Shown here: piece after piece, positions 1-64,000 of the stretch
Position numbering within the stretch: position 1 is the stretch's first letter
How the letters are laid out: every line of letters begins with the position of its first letter
NCBI GenBank assembly: GCA_963729045.1
Contig: CAVSMN010000012.1
Location: forward strand, 128,001 to 192,000
DNA from: an uncultured Nitrososphaeraceae archaeon
Lineage (GTDB): Archaea > Thermoproteota > Nitrososphaeria > Nitrososphaerales > Nitrososphaeraceae
Direction: 5' to 3'
DNA length: 64,000 bases
The notes under the pieces: generated by a model
The model's input: only the letters and a program-made list of their open reading frames with translations
Told to the model about the DNA's origin: nothing
Databases searched by the model: none
Made by a program: the position numbers and the translations under genes

Positions 1-231
1 TGATGACTATTGCTACCTGCCTACTAATATTAATAGTACTAACTACTCCGGTCAATCGGTCATCAATAGTTAATAAATCAATTCCATATCAGATTTAATA
101 AACCAGTAATTGGTTGTTTAATGATCGTTCCCAAGAAAATATTGTTTATTAGGATGTCCAAACTTCTTATTAGATGATATTCTCACTACAAAATAAATAA
201 ATGCATACATCTTCCGTAATTTACTGCATGA

Positions 232-579
232 TTAGCTGCTGAAAGTCCCATTATTTGTTGCTATTTTATCGGCACCGGGTATCTCCGACCATACTGCGGG
301 ATCTATTATATTAATAATATTTAGTATTCCTATGAACATCATAAATACGATTATGGATATGAAACCTATTTTAGAAAATAATATTCCCATTTTGTCATTG
401 TCATTTAGATAATTGAAGCAAGCAACTGAAAACATAATTACAATAACTACTGCAATAGTTACAAACATTGAACGATTGGGAAATTCGGCTGGAGAAAATG
501 AAGAAATTGTAAGTAATATTAGGAATCCACCAATGATAGTGGCATCGATCATTAGTAGATCTTTGGGATTCATCTTCAT
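232..579 (-). CDS. small multi-pass membrane protein, unknown function
   Basis: 115-aa ORF with three hydrophobic segments; TATA-like TTTATAAA about 26-33 nt upstream of the ATG. Confidence 0.7.
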   Translation of the reverse strand: MKMNPKDLLMIDATIIGGFLILLTISSFSPAEFPNRSMFVTIAVVIVIMFSVACFNYLNDNDKMGILFSKIGFISIIVFMMFIGILNIINIIDPAVWSEIPGADKIATNNGTFSS

Positions 580-717
580 ACGGACATGGCCTCAGACTTA
601 TATCTTTATAAATTCCATTCTGACATTTGAACTTGTAGCATAATTATTACTAAACCTACTAGCTACTCTCTTACTGAATATCAGTTGGAAAGGTATAACT
701 CTCAATAGATTTTCTAT

Positions 718-1891
718 CTATAGTTTGAATATTATTTTTGTCGCCTCTTGTTCCTTATTGTCAAAAATCTCATAAGCTTTCGGAGCTTCATCAAGTTTCA
801 TTGTATGACTAATTATTTTGGTAGCATCTATTCTGCCAGTTTCAATTAAATGCAGTAGTTGTTCATTATATTTCTTGACAGGACATTGTCCAAGTCTAAT
901 AGAAAGTTCTTTGTTCCACATTTGGCCAAAAGGAAATTTGTCGTAGGTTGAGCTGTAAGCTCCAGGAACCGATAGGGTAGAGAATTTTCTAGCACTCTGA
1001 CACATCCAATCAAGCACCTGGATTGGGTTAGCAGGTTCATAAATGGGATCGGAAACCTTAGAATGATCATGGATGCCACCAGAAGTCGTTACCATTACCT
1101 GAACCTGTTGTATGACCAACAGCCTCAAATCCGACTGCATCAATGCATAAGACTCCCTTTCCTTTGGATTCTTTATGGAGTACTTCAACAGGATTGTCCT
1201 TATCAAAATTTATGATTTCAGCCCCTAAATCCTTAGTCTTTGACAAGCGCTCATCTAAATGATCGATTGAAAAGACTCGAGCAGCTCCTCTAAGAAAGGA
1301 ACTCATAACTGCAAAATACCCAACAGGACCAGCACCAAAAACTGCCACATCATCGCCTGGCTGTACATTAGCCATGTCAGCCCCAAAGTATCCGGTTGGA
1401 AGTATATCACTAAGAAATAAAACTTGTTCATCTTTAGATATGCTATCAGGAACTTTGAGTGATGCAACAGTATTTGCGAAGGGTACCCTGACATACTCAG
1501 CTTGACCACCATCATAACCCCCTAACAACTGAGTGTAACCGAAAGCAGCCCCGACTTCTCCTTTAGGGTTTGATCTATTACATTGAGACCAAAACCCCCG
1601 GTTACAAAACCAACACTGTCCACAACTTATGTTAAATGGAATTACAACTCTGTCTCCCTCCTTAATCTCATGCACTGCCGGACCAACTTCTTCTATTACT
1701 CCCATGAATTCGTGACCTAAAGTCTGACCTGGTTCCATTCCTGGAGTCACCCCATGATAAAGATGCAAATCAGAGCCACAAATTGCTGAAGATGTTACCT
1801 TTAATATGATATCTTCTCTATCCTTAATCTGAGGTTTTGGTTTGTCATCGATTCGGACATCTTTAACTCCATGATATACTAGTGATTTCAC
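718..1891 (-). CDS. Zn-dependent alcohol/aldehyde dehydrogenase (glutathione-independent formaldehyde dehydrogenase-like), frameshift near 1085-1100
   Basis: ICGSDLH, GHEFMG, CGQCWFC...C, LSDILPTG and GAGPVG motifs in 1067-1891; C-terminal half (GQCPVKKY, ISHTMKLDEAPKAYEIF) continues in another frame to 718. Confidence 0.9.
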
Positions 1892-1910
1892 ATATCAAGA
1901 ATGTTAACAT

Positions 1911-1918
1911 GATATAAA
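1911..1918 (-). promoter_or_regulatory. putative archaeal TATA box, leaderless-type spacing
   Basis: TTTATATC on the minus strand 20-27 nt upstream of the GTG start at 1891. Confidence 0.45.
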
Positions 1919-2929
1919 GTCGTAGTTTATTTTGGATCTAATTTATTTATGATTTGAATAATATAAGAAAACATTCCTAGATTTAGATAATCTCTAATTC
2001 CAGGATTATTTAGGAGTTAATAAACTTCAATCCTAGACTAGTAATATATCTATTACTAAAGTCACCGAACCCGCTTCTATATGCCATTAAATTGGATAGC
2101 TGATGAGGAATATACATACATGCACGGAGATAGTGACAACCAATAAAAATTCGAAAGTCTCATTGATACTCGGCTCCTTTACTCTACACGTCACGAAATC
2201 ATTAATGAAATTGAGCAAGCAACAGACTTTAAGCGGGAAAAAATCCATTTTTGAATTAAACTCAAAGGCTTTTCGGGGATTTTTAAAAGTGAACTCAAAA
2301 TATCAAATAGTCATCTCAATTTTTGACAAACTGGTGATATAAGGCATATGATCTAAAATTAAATTAAGAGTAATATATTGTGGTTTTTCTTGGATAAATA
2401 TTTAAACATGCTAGCTAGATACAAATAAACTTCCTATATTATTCACTGGGTTTTTTATGTTTTGAGACTGATTATACACCACTTGATAGCTTCAGCAACA
2501 AAGATGCGAAACATGGATAGATTTGTTTATTAAAAGTATGAGAGTTATAGATTTGAATCCCTATTCATATTTGCGGATCATTAAAGGTAGAAAGCGAGAT
2601 TTTGTAATAAAGGCAATAAATGCTTAAGGATGCGAAAAAAGGATAGTAAATACGTTCTTTCAAATGATCAAACCTAAGCGGGATGAATTAAAACAGAAGT
2701 GTCGGTTGTCGAGTGATATTCGCCTCTACATTTACTACCAACTAAAAAGAAATTAGGCATACTATTACGAAAATACATTTTTGTTCTCATATACAACACC
2801 GTATAATAACGTTGCTGTCTCAAAAACGTTAAGCTAATGAATCATACTAGCGAATCTTGCAAGTAAAATAATAAACTTGAAAATACGTTATACTAGATTA
2901 TTAATAACCTTTTTTGCATAGAAAAAGAT

Positions 2930-3115
2930 ATGAGTTTAGTTGGAGGAATAATTGTTTTAATAATAGGAATCATATTATATGCGATAGCTGGAATGTTACC
3001 ACCAGTAGCCACAAGAATTGCTAGAATTCTAGGAATTGTTTTGGCGATCATAGGTGTTATCCTAATTGTGCTTGCAGCTGTAGGAGTTGCATTTGGTTTG
3101 GCTCTACCATTGTAA
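2930..3115 (+). CDS. small two-helix membrane protein
   Basis: 61-aa ATG ORF, two hydrophobic helices joined by PPVATRIAR; T-rich tract after the stop. Confidence 0.65.
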   Translation: MSLVGGIIVLIIGIILYAIAGMLPPVATRIARILGIVLAIIGVILIVLAAVGVAFGLALPL

Positions 3116-3325
3116 ACTTTTGTAATTGAAATCAAATTAGGTGCACATCAATACTTTTTTTAAGCAATCTACATTCTATGATGTACTCTTTCATATTTTC
3201 TGACTTGTCGCATAATCTTGTCTGCCTAGTTCATTGATTTAATATCCTGAAAAATGGGGGAGAGTTCATGTCAAATACTGCAACGATACTAGCATATATG
3301 ATCGACGATCTATTGCCACAAATAA

Positions 3326-3832
3326 CTATTTTTTCTTTGAGCCAAAAACATGCATATATCTAACAATGATATTTATGACGGTATATGACAATACGGAAGC
3401 AATTATAGAAGAGATGGTTGTCGATTCTATTGCCGAATATTCCAATTTTAGCAGCTGAACCATGAGAATGAATCTCGTGATGTTATTTACAATATCAAAA
3501 ATAGAGCTAGCGAATAACATTTTGATAAGAATTTGCTTGAATTTTTGAATATTTAGTTTTCCAGTTAATTTCTTTGTATATCTTTGTTTGTTGTCTAGGT
3601 GAAAGAGAATCGCAAAAATTAATTTGTAAGTGAGATAACCAGTTATAACTGTCAAAGCTGAGTTTAGTACAAAATCGATGGAATATTCAGCAGAAATGTG
3701 TGCAACGACTAAACTAAGCACGAACCCTGAAATCCCTGAAATTAATAAATTCTTGTTTAAGGAAAAGGTATTGTAATATTTCAAATAAGTATCTTTGAAG
3801 AACCTGTTAATTTTATCAACTCTCCATTTCAC
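3326..3832 (-). CDS. hypothetical 4-TM membrane protein
   Basis: 168-aa ORF with four hydrophobic stretches. Confidence 0.65.
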   Translation of the reverse strand: MKWRVDKINRFFKDTYLKYYNTFSLNKNLLISGISGFVLSLVVAHISAEYSIDFVLNSALTVITGYLTYKLIFAILFHLDNKQRYTKKLTGKLNIQKFKQILIKMLFASSIFDIVNNITRFILMVQLLKLEYSAIESTTISSIIASVLSYTVINIIVRYMHVFGSKKK

Positions 3833-4411
3833 TTATAATCAAAAATATGCAATTAATATATAAATACATGGAATAATTAAAATTAAATATGCATTGATAC
3901 GGCCTTTTTCGAACTATTTTAAATAGCTATGCGATTGGTCTTTTTTTAGACACTCACTCCAGTATTATGCATTGTCTAAACCTTGAGATCTGACTATCTC
4001 GATTATCAAAATGACATTTGTGGGGGTGTAGCGAAAGTATTATTTGTACTGCGTCGTCTTCCGATTTGTTGTATAAAAGTCATTATTATTTGTCATACTA
4101 GCCCTTATATTGCAGCAATCCAAACCGACAAATGTAAAACTATTGTCAGAATTTCCTTAAATAAACTCAAATTTAAGCATGCTATTCATCGATACGTTCC
4201 TTATTGTTGGCCTTATGCTGATTTAAGAAAAGATTTTATTCTTTATATTGTGCTTATGTCTTATAATTTAAAAGCACATACCGTTCTGGTTTCAGATAAA
4301 CTCCAATAATCATCATCAAAAAAAAGCATAAAATAGGAAGAGGATCGCACTTTTGCAAAAAGAGAAATAGATACCATATCTGCTTAATTATAATGTATTA
4401 GAAAATGTATT

Positions 4412-4732
4412 ATGACCAAAAATTTAAAGGGCTTCAGAGTACAGAAACTGAGAAATTCAATAAAATTTTATTTACCCCGAATAGAAGGATACCTTGAAGT
4501 TGTAAAAAAGTTATCTGGCGAGTTTGAAGGGATGACTCTAATAGAGTTTGATGGCTATTTTGAAAAGAAAATCGAACCCACAAAGTATGTTCGGGTAGAA
4601 GTACATAAGAATAAACTAAACGAAAAGAGCTTGATAAAACTGGCAAACGAACTCAGAATGATTTTAAAACAAAAGAGTATCGCAATAGAGATAAACAATG
4701 AAATGATCTTGGTGGAAGCTGATAACGGCTGA
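4412..4732 (+). CDS. small hypothetical protein, possible ferredoxin/PII-like fold
   Basis: 106-aa ATG ORF with a TATA-like element upstream; fold guessed from the beta-alpha pattern only. Confidence 0.6.
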   Translation: MTKNLKGFRVQKLRNSIKFYLPRIEGYLEVVKKLSGEFEGMTLIEFDGYFEKKIEPTKYVRVEVHKNKLNEKSLIKLANELRMILKQKSIAIEINNEMILVEADNG

Positions 4733-5061
4733 AATTGAAAAGAAACCTGTCCATTTGAACAACTCATTGAATATGATTTAATGGTTATCTAATGAATGTA
4801 AACCAGTTTCTGTGTGTATTTGATATATCCTGCATAATTAAATTTTCAGGAAGATATTATCTTTACCCTCTATGATGATAATAGAATATCTTGGGGGTCG
4901 GTAAAAGTTGACGTCGTTCTCATGCTAATTTATATGTTAATTAATCTAAACATTCAATTTTTAAAAAATGTTCTTATATATTGGTATGTATATTAAATCG
5001 GGTTATTTTGTTGAGGTTATCTCAAAAAAGGCAAAAGGTCGTGAAAAAAAGAATGAATCTG

Positions 5062-5833
5062 TTACTGAAGATTTAGTTTACACCTAGGGATTGGTAACTC
5101 ATGTTTATGTCTATTGTTTCTTATCCACTCAATAACGGTTCTAACATCTTTTTGATCCACGCCCACTATTTCAGGGACTGGCGAATTTTTCAATATCTTG
5201 TCAAAATTTATTTGACCAAGAATTTTGTCAATAGTTTCATATGAGACTCCGATTTCACCTTCGGCGGTCTGTCCCTTCCATAACCTTGCACTACTTTGTT
5301 TTTCAATAATATGCTGTGGTATCTTCAATATACTTGGCAATTTTCCTAACTTCTGTTTTATACAGGTCTGCTATTGGAAAAATATCTGCTCCTCCATCCC
5401 CATATTTTGTGAAGTAACCCAGTTGCAATTCACTTTTATCTGCAGTTCCCACCACTATGCCTCCCATAACGGCGGCATAGTAATAGAGAATTGCCATCCT
5501 TAATCTTACCAGAAAATTGGCTTTTGCTAATTTGTTCCGAGGGAAAGTTCTTTATTATATGATTTTTACCCTTACCAATATCAATTAACTCATATTAATG
5601 TTCAATTTTTTTGAGATTTCTAATCCATGTTTTACATCAACCTTAGGAGTTACAGAATAGTCCGGAAGTAACAGGCCGAATACCTTATCAGATCCCAAAG
5701 CTTGTGCTGAGAGATATGCCGTAACAGTCGAATCTATCCCACCGCTAATTCCAATGACAACACAATTAGCGTTTCTTGACTTGGCCTCTTTGTTCAAAAA
5801 TCTTGAAATTTTCTTTAATACTTTTCTCTTCAT
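5062..5833 (-). CDS. nadE: NH3-dependent NAD+ synthetase, split by frameshifts
   Basis: GISGGIDS in 5585-5833, GYFTKYGDG and PIADLYKTEV in 5303-5497, SARLWKGQTAE...NRHK in 5062-5340. Confidence 0.9.
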
Positions 5834-6384
5834 CCAAGATTCATTAAACCCCTTCTAAATGTAGCAAGTCGCATATGCCTCAAAATGTAATTATCTTTTA
5901 TAATTTAAATTAATGGCTTGGAATCTAATTCAGAGATTGGATTAGTATTTGAGATCATGCTATAAGCAGATATTTACCATCAATTGAATATCTTGACCTT
6001 TTCTTTATCGTTACTTTATCTACTAAGGGATTTCATCAAAATAATTTCTTAGGAGAGGAAAATTGATTTATTCTTGATATCTCATAACAATTCAACCTTT
6101 GCTAACTTGTTTGACTTTCCAATTCATGATAAATTAGAACGCATAGATAATTCAGTTGGATGTTTGACAACGTCTGCTAATACCAAAAGTGTCTGACATT
6201 TTTGGACAATCATTGATATTAATCTCGACCTGAAAGAATATCGGTCTGAATGTCCCATTAATACTCTGAATTCTTTGTAATGATCAAATTCTTCGAAATA
6301 TCATCTTAGCAAATTATCTCACTATTAATAATAAGTAATTATAGAATCATGTTTCCTTAGATCTTACAAGTAAGCATAGATGGT

Positions 6385-7110
6385 CTAAGGATTTTTGTTC
6401 TTTATTTGAGTCATAGTTATCTTATCATCATGACAACACCAATCAATCAGAAATTTTCCAGCTGATTGAGTATCTTCGTAAATTCTTTTAATGACAAAAT
6501 CATTATCATTTGGAATACAATGAAAATCTGAGAGTTCAAGTGGAGTATTATTGAGTGTAATAATATACTCGATGTTGGCCTTCACAGCAGAGTCAACACC
6601 TAGTGGTGAATTTTCGACAACTAGGGCTTCAGAGGGTTTTAGTTTTAGTTTAGAAAGCGCCGTATTAAACGGTTCAGGACTTGGTTTGCCCTCTTCCAAT
6701 TCCTCGCCAGATAGGATCAAATCAAATTTACCAAGGTTGTTTTGTTCTAATAGGAATTCTACCTCTTTCCTAGATGCCCCACTCACTACAGCCTTTAAGC
6801 AATTCTCACAATTGAGTGAGCCAATTAATTCTTTTACCCCAGGAAAAGCTGTTGCTCTTTGGATCTTTTCAAATAATTCTTTTTTCCGATTACTAATTTT
6901 TTCTACAAGGTTCTCATCAGGTGATTTGAGATTGTTTCGTTTGAAAATTTCCTGAATAAGTACGGGGCTAGGCATCCCCTCAAGTAAGAACACATTTCTT
7001 TTGTCGATCTCAAATTTAACTATTTCTCTAAATGCGATTTGAAAAGCCTCTGCATGAAATGGCATTGCATCTATTAGTACGCCATCCATGTCAAACAAAA
7101 TTCCTTTCAA
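6385..7110 (-). CDS. HAD-family phosphatase (beta-phosphoglucomutase-like)
   Basis: FDMDGVL motif I, GKPSPEPF, VVENSPLG. Confidence 0.9.
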   Translation of the reverse strand: MKGILFDMDGVLIDAMPFHAEAFQIAFREIVKFEIDKRNVFLLEGMPSPVLIQEIFKRNNLKSPDENLVEKISNRKKELFEKIQRATAFPGVKELIGSLNCENCLKAVVSGASRKEVEFLLEQNNLGKFDLILSGEELEEGKPSPEPFNTALSKLKLKPSEALVVENSPLGVDSAVKANIEYIITLNNTPLELSDFHCIPNDNDFVIKRIYEDTQSAGKFLIDWCCHDDKITMTQIKNKNP

Positions 7111-7557
7111 CTTTAACGAACAAACTTCCGTTCAATAATATAAAGTAGTGTGAATAATAGAATATATGCTGATCCCGCCAGTTTGGAACAGAAAGGGCCT
7201 ACTCATTGGGGCCTGTCAGTCAAATGGACTAACTATCTTCCTTGATAAAACAGTAAGAATTGGCATTTGTCCTTACTTCATAAAAAATTCGTTGTATCAT
7301 CATAAATAAAGGTAGAGAAAATATTTCATACTTTGATTAAATGAATATCTTCACGTTAATAGATAGCATAAAATAAATAGATTTTTTTATTAAATCAATC
7401 TCAAATTAAATGGTAGATTGATAAATTATAATTTCTTTAAAGAGAACATGGAGTTAAATATTAGTGGTCAAACACTTGATCAAATATATAACCAAAAATG
7501 AACTTTTAACTAATAAATTAATCCCAATATCATAGTATTAACATAACATAGTTACTT

Positions 7558-7938
7558 TCATTGTTGTAATACACTATCAATGATTTCTCTTAATGCTGCA
7601 ATTTTGACTGGTTTTTGAACAATTTCGTTTATCTTGGCTAGCTTGTATGTCTCACTTATCATTAAATCCTCAACCATAAATGCTGTTATCAGAATGATTT
7701 TGATCTTATCATTAAATTTTCTAATCTCAGCAGCAAGCTCTATTCCTGACATCTGTGGCATCCGTAGATCAGTTAGTATCAGTGAAATCTCCTTTGTCCC
7801 TTGCTTAAAAAATTCGAGTGCCATTAGGGGATCAGTGAAGGTTACTGTATCATAACCCATATTTTCTAGAAATGCCTTAAATAATGAAGCCAGTTCCTTT
7901 TCGTCTTCAACGACCATTATAGACGTAGGTTCTGACAT
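7558..7938 (-). CDS. stand-alone response regulator receiver (CheY-like)
   Basis: VVEDE, LTDLRMPQMSG (phospho-Asp), ITAF, QKPV. Confidence 0.93.
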   Translation of the reverse strand: MSEPTSIMVVEDEKELASLFKAFLENMGYDTVTFTDPLMALEFFKQGTKEISLILTDLRMPQMSGIELAAEIRKFNDKIKIILITAFMVEDLMISETYKLAKINEIVQKPVKIAALREIIDSVLQQ

Positions 7939-8809
7939 ATCGAATACTTTAGCAAGTCAATATTTAACCGTTTTTAATATCAATAATGACTAGGAAATTG
8001 CTTCTGGTCACACGAGTTCAGCTAAATACACTATGGAAAGAAATCTCGTTTAATTGTTAAATGATCAACTCTGCAATGCTAATTCTCATAAAAAATTTAT
8101 AGCTTTTTCTTACCTGACTAAGGCTAATCCGATTTGGTATGCGTAAATCAAGTCATCTCTCCAATGAAGTCATACTAAAAAATGAAACTAAGAATTTTAA
8201 TAGCCCATGCTCTGCAACCTATAAAGTTCAAATGATAATTTTAAGATCTCTTGCGTAATAATCCAAACATCTTTTATGAAAAGATGTGTGAATATATCGC
8301 AATCTCTAAATTATTTTAAGAGATACAAGAAGAAAAATCAAACGATATTTGTCTTGCAAATGAGGTTGAATATGTTGTTGACCGTTTAATTACTTATAAA
8401 TGTGAGATGTGTATAGATATATTAAGGAAAATTAATTAAGGGTTTGTGTCTCAAGTGACACAGGTTAATTTTTCTCATATATACAAAATTTTCCTACTAC
8501 CGATAATAAAATTCAATCCAATCCAATCAACCGATTGTGTACTAATATTAGATAATATATTAACCAAGTTATAAAAGATAAAAGATAAAAGGGAATCTGC
8601 ATTAGTTGCAGGGTTTTTATAATATCAAAAAATTAGGTTGATGTTTTATAATCATTTGACCGATATTTAACACGGTTCATAATTGTTACTGGTTTTTATT
8701 AAAATTCCTAATTATCTTACAATATTAATTATTAGATCTTACATAGTTAGCCAAACAGTTTTCTGTCCTTCTATCTTTTAGATAAGCCTGTCTTCCTTCC
8801 TTCCTTCCT

Positions 8810-9807
8810 TTGCTATCGTATGGTGTGAAAGGTTATCCACAAAACCATTACTTACTTTTCAAATCGTTCACTGGTCTTTTAATCAAACAGTTTGATGACA
8901 TCTATCAAACTATAGAATCAAAATACCAAACATGATAAAACGTCTTCTGTCTCGTAGAAAAGATAGAGAAAGAGAGAAAGAAAAAGAGAGAAAGAGCAGC
9001 AGGAGCAGTAGGAAGGCGGTTTAAGCTAGACATAAAAAATAGGTTTGTTATGATTTTGGTTTACTATAACTATACATAACCTATACCTTGACCTTGACCT
9101 TGACCTTGACCGGATACCTGTTTGATTTAGACCAGAGTACCGTATGTAGAGACATTCAAAAGATTGATGGCTTGATAAGACAGTGTACCCATTCTTCAAA
9201 AACTATCAGATGACCAAAAGATTGAACAGACCAGAGGAGGAAGTTGAAGCAGTACTTTCCAGGCTTTATGACTTTTAGACTGTACAGAGCAAGAAATACC
9301 AAGACCAAAGGACAGGATGAGAAGAAAGATATACTACTCTGGCAAGAAGAAAAAACATACAGTAAAGAATCTATACACAGTAAACGAACTCGGTCTTAAT
9401 CTACAAATCAAAACATAAGCAGGTAGAGGTAGGCAGGTAGGAGACATGATTACAAAATATACAAGAAGAATCATCCTGTTATCCCAAAAGATGTATTAAT
9501 AAATTTGATTTAGGATTCCTGGGCTGGGAGTACAAAAAGACTATCCAAAACAAAACCTCTTTACCGATAAGAAAGAAAGAAAAGAATCAAAAGGATCTAA
9601 CAGAAGGAGGAAAAGGAATACAACAAAGATCTATAAAATAAGGATAATAGTAGTTGAACATACCATCTGCAGGATAAAAAATACAGGATATTGAATGATG
9701 TGTTTAGAAATAGATTAAGAAAGTACGATAAGACATAGGACATAGTATCAGGACTGGTAAACTATAGGATAATGAATTCGTTAGGCTATTTGGATAATAT
9801 TGGATAG
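8810..9807 (+). pseudogene. DDE transposase pseudogene (HTH_Tnp_4 + DDE_Tnp_4 type)
   Basis: manual translation across frames gives FKSFTGL, YLFDLDQSTVCRDI, DCTEQEIPRP, YYSGKKKKHTVK, FDLGFLG, RIVVEHTICRIK, DIVSGLVNYR; many indels and stops. Confidence 0.85.
9085..9108 (+). repeat. (ACCTTG)x4 slippage repeat inside the transposase remnant
   Basis: read directly from the sequence. Confidence 0.9.
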
Positions 9808-9859
9808 GAGACGTGATCTAGCCAGTTCTAATTACGCAAGAGATTGATTCTCTATAACT

Positions 9860-10090
9860 CTAATTTTCTTGTAAACTAAAGGAAAAAGTAGCGCCGCTAT
9901 TAGCGATTTGACAATAATTCTCTACCTTATACTATGCCCATATATTCCACAGTGAGCTTCAATGATTTTTTTCGCCAGATTTCGCCAAAATCGCATTTCC
10001 TTGGTTGATAAAAAACTTTTTTTTTGAATAGGTCGAGTATTATCCTATCATTGATATCTTCGTCTGAATCCTTCAAGTTTATTATAGAAT
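9860..10090 (-). pseudogene. remnant of a sensor histidine kinase HATPase_c C-terminus
   Basis: minus-strand fragments INLKDSDEDINDRIILDLF (decayed G1 box), KIIEAHCG/NIWA and GATFSFSL, in different frames. Confidence 0.65.
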
Positions 10091-10296
10091 ATGACACATT
10101 TTAAGATCTCTTCAATCAGTTGATCCTTATTTGGATCCGAATTCCAATTGGTTTGTGAATTTTATTATCTAACAAGTTGCAACTAGGCACTATTAATTAT
10201 TGTTAAGCCCTGAATCCTAAAGTCGTTTAGAGTTTTTGATTTGCTATATCTAACATAATCATAAATATCGTTTGATTTATCGGGATTTGGCTCAAG

Positions 10297-10578
10297 TTAC
10301 TCCAAATACAAAAGAATCTCGCTAGTAGTAATCTTCTCAATTAATTTTTTACGTTCTATTTTTAACAATAAATTGAACCCAGAATCACTCAAAAAATACG
10401 AGTGATCGTTACCGTTATACGATATCAAGCCATATTCAATGAGGTAAAACAAATATTTTTTTATTAATTCATCTGAAATGGGCAATATTCTTTGAATATT
10501 CAAATATATATTATGGAGTGGAGAGCCTTTCAAACACATTAGCAATATAGGCTGAAATATAACCGCCTGCATAACCAA
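10297..10578 (-). CDS. winged helix-turn-helix protein
   Basis: KKYLFYLIEYGLISY...YFLSDSGFNLL pattern typical of small archaeal wHTH proteins. Confidence 0.7.
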   Translation of the reverse strand: MVMQAVIFQPILLMCLKGSPLHNIYLNIQRILPISDELIKKYLFYLIEYGLISYNGNDHSYFLSDSGFNLLLKIERKKLIEKITTSEILLYLE

Positions 10579-12245
10579 AATATTTTGGGTTCTCTCTTCA
10601 TCCTCTAATTAATTTCATAATCGTGACACACCGATCTTATCTATACTAGATTGACAGATATTTGTCCTCAGAGGGAAGAAATTATTGTAAAATGGGACTT
10701 GCACAGTTTCCATATCCAAATAGTTGTTAAATGCTTCGCATGTCCGATCCGTTCCTCCAATAAACACTGGGCACATTTTAGACAAATTGATATTATCTAA
10801 ACCGATCTTGACCATGTTTGAAAATTCTAGCGTAACATTCTATATAAGGAGTGATCCATCCAAGAGCCCTAGTGACTACCTTACAACAATCTCAAAGAAA
10901 TGGGACCAAGGATGCTGCTCCTATTGAGACAACCTGCCGACTGTTCGCATTTTGTCAACTAATTACACATATTATTACCATTGGCAGGTAATAAAATAAA
11001 CTATTGCAGAATAAACATATCAGTACAGAAGTCATAATCGAATAGTTAAACTTTGTTGATATAGTGTAAACAAAACCGGCAAAATTCCATAGGTTCTCCT
11101 TCAACAGTAACAGTCATTCTATCATGAATTTCTGTTAATTACCCAACAGTTTGATATTGACTATAGATAATATCGTTCTCGGTTGTAATCGCCATCTCAC
11201 CCTTTTTTTATGTTTATTAATTTCCATAGGATTTTGAAATGTGTCAGAATTTTTTATTACTATTGTATCTAGTTATCCATCAGTAACGTCTGCCCTATTT
11301 GTAAAATGAAATCCACTATGTAAAAAACCGTCATTAGATACCATTCCAATGGTCATTTTTGTCAAAAACCGTTTACTTGTCCTTTTGTCTCCAGAGGTCC
11401 AATCGATTATTTCATATATATTACTTTCATAAGTAGATTTAGTTGCAATGATTCCAGTAATAGCAGAAATCAGCCTACTACAGATTTGATTTCTTACCAA
11501 TTTAGACCTCTCGATAATTTTGCCCCCAATCCTGTCTCAGCCGCATTTAAAAATTTCCTGAAATTAGATTTTGAATCTACTTTATTACTAACCATTAGTA
11601 TTGTAACAATTACATCGATCGTTTGGATGTCATGTCATTAGATATTGATAGTTTCATGCAACATTACTCGAAATCAGTGGATAAATCAAGTGACCTAATC
11701 ATTACATCACTAATTCCTCCAAATATATCGTCATAATAGCATTTGGGTTAACGGGTCCAGCATCTTAAGTGTGATTAAATCATGAAGTTTAATAATTTAA
11801 ATCCTACAGATTCAAGATTAATGTTATGCCTTTCTTTCAAAAATCCATTAGTAACTTCATTAATATACCATCTTCACCCATAGGCAGTATATGAGTAGAA
11901 CCTTTCTGTAGATACTCTCGAGAGCGTAGGGTCCCTTTTTCTGATTTCACGGTGAATAGGATTTTTAGGTCATTACTAAAATATTTTATTGCTATTAGTT
12001 CAATGTAATGCCAGTATATTCTAGTTTCTCCACCCTTCGAATCAGGGTTCACTGTAATAACCAAGTTATCTGGCATAGGGTGTAACGAAGGTTAAGCAGT
12101 AAAGATGACCGTATACGTATCAAGCATTATCTTTGGGACTCAGCAAGACCCGAGAGTCACCATCATTGTGACGCTACAATTATGTAAGTCCAATCTTCAC
12201 AAACTCTCAATGAATCTTTTACTGATTGTCGCAGTGGGTGTAAGA

Positions 12246-12813
12246 TCAGCTTTCCGGGTTAATGTCACCAATAAGCTTTGAAGATTCAATTACACTTACA
12301 ACTTGTAAATCATCGCTACCTGAAATAATTTTCGATAAAGTTGGTTTTGCCTCCTTTCCCAATATCATTGCCTCCTTTCCCTTCCGCATTAATACCAAAG
12401 TCATGCTATTTTCTGTTAAAGTATGGGCAAAATTCTTGGCTAAATCCAACTGCTGTTGGAAAGTTGATTCTTTATCTGTCATGGAGTGAATGAATTCCTT
12501 GGCCCCATCCAGCTTATCCAATATTTTATCTACCGAGCTTTCGTTTTCCCTACCATTTGGTAAAACTTTATCTTTGGAGGTATCGCTGCTGACTTCCTTT
12601 AAGGAAATCAAACAATTCCGGTTCTAGTATGTCGATACTAATTTTGTTTGATTGGTTTTCGGAAGTAGCAACGATATCTATGGCTGATTTATTCTGGATT
12701 TCAATATGTAATTTTCCACTTTTAATAGTCTTTATTGATTTTGCTAACTTGTCAATCAAAGAATTGCTGGACTTTCCAATCTTCTTGTCGTCAATGTCTG
12801 TCAATCCAATCAA
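12246..12813 (-). CDS. hypothetical protein, probably one gene split by a frameshift near 12600
   Basis: two overlapping same-strand ORFs (12568-12813 and 12246-12611) with protein-like composition. Confidence 0.55.
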
Positions 12814-12880
12814 ATCTCAATTATATGTTGGAAGGCCTCTAAGGGCCTGCTTGTCATAAAATTCAGACTGATTAATATCA

Positions 12881-13207
12881 TTAGTTGACTTCATTATTGC
12901 TGTCATAGCCTTGAATATCCTCTCTACTTGGGATTTCTTTACCTTTCTTCTCCTCAAAGCTTCCGTTGTTTTTACTGTGAACTTCCGCAGATATTCTAAT
13001 TTTACCGTTCACAGTAAGGCTGCCACTGCAAATCTGGCACCCTTCATGACCTTGAGCTTTTGGCATTTCTATCTTGAGGTTATCAAATGAATATGTAACT
13101 ACTGCACCCTTTCCAGTTAACTTTTCAATTAATTGTTCCAAAATTGGCGGACCTTCTTCTGATATTTTATGGGTTATCTTATTTAGATTATTATTAAATT
13201 GATTCAT
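12881..13207 (-). CDS. hypothetical protein
   Basis: 108-aa ATG ORF with TATA-like sequence upstream. Confidence 0.65.
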   Translation of the reverse strand: MNQFNNNLNKITHKISEEGPPILEQLIEKLTGKGAVVTYSFDNLKIEMPKAQGHEGCQICSGSLTVNGKIRISAEVHSKNNGSFEEKKGKEIPSREDIQGYDSNNEVN

Positions 13208-13946
13208 TCTAGATACGATTATATAATTACATGAAACGTTATAAATCGTATATGTTTTGTTATCTTAATATCTAAGATTTAATTACACATATTTTCATCA
13301 ATGTCAGGAAATATTTCTCTTCCATTAAACTACTGAGATAACTGGGTCGCTTTATGGAACTTTATAGAGATCAAATAATAATTACTTGCGCTTTACAACT
13401 TTAGAAACATTATTTATGGAATCAAAAATGTCATTAACATATTACCTTAATCACTTAGAATTATCTCATCCTGGTTTTAGGATTACTTACAACTGGTCAA
13501 TTTATTGTAATACAAAATTAAAAGCTTTTGAAACCTGGCTATTAACACAATATATGAGAGAAATAGTGAAAAAAACTAACTTTAGTGTAAGCATATTCTA
13601 GGATGAGATGATTTGCAAGAACTTTTGAGTTGAAGAATAAATATGAATTATTTGTCATCTGAAGTCTAACAAAATGCTGATTTAGGGTGTTAGCAAATTT
13701 GTCAAATAGTTGATTAATAATTATTAAATAGTGAGAAGATTTTGCATTCTAAGACCTTTATGGGTTATGATAGTCATACAGAAGTGCTTGAAAAGCGTTG
13801 GATGTCTACTGGGTCTTTAATATTAGTCTTTGATTTATTGAATAGTTTCCTCTGGCTTTGTCCATTGAAAGAATACTGTGGCAGGTCATAATTGTTATTA
13901 AAAGAAACAAAGAACTTTAAATGGATTATGTGGATTATTTTAGTAG

Positions 13947-14237
13947 TTGATCCCTGAACATTGCTCTTTTGTATCAGACGGCATCAAATGCCCTCTTCCT
14001 CCTGAATTCATTATCGAGGTAGAAGATAAAACTGACAACAACAGTAAATTTATGATAGGAGTAACCTGTTCTGATCACAGGGCCTTATTGGAGAAGAAGT
14101 TTCATTTACTACAAAAAAAGAATACTATTCCTTCGGGAAAGATAAGTTTGACAAACATAAGAATAATTCACACAGACTGTATCAAGGGCACCCGAGAGGA
14201 TGAGGAAGAGGTTCGGATCAAAAGGTTAGATGTTTAG
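13947..14237 (+). CDS. hypothetical protein with a Cys/His pattern (possible Zn binding)
   Basis: HC...KCPLPPEF...GVTCSDH...HTDC. Confidence 0.65.
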   Translation: MIPEHCSFVSDGIKCPLPPEFIIEVEDKTDNNSKFMIGVTCSDHRALLEKKFHLLQKKNTIPSGKISLTNIRIIHTDCIKGTREDEEEVRIKRLDV

Positions 14238-14249
14238 ATGGCGGGTTTA

Positions 14250-15242
14250 TTATTTTAATAGTAATGCCTTGTCTTGACGACCTTTCAATACGTGAATAAT
14301 ATTAGAAGCTGCTATTTCTGACATCTTATTTCGCGTATCGATACTCGCGCTACCTATGTGTGGTAATAGAACTACATTTTTCATCTTAATTAGGGGATTG
14401 TTACGGCGGATTGGTTCATCTTCAAAAACATCCAGGCCGGCTCCTGCGATCAACTTCTCCTTTAATCCACGAATCAAATCACCTTCTTTAATGATCTTGC
14501 CCCTTGATATATTTATTAAATAAGTATTCTTTTTCATCATTTTTATCTTTTCATAATCTATTAAATGGTAGCTATCTTCATTTAGGGTACAACTAATTAC
14601 AATATAGTCTGAATCCGAAACAAGTCTTTGTAAATTGCAATACTCTAGCTTGTAGAATGATTTATTTTTCCTAAAATCATTTGAATCAAAATTCCTTTTT
14701 GTAAATAATATTTTCATTCCAAATCCAATTGCTCTCCTACAAATTGCGCTACCGATTTTTCCTAAGCCTATCACTCCCAATGTCTTATGATGCAAGTCCC
14801 TTCCGATCATAAGATCGGGATTCCAACCATATTTCCATTTGCCTATTCTGAGGTATCTGTCAGCCTCAACTAATCTTCTACCAAGGCAAAGCATCAACCC
14901 GATTGCTAAGTCAGCCGTCGTTTCGGTAAGTATGTCTCCAGTATAACCTACCCTTATCCCTCTCTTCTTAGCTTCTAAGACATCGACATGTTCATAGCCC
15001 GTACTGAAGGTGCTTATTACTTTAAGTGATGGACCAGCAGCATCCATTATTTGTTTGTCAATCTTGTCGTTAAGAAAACACAAAATTGCATTTACACCCT
15101 TCACTTTTTTCAATAAATCCGGATATCTGAGAGGAGCCATTCTTTGATTTATAATCAAGTCACAGTGAGTCTCTAAGATTTTTAAACCCGCATCTGGAAT
15201 AGGTCTTGTTACCAATACGATCGGTTTAATTTTTTTTAACAA
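14250..15242 (-). CDS. gyaR: glyoxylate reductase / D-2-hydroxyacid dehydrogenase
   Basis: GLGKIG, NISRG, GLDVFEDEP, LPHIGSAS motifs. Confidence 0.88.
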   Translation of the reverse strand: MLKKIKPIVLVTRPIPDAGLKILETHCDLIINQRMAPLRYPDLLKKVKGVNAILCFLNDKIDKQIMDAAGPSLKVISTFSTGYEHVDVLEAKKRGIRVGYTGDILTETTADLAIGLMLCLGRRLVEADRYLRIGKWKYGWNPDLMIGRDLHHKTLGVIGLGKIGSAICRRAIGFGMKILFTKRNFDSNDFRKNKSFYKLEYCNLQRLVSDSDYIVISCTLNEDSYHLIDYEKIKMMKKNTYLINISRGKIIKEGDLIRGLKEKLIAGAGLDVFEDEPIRRNNPLIKMKNVVLLPHIGSASIDTRNKMSEIAASNIIHVLKGRQDKALLLK

Positions 15243-15753
15243 ATATTGTCTATTGAGTGGTTGTTATATTATTTGTTAATTCTGTATGAATGATCTATAC
15301 AAAAATCAATTTGAGAAGCCTTCGACCAAAAAATTTACATAGTTTATTTAATCAAAACCAGCATTTCAATATTTAACCTGGATTAGATGTACTTTTCTAG
15401 AATTACTAGATTCTAAGTGTATTTCGATTAATGCATATGGACTTATTATTGCATCAGCACCATATTTTACTACATTATCAGGAGGGCAAAAGAATTACTC
15501 TATATGATTAAAATATTAAACACTACTTGATATTTTTAAGATTGGTATGTTGGGCTCTACCAAAAGATAGTGGGCGTTGTTGCAAAGTCTAAAATCCATA
15601 CATAGTAAAAATAAAAAACCTGATTTTACAAGTATATTTTTATAGACTACTGATTATTAGAATTCATGCAAGACCATTCTACTAGTATACAAGAGAATGG
15701 AATGAATTCAATCAGTAACCGTAAAAAGGTTAGGATCAGGAAAAAGACCGAGT

Positions 15754-16500
15754 ATGAAAATGAGCACTGATAATTTGGAGGAAAGGTTGATTGAAAAAAA
15801 TTCTAAAGAATCACCAGAAACGTTGTTTGCAAACATAGTGGGATATGAGGACATTAAAAAAATTTTTAATTATGCTTTTAATTCATCGTTACCAGTTCAT
15901 ATTTTGCTGGTAGGTCCTCCCGGTTCTGCTAAAACCCTATTCTTGATGGAATGTATGAAACTGTCTCGTTCCTATTTTACATTGGGTAGTCACAGCACAA
16001 AAGCAGGAATGTTAGATTACTTATTCAATAACAGACCAAAAAATCTGATAATCGATGAAATTGAATACATGGCAATTAAAGATCAAGCAGCATTGCTTAG
16101 TTTAATGGAAACTGGAATATTAAGCGAAACCAAATATGAAAAAACTCGAAAATCAATCATGAGGACGTGGGTTTTTGCATCTTGTAATGACGAAAAAAAA
16201 CTTTTGACTCCACTTTTATCACGTTTCTTTGTGCTTTATTTTAAGAAATATGATTACGCTACTTTTGAAAAGATAGCAAACCACATTTTAGCAATTGAGT
16301 GTAATATGGATTTTGAAGTCTCAACCCTGATTGCGCACTTAGTTTGGAATAAACTGAAATCCAGGGATATAAGGGATTGTATAAAAATAGGTCGAATTTG
16401 TAATAATAAAGAAGATGTTTACATGATAGTAAAGACTCTGATAAGGTATGACAACACAAACGCTGGTAACATTAAGACTGGTAACATTAAGGATCAATGA
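15754..16500 (+). CDS. AAA+ ATPase, single domain
   Basis: Walker A GPPGSAKT, Walker B IIDE, ALLSLME, PLLSRF Arg finger. Confidence 0.85.
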   Translation: MKMSTDNLEERLIEKNSKESPETLFANIVGYEDIKKIFNYAFNSSLPVHILLVGPPGSAKTLFLMECMKLSRSYFTLGSHSTKAGMLDYLFNNRPKNLIIDEIEYMAIKDQAALLSLMETGILSETKYEKTRKSIMRTWVFASCNDEKKLLTPLLSRFFVLYFKKYDYATFEKIANHILAIECNMDFEVSTLIAHLVWNKLKSRDIRDCIKIGRICNNKEDVYMIVKTLIRYDNTNAGNIKTGNIKDQ

Positions 16501-16585
16501 CCGAAAACATTTAGAGGCATTTATTTGAAGTTCTTTGCCATTTTCTCATTACTTAATATGAGTAGAATAATTTAGTGTTCCTATT

Positions 16586-17771
16586 TTGAATAAAACATCC
16601 AATTTGAATAAAACACTCAAAAAATTGAAAATTTTTATCTGTGGTCCAACTCTGTATGAAAAAAGCCACTTGGGGCATGCTAGAATTTTTATTTTTTTTA
16701 ATTTTTTGATTAATTATTACAAATGTTTGGGACAGTCTCCTATTACCATAGTACAATTGACTGATGTCGATCCCAAAATATTTGCCAAAATCAAGACAGC
16801 TAATGATAATGATAATATCTCACTTGAGAGTATTACCATGCGTCATCTAACCCAATTGATAAAAGACTTACAAAAATTACAAGTTATTAACAATTTCACC
16901 TTCACCAGGGTGTCTAGCTTTCAGGTTCAAATGATGAACCAAATAATAAAATTACTTGAACTCACAAAGGCTTACTCGTATGGTGGCAATATTTATCTTA
17001 AAATAGATTCAGATATCCAGAGTCCTTTTGGTCTTACACTCAGAGAATTGGATAACATGCCAATTGATATCGCACCAGGTAAACTGGATCAAAAAGATAT
17101 TATGCTTTGGAATGCTGAGAATTTCTATGAATCTATCTATTAAGGGCGACGAGCGCTCCGAATTTTATTTTAGGAATTTAGTTAGCGGGATCCCTGGATG
17201 GCATTTTCAAGATTTTCAAATAATAAAATCTCTTTTTGACAATCACTACGATATACATGGAGGGGCAGGCGAGTTAGTCTACCCTCACCATGAATTCATT
17301 TACAGAATTTCCCATCAAATACAAGGGACCAGCCATCAAAGTAAAAAAAAACCAATGTGGATTCACATAGGTATTTTAAAGATCAATTCTGAAAAGATGT
17401 CTAATTCTAGAGGTAATACAATCACTATCAGTGACTTTCTAAACAAATATTCTCCAAATTCTCTAAAAATACTTTTTTTGGGTGAACACTACGACAAAGA
17501 CTTTAGTTTTGACGAAAAGAAATTGTCGGATGCTATTGTTGTAGATAATGAAATTTCATCGTATTTTGCATCGGAATACGTCAAGAACGGAAAATTAGTA
17601 GAAACATTGAACGAATCTGATGCACATAAGTTTTCCGCGTTTTTAAGAATTTTGGATAATAATTATGATACAAAATCCGCAATCAGTTATATAAGAAAGT
17701 GTATTAGAGCTTCTGAAAATGCTAGTTATGTAAAGAAGATGACCGATTTACTTGGATTACAGTATCATTGA
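16586..17771 (+). CDS. cysteinyl-tRNA synthetase-like paralogue (class I, no anticodon domain), frameshift near 17140
   Basis: CGPTLY, HLGH (HIGH), TDVD, GIPGWH, DIHGG..PHHE, KMSNS; ends at LLGL with about 395 aa total. Confidence 0.85.
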
Positions 17772-18602
17772 TAGCCTGAAATCAAATGAAATTGAATTTT
17801 GTAAGAGTTGGAGCAATCAGACAATTAACTTTAATGACTCCTTTCGCATTTTAGCTAATCGTGAATTAAAAGGCGACTATTTTCTTAATCGAGTGATTTT
17901 GACTGTTGGAATTGAGGACTCTAAGACGTGAGAGAGAAATGCATTTCAACAATCATGTCAAGACTAAAAGAAATTTCCAAACAACAAGATATTGATGTTT
18001 ATGTTCATATCAATGATAACCTATCATTCCTTAAATCGATACTTGAACAGAACGGCTTGAGAAAAATTGATAAATTGACAGGATTGGTTAACGTCATAAA
18101 GGGTCAAAAATTCCTTTCAAAAAATGAATCTAAAAAACAAGAACCAGTAGTTAATGAAGAAACATGTAGGGTGGTCAGGTCCGTCGATGAATTCGAAGAA
18201 TGGTTAGATGTTTATTCAACTTCATTTGAAATCGATACAGAAAGAAGAACCACTATTCGAACTAGTCTGCAAAGAGATAATTTTAGAGAAAGTAAATTTA
18301 TTTTGTATGAACAAAAACTCCAAGATAAAACAAATGGGCACAATTTAAGACCAGTCGGATGCTGCTTGCTTTTCCCTACAAATGACGTCCTGGGGTTATA
18401 CTGCTTAGGCACCGATCAGAAGTTTCGAAATATGGGTATTGCTACAAGCCTTTTAAATTTTGCAATAACTTATGCCAAAATGAATGGATTTAATCTTTTA
18501 GGGCTTCAGGCGCTGCATAGTGATCACATAATAGGATTTTATCAAAGACGATATTTCACAACAGTTTATACTGATGCTATATTTTCTATTCCTATCAGTT
18601 AG
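17752..18602 (+). CDS. GNAT-family acetyltransferase, frameshift near 17925
   Basis: C-terminal LYCLGTDQKFRNMGIATSLL acetyl-CoA motif; N-terminal part read from TTG 17752 (DYSIIDSLKSNEIEFCKSWS...DYFLNRV) in another frame. Confidence 0.8.
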
Positions 18603-19590
18603 ATTTAATATATCATTTGACCCACTTATTAAAAATCTATTGACATTTCTTGACTGTATACAGGAAGATCTCATTTTTCCAGTATTCGTATATGAGAACG
18701 AGCACGCTTACAAACAAAGCTTGAATTCTGGATACATGAACAACTCAAAGGTATTTTCGAAAAAATTAATCAATAGATTTGAAGAATTGGCTCAGCTAAA
18801 AATATCTAACTTGTTGTTATTTGGTATACCAAAAAAAAGAGACGGCATGGGAAGTGAAGCTTTTAATAGGAATGGTGTGATTCAGCAGGCAATTCAAACA
18901 ATTAAAAAAACTTTTGGCAAAAAATTTAACATTCTCTCAGACGTTTGTGTGTGCCAATATAATACTAGCGGACATTGTGGTGTCACTAATGGCACAATAG
19001 AGGATACTAACCAACCTAAGCATGTAATTAGAGTAGATAATGACAAGACCTTAAATATTCTTGGAAAAATTTCATTGAGCCTTTGCGAAAGTGGGACCGA
19101 TTTCATAGCCCCATCGTCAATGATGGATGGTCAAATCTTGTACCTTTCCAATTTGTTAAAGAAGAGCGGGTTTAAAAAAGTCAAAATTATGAGTTATTCT
19201 GCAAAACATAATTCTTGTCTATACTCGCCATTTCGTAATTATAATTATCATAATACTAGCTTTATAGATAAATCAAGTTATCAAAGTAATTTTAACAATC
19301 CTAGTGAATCAATGCGGGAAATTTTACATGATGTAAAAGAGGGATCGGATTGGGTAATGATAAAACCTTCGTTTTGGTATATGGATTTGGTAAGATTAGC
19401 TAAAAATCTAGTGGATGTCCCTCTGGTGGTTCAGAATGTCTCGGGTGAGTATGCTTTACTAAAAGAAGGAGCAAAAATAGACCAAGTTGACCAACAGGAA
19501 TGGATAGTTCAATATCTCAAAAGTTTAAGAAGGGCTGGTGCCGATAAAATAATTTCTTATTTGATGCTCGATTTGTTTGATGAATTTTGA
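18574..19590 (+). CDS. hemB: porphobilinogen synthase (ALA dehydratase), divergent
   Basis: DVCVCQY..GHCG Zn motif, APSSMMDG, SYSAK and MIKP catalytic lysines, VSGEY. Confidence 0.85.
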   Translation: MLYFLFLSVRFNISFDPLIKNLLTFLDCIQEDLIFPVFVYENEHAYKQSLNSGYMNNSKVFSKKLINRFEELAQLKISNLLLFGIPKKRDGMGSEAFNRNGVIQQAIQTIKKTFGKKFNILSDVCVCQYNTSGHCGVTNGTIEDTNQPKHVIRVDNDKTLNILGKISLSLCESGTDFIAPSSMMDGQILYLSNLLKKSGFKKVKIMSYSAKHNSCLYSPFRNYNYHNTSFIDKSSYQSNFNNPSESMREILHDVKEGSDWVMIKPSFWYMDLVRLAKNLVDVPLVVQNVSGEYALLKEGAKIDQVDQQEWIVQYLKSLRRAGADKIISYLMLDLFDEF

Positions 19591-19625
19591 GAAAAATCGC
19601 CCACATATCGATTTGAAATCTGATT

Positions 19626-20057
19626 CTAATTCAGTGTTTCTGGATAGGAGATCATTTGACCACTAGAGGAATCGACGTAATATTTTGTATTATTTGCAGT
19701 AATTTCCCAGCCATAGTGGATACCACCAGTTAGGGGTTCTACTGTATTGCCCAATACCTTTCCTATATCGTGAGTTTCCTGATCTGCTTGATATATCGTC
19801 CCATTGGCATTTACCATTACATATTGCGATGTAAATTTTCCATCAAGATCTGCAAATGTAATCTTGCTTATTTGATCCAAGGATTGATTATACACATCAT
19901 GTAGAATTATTAAATAAGCTTCTTCTGGTATAAGTCTAGGAGATGTGGAATTGGGTTGACTTAATGAGTAACTTAGCACCCAGTACATCGCCAAAGTAAA
20001 TCCAATGGATAACAGAACTATGAATATTACTTTATTGCGGGCAACATCAAGCTTCAT
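19626..20057 (-). CDS. membrane-anchored or secreted hypothetical protein
   Basis: N-terminal TM helix; C-terminal WEI....YYVDSSSG is PepSY-like. Confidence 0.65.
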   Translation of the reverse strand: MKLDVARNKVIFIVLLSIGFTLAMYWVLSYSLSQPNSTSPRLIPEEAYLIILHDVYNQSLDQISKITFADLDGKFTSQYVMVNANGTIYQADQETHDIGKVLGNTVEPLTGGIHYGWEITANNTKYYVDSSSGQMISYPETLN

Positions 20058-20149
20058 TAAGATATTTTATTGACAGAAAAACACTATATAATCATTGATT
20101 TATGCCTTTACGATTAGAATATATATCAATTCTTTTAAAAACTAAATAT

Positions 20150-20311
20150 CCCGCGGTAGCTCAGCCTGGTAGAGCTTTCGGCTGTAGTTGTTGGCAAAAT
20201 ATTGCTAATCATACATCAGCCTATCAGGCTTACATTCAACAGTAACCGAAGAGTCGCAGGCTCAATCAAAAAATAAGAGATTATTTTTTGGAGTAAATCC
20301 TGCTCGCGGGA
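20150..20311 (+). tRNA. tRNA-Tyr(GUA) with two introns (37/38: 20188-20244; T-loop 58/59: 20266-20296)
   Basis: acceptor CCCGCGG/TCGCGGG-A (C1-G72, A73); anticodon arm TTCGG-CTGTAG|A-CCGAA; T stem GCAGG/CCTGC; BHB-like motifs at both junctions. Confidence 0.9.
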
Positions 20312-20333
20312 TACAAAAAAATAAAAATTTTGT

Positions 20334-21407
20334 TTATTGATTGGGATTTATTATGGCACGTCCAATGATTTTACCATTCTTTAAATCGTGTAAGGCCTCA
20401 TTGACCTGGTCAAGAGCGAATGTCCTATCCAAGACAGTACGTACTTTTCCATCGGAGGCAAGTTTCACTAATTCAGTCAAATCCTGAAAAGTTCCTGTAT
20501 AAGCTCCTGTCAGTGTATACCCTCTCAAAGGGATCATTGGTAAGTTCAATTCCATTGATCCACCAAATAGTCCAACCATAATTACCTTACCTCTTTTTCG
20601 TAACATATTAAATGAATTTACAGACGTAATATTGTTATTTACAAAGTCTATGACGACGTCTGTTCCCGAACCATTGGTAAGGTCTTTGACCTCTTTTACC
20701 ACATCTTGTTTCTCTTTGGTATTAATGATGTTATCTGCACCAAGCTTTCTTGCTTCTGCCAATTTTTGATCATTAACATCTATAACAGTTATTCTTGATT
20801 TGAATATAGCTTTAGCAACTTGTACCGCCATAAGCCCTAGTCCACCAGCCCCTACGATTACAATATTATGCCTATCTTCCAAACCTGGGATTGGCTTTGC
20901 TTTTTTTACTGCGTTGTACGCTGTCAATCCAGAGCAAGCCAGTGATGATGCAGAATCAAATTCAAGTTGGTCAAGTTTAATCAAAAACTTTGAATCTGGG
21001 ATTAAAACATATTGCGCATACCCTCCATTTTGATAAATTCCAAGGGTTTTCGGATTATCACATAGATTCTGTTCGCCAGATAAGCAAGCAGGACAAGTCC
21101 CCTCACCCAACCAAGGGTAAACCAACACCTTATCACCTACATTGAAGTTATTTACACTGTTACCAACCTCTTCTATTGTTCCAGATATTTCATGGCCAGG
21201 TATCAGAGGAAACTTAACTCCTCTATCTTCAACCTTCATGAAGACGCCTTTGGGTCCTGCATATCCGCCCTCCCATAAATGAAGGTCGCTATGACACACG
21301 CCAGTTGCTGCAACTCTGACCAAAACTTGATTTCCTTCAGGTTTAGGTTTTTCTACTTCATTAATTACTAATGGTTCATTTGTTTTAATAATTTGAGCCC
21401 CTTTCAT
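20334..21407 (-). CDS. adh: Zn-dependent alcohol dehydrogenase
   Basis: GVCHSDLH, GHE, CPAC...C, GAGGLG; start placed at ATG 21407 (MKGAQII). Confidence 0.9.
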   Translation of the reverse strand: MKGAQIIKTNEPLVINEVEKPKPEGNQVLVRVAATGVCHSDLHLWEGGYAGPKGVFMKVEDRGVKFPLIPGHEISGTIEEVGNSVNNFNVGDKVLVYPWLGEGTCPACLSGEQNLCDNPKTLGIYQNGGYAQYVLIPDSKFLIKLDQLEFDSASSLACSGLTAYNAVKKAKPIPGLEDRHNIVIVGAGGLGLMAVQVAKAIFKSRITVIDVNDQKLAEARKLGADNIINTKEKQDVVKEVKDLTNGSGTDVVIDFVNNNITSVNSFNMLRKRGKVIMVGLFGGSMELNLPMIPLRGYTLTGAYTGTFQDLTELVKLASDGKVRTVLDRTFALDQVNEALHDLKNGKIIGRAIINPNQ

Positions 21408-21815
21408 ATCAAAATCAAGGTCTCCTTGTTTAATTATCTTTACTAACGAATAAGTATTCAAAAGAATATATTAATTCATATTCCAAACCTATTGATGTCA
21501 ATGATGACGACGAAGAGCCGTCTGAAATTACATGGTGACGAAGATTATGAGGTACCTGAGACATCAAACTTTTCAAAGGATGGATATTATAGATGTAATT
21601 CCACCCTATTCATGAAATTAAAATAACATCCAAAGCATATACAATTATTGTGGTTAAACTCTTTAAAAATCGGAAATGTTTTGGTACTAAAGACAAGGAT
21701 TGTACTACCATTTATATTTTTTTAGCAGTACTATATTTGAAAAGTTACTTGATAAACTGCGGAATAATTTTGTTTAATGAATTTTTGTAATTCATGAGCT
21801 GTAAAATTATATACG

Positions 21816-22515
21816 GTGAAAGTTCATGATAAATCAAATTTAATGAATTCGATAGAACGGTCCCTATTATGTTCGATATATAGCAATAATTTGATTGATA
21901 GTCGAATTCCTAATCCCATATTACCTTATTTAATGAAAAAATTGGAACTCGATGTGACCTTTTACATTAATCAATTATCTAAACTTGAAGACCTAGGCTT
22001 AATTGTTACAAAACAAAATGAACGAGATTCTGAAATAAGCTCTAAGTAATATGACTTGTACACTTACGAACTTGGGTCGTGAACAAATTAAGGTTGTGCT
22101 TGTAGGCGGGGTATTTGATCTACTTCATGTTGGTCATATTCATACCCTAAAATCTGCAAAATTATTAGGCGATGTCCTAATAATTGTAGTTGCAACTGAT
22201 TCCACAGTTAGCAGCTTGAAAAAAAATCGCAAGATTTACCATGATGAAAAAAGCCGGTTAGAGCTAGTTTCATCTATAAAATTTGTAGATAAAGCCGTAA
22301 TAGGAAGAAAAAAATCGATATACGATACAGTAGAATTCGTCAGGCCAGATATCATAGCCTTAGGATATGACCAAATTCATGATGAAATAGCGATGAAAAA
22401 GAATTGCTTTGATCGAGGCTTGAATCTAGATGTAGTCAGGCTTTCTTCTCCACTTCCCGAACTCAAAAGTTCCTTAATTAAAAGCGAGTTGGGAAACTCT
22501 TTTTATGATCTTTAA
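21816..22515 (+). CDS. ribL: FAD synthase (cytidylyltransferase family) with N-terminal wHTH-like extension, broken near 22049
   Basis: GGVFDLLHVGH, PDIIALGYDQ; adjacent to ribK; the upstream 77-aa ORF looks like the N-terminal domain. Confidence 0.8.
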
Positions 22516-23270
22516 TTGTTTCTCACAGATTCTTTAATTTTTATCACAACATTATCTCCATTTTTGAGATTGGATGATTCTTTTAAGTTCAAAGGACCAA
22601 TGACCTCTATTAGGTTGTTGTTATGATGGGTCCTTTCTAATAAAAGAACATGAACCTCATTTAAAATTTCAGTTGGTTGTGATTCAAATTCCTCACGAGA
22701 GAATTTTGGCTCTTGAGATATCGTAGCTGGATAGCATCTAACCCAACCAAAAGTTCTATCTGAATTTTTGAACCCATCAATGTAGATAGAGGGGTAATTT
22801 ATCAAATCTTTTCTGGAATTCATGTAGTTTTTATCTTCGATCTTTACATTAAGTGTTCCAGGGAATGGCTCATAACCCAATTTATGTTGAAACTGTTTCT
22901 TATAACCATCCAAGGACATATAATACGCGCCTTCCCCCATCCCAGTAACGATCTTTCCCTTAAAAAGCACAGGCTTAAAATGAGATTCCTCCATAGATAT
23001 TTTTAATAAATTATAAATATTCTGTAATATTTCAAAACCTGTTTCTGTTAGTTTCATTCCAAATTTCTTTTTATTCTTTACTCTTTCTATTAGGTCTTCT
23101 TTCTCTAAGTCGATTAATATTTTTGAAGCTGTTTGTTGTGACCTATTGATTAAACGACTTATTTGGGTACTGGTTATTTCTAAATAACTATCCTTACCCC
23201 CATTTGACAGTAAATGAATCATAACTAAAAAATGAAAATAGTTAAAGTTTGAATGATCTTTAACCATCAT
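22512..23270 (-). CDS. ribK: CTP-dependent riboflavin kinase with N-terminal HTH (RbkR-type)
   Basis: SQQTASK HTH, GMGEGAYY, PFPGTLN, ERTHH. Confidence 0.92.
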   Translation of the reverse strand: MMVKDHSNFNYFHFLVMIHLLSNGGKDSYLEITSTQISRLINRSQQTASKILIDLEKEDLIERVKNKKKFGMKLTETGFEILQNIYNLLKISMEESHFKPVLFKGKIVTGMGEGAYYMSLDGYKKQFQHKLGYEPFPGTLNVKIEDKNYMNSRKDLINYPSIYIDGFKNSDRTFGWVRCYPATISQEPKFSREEFESQPTEILNEVHVLLLERTHHNNNLIEVIGPLNLKESSNLKNGDNVVIKIKESVRNN

Positions 23271-23276
23271 GCGCGA

Positions 23277-24620
23277 TTATCTGCTACTAATAGGCTGACT
23301 AATTAACCCCATATCCGAAAATGTTTGAACACGAACATCTGGGCTTGCCTTTTTCAAATTGCTGATTCTATGACCTATAATGTACTTTATACCCGATTTA
23401 TTAGCGGCTTCAACGAGCCTGGGAGTAACTATGCCGTCTAGTATCAACAGGTTTCCGTCTTTCAAGTCAGATATTTTCTTTATTATTTCAGATATTGGAA
23501 TCTTAACTATCTTTTTCATTGACTTGTCAAAAACCATTGCATCTAAAGTTTCATTTATCTCTTGAAATACTTTCTTTACAATGGAGATAACTTCTTCGTC
23601 TTCTTTAGAAATCATGTTATCCGGATTTTGCCTTTGGTCGCTATTATCATAATTATTTTGTTTGTTTAAACTTTGATTAGGGAAATTCCTATTATATGTG
23701 AACGAGCTATTTTGGTCTTGATTGTTTGATTGATTCAGGTTATGATCAACTCTATGATGATTCCTAATCTGTTGAACATTGGATGGGACGGTGTTAGTAT
23801 CGTTGATTTTATCGTTAATAAATTGTTCAACGTCCTTCAATATTTCTGAAATCTCCAGTGGAGTGCATTCTTCTACCTCTCTGCCAGGAGGAGCTCTGTA
23901 TACTTTTTCTATATCTACTAGCCCTTGTAACTCCTTTAGTATCAAATCTCCAGCCCGATCGCCATCGATAAATGCGATAACTCTTTTGCCCTGGGTCAAT
24001 TTTAATATAGTCTCGTCAATTTTTGCACCTTCTATTGCTATTGAATTATCATATCCTGCTCTTAAGAGATTAATAACATCTGCACGACCTTCTACAAGTA
24101 TTATCCAATCGCTGTCAAATACGCCAACACCACACGCTAATTGTGCCTTTCCAAATGTTGTCAATCTGCCTGGTTTGCTCGCATCGTAGACATCCTTTAG
24201 CATTTCCTCTCCTTCACTAATGGTTTTAGTAGCCCATTCTTGGACAATTTTCTTAGCCCTGTCGACTATTACTTTCTTCTTTATCGCTCTAATATCATCA
24301 ATACCGACCAAGGAAAATTTTGCCTGAAATGGTCCTACTTTATCGATACTTTCAATGGCCGCCGCAATCAAAGCTGCAGTAGATATATCAGTACTCATAG
24401 GAATCAAGGCATCTCCACGTGCTGAGTTGGATTTTGTATCTACGTTCACTTCAATTCTGCCAACTTTTGAAACTTTCTGTAGTTCGTTTAAGTTCATCTC
24501 TGGACCCAACAGACCTTCTGTTTGGCCAAATATTGCGCCAATGATATCGGCCTTCTCCACTAGTCCATCTACATCAAATTTTAGTTTGACATGATATTTT
24601 ACAATACCAGTATTTGGCAT
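23277..24620 (-). CDS. dnaG: archaeal DnaG (primase-like, exosome-associated)
   Basis: DIIGAIFGQTEGLLG, VEGRADV, DGDRAG Toprim motifs, DGIVTPRL; start placed at ATG 24620. Confidence 0.95.
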   Translation of the reverse strand: MPNTGIVKYHVKLKFDVDGLVEKADIIGAIFGQTEGLLGPEMNLNELQKVSKVGRIEVNVDTKSNSARGDALIPMSTDISTAALIAAAIESIDKVGPFQAKFSLVGIDDIRAIKKKVIVDRAKKIVQEWATKTISEGEEMLKDVYDASKPGRLTTFGKAQLACGVGVFDSDWIILVEGRADVINLLRAGYDNSIAIEGAKIDETILKLTQGKRVIAFIDGDRAGDLILKELQGLVDIEKVYRAPPGREVEECTPLEISEILKDVEQFINDKINDTNTVPSNVQQIRNHHRVDHNLNQSNNQDQNSSFTYNRNFPNQSLNKQNNYDNSDQRQNPDNMISKEDEEVISIVKKVFQEINETLDAMVFDKSMKKIVKIPISEIIKKISDLKDGNLLILDGIVTPRLVEAANKSGIKYIIGHRISNLKKASPDVRVQTFSDMGLISQPISSR

Positions 24621-24805
24621 TTTTATAACTTCATTATTAATTTTATTTATCATATTTCACTGATTATCATAACTATATTGTCTTACCTTGATTAAGTTTT
24701 TTGTTTTAAAATATTTCCATTTTTATTGACACCTTTAAATGGTTATAATATAAATATCTTATAGACCTTGAAATTATTCAAAAATACCTTTGCTTTTTTT
24801 TAATT

Positions 24806-25195
24806 TCATAGCATACTGTTATAAAATGATTTTAACTCCTCAATAGTCCTTATTTTCCCTTGTGTGATTTTTATTATCTTATTCCTGTAATAATTGTCTA
24901 TATATCTTTGATTTAGTAAATGGGAAATTTTTCTAGTCATTATTTTACCAGTATCATCCAAATCTAAAAGCAAAATTAGTTTCTTATATCTAACTCTAAA
25001 ATTATCCGCCAAATCGACAATGCTTTTGTAATTGTGATATATCTGAATGTTTCCAGAACAACCCAAATATGACAATGCTTCCAAATCTCTTTTACCTTCT
25101 ACCAAAATCAATGAATCTTTGGTAGATTCGTTATTAATCTGATTTACAAATTCTCTTAATTCTCTAATTTTCTCCAGTCGTTGGACCTTATCCAT
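24806..25195 (-). CDS. small Toprim-domain protein
   Basis: VEGKRD and LDLDDTG. Confidence 0.85.
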   Translation of the reverse strand: MDKVQRLEKIRELREFVNQINNESTKDSLILVEGKRDLEALSYLGCSGNIQIYHNYKSIVDLADNFRVRYKKLILLLDLDDTGKIMTRKISHLLNQRYIDNYYRNKIIKITQGKIRTIEELKSFYNSML

Positions 25196-25213
25196 TACTT
25201 CATATCTATTTAA

Positions 25214-25516
25214 TTATGAGCCTACTCTCTTCATTTTGGAGCCACATTTTGGACATGAAGACTGATTATGTTTTGTTCCGCAACTCATACAATAATAGCT
25301 AACGGAACTACCATTTCCTCCAAATACAGAGCCCGCCATCCCCATCTTCTTCATGGCTCTATTTCTAATGTAATAACTAAGCAAAATGAAAACTACTATT
25401 ATTACCGGTAAAGATAACGGAAACGGTAGCAAGAACGAGATTGCAAGACTTATTCCTAAGGATATACCAATCCACAATAATTGTTGAGACAAGAATTGTT
25501 TGTTATTATCTATCAC
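25214..25516 (-). CDS. membrane protein with C-terminal zinc ribbon
   Basis: two TM helices, CMSC...CPKC. Confidence 0.8.
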   Translation of the reverse strand: MIDNNKQFLSQQLLWIGISLGISLAISFLLPFPLSLPVIIVVFILLSYYIRNRAMKKMGMAGSVFGGNGSSVSYYCMSCGTKHNQSSCPKCGSKMKRVGS

Positions 25517-25584
25517 TATCTCTCAGTGTTATATTTAAGAAACATTATATATAAAATGTTTCCCATGATGACCATAGACCGAGT

Positions 25585-25890
25585 TCAGCTATATTCTGTG
25601 TAATATTTGTATCTCTTCTCTACTTCTTTATTCTTTCCTTCATGAACTTTATTAATTTCAATTTTCAATAGACTCTTGGTATACTCTTTAAATTTAATTC
25701 CCTCTTCTGTATCTGGAAATTTGCTAAGAGAAAAATCAAATTGACTCATGAACTCGATAACCAGATCTCTAAATTCCTCCCTCGAGGGCCTTTTGTTATT
25801 GTTGACCTTTAACCATGAGACAGCTAATTGTGAGGCATATATTTTTGCTATATCTTCAGCTAATCTGTCAACTTCAAAGTAGTCAGCCAC
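25585..25890 (-). CDS. hypothetical protein
   Basis: start placed at GTG 25890 (VADYFEVDR); the longer ORF-track version overlaps rpl40e on the other strand. Confidence 0.65.
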   Translation of the reverse strand: MADYFEVDRLAEDIAKIYASQLAVSWLKVNNNKRPSREEFRDLVIEFMSQFDFSLSKFPDTEEGIKFKEYTKSLLKIEINKVHEGKNKEVEKRYKYYTEYS

Positions 25891-25987
25891 CAAATAACCG
25901 CCATCGGATAATTTATAAATTTTATGAGGCGGTTCTAATTTACAAAATAGAAAGATAAAAATGTGAATAGTTTCTAAAAAAATTATT

Positions 25988-26155
25988 ATGCCAATTACCG
26001 ATGTAACAAAAAGAAGTATTGCACAAAAGCGTCGATTATTTTTCAAAATCTGTTTTGATTGCGGAGCAAAAAATCCAATAGGCGGAACTAGATGTAGAAA
26101 GTGTCATGGCAGTCAAATGAGATTAAAGAATAGAACCCTAGGTGCAAAGAAATAA
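25988..26155 (+). CDS. rpl40e: 50S ribosomal protein L40e (absent from the ORF track)
   Basis: manual translation MPITDVTKRSIAQKRRLFFKICFDCGAKNPIGGTRCRKCHGSQMRLKNRTLGAKK*. Confidence 0.95.
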   Translation: MPITDVTKRSIAQKRRLFFKICFDCGAKNPIGGTRCRKCHGSQMRLKNRTLGAKK

Positions 26156-26253
26156 TCTGGGGTTTGGCATATAGTTATTCCATTTTTCTAAATTTTAAAT
26201 AAGAAAACTTTAATTATCTTTTTTGATTCCTACACTTTGAGATAACAAATAAT

Positions 26254-27979
26254 ATGAAGTACCCAAAGGTTGTTCTTACTGCAGATAGAACATTAATGTC
26301 TCCCTATCGAGGAATTTCACTTGCATCATTTTTTGGATGTGCTCCTGCACTGGATCCAAACCGTAGTCATGATTCTATTTGGTATAAAATATTAGGAAAT
26401 CAAGTAACTCCTAAATTGCTTTTTGATTTTATTTGTAATCCTATTGCTAATTCAAACGGATTGGCCGATTACGCTCCATATGGCTTGAGAAAACTTGAAG
26501 CCGCCTTGTTGAGGGACGGATATGCTAAGGAGGATGTAGTTGTTGCTCATCCCGATCATATTGATAAATTTATTGGTCCACAAACTGAATTCGTAGGTAC
26601 ATATGAAATGGACCCGCTAGGAATGGGCCCTGTTACAATGACATTTACTTATGGGAGGAAACAAATGTCTTACGCTGAATTTTATAATCGTGATCTGCAT
26701 CATCGAATTAATGCGGCCAAACAAAAGAATGGAAGCAGGGCCAAAGTAGTTGTGGGAGCTTCTGGGACTTGGCAGTATAATTATGACCCAGCCAAAATTG
26801 AAGAGTATGGATTGTACGCAATCGTAGAGGGGGATTTGGGGGGCATTGGACCTGAACTAGATGGAGTAGGAGGAAGGTTCTTTGATGCTATGATCAATAA
26901 CGAGTTGGAAACTGCTAATCCATTCAAGAAATCTGAGTTTAAAGTCGAAATCAAAGAATTTGATAGAAACGGGAGGAAATATCATGGTAGATTTGTTCAT
27001 TATTCCAGAGAACCAAAGGTAGATGAAATTCCTGATATAGTCAATCCCAGTATGCACGGGATGATTGAGGTAATGAGGGGATGCGGAAGAGGATGCAAAT
27101 TTTGCGACGTCACACTTCGACCTTTACGCTATTATCCAGTAGAAAAAGTGCAAAAGGAAATCCGTGTCAATATGAAATATGGTGGATTAAAAAATGCCTG
27201 GGTCCATAGCGATGATATCTTTGTTTATGGGCTTAATCCTAGGACAACCAAAAATATGCAGCCAAATCGGGAAGCAATAGAAGAACTTTTCAAGGGGATA
27301 ATGGAGACAGGAATAGAACATACTAATCCTACACACGGAACATTAGCTGGTGCCATTGCAGACGAGAGACTTATCCCTAATCTTTCCCGGATAATCAAAG
27401 GCTGGACCTACTAATCATATTGGTGTACAGTGTGGATTCGAAACAGGGAGCATAAGATTAATTGGAAAATACGCCGACAGAAAGTTAGCCCCTTTTAGAC
27501 CATCTGAATGGCATTGGGTGGTAAAAGAAGGTGTAAAAACATTAAATGAAAATTACTGGGTGCCTGCATTTACCCTGATTATGGGATTGGATAACAATGA
27601 GACAGCCGATGATAGCTGGGAAACCATCCAACTCATCCATCAGTTAGAGAAAGAACAACCTGATTCTAAATTCACCGTAACGCCATTGACTTTTGTTCCG
27701 ATTGGTCTATTAGAAAAGTCCGACTTCTTTGACATAGGAAACACAATGGATCCAGCAAAATTGGGAGTGATGTATAAAACATGGCAACACAACTTCAAAT
27801 ATGCAATTCATAAATTCATGCACAAGGTAGGTCAAAATGACCCTATAAAGAAATTCTTTTTTGCATCACTTGCTAGGACATTAGGTGGTGTACCTTTAAA
27901 TGCTATGGAAAAATATGCGCGCAGAAAGAGTCCCGAACACGAGCAAGTAATTGAAAAAATTAAGGCACAGTATGCATAA
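26254..27979 (+). CDS. B12-binding radical SAM enzyme, GDGT ring synthase (Grs)-like family; frameshift near 27398
   Basis: CGRGCKFC; N-terminal VLTADRTLMS and APYGLRKLEAALL; bridging frame reads GPTNHIGVQCGFETGS. Confidence 0.8.
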
Positions 27980-27985
27980 TGATAT

Positions 27986-28896
27986 CTAACTACTATTCAT
28001 CATTTCTAGTTCGCTTAAGAACAGTTCAATATCTGAATAAATTGGACTAGAGACCGATTTTTCCAATTTTTCCTTCATCAACTTATTAGAGAATATAATG
28101 ATTTGATATTTTTCCTTGGCATCTATATTGATTAGAGCTGAGTGTAGAAATCTTATGGCCGTTTCATTATGTGAAACAACAATAATACTGGTTTTTCCCC
28201 TTGATCTTTTAGATAATTTATTAATATAACGTTGAAAATCAATATCAAAAAAGGGATCAATTAAATTTTCAACATTTCCTATAACGGTAGGATTTAGTCC
28301 CTCTCGCCTAGTCAAAATGTCTATCATGATACAGATAGGTAAAGATTCATCATCGCCAGATACTATTGCAAGTAAGCAGTTACCGAATCTTTCGATCATA
28401 ATTATTATTAGTATAAATAGTGTTTCTCAATAATCTAAATGAGTCAGTAAGATTGGTAAGTAAGTGAATTTTTTCAGTTTTGCCTATTTTTCCTCTGTTA
28501 TACAATTCGAGAATGGTATTCAAAACAGGGAAACTAACATCGGTAAAAATTTTTCTCAAATTGATATTCCGGTTGATCAGACTAAGAATTATATTGTCTG
28601 TTATTTCCTTTTGGCCATTGATTAGGGATTCAATTAACTTTTGCTGTATCTCCAGATAAATTTTCATCTTTTAAATCTAAATTGATTATCCCGGGGTCTA
28701 AAAACCAGAAGTTCACAGAGCCGATTTTTTTCTTGTTCAGGATTTTTTGGAAATATAGAATATCGAGATATTTTGACATTGTAATACGATTAGTTCCTAG
28801 TTTGTTTGAAATTTCACTACTAGACATAGGATTATTATTTTGTAAGAGATTTATTACTCTTTTCTGAATGTCCGATAAATCGTACTTCTTATACAT
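27986..28896 (-). CDS. HTH transcriptional regulator with degenerate B12-binding-like domains, split into three ORFs
   Basis: N-terminal HTH (SSSEISNKLGTNRITMSKYL); middle helical cap (IFTDVSFPVLNTILELYNRGKIG..E); Rossmann-like C-terminus. Confidence 0.6.
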
Positions 28897-28958
28897 TGGT
28901 CACAATGTTTTGGCCGGAATCATTTAAAAAGAATTTTTTTTTGATGAGTTTTCGACCT

Positions 28959-29633
28959 TCAAAATTGCGATGCTAATTCATATATCTTTTCGTACCAATT
29001 TTTTGCCTTTATCATGCTACTAGCTGCGAGTATCCCTTTTGAGCCTAACCTAATTGCAATTCTTATGTCTTCAGATGTATTGATTCCAGCTCCGCAAATC
29101 AATTGAGACCGACTTGCAACTAATTTTAAATGTTGGAACGAATCAGTTATTAAAGAAGGTTTTTCTGTAGCAATAGATTTTTTAGTTCCGATCAATTCTG
29201 GGGGCTCTATTGCTAAATAATCAGGACTCATAGAACTAATATCTCTAAGTTCAGATAGGTTTTTGGCGCAAACAATACTTAGTAGGCCTAACGAACGTAA
29301 TCTCGGAATCAAATCTCTAATGATTTCTTGATTTATTGGATGCTCGCTATGGTTTATTAACGAACCAGCTCCTCCTACATCTTTAACAATCTCTGGAATT
29401 GAAAAACCTGTACTTGGACCTGGTTGTTGTATATCTATATGTTGGGCTATTACACTTAATTTTGTATTTTTTGCCAACCATGCTAATAGGACCTGGGGTG
29501 GTGAAAGGATTATTTCAGTATCCGTCTGCTCGCTAACCCTTTCAGCTTCTCTTGCAAGGGACAATGCCTTATCCCCAGAAATCTCTAGATAATTCTTTAA
29601 ATTGATTATAAGTGGTCCCTTTCTTTCTGACAT
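28959..29633 (-). CDS. tpiA: triosephosphate isomerase, archaeal type
   Basis: INLKNY, NHSE, EPPELIG, CGAGI. Confidence 0.95.
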   Translation of the reverse strand: MSERKGPLIINLKNYLEISGDKALSLAREAERVSEQTDTEIILSPPQVLLAWLAKNTKLSVIAQHIDIQQPGPSTGFSIPEIVKDVGGAGSLINHSEHPINQEIIRDLIPRLRSLGLLSIVCAKNLSELRDISSMSPDYLAIEPPELIGTKKSIATEKPSLITDSFQHLKLVASRSQLICGAGINTSEDIRIAIRLGSKGILAASSMIKAKNWYEKIYELASQF

Positions 29634-29649
29634 TGCGTTTGTTACCGGT

Positions 29650-30732
29650 TTATTTGAATTTTTCATTCAATTTAGCCATTCTAGCCTCATATCCTTTGTT
29701 ATACTCTAGTTCATCAGGTACAAGTGTTGCTGGATGGATAAATCCTTGAACTCTCAATACCGTTGCGCGCTCAGATGCTATTCTACGCTGATATTCCCAG
29801 TCAGCAGTCCCAAATCCATCATGAGGACCTGTAAGCTTACCGTTATGCATACTAAATAATAAGCACGAAACTATGGGAATGGAGTAATTCAAACTTGCTG
29901 CAGAGTTTAATGTAACAGGCATGAATGGCATGTGGTGACTCCCCCTAGTATTGCCTGCCACTATATGAGGATCATTGAAAGCACTACCTGCTTCTTCTGT
30001 AGCGGGAAAATTCTTTTGGGTTCTTACGATTGCGATAGGATCATCCTTTCCCACATAAGTTCCTGCGATATTATGAAGCCTATCGGTGGAACATGACACA
30101 ATCTGTTCACGCTCATGTGTTAATACAGAATGTACCACATACCTGCCTGGATACATCAAAGCAGCCTCTAGCTCTGGTTTATCGTTCCATAATTTAAGAT
30201 CGGCAATTTTACCTGACATTACATCCATGATTCTGAATATCACACCTTCGGCCAACTCCTCGTTAATAATCAGTCCTGTATTACTTCTTGCGTCGACAAA
30301 CATTCTCCAAAATGGAAAATTATATGCCCCTGGTTCAGTCTTGTCTGCTGCAAATACACAAAATACTTCGCTAGGCCTTTCTTCCATTTCTATTTCGGCT
30401 ACTCCGGGGCCCATCCCTTTTACATTTCCAGAGAATGAGTCTTTAAGTAAATCTTGCCCTGCGCCGTATAATCCCTGTTCTTTAGCAATTTTTGTCCCCT
30501 CAGTAAATGCATCCCAGGCTAGTTTGTGAATTTCTTTATTATCTGTCCCAAGCGTATGGGTCATCACAATGTGGATATCATCGCCAGTGTAGCCTATATA
30601 ATTATCAATCAAAATTCCTTTTCCATTTTTTAGCACAAAATCTTTAACAGTCTGAACCAATTTATCACTAGGTCTGGTATGTCCCCCGATTCCTCCAATG
30701 TCTGCTTTTATTGCTGAAACAGTGATCTTCAT
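29650..30732 (-). CDS. fbp: fructose-1,6-bisphosphate aldolase/phosphatase
   Basis: IKADIGGIGGH, GLYGAGQDLL, YVGKDDP; start at ATG 30732. Confidence 0.95.
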   Translation of the reverse strand: MKITVSAIKADIGGIGGHTRPSDKLVQTVKDFVLKNGKGILIDNYIGYTGDDIHIVMTHTLGTDNKEIHKLAWDAFTEGTKIAKEQGLYGAGQDLLKDSFSGNVKGMGPGVAEIEMEERPSEVFCVFAADKTEPGAYNFPFWRMFVDARSNTGLIINEELAEGVIFRIMDVMSGKIADLKLWNDKPELEAALMYPGRYVVHSVLTHEREQIVSCSTDRLHNIAGTYVGKDDPIAIVRTQKNFPATEEAGSAFNDPHIVAGNTRGSHHMPFMPVTLNSAASLNYSIPIVSCLLFSMHNGKLTGPHDGFGTADWEYQRRIASERATVLRVQGFIHPATLVPDELEYNKGYEARMAKLNEKFK

Positions 30733-30965
30733 ACTCAACTTGAATTCTACGAGGTTTAAAAATTTTTGTTTCCCGCAATTTCTGACTAATTTGTCAGTGA
30801 CCGTAAGATTTTGAACTACAAACTCGTTCTCTTTGGTAAAAATTATTGGATCTCCTGATTTGTTACTGTTATTTTTTTCCAATGATCATACTATTCTGTC
30901 ATTAATATCGATATTTGTTGCCAAAAAAAGTAACCAATAAATATCCTTAATATTACTTTACTGTC

Positions 30966-31223
30966 ATGCGTGACGCAAATTTAATAAAGATAATGATCGA
31001 AGAAAGAGCTTTGGTGAAATTGATAAAGACTATAGGAGAAAAGGAGTATTCAACAAGAGACTTATTGAAGAAATTGGGCGCTTATGGGTATGGTCATAAA
31101 TTACTCATAAAAGCTGAGGATAAAGGATTGGTTGAACGAAGTAACGTAAAAAACAAAACTTACAATAAATTAACTAAAGAAGGAAAGAAAATTATAAGAT
31201 TAGCAAAGGAGATAGGAGTATAG
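30966..31223 (+). CDS. small basic wHTH-like protein
   Basis: AEDKGLVER...YNKLTKEGKK wing motif. Confidence 0.65.
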   Translation: MRDANLIKIMIEERALVKLIKTIGEKEYSTRDLLKKLGAYGYGHKLLIKAEDKGLVERSNVKNKTYNKLTKEGKKIIRLAKEIGV

Positions 31224-31323
31224 CTTTAGATTAAGGGATTGACAAATCTTTTATTCTAAACATTTTTATCTTTTTCTGTTTCACAAAGATTAAATTATTA
31301 ATTATGCTACGAACCCCTGTTTA

Positions 31324-32511
31324 ATGAGCAAAGTAATTCTGGCTTTTTCTGGTGGCTTAGATACATCTGTTTGTGTAAAATATTTACAGAATCTTCATAA
31401 ACTTGACGTTATAACACTTACAGTTGATGTAGGTCAAAATGATGATTTTGACGAGATTAGGAGAATTTCGTCAGAACTAGGCGCTATTGAACATATTTAT
31501 ATTGACTCAAAACAAGAATTCGTTCATAACTATGTTACTCCAGCAATAAAAGCAAACGCCCTATACCAACAAAAATATCCACTTGCTACAGCGTTAGCTC
31601 GACCGCTAATTGCTAGTAAAGCTGTTGATACGGCTAAAAAATATAATGCTAAGTATATTTCCCATGGATGCACAGGCAAGGGTAACGATCAAGTTAGATT
31701 CGATCTTACCATTAGATCTTTGGATCCTAGTTTGAATATAATTGCTCCAATTAGAGATATGAACCTTACAAGGGATAAGGAATTAAGATATGCCAGTGAG
31801 ACTGGAATTAAAATTAGCGAAATAGCTAAGAAATATAGTATTGATGAAAACCTGTGGGGTCGAGCTATTGAGGGTGGCCTGCTAGAAAATCTGGAGAACG
31901 AACCTTCAAGTGATTCCCTAAAGTACGTTCATCAGGACAATACCTCTACTGAATATATAACGATCGGATTCGAAAAAGGAATACCTATTTCCCTAAACGA
32001 TCAAAAAATGGATCTCGAAAAGATAATCACTGATCTCAATAATATTGCTGGATCACATGGAGTTGGCATAGTTGACCATATTGAGGATAGAGTAGTAGGT
32101 ATAAAATCTCGTGAAGTCTATGAGGCTCCGGCTGCATTGGTATTAATAGAAGCACACAGAGATCTTGAAAAATTGGTGTTGACCAACTCCGAACTCCGTT
32201 TCAAACTATTAGTCGATGAACAGTGGGCATGGTTATCATATTCAGGATTGTGGCTAGATCCCCTATTATCCGACCTGAATGCTTTTATCGAGAAAACGCA
32301 ACAAAGAGTAAACGGCGAAATAAAGGTTAAAATGCATAACGGATCCTATCGTGTGGTAGGGAGAAAATCAATGTTTTCGCTATATAATAATGACACAGTA
32401 ACTTATTTGTCTAATTCTAATTTCGACCAAACTTTGGCGAGAGGATTTGTCGCACTTTGGGGCTTACAATCTACCGCAGCCAATTCAAAAATTATGGAAA
32501 ATAAGGAGTAA
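31324..32511 (+). CDS. argG: argininosuccinate synthase
   Basis: AFSGGLDTS, GCTGKGNDQVRF, KSREVYEAP. Confidence 0.97.
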   Translation: MSKVILAFSGGLDTSVCVKYLQNLHKLDVITLTVDVGQNDDFDEIRRISSELGAIEHIYIDSKQEFVHNYVTPAIKANALYQQKYPLATALARPLIASKAVDTAKKYNAKYISHGCTGKGNDQVRFDLTIRSLDPSLNIIAPIRDMNLTRDKELRYASETGIKISEIAKKYSIDENLWGRAIEGGLLENLENEPSSDSLKYVHQDNTSTEYITIGFEKGIPISLNDQKMDLEKIITDLNNIAGSHGVGIVDHIEDRVVGIKSREVYEAPAALVLIEAHRDLEKLVLTNSELRFKLLVDEQWAWLSYSGLWLDPLLSDLNAFIEKTQQRVNGEIKVKMHNGSYRVVGRKSMFSLYNNDTVTYLSNSNFDQTLARGFVALWGLQSTAANSKIMENKE

Positions 32512-32513
32512 AA

Positions 32514-33386
32514 ATGGTAAAATTAGATATCCTTTTTGATAAATTAAGATTTGAAGAAAAGGCTCTCTATAATACTGCGATTAAAAAAGGAATCGACGTA
32601 AGGTTAGTCGATTCAAGAAATATCATTATTGATACGGATGATTTGGATTCAAATGAATTTGAATTTGGAGATATATTGCTGCAACGTAGCATAAGCCACT
32701 TTCGGGGACAATTTCTTACCTATTGCTTAGAGTTGTGTGGTTATAATGTGATTAATAGTTCAAGAATCGGAGAGATATGTGGAAACAAATTATTGACTTC
32801 AATGATCCTCAAGAAAAACAACATCCCTACCCCTAAATCTTATTTCTCATTTAATTCTGATTCTGCCTTTAACTTTATCAATACGATAGACCTGGAACAT
32901 AATCCATTAGTATTTAAACCAGTGATTGGGTCTTGGGGACGAGGCGTATTCCCTGTGCGGAATAAAGAAATAGGCAAGATAATTGTAGAGATGAGGCAAG
33001 AAAGTACTAGTCCATTCTCAAGTATTTTTTATTTTCAGGAACTAATTCATAGGCCACCAAGAGATATTCGTTGTATAGTAGTAGGTGAAAAATTGATTGC
33101 AGCAGTTTATAGATATTCATCTGATGATGAATGGCGTACAAACGTAGCAAAAGGCGGTAAGGCTGAATTAATTGAAGTTACCTCCGAATTAGAGGAGTTA
33201 GCTCTAAGGGCCTCAAAAGCTGTAGGGACAGGGGTTCTGGGTATAGACATGATGGAGGATCAAAAACGAGGACTGGTAGTACACGAAATAAATAATACGG
33301 TAGAGTTTAGGGGAGCCAGTCTTGCTACTGGAATTGATATTGCCGATATGATAATTGAATACGTAAAAGATTGTGCCAAGAAATAG
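32514..33386 (+). CDS. argX: LysW-glutamate ligase (ArgX-type, RimK/LysX ATP-grasp)
   Basis: GSWGRG, WRTNVAKGG, EINNTVEFRGA (ArgX-like signature); follows argG. Confidence 0.8.
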   Translation: MVKLDILFDKLRFEEKALYNTAIKKGIDVRLVDSRNIIIDTDDLDSNEFEFGDILLQRSISHFRGQFLTYCLELCGYNVINSSRIGEICGNKLLTSMILKKNNIPTPKSYFSFNSDSAFNFINTIDLEHNPLVFKPVIGSWGRGVFPVRNKEIGKIIVEMRQESTSPFSSIFYFQELIHRPPRDIRCIVVGEKLIAAVYRYSSDDEWRTNVAKGGKAELIEVTSELEELALRASKAVGTGVLGIDMMEDQKRGLVVHEINNTVEFRGASLATGIDIADMIIEYVKDCAKK

Positions 33387-33513
33387 AAAAAACTATAATC
33401 GACAAAAAATTTAAATGAGGATTATTGAACGATTTATTATTTATGAAATTCATTGTCGATAAATACTTTTTATTTGAAAGAGAGGTAAATGAATATACAT
33501 TGAGGAATTCTAA

Positions 33514-34566
33514 ATGAAAATTGGAGTTATAGGCGCTTCCGGTTTTGTGGGTGGAGAGTTGCTGCGGCTGCTAGTAACTCATCCCAAGGTGGATGTATCG
33601 ATGGTTACATCAAGACAAAGGGTAGGTGAATATGTTCATAGGATTCACCCAAGTCTAAAAAGTTTCATTAATTTAACATTTTCAGATCTTAATCTTGACA
33701 AATTGACTGACACATGTGACGTAGTTTTTGTTTCTGTTCCTCATGGTAAATCTAATAAAATCGTTAATGAACTTTTTAAGAGGGGTATTAAAATAATTGA
33801 TCTTTCTGCCGATTTTAGATTGAAAAATCCAGAGGATTATGTTAAATGGTATGGATGGGAACATCCTTATCCTGAAATGCTGTCAAATTCTGTTTATGGA
33901 GTTCCCGAATTTCATCGCGAACAAATAAAAAATGCAAAATTAGTTTCTTGTCCTGGATGTATGGCTGTTACTTCCCTTCTGGCATTAAAACCCTTAATTG
34001 AGAACAATGTGATAGATACCGACCATCTTGTAGTAGATAGTAAGATAGGTTCATCAGGTGCAGGCGGGCAGGCGAATTCTGCCACACATCATGCCATGCG
34101 ATATGGTGTTATTCGTCCTTACAAACCTGCCAAACATCGTCACACCGGAGAAATAGAACAGGAACTAAGTTTGTTGGGAGGCAAGAAAATTCATGTAAGC
34201 ATGACTCCTCATGCCGTTAATATGGTTAGGGGGATATTGACCACCAATCATGCATTTTTGACAAAAGATCTAAGTGAGTTGGAACTATGGAAAATGTATA
34301 GAAATTCTTACAACAATGAATTATTCGTGAGATTAATAAGAGACAAAAATGGAATATACAAATTTCCAGATCCAAAATTTGTAATAGCATCTAATTTTTG
34401 CGATGTGGGATTCGACTTGGACGAAGATAATAAACGAATTGTAGCAATGTCTGCTTCCGACAATTTAATGAAAGGTGCCGCAGGCTCTGCAATTCAAAAC
34501 CTTAACGTAATGTCAGGGTTTGATGAAATGACAGGACTAAAATTCACTCCAGTTACTCCAGTATGA
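33514..34566 (+). CDS. lysY: LysW-aminoadipyl/glutamyl-phosphate reductase
   Basis: GASGFVGGE, PGCM, HRHTGE, DNLMKGAAG. Confidence 0.93.
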   Translation: MKIGVIGASGFVGGELLRLLVTHPKVDVSMVTSRQRVGEYVHRIHPSLKSFINLTFSDLNLDKLTDTCDVVFVSVPHGKSNKIVNELFKRGIKIIDLSADFRLKNPEDYVKWYGWEHPYPEMLSNSVYGVPEFHREQIKNAKLVSCPGCMAVTSLLALKPLIENNVIDTDHLVVDSKIGSSGAGGQANSATHHAMRYGVIRPYKPAKHRHTGEIEQELSLLGGKKIHVSMTPHAVNMVRGILTTNHAFLTKDLSELELWKMYRNSYNNELFVRLIRDKNGIYKFPDPKFVIASNFCDVGFDLDEDNKRIVAMSASDNLMKGAAGSAIQNLNVMSGFDEMTGLKFTPVTPV

Positions 34567-35361
34567 TTGTTATCAAAATAGGGGGAAGTATAGTGGAGGG
34601 ATTAAACCCTTCAATCTTAGATGACTTTAGTGATTTGGTAAAAAAACAAAAATTTGTAATAGTTCATGGGGGAGGTAAAGATGTTACTAATATTGCAAAC
34701 AGCATGGGAAAGGAACAGAAATTCATAATGTCCCCGGCAGGGAAGCGTAGTAGATATACCGATAAAGAGACTGCAATGATATATACAATGGTAATGTCAG
34801 GAAAGATCAGTAAAAACATTACTGGGATGCTACAAAGTAAAGGTATATCGTCTGTGGGGATAACTGGCATTGACGGGGAAATGATTAAGGCGGATCGAAA
34901 AAAGAAATTGATGATACTAAATGAAAAGGGAAGAAAAATGTTAATAGAAGGAGGCTACACTGGAAAAGTTTCAGCAGTAAATCCCAAATTGATTAGTTGC
35001 TTGTTAGATAACGATTATGTGCCAATTATTTCTCCGATAGCCATTAGCGATGAGTTTGAATTTCTGAACATAGACGGCGATCGGGCAGCGGCCAACGTAG
35101 CTGGAGCCCTACAATCTGATAGTGGTAATCTTCATTACTAACGTTAATGGGCTTATGATGGATGATCATTTGATACCTAATCTTTCTCTAGAGGAGGCAA
35201 AAAACATGCTGCCCCAAATTGGACCCGGGATGGAAAAAAAAGTGCTTGCTTGCACAGAGGCTTTGTCTATGGGTGTAAAAAAAGCTATAATAGCCTCTGG
35301 TTCAGTACAAAATCCTATAATGTCTGCTCTTGAAAGCAAGAATTGTACAGTGATCTCGTGA
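34563..35361 (+). CDS. lysZ: LysW-aminoadipate/glutamate kinase, frameshift near 35120
   Basis: KIGGS, VHGGG, NIDGDRAA, then GPGMEKKV in the second frame. Confidence 0.9.
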
Positions 35362-36558
35362 TGCAAGGCGTAGAGAGTGAAGAGTCCTTTGTCGGGGATT
35401 TGTATCAAAGGTTCCCTGTTAATATCTCAAAAGGAAAAGGATGCAAAGTTTGGGATATCAATGATAAAGAATATATTGACTGTATGGGCGGATATGGGGT
35501 GGCCCTAGTAGGCCACTGCAATGATCGGGTCATTCAGGCAATAACAAGTCAGGCTCAAGATTTGATTACGTGTCATATGTCTGTTTATAATAACGTCCGT
35601 CTTAACTTTCTTAAGAAGTTCTCCAGAATAGCTCCAAAAAATCTGCAAAAAACCTTTTTCACAAATAGTGGAACCGAATCTGTAGAGGCTGCCTTAAAAT
35701 TTTCTAGAAAATACACTGGTAAACCCGGCGTTTTGGCACTTAAATGGGGGTTACCATGGAAAGACTTTTGGATCTCTATCTGTAACTTATAATGAGAAAT
35801 ATAGAAAGTCGTTTTTACCATTGTTGGACAATATGCAATTCATTCCATATTCTGAATCAAACACAATACCAGAGATTGTGACAAAGACAAATAACAAGAT
35901 AGGAACTGTAATAGTAGAGCCTATTCAAGGCGAAACAGGAATCATTATGCCCCCTTCCGATTTTCTGAGGGATATTAGGAATGTTTGCAATGAAAATGAC
36001 TTGGTACTTATTTTTGATGAAATTCAGTCTGGGTTAGGAAGAACTGGAAAAATGTGGGCGGGGCAGCATTGGGATGTTGAGCCTGATATAATGTGCTTGG
36101 CAAAAGGTATTGCAGGTGGTGTTCCGATGGGACTTACAGTCATGCGTTCTGAAATTTTAGACTGCCTAAAGGTTGGAGAACATTCCTCTACATTTGCTGG
36201 AAACCCCTTAGCCTGTGCAGCAGGTTCTGCAACTATAGATTCTCTAATTGAGGATAAGCTTGTTTCAAACTCTGAAAGAATGGGCCGGATTTTTAAATCC
36301 GGTCTATTAGAAATAAAAGAAAAATATAAAATTGTTCGTGAAGTCAGAGGACTTGGAATGATGCTAGGGGTAGAAATGAGATTTGATGTGAAAGACATTC
36401 TTCTTGATGGTATCAAAAATGGTATTCTGTTGCTTTATTCAGGTAGAAACATTTTAAGATTGCTGCCTCCAATAGTCATGAAAGAAGAAGAAGTGAACAA
36501 GTCTCTGGAATTAATTGATAAGCTAATTTACAACGAGGAGAAGAGACGATTTGGCTGA
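35361..36558 (+). CDS. lysJ: LysW-semialdehyde aminotransferase (class III PLP), frameshift near 35743
   Basis: NSGTESVE, GYHGKT in the bridging frame, FDEIQSGLGRTG, AKGIAGG. Confidence 0.92.
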
Positions 36559-36985
36559 TAATCTAAATAGCATAGATGAAAAAATAATTGGAATATTGAA
36601 AAGTGATTCACGCAGGTCGTTCGTTGAGATTGCAAATTCGATAGGAATGTCTGAATCTGCGGTTCGTCGTAGAGTAAAAAACTTGCAAGATACAGGTGTA
36701 ATCCGAAAATTTACTATCGACATGGGCCCATCCAATAAAACCAGTGCCATAACACTAATTTCCGTAAGTTCTGTAGCTGATACATCTAAGGTGTCTGACC
36801 AATTATTAAAACTCAAAGGTGTGGAGATCGTATATGAGATCACCGGTCAATATGATATAGCAACCATAATAGTAGCTCCAACTATATTGGAAATAAACTC
36901 ATATATTGATGAAATACGGAAAATTGATGGCGTATCTGATACGAATACGGTAATAATCTTAAGAACGTTGGGAAGCTTAAGCTAA
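36551..36985 (+). CDS. lysM: Lrp/AsnC-family regulator LysM
   Basis: HTH SESAVRRRV plus RAM domain YEITGQYD; located inside the lys operon. Confidence 0.85.
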   Translation: MADNLNSIDEKIIGILKSDSRRSFVEIANSIGMSESAVRRRVKNLQDTGVIRKFTIDMGPSNKTSAITLISVSSVADTSKVSDQLLKLKGVEIVYEITGQYDIATIIVAPTILEINSYIDEIRKIDGVSDTNTVIILRTLGSLS

Positions 36986-37159
36986 ATTGAACCCTCCCAA
37001 AGTTTATTGACTTTGTTATTGGCCATCTAATTCATAAGCTGAATTACGTAAAGCCTATCAGGTAGTTATTTTTAGCAAAAGCCATTATATAGTTGATTTG
37101 ATTTATTTTTTAACGAAAACATACATTATATAATCGATTATAGTAATATTATACATCGA

Positions 37160-38368
37160 ATGTCACTAAAAACAGATGACCCCAACTATTTTGCTCATCA
37201 ATATAATGATTCCGAGAAGGATAAGAAAAAAATTAGAATCCTGGACTCTACTCTTAGAGAAGGCGAACAGCATCCGGGAGTATCCTTCTCCAACAAACAG
37301 AGAATCCAGATAGCTTGGTTGTTGGATTCCTTTGGCGTAGATCAGATAGAAATTAGCCCAATAGTTTCACCTGATCATCACGAAGCAACTAAAATTATCA
37401 TGAAGCAGGGTTTAAAAGCTGATATTGTAGCGCACGTAAGAGCTATAAAATCTGATGTAGATAAGGCACTAGATTGTGATACTAATTGGGTTGCAACATA
37501 CATGGGTATTTCTGATATTCACTTAATGGCGAAGCTCCGGATATCAAGAGAAGAAGCAAAACAGAGGGCACTTGAAGTGGTAGATTATATCAAATCTCAT
37601 GGCCTAAAATCCCGCTTTACTATGGAAGACGCGAGCAGAACGGACCCCGAATTCTTATTGGAAATGTGTAAAGAAATGAATCAGAGAGGAATAGAAAGAA
37701 TTAGTATTCCAGATACTGTCGGAATCATGAGACCACGGGGAATGTATAACTTAGTTAAGATGGTATACGACAATATAGACAATTCTAAAACCTCTTTAGA
37801 TGTACATTGCCATAATGACGTAGGGTTGGCACTTTCCAATGCGTTATCGGGGTGTGACGGAGGAGCAGATCAGATTCACACAACCATAGATGGACTTGGT
37901 GAACGGACTGGAATTCCTACGTTAGCAGAAACTGCCGTTGCATTGAATTTGATCTATAAATCCAATAACAGTTTCAGACTACATCTCTTAAAGGACTTAT
38001 CTCGAACTATATCTGATTACACTAGAATTCCAATCCATGAATCAAAACCTTTGGTGGGAGATAGTGCTTATAAACATAAAGCGGGAACCCATTTAGCAGC
38101 CATCTTGAGAAATCCCTCTGCATATGAAATTATTGAACCTAAACAAGTAGGAAATCGCCGTAAAATCGTATTTGGTGAGCTGTCGGGAAAGAATGGTTCT
38201 GCCTACTTGTTGTCCCTTTTAGGTTTGGATTCTAACAAAGAAAATGCAGAGTCTTTGGCCAAGGGATTGAAAGAGTTGCGAATGGGTGATATTTTGGAAC
38301 TATTTTTAGATGAAAAATTAGAGAGAAAAATACTTAATGAGGATTATGTCAAAAACAATAAGGATTAA
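37160..38368 (+). CDS. homocitrate synthase (DRE-TIM family)
   Basis: DSTLREGEQ, HCHND, HKAGTH; located in the lys operon. Confidence 0.85.
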   Translation: MSLKTDDPNYFAHQYNDSEKDKKKIRILDSTLREGEQHPGVSFSNKQRIQIAWLLDSFGVDQIEISPIVSPDHHEATKIIMKQGLKADIVAHVRAIKSDVDKALDCDTNWVATYMGISDIHLMAKLRISREEAKQRALEVVDYIKSHGLKSRFTMEDASRTDPEFLLEMCKEMNQRGIERISIPDTVGIMRPRGMYNLVKMVYDNIDNSKTSLDVHCHNDVGLALSNALSGCDGGADQIHTTIDGLGERTGIPTLAETAVALNLIYKSNNSFRLHLLKDLSRTISDYTRIPIHESKPLVGDSAYKHKAGTHLAAILRNPSAYEIIEPKQVGNRRKIVFGELSGKNGSAYLLSLLGLDSNKENAESLAKGLKELRMGDILELFLDEKLERKILNEDYVKNNKD

Positions 38369-38372
38369 GAAA

Positions 38373-38546
38373 ATGGCAAAAGTTAATTGTAAGGAATGTG
38401 ATGCGGAAATTCCAATACCATCTGACTCAATGCAAGGTGAAATCGTTACCTGTCCTGATTGCGGGGAAAGTTTTGAATTGGTGAAATCTGGTGACGAATT
38501 TAGTATAAAGCCTGCACAAGTAGTTGGAGAAGATTGGGGACAATAA
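38373..38546 (+). CDS. lysW: LysW amino-group carrier protein with C-terminal EDWGQ
   Basis: CKEC/CPDC Zn ribbon, acidic, ends GAA GAT TGG GGA CAA TAA. Confidence 0.92.
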   Translation: MAKVNCKECDAEIPIPSDSMQGEIVTCPDCGESFELVKSGDEFSIKPAQVVGEDWGQ

Positions 38547-39415
38547 ATATAGAGGAAGATGCATCTTCTCTCTATATCCTTTTTGACAATATCCGTTGGG
38601 AAGAGAAATCTATTATTGAAAAAGCAAAAAAAACTGAAATAAACATAAAGCCTATTGATTGCAAAGACCTTGTACTTTTTCTTAATGAAGATACAAAAAT
38701 ATTTAAGGATAAAGTAATTTTACAACGATGTATAAGCTATTTTAGAAGTTTGCATTCAACAGGAGGACTGGAAGGATTAGGTGCGAGAATGATTAATTCA
38801 TTGTATACATCCTTCATGTGCGGGAATAAGTTAATTTCTCATATAGAACTTCAGAAAAATGCAATACAGACACCTAATGCAATATGTGCTTTTAATACCG
38901 AATCCTCTATTGAAGGCATCAAAAAATTTGGGTATCCAGTAGTGATAAAGCCCACTGTAGGAAGTTGGGGGCGACTAATTGGACTATTAAACGATGAGGA
39001 AGCGGTAAAGGCAGTTTTGGAAGATAGAGAACATATGTTTCCTATTTATCACATTAATTATTTCGAAGAATTCATCAAAAGGCCACCCAGGGATATTCGT
39101 GCTATTGTTATTGGTGACGAAGTTGTGGCTGCGATCTACCGATATTCTGGGACTAATGAATGGAAGACTAATATGGCTTTAGGTGGTCACGCTTCCCCTT
39201 GTCCCATTACGACGGAGTTAGAAGAAATTTGTGTAAAATCATCGAAAATTTTTAAGGGAGATATAGTCGGAGTGGACCTGATGGAAAGCGAAAAATATGG
39301 ATTAGTTGTTCACGAAGTAAATAATACTACTGAATTCAAGAATACTGTGCGAGTAACCGGGGTTGATATACCCGGTTTAATTGTGGACTATATGGTTAAT
39401 ATTCATAAGAAATAA
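38534..39415 (+). CDS. lysX: LysW-aminoadipate ligase
   Basis: GSWGR, WKTNMALGG, EVNNTTEFKNT (LysX-like signature). Confidence 0.88.
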   Translation: MGTINIEEDASSLYILFDNIRWEEKSIIEKAKKTEINIKPIDCKDLVLFLNEDTKIFKDKVILQRCISYFRSLHSTGGLEGLGARMINSLYTSFMCGNKLISHIELQKNAIQTPNAICAFNTESSIEGIKKFGYPVVIKPTVGSWGRLIGLLNDEEAVKAVLEDREHMFPIYHINYFEEFIKRPPRDIRAIVIGDEVVAAIYRYSGTNEWKTNMALGGHASPCPITTELEEICVKSSKIFKGDIVGVDLMESEKYGLVVHEVNNTTEFKNTVRVTGVDIPGLIVDYMVNIHKK

Positions 39416-39426
39416 GAATCTAGAAA

Positions 39427-40576
39427 ATGGTCTCTCCAAATTTTGCCATAGAACTTATTAAAAAATACTTTAGAAATCTATACTCCCTCAAGATCAGAAT
39501 CTCAACTGGCCAATTTCTTGAAAGATATTTGTATGGATTTAGGATTTGAAACAGCAAACATTGACAGCGTTGGAAACATGGTTGCAGTTAGAGGAAACGG
39601 AGAACCGATTATTCTCCTCTGCGGTCACATGGATACCGTCCCTGGGATTGTACCCGTAAGACTAGAGGGTGATTATTTGTACGGACGAGGTGCTTCCGAT
39701 GCAAAGGCCCCATTGGTTTCAATGTTATTGGCAGCGGCAGACATTCCGAAACAAGCAGGGACAATTATTTTTGCTGGAGTAGTAGACGAAGAAGGCAATG
39801 CTACTGGAATAAAAAATCTGGTAAAAGATACTACACTAAATCCCGACTATGCTATATTTGGAGAACCAAGCGGAATAGAAAATATCACTATTTCGTATAA
39901 AGGTCGCCTTGAAATTCGCCTGATATGTGATGTTGATAATAGTGCTCACGCGAGTGCTCCTTGGTTGACATTAAACGCAATTGATGAATTATATAATGTA
40001 TGGAATGAATTGAAAAGTGTATTTCAGAAACCGGAGATCGCAAACACAAAAAATAAGGCCGATCAAATAAGTTACAGCGTTACGGAAATAAATGGCGGCA
40101 CAAGTCATAATGTTACTCCGCAAAAATGTAGAATCACTATAGATATACGTATTCCGACTAATTTATCTTGTGACAACGTATTAGAACTGATTGATAAGCG
40201 GATAAACGAGATTAAAGATTTCATTAAAGGTGTAAAGATCAAATACCGGGTAGAAGATAAAACCGAACCCTTTCAAGCAAACGTATCTTCTCCGTTAGTA
40301 CGGGCATTAGTCTTGTCCATCTTAGATCAAAGAAAAAAAAGACCGTTATTGTTAAAGAAAACTGGAACAGGCGATATGAATATCCTAGGAAATATTTTAA
40401 ATATCCCCGTCGTGACTTACGGCCCAGGAGACCCTCATTCATCTCACACAGTGGACGAAAAACTGTTTGTTCCTGACTACTTGACTGGTATAGAAATTTA
40501 CAAAGGTGCGTTATTACACATGGTGAGGCTTCACAAAAATCTTCAAGAAAAATCAAATACCGTAAATTCAGAGTGA
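39427..40576 (+). CDS. lysK: LysW-lysine/ornithine hydrolase (M20 family), frameshift near 39455
   Basis: GHMDTVPG, GRGASDAK, DEEG, YGPGD; N-terminus MVSPNFAIE from ATG 39427 in another frame. Confidence 0.9.
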
Positions 40577-40643
40577 GATACACAAGGTGTGTCATAAATT
40601 GATATAAATTAGAATAATTACTAAGATGAATTAATATTAGAAA

Positions 40644-41753
40644 ATGTTGTATATAATTGGCATCGGTATTAATGAGTTCGAATCCTTATCCATAGGATCT
40701 ATGGAAATACTAAGAAATAGCGATAATGTGTATATAGAAAGATTTACAGGATTTATTTCAGACGAATTTGTTCAGAATCTATCTGATACTCTACAAAATA
40801 CAAGCGGATCAAAATCAAGAAACGATGTGGATATTAAGTTCATTAAGAGATGGTTTATTGAGGATGGAAGAGAGATCCTTGAAAAAGCTCAAAAATCCCA
40901 TGTTTGTATTCTCGTCTACGGTGACCCCTTAGTAGCAACTACATACAACGAGCTACTTGTGAGGGCAAAAAAACTATCCATAGATTTTAAAATTGTTCAT
41001 TCTTCTTCTGGGATCCTGTCATTAATGGGAGAATCCGGACTTCATCCATACAAATTTGGGAAGATGGTCACCATGATGGACGATCCAATGTCTTCAATTA
41101 CCGTTTATAACACCATCTATGAAAACATGTGCCTTGGCCTGCATACTCTGATTCTTACAGAATACAATAATGATGATGGAAAAAACAATTTTCAATCAAG
41201 TTCTGATCCATTCTTCCTGTCTCCCAGCAGAGTAATAGAACTATTACTTGAAAGAGAGAAAGAAATGAAACTAATGAATTTTTCTATGGAATCATATGCA
41301 ATGGTAGCCAGTAAAATAGGACATGAGGAATCGACTTTTAGTTCCGGAACAATAGAGTCGCTATTGAAGTTAGAATATAGTGGTGGACCAAATTCGATTA
41401 TTATCCCAGGAAGACTACATTTTACCGAGATAGATTCAATCAAATATCTTACTACTATGTTTGATGAGCCAACTGATAATACTCAGCATATTTCCCGATT
41501 GGCACACCGTATGTTAGACAAATACATCCCAAATACTAAAGTCGCCCTTGATAACATGTATCAGCTTATCAGAACAGAGTCGTCGGAGCTTTCAAAAGAT
41601 TATGCACCAGTGATTGAAAATGCAGAAAACTACTTACTCGATGCACAAGATTTTTACAACCAAGGAAAACTTGAACTAGCTATTTTAAGTGTTGGGTACG
41701 CAGAGGGGCTAATTGATTCTATCCGGTTTCAAAAAGGTATGAACCCTTGGTAG
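40644..41753 (+). CDS. dph5: diphthine synthase fused to a C-terminal DUF357-like domain
   Basis: GDPLVATT, YKFGK, LHTLILT, LHFTE; C-terminal AENYLLDA...SVGYAEGLIDS. Confidence 0.9.
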   Translation: MLYIIGIGINEFESLSIGSMEILRNSDNVYIERFTGFISDEFVQNLSDTLQNTSGSKSRNDVDIKFIKRWFIEDGREILEKAQKSHVCILVYGDPLVATTYNELLVRAKKLSIDFKIVHSSSGILSLMGESGLHPYKFGKMVTMMDDPMSSITVYNTIYENMCLGLHTLILTEYNNDDGKNNFQSSSDPFFLSPSRVIELLLEREKEMKLMNFSMESYAMVASKIGHEESTFSSGTIESLLKLEYSGGPNSIIIPGRLHFTEIDSIKYLTTMFDEPTDNTQHISRLAHRMLDKYIPNTKVALDNMYQLIRTESSELSKDYAPVIENAENYLLDAQDFYNQGKLELAILSVGYAEGLIDSIRFQKGMNPW

Positions 41754-41829
41754 GTTTTTGTATACTAATTTTTTATAGTTGATAGTTTAGAATTGTTAAT
41801 AGAATATCTTAGTTTAGATGTAGCAAGGA

Positions 41830-43335
41830 ATGTCCGAGAGCAACAGAAATTCTGCCAATGATGAGAACAATAGCATCAATAATACGGACGTCGATAGACC
41901 TAGACGGAGAAAGAGAAATACAGTGGGCCATTTGCCATGGGAGCTCCTTAAATTTGTCAAAAACGAATCATATTCGTTACTTATAAAAGGTAAACCTGGA
42001 ACTGGTAAAACTACATTCGCACTAACTTTATTAGACAATCTTAATGATGATAGTAACTACTTTTATATATCAACTCGTCTATCTTTGAAACAATTATTAT
42101 TTTATTACCCTTGGGTCGAAAAATTTTTCTCCAAGGATGAGAACAAATCTGGCTATAGGTTTGAAGATGCTCGGCTAGATGAACCTGAATCATTATTTGA
42201 AAGAATCACTAATCAATTGATGGATGTAAAATCTCCTGTCATAATTATCGATACATGGGACACTATTGCATCATTTATGGATCGAGAATCTAGACTAAAT
42301 AATGAGAGAGTTTTGCAGATTTGGAGGGAGCGGGCAGGTGCAAAATTAATCTTCCTAACCGAAACATTCGATCTTGGAATATTGGATTCAATTGTTGATG
42401 GAGTTATTACTTTAGATAACAGCATATTTGAGTCTTCTAACAACAGACAATTGACAATCAATAAGCTTAGAGGCTTACCAATTAGGTGTAGTAGTTACTA
42501 TTATTCGTTATATAATGGGGTGTTTTATACTTCCGACCTAATTAGAGATTTAAATTTGTTTTCAACTTTTGAAAAAATTAAACCCATTTATGAGAGGTCA
42601 AAACTAATTCTTGAGGGTTCAAACAAGTCAAAGTCTAGCAGACCCGGCGACTTTGATGTGAAGGAACTTTTTATAAAGAATAACTTCATTTCAATTTTTG
42701 TAGAAAATGAGATTAGTAATGAATTGTTGATATCTTTGTTATTAAAGCCGCTTTGTTTTTGGATAAACAGGACCAACCATAAAATGATGTTAAATAATTT
42801 TGGCCCCGGTTTCAGGTATTTGTGTGAGAGAATTTTGAATTATCACTTGACCCGCGATAAAGTTACCGACAAATTATTAAACCAAGAGATTGATTTTTCA
42901 AGTTCATTTGGAGTCCTTAGGGGCACATCAGAGAAGGAAGAATCTCATGAAGGTGAAAATGGCATTGATTTTGAAAAGATTAAGCATTTAAAAAGTGTAA
43001 ATTCGGGGCCAAGCACGAATCCAAAACTATACAACTTTATACCCATACAAGATGAAATGAAGATCCTGAATATTTTAAATGCATCTAATTTAATATCTCT
43101 AATAGATGATGAATCTTTCTTAAAAGTATTGCAAGATAACTTTGCCGCGAATGTGATTGTTGTCAATCACCATAAACGGAACTTAAATTTCCAATTCACG
43201 GAAAAAGGCATACACATTAAGATGAACTTGGTCGGAAAAAATATTTTGATTAGACTTATGAATGATGATATTATGTTGTTTGAAACAATAATTGACAGAT
43301 CCCGCTTGTTTGTGGAATGGCGTCCTGTTTTTTGA
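41830..43335 (+). CDS. GvpD/KaiC-like RecA-superfamily P-loop ATPase
   Basis: SLLIKGKPGTGKTTFAL, IIIDTWD, DGVITL, INKLRG; degenerate second half. Confidence 0.8.
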   Translation: MSESNRNSANDENNSINNTDVDRPRRRKRNTVGHLPWELLKFVKNESYSLLIKGKPGTGKTTFALTLLDNLNDDSNYFYISTRLSLKQLLFYYPWVEKFFSKDENKSGYRFEDARLDEPESLFERITNQLMDVKSPVIIIDTWDTIASFMDRESRLNNERVLQIWRERAGAKLIFLTETFDLGILDSIVDGVITLDNSIFESSNNRQLTINKLRGLPIRCSSYYYSLYNGVFYTSDLIRDLNLFSTFEKIKPIYERSKLILEGSNKSKSSRPGDFDVKELFIKNNFISIFVENEISNELLISLLLKPLCFWINRTNHKMMLNNFGPGFRYLCERILNYHLTRDKVTDKLLNQEIDFSSSFGVLRGTSEKEESHEGENGIDFEKIKHLKSVNSGPSTNPKLYNFIPIQDEMKILNILNASNLISLIDDESFLKVLQDNFAANVIVVNHHKRNLNFQFTEKGIHIKMNLVGKNILIRLMNDDIMLFETIIDRSRLFVEWRPVF

Positions 43336-43393
43336 TCATCTATTGTAAGCGTCCGTCAATAAATTTAATTTAATCAGGTCGTGAAATTAACAA

Positions 43394-44329
43394 ATGGAAG
43401 ATATATTATCAGTTTTTGATTTAACACTTGAGGAGAGTAGGAAGTTATTTGAAAAGATAACATCGATTCACAATGATCAGAATCTTCAAGGATTCATTTC
43501 GGATATTGGTATGAGTTCAGGTGACTATCTTAATTTTCAAATACCAGATAATCTAGTTGTGGTGGGAGACCTCCATGGTGATTTTACTTCGTTAAAAAAA
43601 ATAATGAATGAGATCAACTATAAAGAGTATTTAAGGGCCGAGTCAAACATACTAATTTTCTTGGGTGATTATGTTGATAGAGGTAAGTATTCTCTGGAGG
43701 TTTTGCTATTCCTGTGTGGTATTAAATCTTTATTCCCTAATAACATGTTCATGTTAAGAGGAAATCATGAAGCGTATCATAGATTTCCATTTTCAGCGTT
43801 TGATTTTCCCAGGGATCTCCAAAACAAATTTGGTGGTTCTGGCCAAACTCTCTATACAAATACAATAGTGCCATTTTTCGATTCTCTTTCTAGTATTTGC
43901 GAAATAAATGGCTTTGGCCTTTTAGTGCATGGTGGTTTGCCTGTCATTGAAGATATGGAGTTTTTTAGAAATTATAAATTTAGATTATCTGAGATGAAAT
44001 CAGACGGAGAATTATTAGAAGAGATTCTTTGGAATGATCCTAGGGAATTTACCGATAGAAATTGGCAGTCCTCAAATAGGGGTCTAGGTAAATACTTTGG
44101 AATCAATATTACAAAGAATTGGCTCAGTCATACTAATACTAAGTTAATAATAAGAGGACATGAACCGTGTATGGGTTATAAATTCAATCACAATAATACA
44201 GTGATGACACTTTTCTCATCTAAAGATCCATACCCAAAATTTGAATCTGCGTATTTGGAAATTTCAAAAAAACAAATGGAATCCCTGAACCTAACTCTTG
44301 ATATTAAGGATTTTGTTCACGGCATTTAG
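43394..44329 (+). CDS. PPP-family Ser/Thr protein phosphatase
   Basis: GDLHG, GDYVDRG, RGNHE, VHGG, LWNDP, IRGHE. Confidence 0.92.
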   Translation: MEDILSVFDLTLEESRKLFEKITSIHNDQNLQGFISDIGMSSGDYLNFQIPDNLVVVGDLHGDFTSLKKIMNEINYKEYLRAESNILIFLGDYVDRGKYSLEVLLFLCGIKSLFPNNMFMLRGNHEAYHRFPFSAFDFPRDLQNKFGGSGQTLYTNTIVPFFDSLSSICEINGFGLLVHGGLPVIEDMEFFRNYKFRLSEMKSDGELLEEILWNDPREFTDRNWQSSNRGLGKYFGINITKNWLSHTNTKLIIRGHEPCMGYKFNHNNTVMTLFSSKDPYPKFESAYLEISKKQMESLNLTLDIKDFVHGI

Positions 44330-44353
44330 GAATTTTATGATTCATATAGCAAT

Positions 44354-45274
44354 TTAAAGCTCTGTCTTGGACTTTATTTCTTTACATCGTTTTCTTAATG
44401 AAACAGTTGAAATTTCTGCAACTTGGCATATTTCCACTTGCCTTAAAAATTCATTGCAATTCTGGGAAGCGAGATAAATTATAGATCCTGCCAAGGCTCT
44501 TGGATTTTTGCCTATTGAAATTCTATTCTGCTGTACTAGTGAAAATATTCGCAGAGCTTCTCTTTTGGTCTTTTCGCTAAGTTGTAAGCGGTTACATATT
44601 AGAGTAACATAATCTGGCCCATGCAAAACTGGCATCTGTAGGGAGAGTTCCTTTAATATTAATTTATAGTGAGACATGATATCTTTTGTGGTTATATTAC
44701 AAGCTGTTGCGATATCTGTAATCGTTTTAGGAGTGGCAGTTTCTCTGCAAGCTGCATATAAGGCTGCCCCTACTAACCCTAGTGTTGATCGTCCCTTGGC
44801 TAATTTCTTAATTGCTGCCTTTCTATAGATATAAGCAGCTCCTTCTATCACTGCCTGACTGAGATATAATTTATCTCCAAAGTTATTCAACAGTTTTAAG
44901 GCTTTTTCTAAATTCCTAGAAACAGAATCATTAAGTTGAGCTCTGTTATTCCAAGTCCTTAATCTTTGGATATTATTTTTTTGAGACGAATCCAAGGCTT
45001 TCCCTCTTGCATCAGTGTCCCCAATTCCAATTAATGTAGAAAGCCCTTTGTTATGGATTGCAAGTGATTCAGGCATACCCGTTCTGGTCCTGTCGTTATA
45101 CCCCGAATTATTTCTAAAGCTTGCCATAGAGTCAGAATTTGGATCCTGGCTCGATACACAACCGCAAGAGGAGCATACGTATTCGAAAGATACATTATCA
45201 AAAATAACAGAATCACTTTTACAAAATTCACATACTAGTGGCTTTGAATTCTCTACCTTGCCTTCTGGATGCAT
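44354..45274 (-). CDS. tfb: transcription initiation factor IIB paralogue (divergent)
   Basis: CEFC/CSSC Zn ribbon, HNKGLST, two cyclin repeats (YAACR, GKNPRALA). Confidence 0.93.
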   Translation of the reverse strand: MHPEGKVENSKPLVCEFCKSDSVIFDNVSFEYVCSSCGCVSSQDPNSDSMASFRNNSGYNDRTRTGMPESLAIHNKGLSTLIGIGDTDARGKALDSSQKNNIQRLRTWNNRAQLNDSVSRNLEKALKLLNNFGDKLYLSQAVIEGAAYIYRKAAIKKLAKGRSTLGLVGAALYAACRETATPKTITDIATACNITTKDIMSHYKLILKELSLQMPVLHGPDYVTLICNRLQLSEKTKREALRIFSLVQQNRISIGKNPRALAGSIIYLASQNCNEFLRQVEICQVAEISTVSLRKRCKEIKSKTEL

Positions 45275-45445
45275 AAAACTATATTCAATCCTTTATCACT
45301 TATAACAGTTATTATTTATCTTTTTTCAAATAATTAAGTATATCTATGTTAGCGATAATTCGTACTATGACTTTGAGTCTTCATGACGAAATAATGATTA
45401 AATAAACGATTAAATTATTAAATAATAATAATACTAGTTATTTAA

Positions 45446-46834
45446 TTGATTGACAATCCTGCTTTAATGATAGCTATGATTCTTTGGATATTCTTTATAC
45501 CTAACGCTGTTAAATTATTCTATAGGTTTGTCAGAAATAATAAACAATTTATAGAGAAGGATCTAAGGAGAATTCCCAATGATCCAAAGATTATTTTCCA
45601 AATTACTACTAAATCCGCTACCAAAACCAGTGTTGTAAAACGAGGAATTCAATCGATTATTGACTCATGCAAATCTACAAAATACTGGAAATTCGAGATT
45701 TTGGTTGTAACTGAGGATCCTAAAGATACTAAGACATTGGAATCCATGCCTTGTAAAGTACTTTGCGTGGAAAAGAGCTTTTCACCTAACGCCATAAAGA
45801 AAGCCAGAGCACTGCAATTCGCGATAGAGTCAAGGAGAAAACAAAAAAAGCAGAATTCTGACCATTGGATTTTTCATATGGATGATGAGAGTTATGTGGT
45901 GCCGCAAACCATTCTCTCTATTTTAAAATTTATACGGGAAAAGAAGGGAATAGCAAGTGAGGGTCCAATATTTTATCCTCTTAAATTTGAAAAAGCTAAT
46001 AGGATTACTGCTTTGGCAGAATCTATGAGAGCTTTTGGTTGTTTTGAATGTGTTACACATATGCACAATCCTCCTCCAATACATATGCACGGGAGTAATC
46101 TTCTCGTTCGATCAGACGTGGAGGACAAGATTGGTTGGGAATTTGGACCTATCTTGGCTGAGGATCAAAGATTTGGATATGAATTGTATAAGAAATATGG
46201 AAGGAATTCGATGGGATGGCATGGAGGAATTCTCTTGGAACAACCTCCACTTGACATCAAAGATCATTTTATGCAGAGGAGACGTTGGGTGATAGGCAAC
46301 TTACAAAATATAGAGAATTTTTCAAGGCTTTTCAAGGCTCGATTAATATATAAATGCACATCATTTTTTCTTGGGTTTGTATCTGGAGTAATCTCTTTAG
46401 CCTTGGCCTTTTACATCAATATCCCTAAACTAATGAGTGTATTTTCATATGCAAGTTTTGATTGGAACAATAACATTAATTTTGATTTGTTTCTTTGGTT
46501 TGATCGAATAATACATATCAACAGCTCATATAACGAGATATTTAGACCACTTTTTGATATTCAAGTTTTTGATAGTACACTTGCTTTGATCTTGCTCTTT
46601 TCAGGTACAGTTTGGATATTGGGTTATCAAGTAGGACTCTTTCTTAATCTCAAGTATACCAGAATTGGACGATCGAAGCGAATATCTTTACATATGCAGA
46701 CTTTTTTACTAGCTCCACTTTTGGGATTGTTGGAATCGTTTCCTGCGTTTTATTCAATCATCGAATTTTATTTCTATAAGTTAATAAGGCAAAATAAGTT
46801 GAAATCATATGATTTTTACGTTGTAAAAAAATAG
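45446..46834 (+). CDS. membrane GT2 glycosyltransferase (egghead/cellulose-synthase-like)
   Basis: KARAL, HMDDES, HGSNL, LAED, QRRRW; C-terminal TM helices. Confidence 0.88.
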   Translation: MIDNPALMIAMILWIFFIPNAVKLFYRFVRNNKQFIEKDLRRIPNDPKIIFQITTKSATKTSVVKRGIQSIIDSCKSTKYWKFEILVVTEDPKDTKTLESMPCKVLCVEKSFSPNAIKKARALQFAIESRRKQKKQNSDHWIFHMDDESYVVPQTILSILKFIREKKGIASEGPIFYPLKFEKANRITALAESMRAFGCFECVTHMHNPPPIHMHGSNLLVRSDVEDKIGWEFGPILAEDQRFGYELYKKYGRNSMGWHGGILLEQPPLDIKDHFMQRRRWVIGNLQNIENFSRLFKARLIYKCTSFFLGFVSGVISLALAFYINIPKLMSVFSYASFDWNNNINFDLFLWFDRIIHINSSYNEIFRPLFDIQVFDSTLALILLFSGTVWILGYQVGLFLNLKYTRIGRSKRISLHMQTFLLAPLLGLLESFPAFYSIIEFYFYKLIRQNKLKSYDFYVVKK

Positions 46835-46932
46835 ATTGTAGATATTGAGTGCTGAAAGCCTCTCAGAATTGCAATGCTTGAAGATACGTATTCGTGTGGA
46901 TATTTCTACAAGGAACAAGTCTAAAAATGCGA

Positions 46933-47030
46933 TGGAGGAGGTGGGATTCGAACCCACGAACCCCTAAAGGACGGGATTTCTTAATTTAATCTTGAGTCCT
47001 GCGCGTTTGACCAGGCTACGCGACTCCTCC
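46933..47030 (-). tRNA. tRNA-Leu(CAA) with a 13-nt intron at 37/38 (46978-46990)
   Basis: reverse complement GGAGGAGTCGCGTAGCCTGGTCAAACGCGCAGGACTCAAG[ATTAAATTAAGAA]ATCCCG...GGTTCGAATCCCACCTCCTCCA with a long variable arm. Confidence 0.92.
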
Positions 47031-47167
47031 TTTGTTAAACTAATGAATAAAACTCTGTATATAATCTTTTGATCTTTGAAGAGTACCAAATTCCCAAATG
47101 CAGATAAGATAGTTGAAAATTAGAATGATAAAATTTTATATTAATTAGAACTAAACATAATGAAAAG

Positions 47168-47467
47168 ATGACAATGAAGATAAATGAACTAACGAATGAT
47201 ATGAGACATGTTACGATTGAAGGTAAGATCGAAAAAATAAGTGAACCTAGGACAGTAAATTTACGTGCAGGAGGCTCGGCGCTTGTAGCTGATGCCATGA
47301 TATCCGATGATACCGGCAGCATTAAGCTATCGTTATGGGATGATCAAATAAAGATGGTTAAAGAAGGTGACAAAATATCAATAGAGAATGGGTATACTCA
47401 AGCTTTTAGAGGGGAGAATAGTCTAAACATTGGACGATACGGAAAAATTGCAGTTATGGATGAATAA
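47168..47467 (+). CDS. ssb: single OB-fold ssDNA-binding protein
   Basis: ISDDTGSIKLSLW, NGYTQAFRG, LNIGRYG. Confidence 0.88.
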   Translation: MTMKINELTNDMRHVTIEGKIEKISEPRTVNLRAGGSALVADAMISDDTGSIKLSLWDDQIKMVKEGDKISIENGYTQAFRGENSLNIGRYGKIAVMDE

Positions 47468-48237
47468 AAACCTTTTTGTAACCTATCATTTTATATTTTT
47501 ATTGGGCAAAACTATGGAAGCCTTTTTGTAAAGTTTTACGTACGATCCTTTCAATCTTGATAAATTACTATATTTCATCCGACCATTTGTATCCAATAGG
47601 GTGTTAGATAACATATTAACAGAAAATGCCGGAGTGCCTGCAAAGATGCAATTTTATCCAAATCCCCTTCAAAAATTTAATGCGCTAGAAAAAATGGTTT
47701 AATCTCAAAATTCAACTCATAGAACCCATGCCACCAATCAGCAATTAATCATGAGAAGAAATTCTACTACTAATATGAAATGTTATCATTTTTCTCTGTA
47801 ATAATCTAGTCGCTAAATTTCTGCTTGAATTCGTTAGCAAAGATTATCACTTCCAATTGGAAATATGAGGAATATAATAGGATAGGTTGCGATTACCATT
47901 GTTCCTTAAACTAAAGCAAACCGTAAACCAACCGTAAATTCCAGGGTAATTTATATGAACATTGTCTGGATCTTGGATTATTAATCCTGGGCTTATATTT
48001 AGTGGCTTTGGTATAAAAATATTATCGTTTCTACATTCTAATCCTACTAGTATATTTCGTTTGGATGCTTTTGAATGTAAATTTGTTTATTCTTTATGTC
48101 ATCTCAATCCGATTTGCGATTTGGTATTACTGTTATTGTTTTTCTTTTACTGTTACAAGATCACACTATAATTTTATTTTATATCATAACGAAATCATTT
48201 TGTTATGCAATTATTATAAACTCCTATATTTTATAAA

Positions 48238-49381
48238 TTGTTTTTCATAATGATGCATTATCTTAAATGTTATACTTTTCTATTTCTAATGATTCCAACT
48301 CTTTTCTTGGCTGGCTTATCTAGTTCAGTGTCTTTTGGGGCAACTGACAAACCCCAGATTATCACTCCCTCAAAAATCATTTGTTGCAAGGATGATACTA
48401 GTACCAGTTCAGATTCTGCTTCAACTTCTCTTGCAAGCCCATTAAAGAAAATAAGTACGAAACCGACCCAACACGATGAAGCAGTTGAAACAGAGAAAAC
48501 CGATTCTACTTCCACTTCTCTTGCAAGCCCATTAAAGAAAATAAACACTGATGAGAAAAAAATTATCACTCCCTCAAAAATCATTTGTTGCAAGGATGAT
48601 ACTAGTACCAGTTCAGATTCTGCTTCAACTTCTCTTGCAAGCCCATTAAAGAAAATAAGTACTAAACCGACCCAACACGATGAAGCAGTTGAAACAGAGA
48701 AAACCGATTCTGCTTCAACTTCTCTTGCAAGCCCATTAAAGAAAATAAGTACTAAACCGACCCAACACGATGAAGCAGTTGAAACAGAGAAAACCGATTC
48801 TGCTTCAACTTCTCTTGCAAGCCCATTAAAGAAAGTAAGTACTAAACCGACCCAACACGATGAAGCAGTTGAAACAGAGAAAACCGATTCTGCTTCCACT
48901 TCCCTTCTTGCAAGCCCATTAAAGAAAATAAACACAGATGAGAAAAAAATTATCACTCCCTCAAAAATCATTTGTTGCAAGGATGATACTAGTGACCAGT
49001 TCAGATTCCACATTCTACTTCCACTTCTCTTGCAAGCCCATTAAAGAAAATAAGTACTAAACCGACCCAACACGATGAAGCAGTTGAAACAGAAAAGTCG
49101 AGTCATGAAACTTCCGAAGAAGCAGTGATGATCGAAACCTTTCTGACTTAATTCAAACTAACCTAGGTAAACTGCTTAACGTAAATTCAGATGAGATTGA
49201 GGATAACAACAAAGATGCAAAAGACATCAATGATAACAACAATGATAACAACAATGATAACAACAATGATAACAACAATGATAACAACAATGATAACAAC
49301 AAAGATGCAAAAGACATCAATGATAACAACAATGATAGGTTAGATGAATTAAGGACGATTGTAAGCGCAGTTTTATCTTAA
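48238..49381 (+). CDS. secreted Ser/Thr/Lys-rich repeat protein with an Asn/Asp tail; frameshifts at about 48995-49120
   Basis: hydrophobic signal-like N-terminus, modular repeats; a downstream open frame SSDDRNLSDLIQ...(NNND)n...RTIVSAVLS* ends at 49381. Confidence 0.65.
48358..49093 (+). repeat. near-identical coding repeats of 90 bp and 114 bp
   Basis: STSLASPLKKISTKPTQHDEAVETEK units 90 bp apart (48621, 48711, 48801); IITPSKIICCKDDT modules at 48358, 48562, 48949. Confidence 0.95.
49202..49336 (+). repeat. 12-bp tandem repeat AATGATAACAAC x6 (49229-49300) between duplicated AAAGATGCAAAAGACATC blocks
   Basis: read directly from the sequence. Confidence 0.95.
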
Positions 49382-49396
49382 TTCATCTTGAATTTG

Positions 49397-49723
49397 TTAT
49401 TTTGAATTAATCAGACATTCAAGAATCTTAAACATGTTTTTTACTTCTTTTGAAGGCCCTTTGATGTCTAGCTTAATTCCACCATTAATGGATATCTTTG
49501 CCAGATTTAATAATCCGCCTTTTTCTTTGTATTCTAATCCTTGCAATCTCTCAATTTTTTCGCAAATAACATCCTCTGATTTGTTTATGAATCCGCTTTC
49601 CCTGTATAATAAAATCCTCTTATTTGTGATGAACAAGTCATACTTCTTGTTGGCATATTCAATGTCCCTTCGACAAACAAATTTCACTTTTTCTTCAGGT
49701 ACTAAGAAATCTTTAAGAGGCAT
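49397..49723 (-). CDS. bacterial-type PH domain protein
   Basis: L.PEEKV, LFITNKRILLY, G.I pattern. Confidence 0.7.
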   Translation of the reverse strand: MPLKDFLVPEEKVKFVCRRDIEYANKKYDLFITNKRILLYRESGFINKSEDVICEKIERLQGLEYKEKGGLLNLAKISINGGIKLDIKGPSKEVKNMFKILECLINSK

Positions 49724-49793
49724 TTTAGAATAATTTCCAATTAGCTATATATTGAATGTAGTCTATGGATTTAATCTGTTTAGTAATTATATT

Positions 49794-50439
49794 TTAGCTT
49801 CTTTTAGACAAGAACTTGCTCGGTTGATATTGCAAACTATGACGATCTTGCCTTAGCATAATGAATCTCCATTTTTTTTCAATTCCAGTTGAGATGCCAA
49901 TTCTGATAGTTTGAGCGACCTTGAATTTGTGAAATCGAGAAATACTCTCATTTTCCTCGAAATAAAAGTAATTATTTATTGCATGATTGGTTGCATCAAG
50001 ATTGTTATGTTTAATGGTAATCTTAAATGCCTGTGTTAATCTTCCTGGTCCTGTGGTCAAATTGTATATATTTTCTGTTTTCCTGAACAACTTCATTAGA
50101 CTAATTCCTTCAATAGGCTCTATTGACCGAATTAGGACTGCTCCTGCCAATTTGATCGTGATTCCTTGCTACAATATTGAGACAATGATGATTCCCATAA
50201 ATAAAGTAAATATAGAGTCGTCCTACTTCTCCAAACATTGAGGCATTTCTAAGAGTCAATCTTTTATATGCATGGCTCGCGGGGTCATCCGTATATCCAT
50301 ATGCCTCCGTTTCTGTAATTATTCCACTGGTCTTAAAGTAATTGCCCATAAAATTTGTGTACTTGACTAACACCTTTCCAATCAAGGAACTAGCTACCTT
50401 GGGCGTTTCATTCTCAAAAAATGATTTTTTGAGCCTCAA
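49794..50439 (-). CDS. mpg: DNA-3-methyladenine glycosylase, frameshift near 50152
   Basis: ITETEAY, DPASH, YGNHHCLN, GAVLIR, GPGRLTQA, RIGIS. Confidence 0.92.
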
Positions 50440-50482
50440 CTATTGTGTTAAAGTAATATAAGGTTTCTATATTTTTTTACCT

Positions 50483-51739
50483 ATGGAATATAGAATTAAG
50501 GATATTTCCTTGGCAGATAAAGGTAAAAAAAAAATTGAGTGGGCTGAAGCAAATATGCCCGTATTACTATCTTTAAAGAATAAATTCAAAGAATCAAAAC
50601 CGCTAAAGGATCTTGTGGTTGGGGGTTGTTTGCACGTAACTAAGGAAACAGCAGTTTTAACCAAAACACTTGCTGCAGCAGGAGCCAAAATAGCATGGTC
50701 AGGTTGTAATCCATTAAGCACTAATGATGATATTGCTGCCTCACTAGTAAAAGACGAAGAATTGTCAGTTTTCGCTAGCAGGGGAGTATCAACTAGCGAA
50801 TATTATGAAGATATATACTCAGTCCTGAAGTTCAATCCTGATATTACGATTGATGACGGAGCAGACCTTACAATTGAATTTCATAAAGCATTTGAAAAAT
50901 ACGGAAAGAATATCATTGGTGGGACGGAGGAAACTACCACCGGAGTATTAAGATTGAAAGCTCTTGAAAAAACATCAAAACTTAGTTATCCTATAGTGGC
51001 TGTTAATGATGCTGAAACTAAGCATGACTTTGATAATGTTTATGGTACTGGCCAATCTGCTTTAGATGGTATTATTCGGGCAACTAATGTATTGATTGCT
51101 GGTAAATCCATAGTCGTTGCTGGATACGGACATGTTGGAAAGGGAATAGCAAGTAGGGCTAGGGGATTCGGAGCATCGGTAATTGTAACTGAAATTGATC
51201 CCATAAATGCCTTAAAAGCAAAGATGGATGGATTCATAGTTGCTCCAATGGAGGAAGCATCGTCGATTGGCGATTTATTTATTACCTCTACAGGTTGCAA
51301 GGATGTTATCGTTGGTTCTCATATAGAAAGAATGAAGAATGGCGTGATCCTTGCTAACGCAGGACACTTTAATGTAGAGATATCTATTGAAGAAATCAAA
51401 GGTCTGGCTAAAAGTTCAAAGCATGTAAATGAAAATGTAGAACAATTTATTTTGAAAAATGAAGCAAAAATAAATGTAATTGGGGAGGGAAGATTGGTAA
51501 ACCTAGTAGCTGCAGAGGGTCACCCATCCGAAGTTATGGATATGAGTTTTGCTAACCAGTTCTTATCCGTACTTAACCTTGTTAATAATAAGGGTAAATT
51601 TGAAAATAAAATTTACGAGATTGATAGGGACCAAGATCTGCTCATTGCTGGCCTAAAGTTAGAAGCAATGGGGATTAACATTGATAAATTATCTGAGACA
51701 CAAAATAAATATCTCAGTGAATATGGTGAGGGGACTTGA
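50483..51739 (+). CDS. ahcY: adenosylhomocysteinase
   Basis: CNPLST, EETTTG, KHDFDN, GYGHVG, GHPSEVMD. Confidence 0.97.
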   Translation: MEYRIKDISLADKGKKKIEWAEANMPVLLSLKNKFKESKPLKDLVVGGCLHVTKETAVLTKTLAAAGAKIAWSGCNPLSTNDDIAASLVKDEELSVFASRGVSTSEYYEDIYSVLKFNPDITIDDGADLTIEFHKAFEKYGKNIIGGTEETTTGVLRLKALEKTSKLSYPIVAVNDAETKHDFDNVYGTGQSALDGIIRATNVLIAGKSIVVAGYGHVGKGIASRARGFGASVIVTEIDPINALKAKMDGFIVAPMEEASSIGDLFITSTGCKDVIVGSHIERMKNGVILANAGHFNVEISIEEIKGLAKSSKHVNENVEQFILKNEAKINVIGEGRLVNLVAAEGHPSEVMDMSFANQFLSVLNLVNNKGKFENKIYEIDRDQDLLIAGLKLEAMGINIDKLSETQNKYLSEYGEGT

Positions 51740-51841
51740 TCATTCAAGCACAACCATTTACCATCCTGTAATTGTAGCGAAGACTAGGAGCCAAAAGTTA
51801 ATTAATCTTCATATTTTATCTCTAGAAGAGCATTCATTGCT

Positions 51842-51916
51842 GGATGGGTGGTCTAGTCTGGTTAGGATACCTGTCTCACACACAGGTGGTCGAGAGTTCA
51901 AATCTCTCCTCATCCA
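51842..51916 (+). tRNA. tRNA-Val(CAC), no intron
   Basis: GGATGGG/CTCATCC-A acceptor, CCTGT-CTCACAC-ACAGG anticodon arm, GAGAG-TTCAAAT-CTCTC T arm. Confidence 0.95.
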
Positions 51917-51941
51917 TCGCGCTTTAAACACTAATTCAAAA

Positions 51942-53723
51942 TCAGGTAAAGAGTAACATTAAAATATATACAACAAAAGTAATCGCCAGAAAAATCTTAG
52001 TTACTAGAAATGATTTCTCTAGGGCGTTTGAATAATCATCAAATTGGTCGTTTCCCATGACCATTACTTGACTTTCTATCTTAAAAACATCAAATGTCGA
52101 TTTGTCAAGAGAACTTTTTGCTCTTGTAGCCAAAGATTTGAATACATCCAATATTTTGGACTCTGGAGTTACATCGCCTAATGTGTAATAACCTTTGATA
52201 TTTCTCTTTCCTGATGTAGAATGAGTATCAGAAGTACATACTTCAATAATCTTTAAATTTTCTGCTTCAAGAGAGTCTACAATTTTTTCCCTAAATCCAT
52301 TTTTCATGTTATTAGAATCGATCCAACAGAGTGAATAATCTATTTTGTTGATTGAGATGATCAATAATCCAAATTGGCCGTGTCCTAGGTCGGGTTGTTT
52401 CAATAAATCCTTATTGGTCTGTTCTTCTATTTGATAACTATTCGCATATCCTACCTTGAAGGGAAATTGTTCTGATTCTCTTAGCTTAATCAAGCATTCC
52501 TTACCTATTTTTATCAGTACTTCAATATTATCTTGTTCGATTTTCTCCCCAAGTGAATTATGAGCATCGATAATCAATATTTGTTCAAAACCAATCTGTT
52601 TCGCATATATTTCAAGTTCTGTTTTGACATCAGGAGGTATGTCCTCCATCCCAGAGGGAGATTTTGAAAACAAGATTATTACGTTTTTCCCCAGAGCAAA
52701 TCCGCTGCAATTACAATCCTCCCTGCGAATTGTCAGCGGAATTGAGCATTTGTCACCTGCCTCTAGATGGTTATGCTGATCTAATGACGTTAAATATTTT
52801 TCAACCTCTTTTTTAGAAGGTATGTTCAGAGAATGATCAGAGACGCTGTGCATGACCATCGCAGAATTTGAATAAAATTTAAAAATATCGTATGGCAAAT
52901 TGCTACCGCCTATTGGATTAAATGGGCCCGGATGGAGTTCTGGTAGTACAATAGAAATTTCCTTTTGATTCTTAGGCTTTAATTTTACGATTAGGGTATT
53001 AACCATCTTGGGGCTCGCTTTAGCTTCTGCAATCTTTTCCATTTCATCAGACTTATTCTCGGTCCACGCAATAAGAAATGCTTGCAATATCTTAAAAGCA
53101 CTAGTAAAATTGGGTCTACCAATCCTGTCTATTACTATCGTCCATAATACACCAATGAACAGGATCACCGACCCGAAGACGTATACTGTAAAGTTTGTGT
53201 AAAATATATGGTTAAAGTAAAAAAAAGAAAATAAAATGAAAATGATCAATGGTTGAATGAATGAAATCGGAATCGATCTCTTTAACGATGCACCAAATAC
53301 TGATACGAAAATACCTATTCTTAGACCTATGGCCATAAACATTCCTTGCAAAACGAAATTAATGTTCAATGTGTTGGTATTAATAATAAATTCTGAAATA
53401 TACCCACCAATTACGGTTAGAGTCCAAAGTAGATTTGCAAATGCAGCTACATGTAAGACTTTGGAGAATCTGTTTAAAGGTGTACCACGCAATGAAAGGT
53501 AGTCGAAAACAAGTGTCACTGAAAATACAGATGCAATAATTGGGAGGCTTATTAGAAAATCAGCAATGGAGTGCGGGGTAATTACGAAATTAATTAGTGC
53601 TACATTTGTAATTAAACTTAAGATTGCTATTAGAAAAGAAAATTTTTCTGAAGAGGGATTTATGTTTGTAAAAAGCCATCTTTTATGAAGGCTGGAAACA
53701 CTGTCAGACTCAAAATTACTCAT
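51942..53723 (-). CDS. DUF2070-family membrane protein
   Basis: N-terminal TM block, HPGPF..GGSNLP, DAHNS, DSNN, TSDTH. Confidence 0.85.
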   Translation of the reverse strand: MSNFESDSVSSLHKRWLFTNINPSSEKFSFLIAILSLITNVALINFVITPHSIADFLISLPIIASVFSVTLVFDYLSLRGTPLNRFSKVLHVAAFANLLWTLTVIGGYISEFIINTNTLNINFVLQGMFMAIGLRIGIFVSVFGASLKRSIPISFIQPLIIFILFSFFYFNHIFYTNFTVYVFGSVILFIGVLWTIVIDRIGRPNFTSAFKILQAFLIAWTENKSDEMEKIAEAKASPKMVNTLIVKLKPKNQKEISIVLPELHPGPFNPIGGSNLPYDIFKFYSNSAMVMHSVSDHSLNIPSKKEVEKYLTSLDQHNHLEAGDKCSIPLTIRREDCNCSGFALGKNVIILFSKSPSGMEDIPPDVKTELEIYAKQIGFEQILIIDAHNSLGEKIEQDNIEVLIKIGKECLIKLRESEQFPFKVGYANSYQIEEQTNKDLLKQPDLGHGQFGLLIISINKIDYSLCWIDSNNMKNGFREKIVDSLEAENLKIIEVCTSDTHSTSGKRNIKGYYTLGDVTPESKILDVFKSLATRAKSSLDKSTFDVFKIESQVMVMGNDQFDDYSNALEKSFLVTKIFLAITFVVYILMLLFT

Positions 53724-53739
53724 TAATAGTCAAAAAAAT

Positions 53740-53910
53740 TTAGACTGGAATCAAAATTTTTATTGCTATTGAAATGGCAATTAAAGCACCTGCAATTCCT
53801 AATATAATTTCTGGCTTTACCTTAACCCCTTTAGTTTCATCTTCAAAAAACCTTAAAAGACCCGCACTTGATGCAGGTAAAGGTGCATTTTTCTTCGCCT
53901 TCTTACTCAT
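53740..53910 (-). CDS. preprotein translocase subunit Sec61beta
   Basis: SAGLLRFFEDE..KVKPE plus one TM; start at ATG 53910. Confidence 0.92.
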   Translation of the reverse strand: MSKKAKKNAPLPASSAGLLRFFEDETKGVKVKPEIILGIAGALIAISIAIKILIPV

Positions 53911-54020
53911 ATTTAAAAATTTGTACAATGGAAATAAAAGCATTTCTGTATTAAAAAAATATGAAACAGCGAATCAGATTCTAAATCATATTTAAATGAC
54001 GGTCTTTTACTTTAACTAGA

Positions 54021-54536
54021 TTGAAACAAGTGCAAATCGGGGTTATAGGATACAACAGTGGCTCTCTTCCGATTAAATCAAGAACTCTTGATTTAGCCTA
54101 CGAAGTGGGGAGTTTTATAGCGAGAAAAAATGCTATCTTGGTTTGCGGGGGTTTAGGAGGGGTAATGGAATACTCTTGTAAAGGCGCTAAAGACAATAAT
54201 GGTTTTACAATTGGAATAGTTCCACAAGAAGATTATTCAAGTGCCAACAAATACTGTGATGCGGTAATATGTACAGGAATTGGATTGTCCAGGGATTTTA
54301 TCGTGGCTTACTCTTCTGACGGTCTTATTTCAGTAGGAGGTGGTGTGGGTACATTAATTGAGCTTTGCGTTGGTTATATAGCAAAAAAACCAATGATCTC
54401 AATTTCTGAGAGTGGGGGGACATCTGATAACTATGGGGGAAAATATTTAGATGAACGCAATAGAATTATGATTGAGAAAACAAAGTCTCCAATGGAGGCA
54501 GTGGAATACATATTAAAAAAGAATGAATTACACTAA
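54021..54536 (+). CDS. LOG/Rossmann-fold protein (TIGR00725-like)
   Basis: CGGLGGVME, GGGVGTLIE. Confidence 0.85.
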   Translation: MKQVQIGVIGYNSGSLPIKSRTLDLAYEVGSFIARKNAILVCGGLGGVMEYSCKGAKDNNGFTIGIVPQEDYSSANKYCDAVICTGIGLSRDFIVAYSSDGLISVGGGVGTLIELCVGYIAKKPMISISESGGTSDNYGGKYLDERNRIMIEKTKSPMEAVEYILKKNELH

Positions 54537-54619
54537 TGGTAAAATTTGTTGCATTTAATCAAAGTAAGAGTAAATGATGCATTATAAAAAAAAATCATTA
54601 GTGAATTGAAATCACTCTA

Positions 54620-55756
54620 TCATATGGAGTACAGATATTGATTAGGATGATAAAAGGATCCATATTTTGATTCCAATTCTAGTAATTTATTTATGATTTC
54701 ATTAGGCCCAATCTTTTTAAATACATCAAAAATATCCATTTTAAGGCCCATACCCAACTTCAATGCAACGTTCAAATCCTCTATAGTGCAAACCTGATTA
54801 TCAATCAACCACGAGGCATTGTTGGCTGCGACCCCTAAAATCGAATATGGATCATATTTTGAGGCCTTTTCCATAGTAAGATCTATCCTTTCATAATTGT
54901 CGCCCTTGTATTCATAAAAGCCTCTCCCGGATTTTTGACCCAAGTTTTGATTATCGTACAACTCTTTAATTTTTGGATGCGGCAAAAGAACTGTTTTGTC
55001 CCTCAGATTCATTTCATAAGAGGCTTTATGGATAACATCGAGGCCCGTATAATCGGCAAGTTCAAAAATTCCCATTGGAAATTCCAATTTGAATTTAACT
55101 GCAGAATCGATTACTTCCTTAGAGACATGGTCTCTATCCATTGAAAATAGTGCCTCATGTACCAATGGTATGAAAACTCTATTGACGATAAATCCAGATA
55201 CATCCTTTTTACAAATTACTGGATGTTTATTGATTTTATTGATATAATTTGTCACTTCTTGTGTTACTTTAGAATCTGTTCCAGTGCCTGGAATCACTTC
55301 AACCAATTTCATCAATTGAGGGGGATTAAAAAAATGAACACCAATGAATTTATCCGGACGGTCTGTTAGACTGCTCAATTCTGTTATGGGTAACGTACTA
55401 GTATTTGATGCAAAAATAATGTTCTTTTCTGCCAAACTATTTAACTCTTGATATACTTTTTTCTTCAGATTAAAATCTTCAGGAACCGCTTCAATTATTA
55501 AATCCGCGCTCTGTATTGCAGTCTGAAGGTCAACCAGAGGGGTAATATTATTATAAAAAATATCAACTTCCTCTAGGGAGATCTTATTTTTTTCTGCAAG
55601 CTTTTGTAAAGACCATTTAATCTTCTCCATTGCCTTATCCAGAAATTTTTGTTCAATGTCCCGTAATACTACTTTATAGCCTGCCATTGCCGATACTTGA
55701 GCAATTCCGTGACCCATAATTCCTGAACCTAAAACAGTTATATTTTTTATTGACAT
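54620..55756 (-). CDS. 3-hydroxyacyl-CoA dehydrogenase (likely the 3-hydroxybutyryl-CoA dehydrogenase of the 3HP/4HB cycle)
   Basis: GSGIMG, EAVPE, SNTS, HFFNPP, GFIVNR, PMGIF. Confidence 0.92.
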   Translation of the reverse strand: MSIKNITVLGSGIMGHGIAQVSAMAGYKVVLRDIEQKFLDKAMEKIKWSLQKLAEKNKISLEEVDIFYNNITPLVDLQTAIQSADLIIEAVPEDFNLKKKVYQELNSLAEKNIIFASNTSTLPITELSSLTDRPDKFIGVHFFNPPQLMKLVEVIPGTGTDSKVTQEVTNYINKINKHPVICKKDVSGFIVNRVFIPLVHEALFSMDRDHVSKEVIDSAVKFKLEFPMGIFELADYTGLDVIHKASYEMNLRDKTVLLPHPKIKELYDNQNLGQKSGRGFYEYKGDNYERIDLTMEKASKYDPYSILGVAANNASWLIDNQVCTIEDLNVALKLGMGLKMDIFDVFKKIGPNEIINKLLELESKYGSFYHPNQYLYSI

Positions 55757-55813
55757 AATCAGCGGTAAGCTAGTATCAAAATATAACTTTTGTTTTCTTC
55801 CAGTTTACTTGAT

Positions 55814-57160
55814 CTAAAATTCATCTGTAATTCTAGTTTGTTTTGTTCCCTTTCTTATAATTTTACTGCTTTTCTTTCCAACCGCTTTGTCTACCATTCT
55901 CAGTATATTATTATCTCTAGTCTCTTTCGCATAAATCAAATATATCCACGCACTGTCCTTTTCTTCAGTTTTCCTGATAACTCTACCTATTCTTTGGGCA
56001 ATCTGATTAATGTTGGAAGTATTAGAAAGAATTATGGCTATTCTGACTTGAGGAATATCAAAACCTATTTCCAGTGTGTGGACGGATAGTAGAGGATAAA
56101 AATCTTCTCCCCATTTTTCAAGGATCATTTTCCGATCCTTAGTCTTTATTTTTGAATGGATTATCTCAGATCTAATATTTTTCTTTTCAAGAGTTTCCTG
56201 TAACGTTTTGATTGAATCAATAGTTTCACTAAAAACCATTATCTTTTCATTATTATGTTTTTCAATTATGGAAACTGCTTTTTCTAATTTATATTTGGAT
56301 GAATTCAGCAAATCCTTTCTTAATCTTACTTGGTTAAACCATTCCTTCGCGTACTTTGAGCGCATTCCACCTTGGTAAAGGATCTTTGAGATAACGCCTG
56401 GATCATAGGCATTTAGTTTGTATGAAATATTTCTAATGGATTCACTGGTTTTTTTGTAAATATCTTTTTCTTCGCTTGTAAGGCTTACTTCCATAGAAAC
56501 TATTTCGGGTTTTGCTAATCTGCCGTCATCTACGGCTTCCTTGATAAGGTATTTTTTTACCGGTGGAATTATATCAATAATTTCCTTGTACTTTGGGTCT
56601 AACTCATTAATGGTAGCTGTTAGACCTAGAATCTTTCTTTTCGGATCAGCAGTAATTATTTTGAATAGTCTCTTGAAAGAAAAGGCTGTGTTACTTAATA
56701 AATGAACCTCATCGAGAATGACCAATTTTGCATTTTCAATTAAAGGAAAATTATTTATTGCACTTTGATATGTAGAAATAGTAATCTCTTTTTGATCTTT
56801 TCTCTCTCCATAATATGTTCCTACATATTCCCTTGAAATGTTGTATCTTATGAGTCTGTTAACATTTTGTTCAATAAGGACGATCCGAGGAACGAGGAAT
56901 AAAATGTTAAAAGAACTTGTTAAATCTTCTTTGATTTGCGCATTCCTCATGACTTCTAAACATGCTCTTCTAGCGCTCTCGTATGCTATTTCCGTCTTAC
57001 CCGTACCGGTTGAATAAATGATGGATCCTCTGTAGCCGTTCTTAATCCACGAATCAACTGCCGCTACTTGATCTGGTTTTAGCACAAAGGGAAATTTGAG
57101 TGAGGATATGGCAGGAGACATATCACTATTTATGGCCTTTTTTATATAATCCTTCCACAA
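55814..57160 (-). CDS. SF2 DExH helicase, XPB/Ssl2-like
   Basis: TGTGKT, DEVH, LTAT, GFDIP, QRIGRVIR. Confidence 0.9.
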   Translation of the reverse strand: MWKDYIKKAINSDMSPAISSLKFPFVLKPDQVAAVDSWIKNGYRGSIIYSTGTGKTEIAYESARRACLEVMRNAQIKEDLTSSFNILFLVPRIVLIEQNVNRLIRYNISREYVGTYYGERKDQKEITISTYQSAINNFPLIENAKLVILDEVHLLSNTAFSFKRLFKIITADPKRKILGLTATINELDPKYKEIIDIIPPVKKYLIKEAVDDGRLAKPEIVSMEVSLTSEEKDIYKKTSESIRNISYKLNAYDPGVISKILYQGGMRSKYAKEWFNQVRLRKDLLNSSKYKLEKAVSIIEKHNNEKIMVFSETIDSIKTLQETLEKKNIRSEIIHSKIKTKDRKMILEKWGEDFYPLLSVHTLEIGFDIPQVRIAIILSNTSNINQIAQRIGRVIRKTEEKDSAWIYLIYAKETRDNNILRMVDKAVGKKSSKIIRKGTKQTRITDEF

Positions 57161-57470
57161 TCATAATTGCACTAAATTAAATTTACTAAGTATCAATTAG
57201 AACTCCGGTTTTCAGAATTATTGGTAGTTTTACAATAATTCTTGGAATTCAAATAAGAAAACGTCTAACCAATATTGATTATAATTTACACCTTTTGAAA
57301 TCTTGAGGTATTCGCGAAATTCTAATATTAATTTCGAAATATTGTGATACTTATTAAATCCTCTTCTATTCCAGATCCGAATGTGTTCTCGTTATGATCA
57401 TTAATAGTCTAAAGAATTAATGGCTAAGGAAGGCTTAATAAGAGGAATTAGGTATATGAAGCAATAATAG

Positions 57471-57779
57471 ATGGCTGTAATATGCAAAAAATGTGGCCTA
57501 CCTGACGATTTATGTGCATGCGGAGAGTTAGATAAAGAAGATACCCGAATTGTAGTAAGATTGGAAACCCGACGATTTTCTAAAACTACTACCATGATTG
57601 AGGGTTTGGATCCAAAAATTAATGACATTCACACAATTGTTAAAGAGCTAAAAAGCAGGTTGGCATGTGGCGGCACAGCAAAAGACGGTTTTATCCTTTT
57701 ACAGGGTGATCATAGGGATATTGTTAAAAATTATTTAGTAGTAAAGGGTTTTAACGAAGCTTCTATAGAAGTAATGTAG
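57471..57779 (+). CDS. sui1: translation initiation factor SUI1 (aIF1)
   Basis: CGLPDDLCAC, LACGGT, LQGDHR. Confidence 0.95.
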   Translation: MAVICKKCGLPDDLCACGELDKEDTRIVVRLETRRFSKTTTMIEGLDPKINDIHTIVKELKSRLACGGTAKDGFILLQGDHRDIVKNYLVVKGFNEASIEVM

Positions 57780-57803
57780 ATTTATAAAATTAAGAAAAGA
57801 CTT

Positions 57804-58814
57804 TTGTTAAATAAATTATCTTTGAATAAAGTTTTAGGATATGTAAATGATATACTACTCGTTATCATTATATTGATAACGGCTTTTTCTTTTTTTATAG
57901 GAGTTTTTTTAGTTTTTTTTACTAACATTGGTGGTGAAGTTCAATGGTATAGCGATGTTCCTCTTGATTTCTTGATATTTGGCATTTTTGGAATAAATTC
58001 AATAAATTTCAACTTGGGAATTTCCTTCATGTTTTTTTGGACTGTCTACTTGGCATGTTATCTGTTTTGTTTTTTAAAACCTGTTTCAATCTTTCACTTA
58101 TCTTCAGTTAAAACGCCATTTCAAATGATAGGACTTGAAAGGATCAAAATCCAGCGCGATAATTATCTTGCCATAACTATTTCTTGGTTTTCGGGCTATT
58201 TTGTACTCTCTATTTTGATTGATGTCATGCAGCAGCTATTTGGTGTAACGTTAGGAAATCCATTAATGGCTAACCCGTTATTGTCTTTTTTTTATTTGTC
58301 TGCAGCCCCTCTCAATGAAGAAATATTCTTTAGGGTGATCCTTTTAGGGTTACCTTTATTCCTATTATTCGTCCCATTTGGTAAAGGTTTATTCCTTTCA
58401 ACACTTTATCATCCATACAAAAATATTTCGTTTAAGAAAGGAAAATACACTACTATAGCAATAGCAATAATTATTGCATTGAATTCACTGGCTTTTGGAT
58501 TATCTCATGTATTATTTGGGGGAGGCTATGAAATCGGAAAAATAACTCAAGCTGGCTTAGGGGGCGTTATAATAGCTTGGCTATATTATAGGTACAGCCT
58601 TTCTTCAGCTATAACCTTCCATTGGATTTCTAATTTTGTATTTTTTGCATACAGTATTTTTGGATATTTTTTGTTCCAAAGTCCTTGGAACACCGAATCC
58701 GACAATATATTCCTGGCTATAGTATCAGTGGTTTTCATAGTAATGGGTGTCATATTTTTGTATAGGCTTTCCGAACAATTGATTAAAAAATATTTGAAAA
58801 AATCAAAAATATGA
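57804..58814 (+). CDS. CPBP/Abi intramembrane metalloprotease
   Basis: EEIFFR, FGLSH, HWISN motifs; multiple TMs. Confidence 0.88.
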   Translation: MLNKLSLNKVLGYVNDILLVIIILITAFSFFIGVFLVFFTNIGGEVQWYSDVPLDFLIFGIFGINSINFNLGISFMFFWTVYLACYLFCFLKPVSIFHLSSVKTPFQMIGLERIKIQRDNYLAITISWFSGYFVLSILIDVMQQLFGVTLGNPLMANPLLSFFYLSAAPLNEEIFFRVILLGLPLFLLFVPFGKGLFLSTLYHPYKNISFKKGKYTTIAIAIIIALNSLAFGLSHVLFGGGYEIGKITQAGLGGVIIAWLYYRYSLSSAITFHWISNFVFFAYSIFGYFLFQSPWNTESDNIFLAIVSVVFIVMGVIFLYRLSEQLIKKYLKKSKI

Positions 58815-58820
58815 ATTTTT

Positions 58821-59735
58821 TCACAATTTCAAGTGAGTTTTGAGTCCTTTATATCTATTTCGGATAGTAACTTCAGTGACACCAGCCGCTTCTGCTACAT
58901 CTTTTTGAGTTTTATTTTCACCGTTCATTACACAAGCTACATACAAGGCTGCAGCTGCTAACCCCATAGGATCCTTGCCCGCTGATATCTTGCCCTCTTC
59001 TGCTTTCTTTAGGATTTCTAAAGCCTTTCTCTTGGTTTTTTCTGTAAGGCCGGCCTTGCTTGCTATCCTTGCAACACATTTTACTGGATCAACCACTGGC
59101 ATTTTAAGATCCAATTCTCTAATCAGTAATCTATAACATCTTGCAACGTCCTTCTTTTTTATGTTACTGGCATTTGCAACATCTTTTAATGTTCTAGGAG
59201 TTTCCGTATCCCTGCATGCAGCATAAAGTGCAGCTGCAACTAGTGCTGAAATAGATCTGCCTCTCACCAAACCCTTTTCTAACGCCTTTCTATAAACGTA
59301 AGCAGCTTTTTCAATCACTGCATCACCCACTGCTAATTTATCTTTTAATCTGTCCAATTCACTGAATGCTTGTCTGAAATTCCTGTCAACAGGTTCATGG
59401 ACTTGACTCCTGCTATCCCATGTTCTTAACCTTTCGATGGTGCTTTTCATAGACGCGGATAAAGGTTTGCCAGATGCATCCTTATCCACTGGCCCAATAA
59501 TCGTAGCCAAGCCCATGTCATGCATGGCCAAAGAAGTAGGCACACCTGCTCTGCTTCTATCCTCATGTTCTTCTTTGGAAAAGGCTCTCCATTCTGGTCC
59601 GGTTTCTTCTATCCTTTCTGTAACTACAAAGCCACAGTTGCCGCAAAACATTTCCCCAGTTGAATTGTCTGTAACCATTGGACCCTTGCCACATCGTGGA
59701 CACCGGTCACCAAACATAGAAATATCTTTTACCAA
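58821..59735 (-). CDS. tfb: transcription initiation factor IIB, canonical type
   Basis: CPRC/CGNC, GPEWRAF, GKDPMGLAA, VTEVTIRNR. Confidence 0.97.
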   Translation of the reverse strand: MVKDISMFGDRCPRCGKGPMVTDNSTGEMFCGNCGFVVTERIEETGPEWRAFSKEEHEDRSRAGVPTSLAMHDMGLATIIGPVDKDASGKPLSASMKSTIERLRTWDSRSQVHEPVDRNFRQAFSELDRLKDKLAVGDAVIEKAAYVYRKALEKGLVRGRSISALVAAALYAACRDTETPRTLKDVANASNIKKKDVARCYRLLIRELDLKMPVVDPVKCVARIASKAGLTEKTKRKALEILKKAEEGKISAGKDPMGLAAAALYVACVMNGENKTQKDVAEAAGVTEVTIRNRYKGLKTHLKL

Positions 59736-60015
59736 TATTTATCACCATAAAACTTATAAACTAATTCCACATGTATTTATATCTTTCCTTACATATAAAT
59801 ATATCGGAAATTATCAAAATAAATAGGTTAATACTTTGCTTTAGTTCTTTTTCTCCTCTCTACTTTAGCGTATTTTTTGCTCTCGCTTCTTTTTGAACTG
59901 TAAGCATGAGTTCTTTTTGCACTTTTATTGCTCATGGATCAAAATGATAGGCGATTATTTATATACTATAGTTTTTCCCAGATGAAATGACAGAAACTAA
60001 AATAATGAATTTATA

Positions 60016-62496
60016 ATGCATTATTCCTTCAATACTTTATTCATGAGGAATATCTTACATGTGCTGGCTTTTTTGACCGCACTTTTTGCTTTAGTTCTTT
60101 TCACTTCTAATAATTATGCCTTTTCTCAGATGAATCAGACAGGCGGATATGCTGACCAGGTTAAATTCATAAGGTTTTCTAATGAAAATGTCGCATACCA
60201 GGAAGTAAGTAATGGTCATCTTGACAGTTACTTTTTTCAAATTCCTTTGCAACTTGTTGAATCAGCTAAAAAAAACCCAAATCTAGAAGTGTTTGAGAAA
60301 GAGGGCCTTTCTTATGGCTTGTTACTAAATCCTTATTATGGAAACCAGACATTCAATCCTCTCTCGATCAAAGAAATTCGATTTGCAATGAATTTCTTGA
60401 TTGATAGAAACTTTATTGTAAATAATATTTTAAAGGGGTTCAGTAATCCTATTGTAGAGCCATATGGACCCACTTCTCCAGAATACCGTAATGTGTTACC
60501 CGAAGTCGATCCCTTAAAAATCCGTTATGATGTAAATTTTGCTACTAAAAGTATCAAGGATTCTATGACAAAAGCGGGAGCAGTTATGGACCAAACAGGC
60601 AAGTATATCCTAAACGGAAAACCTGTGCTAGTTAAGATATTGATTAGAAATGACGATTTAATAAGAAAATCATTTGGTGATTATGTTGCATCTGAAATTG
60701 AAAAAGTTGGATTTACAGTCATGAAAGAATATGGCGACTTGACAAAAGCCAATAGAGTTGTTTACGGATCAAACCCGGCAGATTTAGAATGGAATATATA
60801 CACCGAATCATACATATCCAGTTCGTTCTCAAGGTACAATCCAACAACTGTTAGTCAAATGTATGCTCCTTGGTTTGGAAATATGCCCGGGTCTCAGAAT
60901 CCAGGCTTTTGGCAATACTCTAATTCGACAATTGATGATGTGACACAAGATCTAGTTTTTAACAATTTTACATCTGAAACAGAACGAAATAGTTTGTTGC
61001 AACAAGCGGAGTCTGTAGGTTTGCAAGAAGCAGTGCGTCTCTTTTTTGCAAGATCCTTTGATCCATACATAGCCTCATCAAAAATTAGTGGGCTAATCAA
61101 TGACTATTCTGCTGGTATCGCTAATAAATTATCATTGATAAATGCTATAAAACACGATACTGATAATTCTACGCTCAATATAGGGATGAAGGAAGTATAT
61201 CAAGGAGCCTGGAATAATGTTAAGGGTTGCACAGACTTTTATTGTAGGATTATTTATTCACTTGTCGCTGACACTCCGACGATATCTAATCCATATTCTG
61301 GTGACCCTGAACCTTCTAGGAACAAGTGGACCAATCTGTTCTCAAAAGGACCGACCGATACCGTCCTAGTTCCAAGTGATGCCGTTACTTGGAACCCCTA
61401 CAATCAAAGTTGGGATAAAAACAAAAATCAAAGTAATTCTGCATTAACCAAAGTTACGATGGAACCTTTATTTTCAAAATGGCATAATGGGAAACTTATG
61501 GATAAGTACGATTTCTTGTACTCTTATTATTTTCCATTCGAATGGTCAACTGATACTAAAAACAATGATAAAACCTTCGATGCCGAATATTCAAGTTTGA
61601 TTTTTCCCACTCTATCTCTAATTAAAGGTATAAAGTTCTATGACAACAGTACTTTTGATACCTATGTTGATCTCTGGCATTATGACAAAAATTTAGTTCC
61701 CTCTTACGGGACTTTATGGCCCTCTGAACCGTGGGAAATTACGGCTGCAACAGAACGATTGGTTGCTGATAATAAATTATCTTATTCAAAATCTGATGCT
61801 AATATTAAACATATAGATCAGTTATCTTTGAATCTTCCAGTGCAATCTGAAATGATAAAACAAGAGTTGATTGAGATGTCTAATGAAAAATATATACCCA
61901 ATCCTTTGAAAGGTTTGGTAAGTTTGGACTATGCACTTGAACGCTACAAGTCATCAATCGATTGGATTACAAATCATCACAATGCAGTCATTGGAAATGG
62001 GCCTTATTATTTGGAAACTTTCAATCCTACAGGAGGGGTTGTAACCTTACAAGCGTTTAGAGATAGCACATACCCGTTCAAAACAGGGATATACTCTGAC
62101 TACGAAAACCCTCCTGAACTGCGCATTGATAGTATGAATATTCCAAAGTTCCTAAAAATAGGAGAACCTTTTGATTTTGACTTACAGGTAAATGTTAAAA
62201 ATCTATCTAATGGTACAAATAGTTTAAAGGGGAACATTGATTATTTCATTTCTGACAGAAATAATAAGATCGTGGTTGAAGGTTCTTCTGTGATAAATAA
62301 TTCCTTTACTAATCAATCTAATAATAAAGGTCAACTTCAAACTCAAATGGATGAATCTGGAACTGTTGCCATATCCTTGAATGCAAGTCAGACAAAAGAA
62401 CTTATACCAGGTCCAGCAAAAATAAAACTTATCATTACTTCTGCAGAGTCACCAAAACCACTAATCCAAGAAAAAACCTTGATTGCCAGACCTTGA
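60016..62496 (+). CDS. peptide/nickel ABC transporter substrate-binding protein (family 5)
   Basis: signal/TM, NPLSIKEIRFAMNFLIDR, KWHNG, IGNGPYYL. Confidence 0.88.
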   Translation: MHYSFNTLFMRNILHVLAFLTALFALVLFTSNNYAFSQMNQTGGYADQVKFIRFSNENVAYQEVSNGHLDSYFFQIPLQLVESAKKNPNLEVFEKEGLSYGLLLNPYYGNQTFNPLSIKEIRFAMNFLIDRNFIVNNILKGFSNPIVEPYGPTSPEYRNVLPEVDPLKIRYDVNFATKSIKDSMTKAGAVMDQTGKYILNGKPVLVKILIRNDDLIRKSFGDYVASEIEKVGFTVMKEYGDLTKANRVVYGSNPADLEWNIYTESYISSSFSRYNPTTVSQMYAPWFGNMPGSQNPGFWQYSNSTIDDVTQDLVFNNFTSETERNSLLQQAESVGLQEAVRLFFARSFDPYIASSKISGLINDYSAGIANKLSLINAIKHDTDNSTLNIGMKEVYQGAWNNVKGCTDFYCRIIYSLVADTPTISNPYSGDPEPSRNKWTNLFSKGPTDTVLVPSDAVTWNPYNQSWDKNKNQSNSALTKVTMEPLFSKWHNGKLMDKYDFLYSYYFPFEWSTDTKNNDKTFDAEYSSLIFPTLSLIKGIKFYDNSTFDTYVDLWHYDKNLVPSYGTLWPSEPWEITAATERLVADNKLSYSKSDANIKHIDQLSLNLPVQSEMIKQELIEMSNEKYIPNPLKGLVSLDYALERYKSSIDWITNHHNAVIGNGPYYLETFNPTGGVVTLQAFRDSTYPFKTGIYSDYENPPELRIDSMNIPKFLKIGEPFDFDLQVNVKNLSNGTNSLKGNIDYFISDRNNKIVVEGSSVINNSFTNQSNNKGQLQTQMDESGTVAISLNASQTKELIPGPAKIKLIITSAESPKPLIQEKTLIARP

Positions 62497-62531
62497 GTAT
62501 GGTTCAATAAAACGATACAGACGAATTTGCC

Positions 62532-63602
62532 TTGATGACCATCATCATTTATCTGTTAAAAAAAATTTCAATTTTGATATTAGTCTTAATTATCACACTA
62601 TTAGTTACAATATTCCTTTTGGGTTCGACTATTGACAAAATAATGGTAGATAATATCCGAATGCAGGTAACTAATTCTCTATCCGACTCGATATCTGAAA
62701 ATCAAAGACTAAACCAGCTACAAGATTCACAGGAAAGGCAGTCAATCATCGATAAACAAATTAGTATCCAAACTAAAAGTCTGGGGCTAGACGAGCCCTG
62801 GTATTCTCTAAAAAAAATCAGCAATAGTCTCCTTCAAATCATTACATTGAACCTGGGTAATTCGAGATTTTTTACTACCAATGATGGTTCAAGCAGCGTA
62901 AATGAACTAATAATTGAAAAACTGCCAAATACAATTTTGTTGTTTACTACCTCGTCAATAACTGTAATAGCCATAGGGATAGTATTAGGATCTTATTTAG
63001 CAAAGAGGGAAGGAAAAATTTCCGATAAATTGGTAGCCGGTCTTGCCTCTGCTAGTCTAAGTGTACCTCCATGGTGGTTTTCAATGATAATGATAGTCTT
63101 GTTTTCATACTTGCTGCAAATTTTTCCTGCAAGATCTACACCTTTAATTTCTCCAGGTACTCCGGGATACTTTGTTGATTTATTATATCATATGACTTTG
63201 CCTTTTATTACAATGGTTATCATAGGTTTTGCATCATCCGTTTATTACACTAAATATATTGTTTTGAGGGTAATTGAAGAAGATTACATAAAAACCTTAG
63301 GAATTATTGGTTTGCCTTCTAGAAAAATTTTGTTCAAACATGCATTGAAGAATGCTGGACCTCAATTGATGACGATGCTGGGATTAGGACTTACAGCAAC
63401 TTTAGGAGGGTCTATATTGATAGAAGAAATATTTGATTGGCCTGGCATGGGAAATCTGTTTTACAATGCGGTTATTCAAAATGATTCTCCCTTAATTATA
63501 GGCCTTGTATACTTCTTTACATTGCTTTATTTATTGACAAGATTGGTACTGGACCTTACACTGTCATTTTTAGATCCCAGAATTAGAACCGGAGACGAAT
63601 GA
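62532..63602 (+). CDS. peptide ABC transporter permease (DppB-like)
   Basis: LPNTILL, EDYIKT..IIG, KHALKNA, EEIFDWPGMG, LDPRIR. Confidence 0.92.
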   Translation: MMTIIIYLLKKISILILVLIITLLVTIFLLGSTIDKIMVDNIRMQVTNSLSDSISENQRLNQLQDSQERQSIIDKQISIQTKSLGLDEPWYSLKKISNSLLQIITLNLGNSRFFTTNDGSSSVNELIIEKLPNTILLFTTSSITVIAIGIVLGSYLAKREGKISDKLVAGLASASLSVPPWWFSMIMIVLFSYLLQIFPARSTPLISPGTPGYFVDLLYHMTLPFITMVIIGFASSVYYTKYIVLRVIEEDYIKTLGIIGLPSRKILFKHALKNAGPQLMTMLGLGLTATLGGSILIEEIFDWPGMGNLFYNAVIQNDSPLIIGLVYFFTLLYLLTRLVLDLTLSFLDPRIRTGDE

Positions 63603-63626
63603 GCGAGTGGATGTGGTTTACTTAAT

Positions 63627-64000
63627 TTGACGAATAAAATGAAAGTTTGTCTAAAGAACTACAAGGGCGGTGTCTTGGGCTTTGTCTTGCTTTTGTTCCT
63701 GATTGGGATCACTATCTATACCGTTTTATATATTCCAGCAAAGGAACGATCAGAATGGAATAATCCTTTTTTTTGGATTAACTATCCCAAAAATGCTGCC
63801 CCTGCTTGGGTTAACTATTTCTTGATACCATTTCAGCAGCAATTACCAGAACATAAGATATATTCCAAAGACGAAGCAGTAATCTCTTCTTATTCAGAAA
63901 CCGACTTCAAAGTGGATAACCATACATTTTCTTACGAATTTGATATATGGACAATTTCCATCTGGCTTTAGTATACCATTTTCATTAGAATTTGGTGAAA
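63627..64000 (+). CDS. peptide ABC transporter permease (DppC-like), partial, apparent frameshift near 63945
   Basis: TM followed by WNNPFFWINYPKNAAPAW; follows the dppB-like gene; runs off the window. Confidence 0.7.

Follow-up and report, generated by a model that had tools for sequence, protein, structure and literature searches.

RESULTS

A truncated CysRS paralogue and a tandem GNAT form a conserved two-gene module

In the window, a 64-kb stretch of DNA from an uncultured Nitrososphaeraceae archaeon, a truncated cysteinyl-tRNA synthetase (CysRS) paralogue and a tandem GNAT acetyltransferase form a two-gene module that is conserved among related archaea. Our overall interpretation, which we regard as evenly balanced between right and wrong, is that the module consists of a CysRS-derived, tRNA-independent ligase and the GNAT, that the adjoining porphobilinogen synthase (HemB) gene encodes a separate isozyme, and that the frameshifts in the pair are assembly errors.

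The gene order is AAA+ ATPase, CysRS paralogue, GNAT and HemB paralogue, a tightly packed row of genes on the + strand. A small, stand-alone AAA+ ATPase (15754..16500, +; Pfam matches to MCM P-loop, AAA and AAA_5) is followed by the CysRS paralogue (16586..17771, +), which comprises the catalytic domain only and was recognized by two tRNA-synt_1e matches, its motifs and its intact orthologues. Next come the tandem GNAT (17752..18602, +; ~282 aa if intact), identified by Acetyltransf_1, a family alignment, a structure model and Foldseek, and an intact, divergent HemB paralogue (18574..19590, +; Pfam ALAD). The CysRS-like frame stops at a TGA at 17769–17771, and an in-frame TTG at 17752 is the probable GNAT start, which gives a 20-nt overlap; the GNAT frame ends at 18602, and the HemB-like ORF runs from an ATG at 18574 to 19590. 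The preliminary description had placed the trio downstream of an AAA+ ATPase, and its coordinates are confirmed. It had also described three genes overlapping head to tail: coordinates, order and strand stand, but the CysRS-like gene and the GNAT are each split between frames, and the exact GNAT/HemB overlap is uncertain because a relative (G004) has no conserved ATG at the position matching 18574.

Identical order with intact frames was found in six relatives’ loci (G004, G020, G017, G011, G010, and G022), and a seventh (G018) keeps the order with a broken CysRS paralogue. The arrangement recurs in relatives’ loci and is not due to chance. All seven loci that keep the three-gene order belong to the genus Ca. 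Nitrosocosmicus; beyond the genus, only the CysRS/GNAT pair is conserved.

Frameshifts in the pair look like assembly errors

Two frameshifts, one in the CysRS paralogue and one in the GNAT, had been overlooked in the preliminary description. The CysRS-like gene lies in two frames, 16571–17143 (tRNA-synt_1e 8–175) and 17007–17771 (tRNA-synt_1e 186–299), and the GNAT likewise in 17743–17931 and then 17925–18602. Relative to the intact relatives G022, G004, and G020, the window carries one additional base near 17130 and two near 17927. We compared these sites with ~99% identical contigs from three DNA runs of other studies and one RNA run (a soil metatranscriptome). The base at 17131/17132 is absent from contigs X2 and X5 and from the RNA-run contig X15, with X1 lacking coverage there; the two bases at 17922–17934 are absent from X1, X2, X5, and X15.

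Indels are widespread throughout the assembly. Of the 74 G004 ORFs that are 100 aa or longer, 16 match the window in more than one frame, the 5′ end of the AAA+ gene is frameshifted as well (residues 1–38 of the G004 orthologue fall at 15654–15767, in another frame), and the standard cysS and adjoining metS of the same genome are also frame-split. The contig ends C6:1–9840 and C14:9844–1 represent one stretch, at 97.2% identity. Since near-identical contigs lack the extra bases and so many other ORFs are split in the same manner, both frameshifts in the pair look like assembly errors, and they call for caution about the quality of this assembly.

The pair is conserved across Nitrososphaerales and under purifying selection

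A synteny check across Nitrososphaerales, proposed in the preliminary description, found the ligase/GNAT pair adjacent within the family as well as elsewhere in the order. Adjacency is seen in five of the six other families (in the sixth, a peptidase gene lies in between), in 15 of 16 family loci, which were picked for long contigs, and in two of three strong phylum-level GNAT matches. The second gene follows directly after the ligase on the same strand, usually overlapping it. Members of the GNAT family occur in 75 of the 120 other family genomes (the tally takes in the unpublished G410). In other families, the pair has no conserved third gene at its side, and its neighbors include an M20 peptidase, a glycosyltransferase, an epimerase, a radical SAM enzyme, an F420-type oxidoreductase, and deoxyhypusine synthase. 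An RNA-library contig covers 17618–17845 and spans the ligase/GNAT junction, although such contigs can contain DNA.

The dN/dS ratios are 0.13–0.22 for the ligase, 0.28–0.47 for the GNAT, and 0.06–0.23 for neighboring genes; the pair is under purifying selection. Within Ca. Nitrosocosmicus, G002, G014, and an entire clade have lost it or retain it in degraded form, G018 carries a broken version, and this repeated loss indicates that it is dispensable there. The losses, the two frameshifts in the window and the very long branch leading to the genus paralogues (2.21 substitutions per site in a quick tree) might be taken to mean that ligase and GNAT are decaying pseudogenes, broken and functionless in this organism. 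We consider this most improbable in view of the in-frame version in the ~99% identical contigs of three DNA studies and one RNA run, the assembly-wide occurrence of frameshifts that extends to the standard cysS and metS, the 15 intact CysRS-paralogue orthologues in the genus (373–418 aa), the dN/dS values of 0.13–0.47, and the catalytic motifs conserved within the genus.

The CysRS paralogue lacks the anticodon-binding end and keeps the catalytic core

The CysRS-like gene had been suspected to be an extra paralogue that had lost the anticodon domain, and both points were borne out. When the genome was searched as a check, a separate full-length cysS was found on contig C16, and the paralogue stops short at residue 423 of the standard enzyme, which is 484 aa long, and shows no match to DALR_2 or CysS_C. 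In Pfam domain searches, the genus paralogues match tRNA-synt_1e only, with neither DALR_2 nor CysS_C, both of which are present in the full-length Asp-type enzyme of G035. Alignment of 33 short paralogues placed their ends at about residue 421–424 of the standard enzyme, apart from two exceptions with ragged alignment ends.

The class I catalytic core is kept (CGPT, HxGH, TDID, WHxxD, PHHE, and KMS(K/N)S), and the catalytic and metal-site residues C11, H20, G22, H23, T51, D52, W195, H196, D199, H224, H225, E226, K260, and M261 are the same in all 18 short paralogues compared. In these 18, the second zinc-binding Cys is replaced by Asp, while the first Cys and the His do not vary; we take the position of this Asp to be that of the second zinc-binding Cys of E. 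coli CysRS. In published structures of MshC, the zinc site consists of Cys, Cys, and His and binds the cysteine thiolate. The motif GWH[IV]ED occurs in each of the best 120 database matches of a short paralogue, 83 of which are ~470 aa long, and the named records among these matches, from Bathyarchaeia, Korarchaeota, Zestosphaera, and Nitrososphaerales, are cysteine--tRNA ligases. Moreover, G035 (96% complete) and G039 (82% complete) have no strong CysRS-family match other than the full-length Asp form. Because the same Asp is found in all 120 related proteins, full-length CysRS included, cysteine binding may be kept, and the sequence points to cysteine as the likely substrate of the short paralogue. 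The notion that loss of the zinc-binding Cys entails loss of cysteine specificity is rejected, as Asp is normal in TACK-type CysRS.

The Nitrosocosmicus versions have diverged: the second Lys of KMSKS is Asn (KMSNS), WHxxD reads WHFQD, and two residues are inserted after PHHE. In the subclade of the window, the position that corresponds to the fourth zinc ligand in E. coli CysRS holds Arg/Lys, or Ile depending on the alignment. Against the cysteine--tRNA ligase model TIGR00435 (cut-off 340 bits), genus orthologues score 174.7 and 176.6 bits, whereas short forms of other families reach 398–407 bits and yet lack CysS_C. Scores against the MshC model TIGR03447 (cut-off 485.1) are 101.8 bits (G004) and 102.7 bits (G022) in the genus and 251–264 bits for the short forms of other families, all below the threshold. 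With regard to genome annotation, the short forms are unlikely to be tRNA synthetases.

The second protein is a tandem GNAT

The structure model of the GNAT (pLDDT 86.4) contains two GNAT-like halves in one chain. Foldseek returned tandem-GNAT matches over 260–300 columns, among them the MshD structures 2c27 (E 3.7e-10) and 1ozp (E 4.5e-9), with FemX and MprF weaker at ~1e-6; the best matches, ahead of MshD, are 3frm, a protein of unknown function, and VipF. An RxxGxA-type motif is present, the Gly of which is replaced in one genus subclade in the family alignment. In searches with the MshD model TIGR03448 (cut-off 163.1), the genus GNAT gave no match and the G037 GNAT scored 20.2 bits, below the threshold. 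The MshD-like partner proposed earlier is thus retained with respect to its tandem-GNAT fold and the presence of MshD among its structural matches, but it fails the MshD family threshold, and membership of the two proteins in the MshC and MshD families is not supported, as both fall below the family score thresholds. A complex prediction for ligase and GNAT yielded a score of 0.00, telling neither for nor against an interaction.

The HemB paralogue is a genus-specific neighbor

For the HemB ORF, described earlier as divergent, a search for another hemB had been suggested, and the same genome search located a separate standard hemB on C6/C14, to which the paralogue is 38% identical. The paralogue matches the full Pfam ALAD profile PF00490 with 308.5 bits (cut-off 24.6) and narrowly passes the NCBIfam porphobilinogen synthase model NF006762 (298.1 bits, cut-off 297). 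It aligns with the standard enzyme at the SYSAK and IKP lysine motifs, which are presumably catalytic in HemB, at SGEY, and at the C-terminal RAGAD, and it shares the Cys-rich metal motif (DVCVCQYNTSGHCG in the paralogue, DVCLCQYTSHGHCG in the standard copy). Unlike typical PF00490 members, it is a second copy restricted to Ca. Nitrosocosmicus, with a 12–17 aa insertion after the metal motif and without the RLRRLR-type N-terminal arm; one clade has an extra 60–80 aa insertion near the C-terminus. It is best read as a separate porphobilinogen synthase isozyme that is probably active.

The preliminary description had made HemB a member of a three-gene pathway, in which all three gene products would cooperate to yield an N-acetylated aminoacyl conjugate, for instance one derived from ALA or a pyrrole. 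Such a pathway would account for three same-strand genes that overlap or lie close together both in the window and in seven relatives’ loci, and for the divergence of the HemB paralogue, with its insertion and altered N-terminal arm. The distribution of the genes speaks otherwise. The HemB paralogue is present in 23 of 24 Ca. Nitrosocosmicus genomes, and it directly follows the AAA+ gene, with the pair absent, in six of them (G012, G015, G007, G024, G006, and G014); in G002, it is kept beside the AAA+ gene while the ligase survives only as a multi-frame remnant and the GNAT is gone. Conversely, the pair stands without a HemB paralogue beside it in the six other families, in G115 and G214, and at 14 non-Nitrosocosmicus loci of the family, and the genomes searched outside the genus have at most one HemB match each. 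In addition, synteny extends over the whole neighborhood throughout the genus, and adjacency is therefore of little evidential weight. With HemB retained where the pair is missing and the pair found elsewhere without HemB, the three-gene pathway is not supported, and we regard it as extremely unlikely. The HemB paralogue is a genus-specific neighbor and not an obligate partner of the pair.

The AAA+ gene precedes the HemB paralogue at all genus loci examined, whether or not the pair is present, and look-alike clusters of it are common in Nitrososphaerota. We treat it as a context gene and do not place it in the module. A role as a chelatase-type partner of HemB was considered and dismissed, given its weak MCM/RFC-type matches and the frequency of its family across Nitrososphaerota. 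The neighboring Zn-ADH (20334–21461) was similarly rejected for the role of mycothiol-dependent formaldehyde dehydrogenase, scoring 147 bits where the cut-off is 513, and appears generic.

Bacteria are known to have zinc-sparing paralogues of CysRS and HemB in Zur/COG0523-linked sets, and this would lend sense to a second, tRNA-charging CysRS, for example a backup under stress or metal limitation, with the GNAT as an unrelated or regulatory neighbor or as a Fem-like Cys-tRNA transferase. In keeping with this, the short enzymes of other families score above the cysS cut-off, public records of relatives say cysteine--tRNA ligase where they bear a name, the catalytic motifs are kept, and FemX and MprF are among the structural matches of the GNAT. 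However, the anticodon-binding end is missing from all short forms, the short form is paired with a GNAT at nearly every locus examined, the genus version falls below the cysS threshold, the FemX and MprF matches are weaker than those to acetyltransferase-type tandem GNATs, and the GNAT carries an RxxGxA-type motif. A zinc-sparing island was also rejected: the Cys-rich metal motif is common to the HemB paralogue and the standard copy, so the paralogue is not a zinc-free substitute, and the Asp of the ligase is that of TACK-type CysRS in general. A second tRNA-charging CysRS thus appears improbable, though less so than the pseudogene and three-gene alternatives.

DISCUSSION

The module resembles the MshC/MshD system of Actinomycetota, in which MshC is the cysteine:GlcN-Ins ligase and MshD is mycothiol synthase, in that a CysRS-derived enzyme without an anticodon-binding domain adjoins a two-domain GNAT whose model matches MshD. 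It differs in its scores far under the family thresholds, in the Asp that replaces the second zinc-binding Cys, and in its origin from archaeal TACK-type CysRS rather than the actinobacterial line. Nor does an MshB-type deacetylase consistently accompany the pair. PIG-L, the MshB/BshB family, was not found in four of six pair-holding genomes of other families (G025, G028, G031, and G037) and is present in pair-less Nitrosocosmicus; its presence does not track the pair, which makes a GlcN-based acceptor by a mycothiol-type route unlikely. The full-length TACK CysRS of the Asp type (GWHIED, PHHEAE) has its nearest sequence relatives in common with the ligase of the pair, along with the Asp, HxGH, KMSKS, and the remainder of the pocket. 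In contrast to this enzyme, the module ligase lacks the last ~60 residues (CysS_C), is GNAT-paired, and occurs in a genome that has another full-length CysRS, and the Nitrosocosmicus form has in addition its altered motifs and insertion.

Mycothiol genes were reportedly once noted in genomes of ammonia-oxidizing archaea (AOA). A 2020 review (PMC7278568) reports neither mycothiol nor its genes for archaea. Class I aminoacyl-tRNA synthetase paralogues beside GNATs or tailoring enzymes have been predicted to be tRNA-independent amide ligases that act via an aminoacyl-adenylate (Aravind, de Souza and Iyer 2010, PMC2922099). Our pair shares with those systems the general theme of a synthetase paralogue beside a GNAT, whereas the systems in the relevant passages are MetRS-like and CDPS, with MshC cited as the CysRS example; the strings ‘CysRS’ and ‘crenarchae’ do not occur in that paper. 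Among titles and abstract openings on mycothiol with Thaumarchaeota or AOA, we found metagenome surveys only and no AOA thiol study, and those on cysteinyl-tRNA synthetase with Thaumarchaeota contained nothing relevant. The main text of a comparative paper on Nitrosocosmicus (PMC11559005) contains none of the terms porphobilinogen, hemB, cysteinyl, cysS, acetyltransferase, and thiol.

Based on the two-gene interpretation, the following route seems the most likely. First, the ligase would activate cysteine or a close analogue with ATP to yield an aminoacyl-adenylate, and would then pass the aminoacyl residue, tRNA-free, to the amine of a small-molecule acceptor. The tandem GNAT would subsequently acetylate the free α-amino group with acetyl-CoA. 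Ligation followed by acetylation would be the logic of MshC plus MshD. The module would descend from the CysRS form common in TACK archaea, with Asp in place of the second zinc-binding Cys, while translation in this genome would be served by the separate full-length CysRS. In Ca. Nitrosocosmicus, the pair lies between the AAA+ gene and the genus-specific HemB paralogue and is strongly diverged, with continued purifying selection and several losses. More tentatively, and with the balance tilting against it, we suggest that soil AOA of the Nitrososphaera/Nitrosocosmicus family may make a new N-acetyl-cysteinyl conjugate, an archaeal low-molecular-weight thiol, by means of an MshC/MshD-like pair that evolved independently out of the ancestral CysRS of the TACK type, once translation had passed to a second CysRS.

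To our knowledge, no dedicated low-molecular-weight thiol is known for AOA. The pair is a candidate source of a thiol or a related N-acetyl-aminoacyl metabolite in the main soil AOA family, about two thirds of whose sampled genomes hold the module, with its ligase half annotated as cysteine--tRNA ligase wherever relatives’ public records bear a name. It would be the second time, independently of the first, that a CysRS has given rise to a probable tRNA-independent ligase. Several complete genomes hold the pair and sister species are without it, so a comparative test is possible; if the reading as an N-acetyl-cysteinyl thiol is true, the pair-less Nitrosocosmicus species would be natural knock-outs.

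A four-gene locus with frameshifts in two genes

Between 15.7 and 19.6 kb of the window, four genes lie on the + strand: a small AAA+ ATPase (15754-16500), a CysRS-like gene with the Pfam domain tRNA-synt_1e (16586-17771), a GNAT gene (17752-18602) and a porphobilinogen synthase-like gene, a HemB paralogue (18574-19590). Re-reading of the sequence confirmed the start and stop coordinates in the preliminary description, but neither the CysRS-like gene nor GNAT is a single open frame. In the CysRS-like gene, the frame changes between 17007 and 17143, with tRNA-synt_1e positions 8-175 and 186-299 read in different frames; in GNAT, it changes at ~17927. Relative to the intact orthologues of three related genomes (G022, G004 and G020), the window contains one extra base near 17130 and two near 17927.

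Logan contigs from three other DNA studies and one soil metatranscriptome, compared with the window at a likeness of at least 92%, were ~99% identical to it across 3.2 kb (33-35 differences), and every one that covers a frameshift site lacks the extra bases. The base at 17131/17132 is absent from contigs X2, X5 and X15 (X1 has no cover there), and the two at 17922-17934 are absent from X1, X2, X5 and X15. The assembly of the source genome, G000, is indel-rich: among the 74 G004 ORFs that are 100 aa or longer, 16 match more than one frame in the window, some of these multi-frame genes being 97-99% identical to their counterparts; the standard cysS and adjoining metS are also split (locus L001, G000:C16:84694-88311); and the same 9.8 kb occurs at two contig ends (C6:1-9840 and C14:1-9844) with 97.2% identity. 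The frameshifts may represent a private mutation of the source lineage; most likely, judging from these comparisons, they are errors of the window's assembly. Any "pseudogene" call in G000 should be treated with caution and needs read support.

Elsewhere in the window, frame changes relative to G004 split a cytidylyltransferase-like gene, read as 21798-22046 and 22039-22512, and, at 12.2-13.3 kb (12249-13264), two small genes. Compared with G022 and G004, the CysRS paralogue has 18 bases directly duplicated at its 5′ end (TTGAATAAAAC..., 16573-16590). The duplication seems genuine in the source lineage, since the near-identical X1, X2 and X5 contigs align across it without a gap. The true start codon of the paralogue is uncertain, with candidates at 16586, 16604 and 16625.

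The CysRS paralogue is an extra, truncated copy

As had been suspected, the CysRS-like gene is an extra copy. G000 encodes a separate full-length translational CysRS on contig C16, with a GWHIECS motif and a DALR_2 domain, as well as a standard HemB, so the paralogue is not the only cysS of the genome. Intact orthologues (373-418 aa) occur in 15 of the 24 other genomes of the genus; the gene is broken in G018, reduced to a remnant in G002 and without trace in seven (G006, G007, G008, G012, G014, G015 and G024). The orthologues consist of the catalytic domain alone, scoring about 165 bits as against 406 bits for the standard CysRS, and stop at the position of residue 423 in the standard enzyme (484 aa); a domain search found no match to DALR_2 or CysS_C in them. 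The genus paralogues retain the CGPT, HxGH, TDID, GWH and PHHE motifs, while GWHIEC is altered to GWHFQD and KMSKS to KMSNS, and two residues are added after PHHE. All 18 short ligases compared share C11, D199, H224 and the HxGH and KM motifs without variation. A quick maximum-likelihood tree places the paralogues of the genus on a branch of 2.21 substitutions per site, which is very long.

The Cys replaced by Asp in the short ligases presumably occupies a zinc ligand position. Zinc-ligand loss is nonetheless not upheld as an account of this change, because throughout a large clade of archaeal CysRS Asp is the usual residue here: GWH[IV]ED is present in all 120 best database matches of a short paralogue from another family, and a full-length Asp-form CysRS is the only strong CysRS-family match in G035 and in G039. 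Of these best matches, 83 are ~470 aa long, and those that are named (from Bathyarchaeia, Korarchaeota, Zestosphaera and Nitrososphaerales) are annotated as cysteine--tRNA ligase. From these sequence relationships we infer that the paralogue is a truncated descendant of the Asp-type clade.

The full-length members of this clade (GWHIED, PHHEAE; loci L059 in G035, L058/L028 in G039 and L056 in G028; proteins P0025-P0120) span Bathyarchaeia, Korarchaeota, Zestosphaera and some Nitrososphaerales. Their Asp stands at the position of the second zinc-binding Cys of E. coli CysRS; their mode of metal binding and of cysteine selection may deserve attention. Separately, HIGN (LIGN in one) replaces HIGH in the full-length CysRS of G037, G038, G033, G025, G031 and G030 (loci L049, L050, L053, L054, L055 and L057), which form their own well-supported clade in the quick tree.

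The partner is a tandem GNAT

GNAT homologues occur across the genus and in other families, and conserved motifs are present in both halves of the protein (alignment A1, 13 rows). The AlphaFold model comprises two GNAT-like halves (mean pLDDT 86.4, pTM 0.85). Foldseek searches against the PDB matched it over almost its full length to tandem GNATs, including 3frm, a protein of unknown function (E 3.5e-13), VipF, 4ius, mycothiol synthase MshD (2c27, rank 10, E 3.7e-10; 1ozp, rank 14) and a glucosamine N-acetyltransferase. FemX and MprF were matched only at about 1e-6.

The ligase and GNAT form a conserved module separate from HemB

The short CysRS and GNAT are a conserved module. GNAT follows the short CysRS on the same strand in G031, G028, G030, G038 and G037, and likewise in G115 and G214; in G025, the two are separated by a peptidase gene. 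Among 16 loci of the window's own family, chosen for long contigs, 15 contain the pair. The G353 locus has no ligase within 9 kb, and the pair was not seen on the short G224 contig. In the window's family, 75 of 120 other genomes (the unpublished G410 included) and 16 of 18 genera contain the GNAT family; one genus has it in none of 13 genomes. Of 300 further genomes sampled across the phylum, only 5 have it. In pairwise comparisons of intact genus members, dN/dS was 0.13-0.22 (ligase) and 0.28-0.47 (GNAT), with neighbouring genes at 0.06-0.23, values indicative of purifying selection on the pair. A contig from an RNA library spans the ligase/GNAT junction, pointing weakly to transcription.

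The neighbourhood as a whole is syntenic throughout the genus, in the order 2-hydroxyacid dehydrogenase, AAA+, the pair where present, HemB paralogue, a 146-aa gene and Zn-ADH. The stand-alone AAA+ ATPase and its relatives (MCM-type P-loop, about 250-290 aa) belong to several large clusters found almost exclusively in Nitrososphaerota; tailed phages encode similar proteins.

The HemB-like gene is likewise an extra copy, the standard HemB (451 bits) being encoded elsewhere in G000, in two copies from a duplicated contig end. Of 24 other genus genomes, 23 encode the paralogue, at 54-88% identity to the window copy, and none was found in the 75%-complete G001; outside the genus there is at most one HemB match per genome, at ≤43% identity. 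AAA+ is followed directly by the HemB paralogue, with no pair, in G012, G015, G007, G024, G006 and G014, and the G002 locus retains only a multi-frame ligase remnant, GNAT being gone. Since the subclade of the window includes G014 and G002, whose HemB paralogues are 82-87% identical to that of G004, the pair was lost on more than one occasion within the genus. The HemB paralogue, kept in loci where the pair is gone, is not part of the module, and the proposed HemB link is rejected.

The paralogue shares both lysine motifs and the Cys-rich metal motif with the standard enzyme. It departs from that enzyme in its N-terminal arm, which is altered, and in an insertion that follows the metal motif; it is probably an active second isozyme. 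Public records name it porphobilinogen synthase of Candidatus Nitrosocosmicus, which identifies the genus. In one genus clade (G012, G015, G007, G024 and G017; loci L037-L040 and L032), the paralogue is lengthened to frames of 386-414 aa by 60-80 poorly conserved residues inserted immediately ahead of the C-terminal RAGAD helix.

Discussion

Passages of the review "Redox and Thiols in Archaea" (PMC7278568) describe mycothiol and its genes as absent from archaea sequenced so far. In the sections concerned, Aravind and colleagues (PMC2922099) raised the question of whether MshC is a one-off, and describe MetRS-like and CDPS systems, not the present pair. Full-text literature searches of main texts returned no paper on the CysRS/GNAT pair or the second HemB of Nitrosocosmicus; relatives of the short ligase, where named publicly, are called cysteine--tRNA ligase.

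The pair differs from MshC and MshD in scoring far below the thresholds for both, and the genus ligase also scores far below the cysS threshold. The distribution of the MshB-type deacetylase family does not follow that of the pair, and no third gene is conserved beside it. On these grounds, the acceptor is probably something other than GlcN-inositol. We hold with moderate confidence that a ligase plus an acetyltransferase, the part of the preliminary proposal that stands without HemB, is the best reading of this conserved truncated CysRS and tandem GNAT. By analogy with the working of MshC and MshD, the ligase would activate cysteine in an ATP-dependent step, the cysteine would then pass to an amine acceptor independently of tRNA, and N-acetylation would be the last step.
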